Shown: positions 1 through 64,000 of the stretch, piece after piece
Position numbering within the stretch: position 1 is the first letter of the stretch
Layout of the letters: every line of letters starts with the position of its first letter
NCBI GenBank assembly: GCA_951406725.2
Contig: OX597818.1
Coordinates: 110,856,001-110,920,000 of the forward strand
DNA: 64,000 nt
From: Octopus vulgaris
Lineage: Eukaryota
Direction: 5' to 3'
Made by a program: the position numbers and the translations under genes
The notes under the pieces: model-generated
What the model saw: only the letters and a program-made list of their open reading frames with translations
Told to the model about the DNA's origin: nothing
The model's database searches: none

Positions 1-539
1 CCTTTGCTGGTATGGGTTGGACAATTCTGACAGGACCTGGCAAATCAGAAGACTGCACCAAACTCTACTGTCTGCTTTGACATGGCTTCCACACCTGGAT
101 GCCCTTCCTAACACCAACCACCTTACAATGCTTTTATATGTCACCAACCGCAGTGATGTGATCGAGTGAAGGTCCTTCTAGTATTGAGGGAGGTGGCTTT
201 GTGCCAGGTGATGAGAAGTGAAGGTATGAACAGAGGGACAGAAAAAGGCATCTTGCAGTGGACGAGATACACGGCTACCTCAGTTGAAGGGAGGTAAGAT
301 GAAGATGTGGCAGATTGTGTGTGTGTGTGTGGGGGGGGCAAGGACATAAAGGTATCTCCTTTATGGTCTTGATTTTACTGCATGGATTTTTTTCATGCAT
401 AGCAAATTCAAATTGTGTTGGTCTTTTGTTATCTGCTCTATGAAGTTTAACATCATGTTGATCATTTTACATCATGCCTTCCTCTTCCCTCCAGATTTAG
501 AGATTAGCACTTCTTTATGCAGCTATCTTCATCCATACA

Positions 540-910
540 CATCTTGTGGCCATGCTAGCACATACTTCTCTCCTGCACACTATATCCAATGCCTTTTATG
601 CCCCCAACACATTTGCACTTTGTTGTATATGCACATCCAGCAGAGCATGTTGGCTTTGTTTCTTTCAAGCTTTCACAGTCCATGTTTCACTGTCATGTAG
701 CATAGCTGTTTGTACACAGGCATCGTGCAATCTACCTGAGAAGACGACCTTTGTAACTAACAAAGATAGCAGCTCTCTGAACTTTACTCAGCCAGTTCTT
801 ATTCTAGCAACTACACTTTCAGAGCAATTCCCCCCACTTCTTATTTCATCACCCAGGTCACAAGAACTATCTACGACTTCAAAGGACCCCCTCGAGCATT
901 TGAGGAAACC
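540..910 (-). mobile_element. Degenerate RTE LINE fragment (C-terminal RT region)
   Basis: Similar to the reverse complement of 18380-18800 (tacacaggcatcgtgcaatct, cttattctagcaactacactttc). Confidence 0.65.
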
Positions 911-2414
911 TATTTGCTATGTTTTGATTCTGTATTTGGTTTACAAGATTCTTTATGTGAATTTGTGTGTTGAAGCATATTTTATTGCCTGTGGAGAGTC
1001 ATTCTCTTTTAATGCCTTATTAATTAACACACTCACTGGTTCAGTTTCCACTCATTTACTTTTTTTTTTCTAAAATTCTCACTGCTTCTTGCAACTTAGA
1101 AATAAATAAATAAGTGGAAATTGAACTGGTGAGTGTGTTAATAAGGCATTGAAACAGAATGACTCTTTCCAGACACAACAAAATATTCACTATGGGTTCG
1201 CAGTCTTTAAAAGAGCACCATTCTTTTCTACTTGAGGCACAAGGCCTGAAATTTTGGGGGAGGGAGACTGTCGATAAGACCGACCCCGGTACACAACTGG
1301 TACTTAATTTATCAACCCCAAAAGGATGAAAGGCAAAGTTGACCTCAGCAGAATTCGAACTAAGAGTACCATTGCCAAAGAACTGCAAGTGTTGGGAACG
1401 GACTATGAGGACATTCGATACAAGTTGTGTGTACTAAGCAAAGGCCAATTCATGTCTGCAAGGACACAGGAAATCCTTTTGATCATCTGTGCTGAATAAT
1501 TACTTGAAAGGTTAAAACCTGTTGTGAATATGGCATGCTTTGGTTCTTTTGATGAGAAAAACTAAGAGAAGAAATGACTGAGGGTTGCGCAGATCCTTTT
1601 AATGTGCAAGTAGTGATGCACACTATTTCCAGTAATTGTGATGGTTTTTGAAGTGGTGAGTTACAAAGGTCGTGTCATGCTACCACATACATTTCCTCAG
1701 GGTCCTAGAATTAATGATGGTGTCACACAGCTGGCACATAAAATGCACTTTTTAAGCATTGGGCTTCACGGTGGCAAAGTGGCTGAGCTCATTTCAAGTG
1801 TTTAGTCTCACGGAGGCAATGACCAAGACCTTTGGCATTGTCATGCTTGAGAAGAAGACCTATCGAAACAAATAAAACCACAGTTGTGGCAGATAGCAGC
1901 ATCATGCAAAGGGCATCCATGCTAGTGGCACATAAAATCACGCATTACACTCATGGACTGGTTGGTATTAGGAAGGGCATCAATCTGTAGAAGTCATAGA
2001 AAATCAGACTGGACCCTGGTGCAGCCTCCCAGCCCTGGTCAAACCATCCAACCCATGCCAGCATGGACAACGGATGCCAAATGATAATGACAATGAAACA
2101 GGTCCAGTACTTGAAGACATCAACTTAATGTCAAATGATTCCAACATAACTGTAGAGAAAAGAATTTTTTTATTTTCACATGATGTCCATTGAATAAATC
2201 TCATTCTTTTACTGCTCTTGGAGCAACTGAAGAACTAAGGTTGCAGATGAAAAACTGATGCATTCTGTTTTGGAGAATTTGTCTTATTCTTGGTTGCATT
2301 CAGAGGAAGAGGTAGGTTGTCTTGATAACATCAATGATCTTTTATGCTCCTCCTTTCAGATGAATTCAGTGATTACTGTGGCCAGTGAAAGCATTTTAAA
2401 TTCTCAACTCATTG

Positions 2415-2705
2415 GTTATGAGTGCTCCAGTTGATCCAATCAATGGAACGGCCTGCTTGTGAAATTAACGTGCAAGCTGGCTGAGTACTCCTCAGACACA
2501 CATAGCCTTAACGTAGTTCTCAAGGAAATTCAGCACGACACAGAATGTGACAAAAGCAGCTCTTTGAATTACAGGTACTGTTCATTTTTGCCAGCTGACT
2601 GGACTGGAGCAACGTGAAATAAAGTGTCTTGCTCAAGAGCACAACAGGACATATAACCTTATGATCATGAGCTGAATACCCTAACCACTAATCCACGGGC
2701 TTTCA
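2415..2705 (-). mobile_element. tRNA-derived SINE family copy (related copy ~27000-27210)
   Basis: Shares gccagctga.tggactggagcaacgtgaaat..agtgt.ttgctcaaga and ccctaaccact (A-box complement) with 27070-27200. Confidence 0.6.
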
Positions 2706-3142
2706 CAGCTGGATCAGTAAATTATGAACATTCAGTATTGTTGAGTGATAATCAGATATATTTACAAGAATTTGAGGAAAGTTGTCAAAATGAGGGCTCT
2801 GAGAAGAAATATATAATGTTCTCTTAATTGCTGGCAATGATGCAGTATTTCATTTTGCCAACATTATATACCATTAGGTATATTAAAGTTTACAAGTCAA
2901 TATTGTGTTTTACCTTGTGTTAGCAGTGCAGTGTTCACATATGCAAGTTTATCTCTAAAGATTTTTGATAGAATTCAGAGCCGGTCCCCTGTTGTAAGTT
3001 GCAGTGCTGGCTCCGAGTTCTATCCAAAATCTATAGCAGTGGTTCTCAACCTGTGGTCCTCAAAGGTAGTACTGGGGTGGGTGGGTGGAGGGGGGGGGGG
3101 CTCCATGAACTAAATTAAGAATTTCATATACATGTATATATA

Positions 3143-3620
3143 TCATCATCATCATCATCATCGTTTTACATCCGCTTTCCATGCTGGCATGGGTTGGATG
3201 GTTTGACTGGGGATCTGGGAAGCCTGGAGGCTGCACCAGACTCCAATTTGATCTGGCAGTGTTTCTACAGCTGGATGTCCTTCCTAATGCCAACCACTCT
3301 GAGAGTGTAGTGGGTGCTTTTACGTACCACCAGTACAAGGGCCAGTCAGGCGGTACTGGCAACAACCATGCTCAAAAGGTGTTTTTACATGCTACCTGCA
3401 CAGGAGCGTCTGGCAGCACTGGCAACAGCCATGCTCAAATGTTGTTTTTCACATGCTGGTAAAGCAATGCTGGCAACGATCACACTCAAATGGTGCCACC
3501 AGCATGGGAGCCAATCCATGGCCTTGGCAACGATCATGCTCAGATGTGTTTTTAACATTCCACTGGCATGAATGCCAATCAGGCGGTACTGTCATCAGCC
3601 ACGTCAGCAATTTTGATTTG
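3143..3620 (-). mobile_element. RTE-3'-tail repeat (SINE or truncated LINE) with (CAT)n end
   Basis: Reverse complement of the tail of the RTE copy at 59245-59557. Further copies at ~1-140, 1880-2095, 15335-15875, 27630-28065, 31725-32380, 35390-35755, 38240-38585, 47240-47545, 61990-62590. Confidence 0.8.
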
Positions 3621-3719
3621 TTTACACTTGCCTCAATAGGTCTTTGTAAGCAAGCAAAGTTCCTTGTCCAATGAATGAGGGGTACTCATAAGTGGGTTGG
3701 TTACACCCCACATCATATA

Positions 3720-3763
<44 letters not shown>

Positions 3764-4076
3764 AGGGAATATTATTCCTAACTAATTCCATTTATTTTCC
3801 CAAATATAATATATATATATAAATTAGAGGGAATATTATTCCTAACTTACAGGGAAAAATTCCATTTAGAAATAGTAAATCAAATTTCCCCAAATATAAT
3901 ATATATATATAAATTAGAAAAAAATAATTCTACCTTCTATCAATTCAAAAGGAACAATTAAATTACACCATCTAGAAAATTACATATAATAGAAATATTA
4001 AATATAAAATAACAATAATATACCGATGATTAAGTAATGTGCAAAATAATAAATAAAACATATATATTTGGTAGAG

Positions 4077-4319
4077 TAATGACACGTGTTTCGTGGCTGT
4101 ATCTAAGAAATGATTATATTAAAAAAACACCGTCACGGTGCCCTTAACCTGCAAAGGGAGGTAATTCCGATGAAGCGGAAACCACACACGGACCATGGTT
4201 TCAAGGTGTATTGCCTATCATCGGCGTGTGGTAGGCCTCCGCTTCCTCGACGAATTCTCACTCTGCAGGATAGTAGTCGTAAAATCACTTTGATATAAAT
4301 ATAGCCACTCATCAGGTTA
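4077..4319 (-). ncRNA. Type I hammerhead-ribozyme-like motif with ~200-nt insert in stem II
   Basis: Minus strand: taac-CTGATGA-GTGGCT...AGCCAC-GAAACACGTGTC-atta. Palindromic stem III; GUC cleavage triplet. Confidence 0.6.
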
Positions 4320-4419
4320 AAAATAAACTACAATAATAAAATAATTAATAAATATATGTAAATAATCTTTTAAAATATATGTATATATATATATATATAT
4401 GTGTATATATATATATATA

Positions 4420-4922
4420 AATCAAAACAAATCAAAATAGATGAAGATCAATGGAATTTGTATCTTTGTGGTACCAGTGCCGGTGGCACGTGGCACACAA
4501 GAAAACCATCCGAACGTGGCCGTAGCCAGTACTGCATCGACTGGCCTCCGTGCTGTGGGCACGTAACAAACACCATCCGATCGTGGCCGTTTGCCAGCCT
4601 CATCTGGCACCTGTGTCGGTGGCACATAAAAACACCATCCGAGCGTGGCCGTCTGCCAGCCTCGTCTGGCACCTGTGTCGGTGGCACATAAAAAACACCA
4701 TCCGAGCGTGGCCGTTTGCCAGCCTCGTCTGGCACCTGTGTCGGTGGCACATAAAATCACCCACTATACTCTCGGAGTGGTTGGCGTTAGGAAGGGCATC
4801 CAGCTGTAGAAACACTGCCAGATCTGACTGGACTGGTGCAGCTTTCGGGCTCCCCAGACCCCAGTTGAACCGTCCAACCCATGCTAGCATGGAAAGCGGA
4901 CGTTAAATGATGATGATGATGA

Positions 4923-4925
<3 letters not shown>
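4420..4925 (+). mobile_element. RTE-3'-tail repeat with internal ~60-bp tandem units, (GAT)n end
   Basis: Repeated caccatccgagcgtggccgt...ctggcacctgtgtcggtggcacataaaa units, then the conserved tail ggcgttaggaagggcatccagc. Confidence 0.85.
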
Positions 4926-4949
<24 letters not shown>

Positions 4950-4958
<9 letters not shown>

Positions 4959-6420
4959 CTAAATATACATTAAGTGAAAACTAAATATAATACTTTAAAT
5001 TATACAATACTTTAAAATTAATTAACATACACAATGCTATTACAAGCCATTAATACTGGAATTAAAATAAGAAATGGTTCAAATATAGACAATCTCATTA
5101 AATAAACTAACTATATAATTAATATATATGTGTAGTTTCTATAGATTTAAAATATCACTCAATAATATAGTTGACCAGAATATCAATTAATATAAAACCT
5201 AATTTACTTAAATTTAATACTACTTAATAAATATACCACCTAATTATTAAATAATATATTGTCTAACAAAATTAATTCTCAAATTAAATTAAATGTAATA
5301 CATTAGATCCCTTTATTAAAAATAATAATAAATCATTCTAAATAAACAGATATAATAATTAATAACTATCATAACTTATAACTATCAATATATATAAAAA
5401 TGATATAATGGCGAAAATTATTTACTAATGAAAAGTAAGAAAAACATCTAAGCCTCATAAATTAAAGAAAGGTGCAAAAAATATTAGAACAAATAAACAA
5501 AACACTATGAAGACATTCAACCACAACCAACAGTCCACTATAAATCCAGTCAATAAAAATAATAATAATAACAACAACAATCAAACTGAATAAAATACAA
5601 GTTCCAAATAATATTGATAAACAAACAATGTTACGAAGTTTATCGATTAAATTAATTTATCTGGATCTTAAATGTATAAAAATAGGTTTAGCGTCTTATT
5701 AATATACCCAATGCTATTACTAGTCATGAATAATACAATCAAAAATAGGAAATAGTTCAAATATACACAAACCCATTATATAAACTAACTATATTATTAA
5801 TATATATGTAGTAGCTACAGATTTAATATTTCGAACGATAATAAAGTTGAACAAAATATTAATTAATATTTTAGTCTAACGAAACTAATTCTCAAATTTA
5901 TTTATATGTAAAACGTTAAATCCCTTTATAAAAATATATAGATATCATAACTAATAACGTTTGTTACTAATAACTATCAAGAAACTATAAATAAATAATA
6001 ATATTTCAACAACAATAATAACAATAACAATAATAATAATTTCAAACCCAAAACGATTCAAAATCCAAATAATATAGATAATATATAAAATGTAACTTAA
6101 CTTGTCGAAGGAAAAATGTAACTGAATTTTAAATGTAAAAAAATAGTTCTTAGCGTTTATAAAATTTAACGCACAAAGACTTTGTGCAAACAAATAGAAT
6201 AAATTCTCAATGAAAATGGCAAATCATTTTAACACTCCAACTCATTGAGAAATAACACTTGAAAAGAAAACAGATATATAAACAATCAACATTAAAATTC
6301 AAATGGTGCTTTTTAAAAATTTTATTTGTATTTTTAAGTGATGTAAACTTTTTTATTAACAATATATTTTTATAGGAACAAAAGAAAAATAACACTAAAA
6401 GTACAAAAAAATCAAACTAT
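4950..6420. repeat. Very AT-rich low-complexity tract with internal ~270-bp imperfect duplication (5030-5320 vs 5710-5940)
   Basis: caatgctatta...ttcaaatata...taaactaactata...ctaac.aaa.taattctcaaatt occurs twice. Confidence 0.55.
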
Positions 6421-7159
6421 TGAGAAAAAAACCCCACAAGCACCTCACAAAGGTAATAAAGAAAATGAAGAAAGAGGGTGGGGATCAAGCAGACAATGGG
6501 GGTGGGAGCAATGGACATGACCACAAAGATGTTGCTGTGGAGAATGGCTAGTGATAACCACTACAACAGCTATTGCACTTCACAGGGTCCACCTTCAGAT
6601 GGGCTACAGCTATCCTGACTCTACTATGGAAACTGACAATGTGAAGTTTGAGGACACTCAAGATGTTGACAGCAAAGCAGCACAGACTGATAGCAGCTGG
6701 CCAGACTCTTATATTTGTTTACTTTTCTCTCCTCTGCATTACAGGTGAGTTTACAGCTGATGCAGAAAGACTGGAGGTGAAGAACTTGTTGCAGCATGTT
6801 GTGTCCCAGATTAGATGTCTGACTCCCTTGTATGGAAAGAGGCTTATTCTGCTGGAGTGTTTTATCATTCCCACAGTTAAGACTCAGCTCCAGTCATGTC
6901 AAGGACCCTTTTAATTATGTTGTTCAGAGAATGTTGGGCGAACTGGCCTTAACCCTAATTAGATTTCACCTTAATTATCTATAATGAAATGGAATACATG
7001 TCTTTTTCATTTTGATACACTTCTGAATTTAACTTTTCTTTTTGTCATTTCAGAAATAAATGGTACTTTAAAAATGAATTTATAATAGAAATAAAACATA
7101 AAAATTAGCGTTGCTATCTTTCTTCTATTAACATAGAATGTTCTGCTAAAAATGTTCAC

Positions 7160-7165
7160 TTTATT
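7160..7165 (-). promoter_or_regulatory. Candidate polyadenylation signal AATAAA for the minus-strand gene (alternative at 7376-7381)
   Basis: tttatt on the + strand, downstream of the stop codon. The motif is common by chance in AT-rich DNA. Confidence 0.3.
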
Positions 7166-7552
7166 GTGTAAAATAATCCACAAAAAAGAGTAAGGATATT
7201 ATCTCTGTGATGCATCTTGCAAACCATTAACAATGAAGGGGTAGACTGGACTTGAAAGCAGGTAAAGAAATATACCGAGAGAATAAGTTATGCTGAATTT
7301 TAATCGTTATAGTATAGCTTTAGTTAAGCTATACACAAAAAAATTAACGGAGACCCAGGATGTGTTAGTGAAAGATTTATTTAGTTGAATACGAGGGCTA
7401 TAAGTGTATGCTTAAGCTATCTCCCTCAGGGTTACAGAAAACTATCTCCCTCGGATTATTACTTGTTCCCCTCTACGGCTCCTGGTGGTTGCAATGTTTC
7501 ATCAACCAAAAGTAGGAAGAAACTTCACTGAAGGAATTCTTTATCTTGAAAG

Positions 7553-7720
7553 ACAAGAACTGGTATCAACATGGAATCAAAGAATTGGCAGAAAAGTGAC
7601 TTCAGATGGTGCAGCGTGATAGCTTCTACTTTGAATGTTAGGCTGATTTTGTTGTAACTTGATGAAAAATAGCAAATAAGTTATTAAAACATTGCAAAGC
7701 TTTTGATTCAACACGATACT
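7553..7720 (-). mobile_element. Fragment homologous to the 5' end of the Tx1/L1-like element (41980-42140)
   Basis: agaaaagtgacttcaga...ctactttgaatg.taggctg..tttgttgtaacttgat is shared by both sites. Confidence 0.65.
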
Positions 7721-7933
7721 TTCTAAAATGTGGTGCTCCAGCATGGCTGAAGCCACATGGCTGAAATGAGTGAAAGAGTATAATGATCCTATAGATTAGT
7801 CTTTCAATAATTCATTATGATATAAACTCTGTTGATTATAATAGAAAAACAATGTTAAAAAAATTAAGAGATTTAAGAGGTTATTCCACTTTGAAGAAAA
7901 GTGGTATTGAGAAAAAAAAAAACCTTGCAGCAA

Positions 7934-62758
<54,825 letters not shown>

Positions 62759-64000
62759 CTATAAATATTCAAAATGAAACCATATGTTTAGACTTTCATA
62801 ATAAACTGAATGATTTAACATCTGCAGTTCTATTTTACCATGTAATTGACTCTTCAATCAAACTGGATATTGCCTCACTTCCTGAAGCAATTGGTTGTTT
62901 TGCTTCTCTACATCCACAGCAACATCAAATTTCTGATATTTCAGGAACATTGGAATAATTCCAAAACAAATTCTTTCAACCAACTTTGTACGGTAGGAAA
63001 ATTAAAGTAATCATTTCTAAACAATGCACAAGATCACACATTTTGTAGGGGTCTAAGTATTTGCAACACAGAGCTTGACTAATAAAGGAATGTGGTCTAC
63101 TAATTAGGGTTTTAACTTCACAATTATAAAGTAATGGCTTTGCTTCCTGGACCAAGAGGTACATTATGCCCCTGAGTAAAACGGTTCAGTAAATTTCCCT
63201 CTAATCTACTTAGCTGAGAATATGCAACAGCTGAGTGATGCTGGAGCCCTCTCTCAATCCAGCTATCATGTCCTCACTGTTGGGTGAAAGGTAGGATGGT
63301 TGAGGAGTTGTTTGTATTGAATTGTCACTGCATAGACACATAAAACACTTAGTGAAAGTATGGTTTCATGTTACCAGATTATATTATTTTGTGTGAAATA
63401 GCTATGGGGTTATTTTTGTGGATTATTTTTCTAAATACTTGACTAATATTTTCTGAAATCAGAAAGGATGAAAGACAAAATTGACAAATGTGAGATTCAA
63501 AATCAGGCAATAATCCCCCACTTCATTACAAGAAGTTGCAAAATATTCATTGCATTTTGAATAAAAAAAAAGTTTTGGATATACTGGATCTTACAGTATC
63601 CAGATATAGTTTTTGGGTAAGGAAAGAAGACAAAATGGTATCACTTTGAACAACATTGCTCATTCAGAACCTAGCTGGAATTAAGCCTTTCAGAGTGAAT
63701 GCACCCATATCCAGCCTCAATATTCTGTTTAATATTTACACCAACCACATCTAACTTCCCATATCATCAAGTCTTAAAGCTGTACCAAATTACTAATATT
63801 GAAAAGAGATGTAGAATTCCAAAACAAAGAAGCAAAATATGTTTCAGGAAGAAAATAAATCTAATCTCTAGTTCCTAACAGAAAAGGGCCATCACAGAAG
63901 GCAACATATAATCATTTCATTTGCTAAAATATAGCAGCCAAATTGTTATCGACTATCATCTTTGAAATAGCATCAGCTTGTATTAAGTTCCTCAATTTCA

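What the first reader, a model, noticed from the sequence alone, without database searches (positions are those of the whole stretch)
4077..4319. Hammerhead-ribozyme core split by a ~200-nt rod-like stem II extension
Seen (minus strand): CTGATGA (4315-4309), stem II GTGGCT/AGCCAC, GAAA (4092-4089), palindromic stem III ACACGTGT, GUC site (4083-4081), short stem I taac/atta with one mismatch. The enclosed loop is a CpG-rich island in AT-rich DNA with nested complementary blocks (cctgca/tgcagg, aattc/gaatt, gaagcgga/tccgcttc, accacac/gtgtggt), i.e. one long hairpin. Established: Penelope-like elements and retrozymes carry minimal type I hammerheads with palindromic stem III that act as dimers. 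Inference: an atypical giant-loop hammerhead that length-limited motif searches would miss. It lies ~3.6 kb downstream of the stop codon on the gene's sense strand, so it could cut read-through transcripts.
Basis: partly seen in the sequence, partly recalled or inferred. Interest (0 to 1): 0.72.

Follow-up and report, generated by a model that had tools for sequence, protein, structure and literature searches.

The report
Hammerhead repeat interrupted by retrozyme fragment
This is an old copy of a very common jumping repeat that carries a hammerhead self-cutting RNA motif, and its "giant loop" is a recent insertion of a piece of a second ribozyme-type repeat, so the odd shape is an accident of nesting and this copy is likely not a working new kind of ribozyme.

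Summary

They are not chance. The 3' half, AGCCACGAAACACGTGTC, occurs 784 times in this 2.8-Gb animal genome against 1 for the control.

The core belongs to a ~369-nt AT-rich non-coding repeat that sits in (TA)n microsatellites. Most copies are 5'-truncated and many lie head-to-head, which is the insertion style of Penelope-like elements (PLEs). Its type I hammerhead has a 4-bp helix I, a palindromic helix III and a long helix II (13 + 9 bp, 65 nt between GTGGCT and AGCCAC). Rfam does not detect it.

The "~200-nt rod" is not an evolved feature. 145 nt (about 4271-4127) match part of a young 360-bp tandem repeat with no substitution and one 2-nt deletion. That repeat is retrozyme-like and has its own variant core, CCGAUGA. 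The piece sits in the end loop of helix II of an old host copy (88-91% identical to a reference copy). None of the 30 copies picked by a loop word has such an insert.

This copy also has an A.C mismatch at the base of helix I. I rate it a decayed nested repeat. Earlier notes of this scan describe the 360-bp repeat on other DNA.

The parts
3911..4386 (-). Old copy of the ~369-nt AT-rich hammerhead-bearing repeat (host element), interrupted at 4270/4127
   Evidence: positions 11-131 of reference copy L026:1338-1706 match window 4386-4270 (90.9% identity). Positions 135-364 match window 4127-3894 (88.2%); the last ~17 nt of that are (TA)n. Searches show homology to 20 of 20 family loci over about 3900-4125.
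4316..4319 (-). Helix I, 5' strand (UAAC)
   Evidence: It pairs with GUUA in uninterrupted copies.
4309..4315 (-). Hammerhead core strand CUGAUGA (C3-A9)
   Evidence: CTGANGA is kept in 26 of 30 family copies picked by a loop word.
4283..4308 (-). Helix II, 5' arms: GUGGCUAUAUUUA, then (C)AAAGUGAUU
   Evidence: fold of the uninterrupted copy: 13 bp + 9 bp; 95.9% and 93.7% of cells paired in 30 distinct rows.
4127..4271 (-). Inserted fragment of the 360-bp tandem repeat (unit positions 34-180). The bases at 4271-4270 and at 4127 could belong to either partner.
   Evidence: 109 other genomic matches at 85-100% identity, most at 96-99%, covering only this part of the query; 0 substitutions and one 2-nt deletion against L016. 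It replaces reference positions 132-134 (TAA) in the end loop of helix II.
4218..4224 (-). Inner, second hammerhead-like core strand CCGAUGA (U4 replaced by C), inside the insert
   Evidence: 794 exact copies of the surrounding 35-mer, and 100 of 100 listed read CCGATGA.
4191..4202 (-). Inner motif: GAAA (4202-4199), palindromic ACCAUGGU (4199-4192), C17 at 4191; predicted cut 4191|4190
   Evidence: Read. No Rfam hit.
4093..4115 (-). Helix II, 3' arms: AAUCAUUUC, then UUAGAUACAGCCAC
4081..4092 (-). GAAA (4092-4089), helix III ACACGUGU (4089-4082), C17 at 4081; predicted cleavage between 4081 and 4080
   Evidence: The 18-mer AGCCACGAAACACGTGTC occurs 784 times in the genome against 1 for the control.
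4077..4080 (-). Helix I, 3' strand. It reads AUUA here and GUUA in most copies, so position 1.1 makes an A.C mismatch.
   Evidence: the C-G pair is kept in 22 of 30 rows.
4375..4419 (.). (TA)n microsatellite at the 5' side of the host element
   Evidence: Family copies lie between (TA)n runs.
7934..8977 (-). Long open frame on the same strand (A/E/K-rich).
   Evidence: mechanical ORF list only; not examined further.

Best explanation
The hammerhead core at 4319-4077 (minus strand) belongs to an old copy of a ~369-nt non-coding repeat that lies in (TA)n microsatellites in thousands of copies. The ~200-nt 'stem II extension' is that family's own 65-nt helix II hairpin plus a 145-nt piece of a young 360-bp tandem repeat sitting in the hairpin's end loop.

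Shown by the calls:
- the two-part anatomy of the loop;
- the copy numbers;
- the clean insertion junctions with 1-2 nt of shared bases;
- the age contrast: the host is 88-91% identical to another copy, while the insert has no substitution;
- the absence of the insert from the other copies examined.

Inferred:
- The family is a non-autonomous relative of Penelope-like elements. Its RNA is predicted to cut itself after GUC, probably as a dimer through the palindromic helix III.
- The 3' cleavage product, or an RNA starting close to that point, would be the main template copied back into (TA)n DNA.
- The insert likely came from an aberrant reverse-transcription or break-repair event that used RNA or DNA of the abundant 360-bp repeat.
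- This particular copy is likely inactive, because helix I is reduced to three A-U pairs with an A.C mismatch at its base and no partner copy lies within 64 kb.
For: Anatomy:
- Searches show the window equals the family reference with reference positions 132-134 replaced by unit positions 34-180 of the tandem repeat.
- of 110 matches, only the window's own place covers the flanks. The other 109 lie within query 59-204.
- the source is a 360-bp tandem array with 99% matches between units.

Family:
- 784 hits for the 3' half of the core against 1 for the control.
- 3584 hits for a tail word against 0.
- 478 hits for a helix II loop word against 1.
- 40 near-full-length copies at 90-100% identity, from 2525 first-look candidates of which 40 were scored.
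- The copies lie between (TA)n runs.

Hammerhead build in uninterrupted copies:
- UAAC-CUGA[U/A]GA-GUGGCU...AGCCAC-GAAA-CACGUGU-C-GUUA.
- Helix II is 13 + 9 bp with a 28-nt end loop (z = -3.7).
- In 30 copies chosen by a loop word, CTGANGA is kept in 26, GAAA in 27 and CACGTGTC in 19; all parts are intact in 7.
- The only core difference between the two subfamilies is at the free position N7.
- 94.6% of cells pair in register against 33-45% when the partner is slid.
- The end loop tolerates length change. 6 of 30 loop-word copies lack 9-18 nt there.

PLE-like insertion style:
- Of 100 copies taken in genome order by a tail word, only 19 begin upstream of the cut: 7 at <=20, 3 at 21-85, 9 at 86-181. 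58 begin at reference positions 182-215, just after the cut at 181|182. 23 begin at 216-283.
- Many (-,+) head-to-head pairs lie 120-700 bp apart.
- These traits and the helix proportions match passages read in PMC4209133 and PMC8557442.

Another repeat in this genome has the same build with different helix sequences (L147).
Against: - No self-cleavage data exist.
- Rfam finds no hammerhead in the window copy or in an uninterrupted copy at E<=10.
- The minimum-energy folds do not form helices I and III.
- There are no compensatory changes within the family: 0 of 28 pairs, and all 500 shuffles reach the observed values. The stems therefore rest on sequence and on one cross-family comparison only.
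- No autonomous Penelope-like partner was found. 0 of 30 GIY-YIG loci carry the family. I saw no PLE-type frame among the 104 long frames of the 50 loci L021-L070, but that was by eye, without a Pfam scan.
- The pile-up of 5' ends is mostly 8-18 nt downstream of the predicted cut, with only 8 of 100 at reference positions 181-184. It lies in a CCAAATATATACG stretch that merges with the (TA)n target, so a transcription start or microhomology joining could produce it without any cleavage.
- For one vertebrate PLE, cleavage was not needed for insertion in vitro, and no reads ended at the cut site (PMC11167929, passages read).
- How the 145-nt piece got in is not shown.
Confidence: 0.85

Rival explanations
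1. An evolved giant-loop hammerhead. The ~200-nt rod would be a selected extension of stem II, and the whole would work as one atypical ribozyme.
For: - The core and all three helices can be drawn.
- The enclosed part folds very stably.
- An insertion in the end loop of helix II need not disturb the core.
Against: - Of the 110 matches, only the window's own place joins the hammerhead flanks to the rod.
- 0 of 30 copies chosen by a loop word have an insert.
- The rod is identical, bar a 2-nt deletion, to a fragment of a 360-bp tandem repeat. The host is 9-12% diverged from another copy.
- Contigs of other family copies in public runs skip exactly this part (joints 4125-4127 to 4270-4271).
Confidence: 0.03
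2. A hammerhead co-opted by the host. The repeat copy lies in sense, 3.6 kb behind the stop codon of the gene at 7934-8977, and would cut long 3' UTRs or read-through transcripts.
For: - Same strand as the open frame.
- The core nucleotides are all intact.
- Hammerheads in 3' UTRs are known (Clec2, in PMC6155905, passage read).
Against: - Helix I is down to three A-U pairs, with A.C at 1.1-2.1.
- Helix III needs a dimer, and no second copy lies in the 64 kb.
- The copy is as diverged as neutral copies.
Confidence: 0.05
3. A chimera made in one step. The reverse transcriptase copying the host repeat's RNA would have jumped to an RNA of the 360-bp repeat and back, so host and insert arrived together.
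For: - Same orientation of host and insert.
- 1-2 nt of shared bases at both junctions.
- Both repeats show Penelope-style insertions.
- PLE enzymes start copying inside RNAs without homology (PMC11167929, abstract and passages).
Against: The insert has 0 substitutions in 145 nt, although it holds about 11 CpGs. The host differs from another copy at 7 of 117 and 18 of 227 aligned bases, which points to a later event.
Confidence: 0.05
4. A chance match to the hammerhead consensus in AT-rich DNA.
For: A reader scanning 64 kb by eye can find short motifs, and CTGATGA alone is not rare.
Against: 784 genomic copies of the 18-mer against 1 for the control. 0.01 expected in the window. The same arrangement recurs in uninterrupted copies.
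Confidence: 0.01

Closest known systems
Minimal or atypical type I hammerheads of Penelope-like elements (Cervera and de la Pena 2014, PMC4209133; passages read)
   Same: - Type I topology.
- Short helix I (4 bp here, 4-5 bp there) and a helix II larger than usual.
- A very small palindromic helix III that implies dimers.
- Mostly single dispersed motifs, with pairs on opposite strands 100-700 bp apart.
   Different: - Helix II here is 13 + 9 bp with a 28-nt loop (77 nt from the end of CUGAUGA to GAAA), against 7-8 bp there.
- No RT/GIY-YIG frame was found next to the copies examined.
- Rfam models do not detect it.
Insertion hallmarks of Penelope-like elements: (TA)n targets, strong 5' truncation, adjacent inverted 5'-truncated copy, optional 30-40-bp tail (Craig et al. 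2021, PMC8557442; Frangieh et al. 2024, PMC11167929; passages read)
   Same: - The host family lies in (TA)n, is mostly 5'-truncated and often head-to-head.
- The 360-bp repeat's insertions end at unit position 292 on one arm and 336 on the other, a 44-nt difference.
   Different: Both repeats are non-coding and short. The partner element is not identified. Craig et al. noted 'HHR_half_core' cases with the two core halves 35-50 nt apart but did not resolve them.
[quoted passage not shown]
   Same: The source of the insert is a 360-bp tandem repeat with a rod-like fold. At the tip of the rod is a type I hammerhead-shaped motif with a 6-bp helix I and a palindromic helix III.
   Different: - The core reads CCGAUGA (U4 to C), with U.U at 10.1-11.1.
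- No Rfam hit.
- Circles are not shown.
- In the window only 145 of the 360 nt are present, so it cannot act as a retrozyme there.
Discontinuous hammerhead in the 3' UTR of mammalian Clec2 genes (Martick et al. 2008, as described in the review PMC6155905; passage read)
   Same: A hammerhead core whose two halves are far apart because a peripheral helix holds a long insert, lying behind a coding region.
   Different: There the large element is helix I of a type III motif (150-1500 nt), and it is conserved between species and active. Here it is helix II of a type I motif in a single decayed repeat copy.
Sm-alpha, the SINE-like repeat of Schistosoma mansoni with a type I hammerhead (named in a figure legend of PMC6155905; details recalled)
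   Same: A short non-coding high-copy retroposon with an internal type I hammerhead.
   Different: Sm-alpha carries a canonical compact hammerhead with loop-loop contacts. This family has the PLE-type small helix III and a long helix II.

Membership tests
Hammerhead ribozyme, type I | Conserved core in order: CUGANGA ... GAAA ... UH, with cleavage after H17 | tested here: met
   CUGAUGA 4315-4309, GAAA 4092-4089, GUC 4083-4081. Uninterrupted copies read the same.
Hammerhead ribozyme, type I | Three helices around the core with G10.1-C11.1 and A15.1-U16.1, helix I open | tested here: met
   helix II 95.9% and 93.7% paired, helix I 90.8%, helix III 98.3% over 30 distinct rows. In the window copy helix I has an A.C mismatch at 1.1-2.1.
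Hammerhead ribozyme, type I | Match to the curated covariance models (Rfam hammerhead families) | tested here: not met
   No hammerhead hit at E<=10 on window 3600-4900 or on the uninterrupted copy L026:1338-1706. The likely causes are the 65-nt helix II insert and the tiny helix III.
Hammerhead ribozyme, type I | Base pairs supported by compensatory change | tested here: inconclusive
   0 of 28 pairs change on both sides, and all 500 shuffles reach the observed values, as expected for young copies of one source. The only support is one other repeat (L147) with the same build and different helix sequences.
Hammerhead ribozyme, type I | Site-specific self-cleavage | not testable with these tools
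   The only indirect sign is that 58 of 100 copies begin 1-34 nt after the predicted cut. Other causes are possible.
Penelope-like element hammerhead / PLE-derived non-autonomous repeat | Short helix I, enlarged helix II, very small palindromic helix III | tested here: met
   helix I 4 bp, helix II 13 + 9 bp, helix III ACACGUGU. Criteria taken from PMC4209133 (passages read).
Penelope-like element hammerhead / PLE-derived non-autonomous repeat | Lies in the pseudo-LTR of an element that encodes RT and a GIY-YIG endonuclease | tested here: inconclusive
   0 of 30 GIY-YIG loci hold the family. I saw no PLE-type frame among the 104 long frames of the 50 loci L021-L070, by eye and without a Pfam scan. 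The genome does hold many PLE frames: 6136 first-look candidates, many 781 aa long.
Penelope-like element hammerhead / PLE-derived non-autonomous repeat | Insertion style: microsatellite target, strong 5' truncation, adjacent inverted 5'-truncated copy | tested here: met
   (TA)n on both sides; 81 of 100 copies begin after the cut and 7 of 100 reach the 5' end; many (-,+) pairs with palindromic junctions.
Metazoan non-LTR retrozyme (source of the insert) | Tandem repeats of 150-450 bp | tested here: met
   period 360, 3.8 copies, 99% matches; arrays with 359-360-bp spacing on many chromosomes.
Metazoan non-LTR retrozyme (source of the insert) | Canonical type I hammerhead in each unit | tested here: not met
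   The core reads CCGAUGA in 100 of 100 listed copies, with U.U at 10.1-11.1. No Rfam hit at E<=1 on three arrays. The shape is otherwise that of a type I hammerhead.
Metazoan non-LTR retrozyme (source of the insert) | Expressed as small circular RNA | not testable with these tools
   Only contigs of runs whose RNA nature is a guess.
Discontinuous hammerhead (Clec2 type) | Long insert in a peripheral helix that is conserved between species, with shown activity | tested here: not met
   The insert is a repeat fragment seen in this family copy only. Conservation between species was not tested.

The most novel reading that the evidence does not exclude
This genome holds a class of Penelope-type hammerheads with 60-80-nt helix II hairpins that Rfam and the published descriptors miss. 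They cut in vivo and so set the 5' ends of most new copies. The nested copy in this window would be a fossil of the same reverse transcriptase mis-inserting RNA of the 360-bp retrozyme-like repeat into another ribozyme's loop, which would tie both repeats to one machinery.
Probability: 0.2. Interest if true: 0.5.

Novelty: new member of a known kind. Interest (0 to 1): 0.3.

Why it matters
For this locus the result is mainly a correction. A striking "giant-loop ribozyme" is one repeat nested in another, so it should not be counted as a new ribozyme architecture.

Two smaller points remain of use:
- Uninterrupted copies of the host family carry a complete hammerhead core whose halves lie 77 nt apart. 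Rfam does not find them. Length-limited surveys therefore undercount Penelope-type hammerheads in this kind of genome. This may bear on the "half core" cases left open by Craig et al. 2021.
- 58 of 100 copies begin within 34 nt after the predicted cut. That gives a cheap, testable hint on whether such ribozymes shape the RNA that is copied back into DNA, a question still open for Penelope-like elements.

Tried and rejected
- **Rfam**: no hammerhead or other credible family on the window copy, on an uninterrupted copy or on three arrays of the 360-bp repeat. The hits were AT-microsatellite look-alikes of miRNA models.
- **Earlier notes of this scan**, by place and by the insert's sequence: nothing.
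- **Public runs**: no RNA holder listed. All four runs laid are contigs. They cover other copies of both repeats. No contig bridged the host/insert junctions and no molecule ends can be read, so nothing follows for expression or cleavage at this locus.
- **Covariation within the family**: uninformative, 0 compensatory pairs.
- **Search for the autonomous partner**: I looked by eye through the 104 frames of 110 aa or more in the 50 loci L021-L070 (not scanned against Pfam). I also ran BLAST of the unit against 30 GIY-YIG loci. Neither gave a link. Comparing, by eye, the chromosome-1 places of the tail word with those of the GIY-YIG hits showed none within 5 kb of each other.
- **Exact-cut footprint**: only 8 of 100 copies start at reference positions 181-184. 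The peak is at 189-199, so I do not claim that copies begin "exactly at the cut".
- **First guesses dropped**: a small RNA gene or snoRNA (TGATGA box, a T-run after a hairpin) and a pre-miRNA-like hairpin, both dropped.
- One search was an unfinished script with no result.

Full report
**1. The observation**

On the minus strand the sequence reads ttaac-CTGATGA-GTGGCT ... AGCCAC-GAAA-CACGTGT-C-atta.

The enclosed stretch is richer in G+C than its surroundings. The whole of 4070-4325 folds at -83.9 kcal/mol, z = -4.9.

Rfam finds nothing credible in 3600-4900 at E<=10.

**2. The middle is a fragment of another repeat**

I searched the window's own genome (2.8 Gb, an animal by the earlier notes of this scan) with 4060-4330. 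This gave 110 matches. Only the window's own place covers the hammerhead flanks. The other 109 lie within query 59-204, most at 96-99% identity, and stand 359-360 bp apart in arrays, often as (-,-,+,+) head-to-head blocks.

One array (L016) has period 360, 3.8 units and 99% matches.

Aligned with a unit of that array and with an uninterrupted copy of the host repeat, the window is the host repeat with reference positions 132-134 (TAA) replaced by unit positions 34-180. The insert shows no substitution and one 2-nt deletion. One or two bases at each junction could belong to either partner.

**3. The flanks belong to a large repeat family with a complete hammerhead**

- AGCCACGAAACACGTGTC (up to 1 mismatch) occurs 784 times against 1 for the reversed control.
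- A word from the tail occurs 3584 times against 0.
- A word from the helix II loop occurs 478 times against 1.
- A real copy (L026:1338-1706, 369 nt) finds 40 near-full-length copies at 90-100% identity, among 2525 first-look candidates of which 40 were scored.
- The copies lie between (TA)n runs.

Uninterrupted copies read UAAC-CUGA[U/A]GA-GUGGCU-(65 nt)-AGCCAC-GAAA-CACGUGU-C-GUUA. The 65 nt extend helix II to 13 bp, an internal loop, 9 bp and a 28-nt end loop (z = -3.7).

The window's insert sits in that end loop. The loop also varies in length among copies: 6 of 30 loop-word copies lack 9-18 nt there. None of the 30 copies chosen by a loop word upstream of the insertion point carries an insert.

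**4. State of the family's hammerhead**

In those 30 copies the parts are kept as follows:

| Part | Kept in |
|---|---|
| UAAC | 27 |
| CTGANGA | 26 |
| GTGGCT | 25 |
| AGCCAC | 23 |
| GAAA | 27 |
| CACGTGTC (holds CpG) | 19 |
| GTTA | 21 |
| All parts at once | 7 |

- The two subfamilies differ in the core only at N7, the free position.
- On 30 distinct rows, 94.6% of cells pair in register against 33-45% with the partner slid.
- No pair changes on both sides, and all 500 shuffles reach the observed values. The copies therefore look like neutral descendants of a structured source, and the family gives no covariation support.
- Rfam does not find a hammerhead in an uninterrupted copy at E<=10.
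- A different short repeat beside a C-terminal-endonuclease PLE frame (L147) has the same build with other helix sequences: UUGG-CUGAUGA-GUACU-(~50 nt rod)-AGUAC-GAAA-CGAUCGU-A-CCAA.

**5. What kind of element**

I took the first 100 exact tail-word places in genome order (30 loci, 70 places fetched). I aligned each to the reference copy, in which the cut lies after position 181.

| Alignment begins at reference position | Copies (of 100) |
|---|---|
| <=20 | 7 |
| 21-85 | 3 |
| 86-181 | 9 (three at 181) |
| 182-190 | 15 |
| 191-200 | 31 |
| 201-215 | 12 |
| 216-283 | 23 |

By my arithmetic a uniform spread would put about 7 in 182-200, where 46 are seen. These boundaries are ends of local alignments. 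They lie in CCAAATATATACG, which merges with the (TA)n target and with palindromic head-to-head junctions.

Many pairs are (-,+) with their 5' ends facing each other.

Three traits read in the papers fit this picture:
- A short helix I, a large helix II, a tiny palindromic helix III, and opposite-strand pairs 100-700 bp apart are described for PLE hammerheads in PMC4209133.
- (TA)n targets, strong 5' truncation and an adjacent inverted truncated copy are described for PLEs in PMC8557442.
- The genome holds very many PLE frames: 6136 GIY-YIG candidates, many with 781-aa open frames.

However, 0 of 30 such loci carry this family, and I saw no PLE frame beside the copies examined (by eye only). 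I therefore file the host as a non-autonomous repeat of PLE style with its partner unknown.

**6. The insert's source**

The 360-bp unit carries, at the tip of its rod, a type I hammerhead-shaped motif: ACCACACG-CCGAUGA-UAGG-CAAUACA-CCUU-GAAA-CCAUGGU-C-CGUGUG. In the window CCGATGA is at 4224-4218 and the predicted cut is at 4191|4190.

- All 100 listed copies of 794 exact 35-mers read CCGATGA, that is U4 replaced by C.
- Positions 10.1-11.1 are U.U.
- Rfam gives no hit.
- Eight short insertions of this repeat are 99-100% identical to the unit. One arm ends at unit position 292. Where there is an inverted partner, it ends at 336. Their 5' ends vary. This resembles the PLE "tail" described in PMC8557442 and PMC11167929.
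- The window's fragment (34-180) shares neither end, so it is not a regular insertion of that repeat.

Earlier notes of this scan (e1-8666756, e1-8663039) describe the same 359-nt repeat on other DNA as a Penelope-mobilised retrozyme. I checked only the points given here.

**7. Order of events and state of this copy**

The host differs from the reference copy at 7 of 117 and 18 of 227 aligned bases, plus gaps. That places it at the low end of the 90-95% seen among the best copies. The insert has no substitution in 145 nt, although it holds about 11 CpGs. The insert therefore came later.

In this copy position 1.1 is A, not G, a change within the family's CpG at the cut site. That leaves helix I with three A-U pairs. 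Two more changes weaken helix II (UUAGAUAC here for UUAAAUAU), and one weakens its inner part.

No second copy of the family lies in the 64 kb, so a dimer in cis is not possible.

The copy lies in sense, 3.6 kb behind the stop of the long frame at 7934-8977. Whether transcripts reach it is unknown. Public runs gave only contigs of other repeat copies.

**8. Mechanism, with its status**

Shown:
- the two-layer anatomy;
- the family sizes;
- the insertion style;
- the age contrast.

Inferred:
- The family's RNA would cut itself after GUC, probably as a dimer through ACACGUGU.
- The 3' product, or an RNA that starts nearby, would be copied into (TA)n DNA by a PLE enzyme.
- The 145-nt piece would have entered through an aberrant copying or repair event. 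PLE enzymes start inside RNAs without homology and cut AT-rich DNA (PMC11167929).
- This copy is dead.

Against the cleavage step:
- The 5' ends peak 8-18 nt after the cut, not at it.
- In the one PLE studied in vitro, cleavage was not needed for insertion (PMC11167929).

**9. Verdict**

Novelty: a new member of a known kind. Interest is low to moderate. The useful residue lies at the family level, in the long helix II that escapes searches and the pile-up of 5' ends just after the cut.

I searched the paper library for hammerheads with "octopus", with "mollusc" and "retrozyme", and with "helix II", "extended" and "Penelope-like". None of the listed titles and abstract openings, and none of the passages I read, describes this family. 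I did not look at the supplements of PMC4209133 or PMC8557442, which list motifs.

Noticed in passing
L016:1108-2479; L131-L138; many places listed: The 360-bp tandem repeat forms arrays in (TA)n, often as head-to-head blocks (-,-,+,+). Eight short insertions are 99-100% identical to the unit. One arm ends at unit position 292 and the inverted partner at 336, a 44-nt difference like the PLE 'tail'. Its core reads CCGAUGA in 100 of 100 listed copies.
   Followed up: partly
L147:116-545 (inverted pair), with frames at L147:1471-2331 and 2531-3253 on the minus strand: A second, unrelated short repeat carries a canonical-core type I hammerhead with a ~58-nt helix II and a palindromic helix III (ACGAUCGU), only ~37 nt from its 3' end. 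It forms a perfect head-to-head pair next to (TA)n. About 0.9 kb away is a PLE frame with RT followed by a C-terminal GIY-YIG domain. Whether they belong together is open.
   Followed up: partly
window 3145-3345 and 4729-4926; tandem 63-nt units at 4558-4756: Two G+C-rich repeat copies in inverted orientation (104 nt at 86% and 68 nt at 90% complementary) bracket the hammerhead unit and its (TA)n runs. One holds 3.2 units of a 63-nt tandem repeat. The region looks like a nest of insertions in one microsatellite.
   Followed up: no
window 3760-3900, 4925-5395 and 5698-5980: Further AT-rich modules are shared with some family loci (for example L021, L026). They are separated from the hammerhead unit by (TA)n, so the 369-nt unit may be part of a longer composite, or these may be separate repeats that use the same target.
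   Followed up: no
window 7934-8977 (minus strand): A 347-aa open frame that ends in a long alanine/glutamate/lysine-rich low-complexity stretch. It is probably the last coding exon of the gene upstream of the finding.
   Followed up: no
G000, places listed: GIY-YIG (PF01541) gives 6136 first-look candidates. Many places have identical scores and 781-aa open frames, which suggests a young and possibly active Penelope-like family.
   Followed up: no
runs X6, X9, X16 laid on window 3950-4400: Contigs of runs guessed to be RNA hold the 360-bp repeat (one contig of 390 nt, one at depth 813) and pieces of the hammerhead family. This is a hint, no more, that both are transcribed.
   Followed up: no
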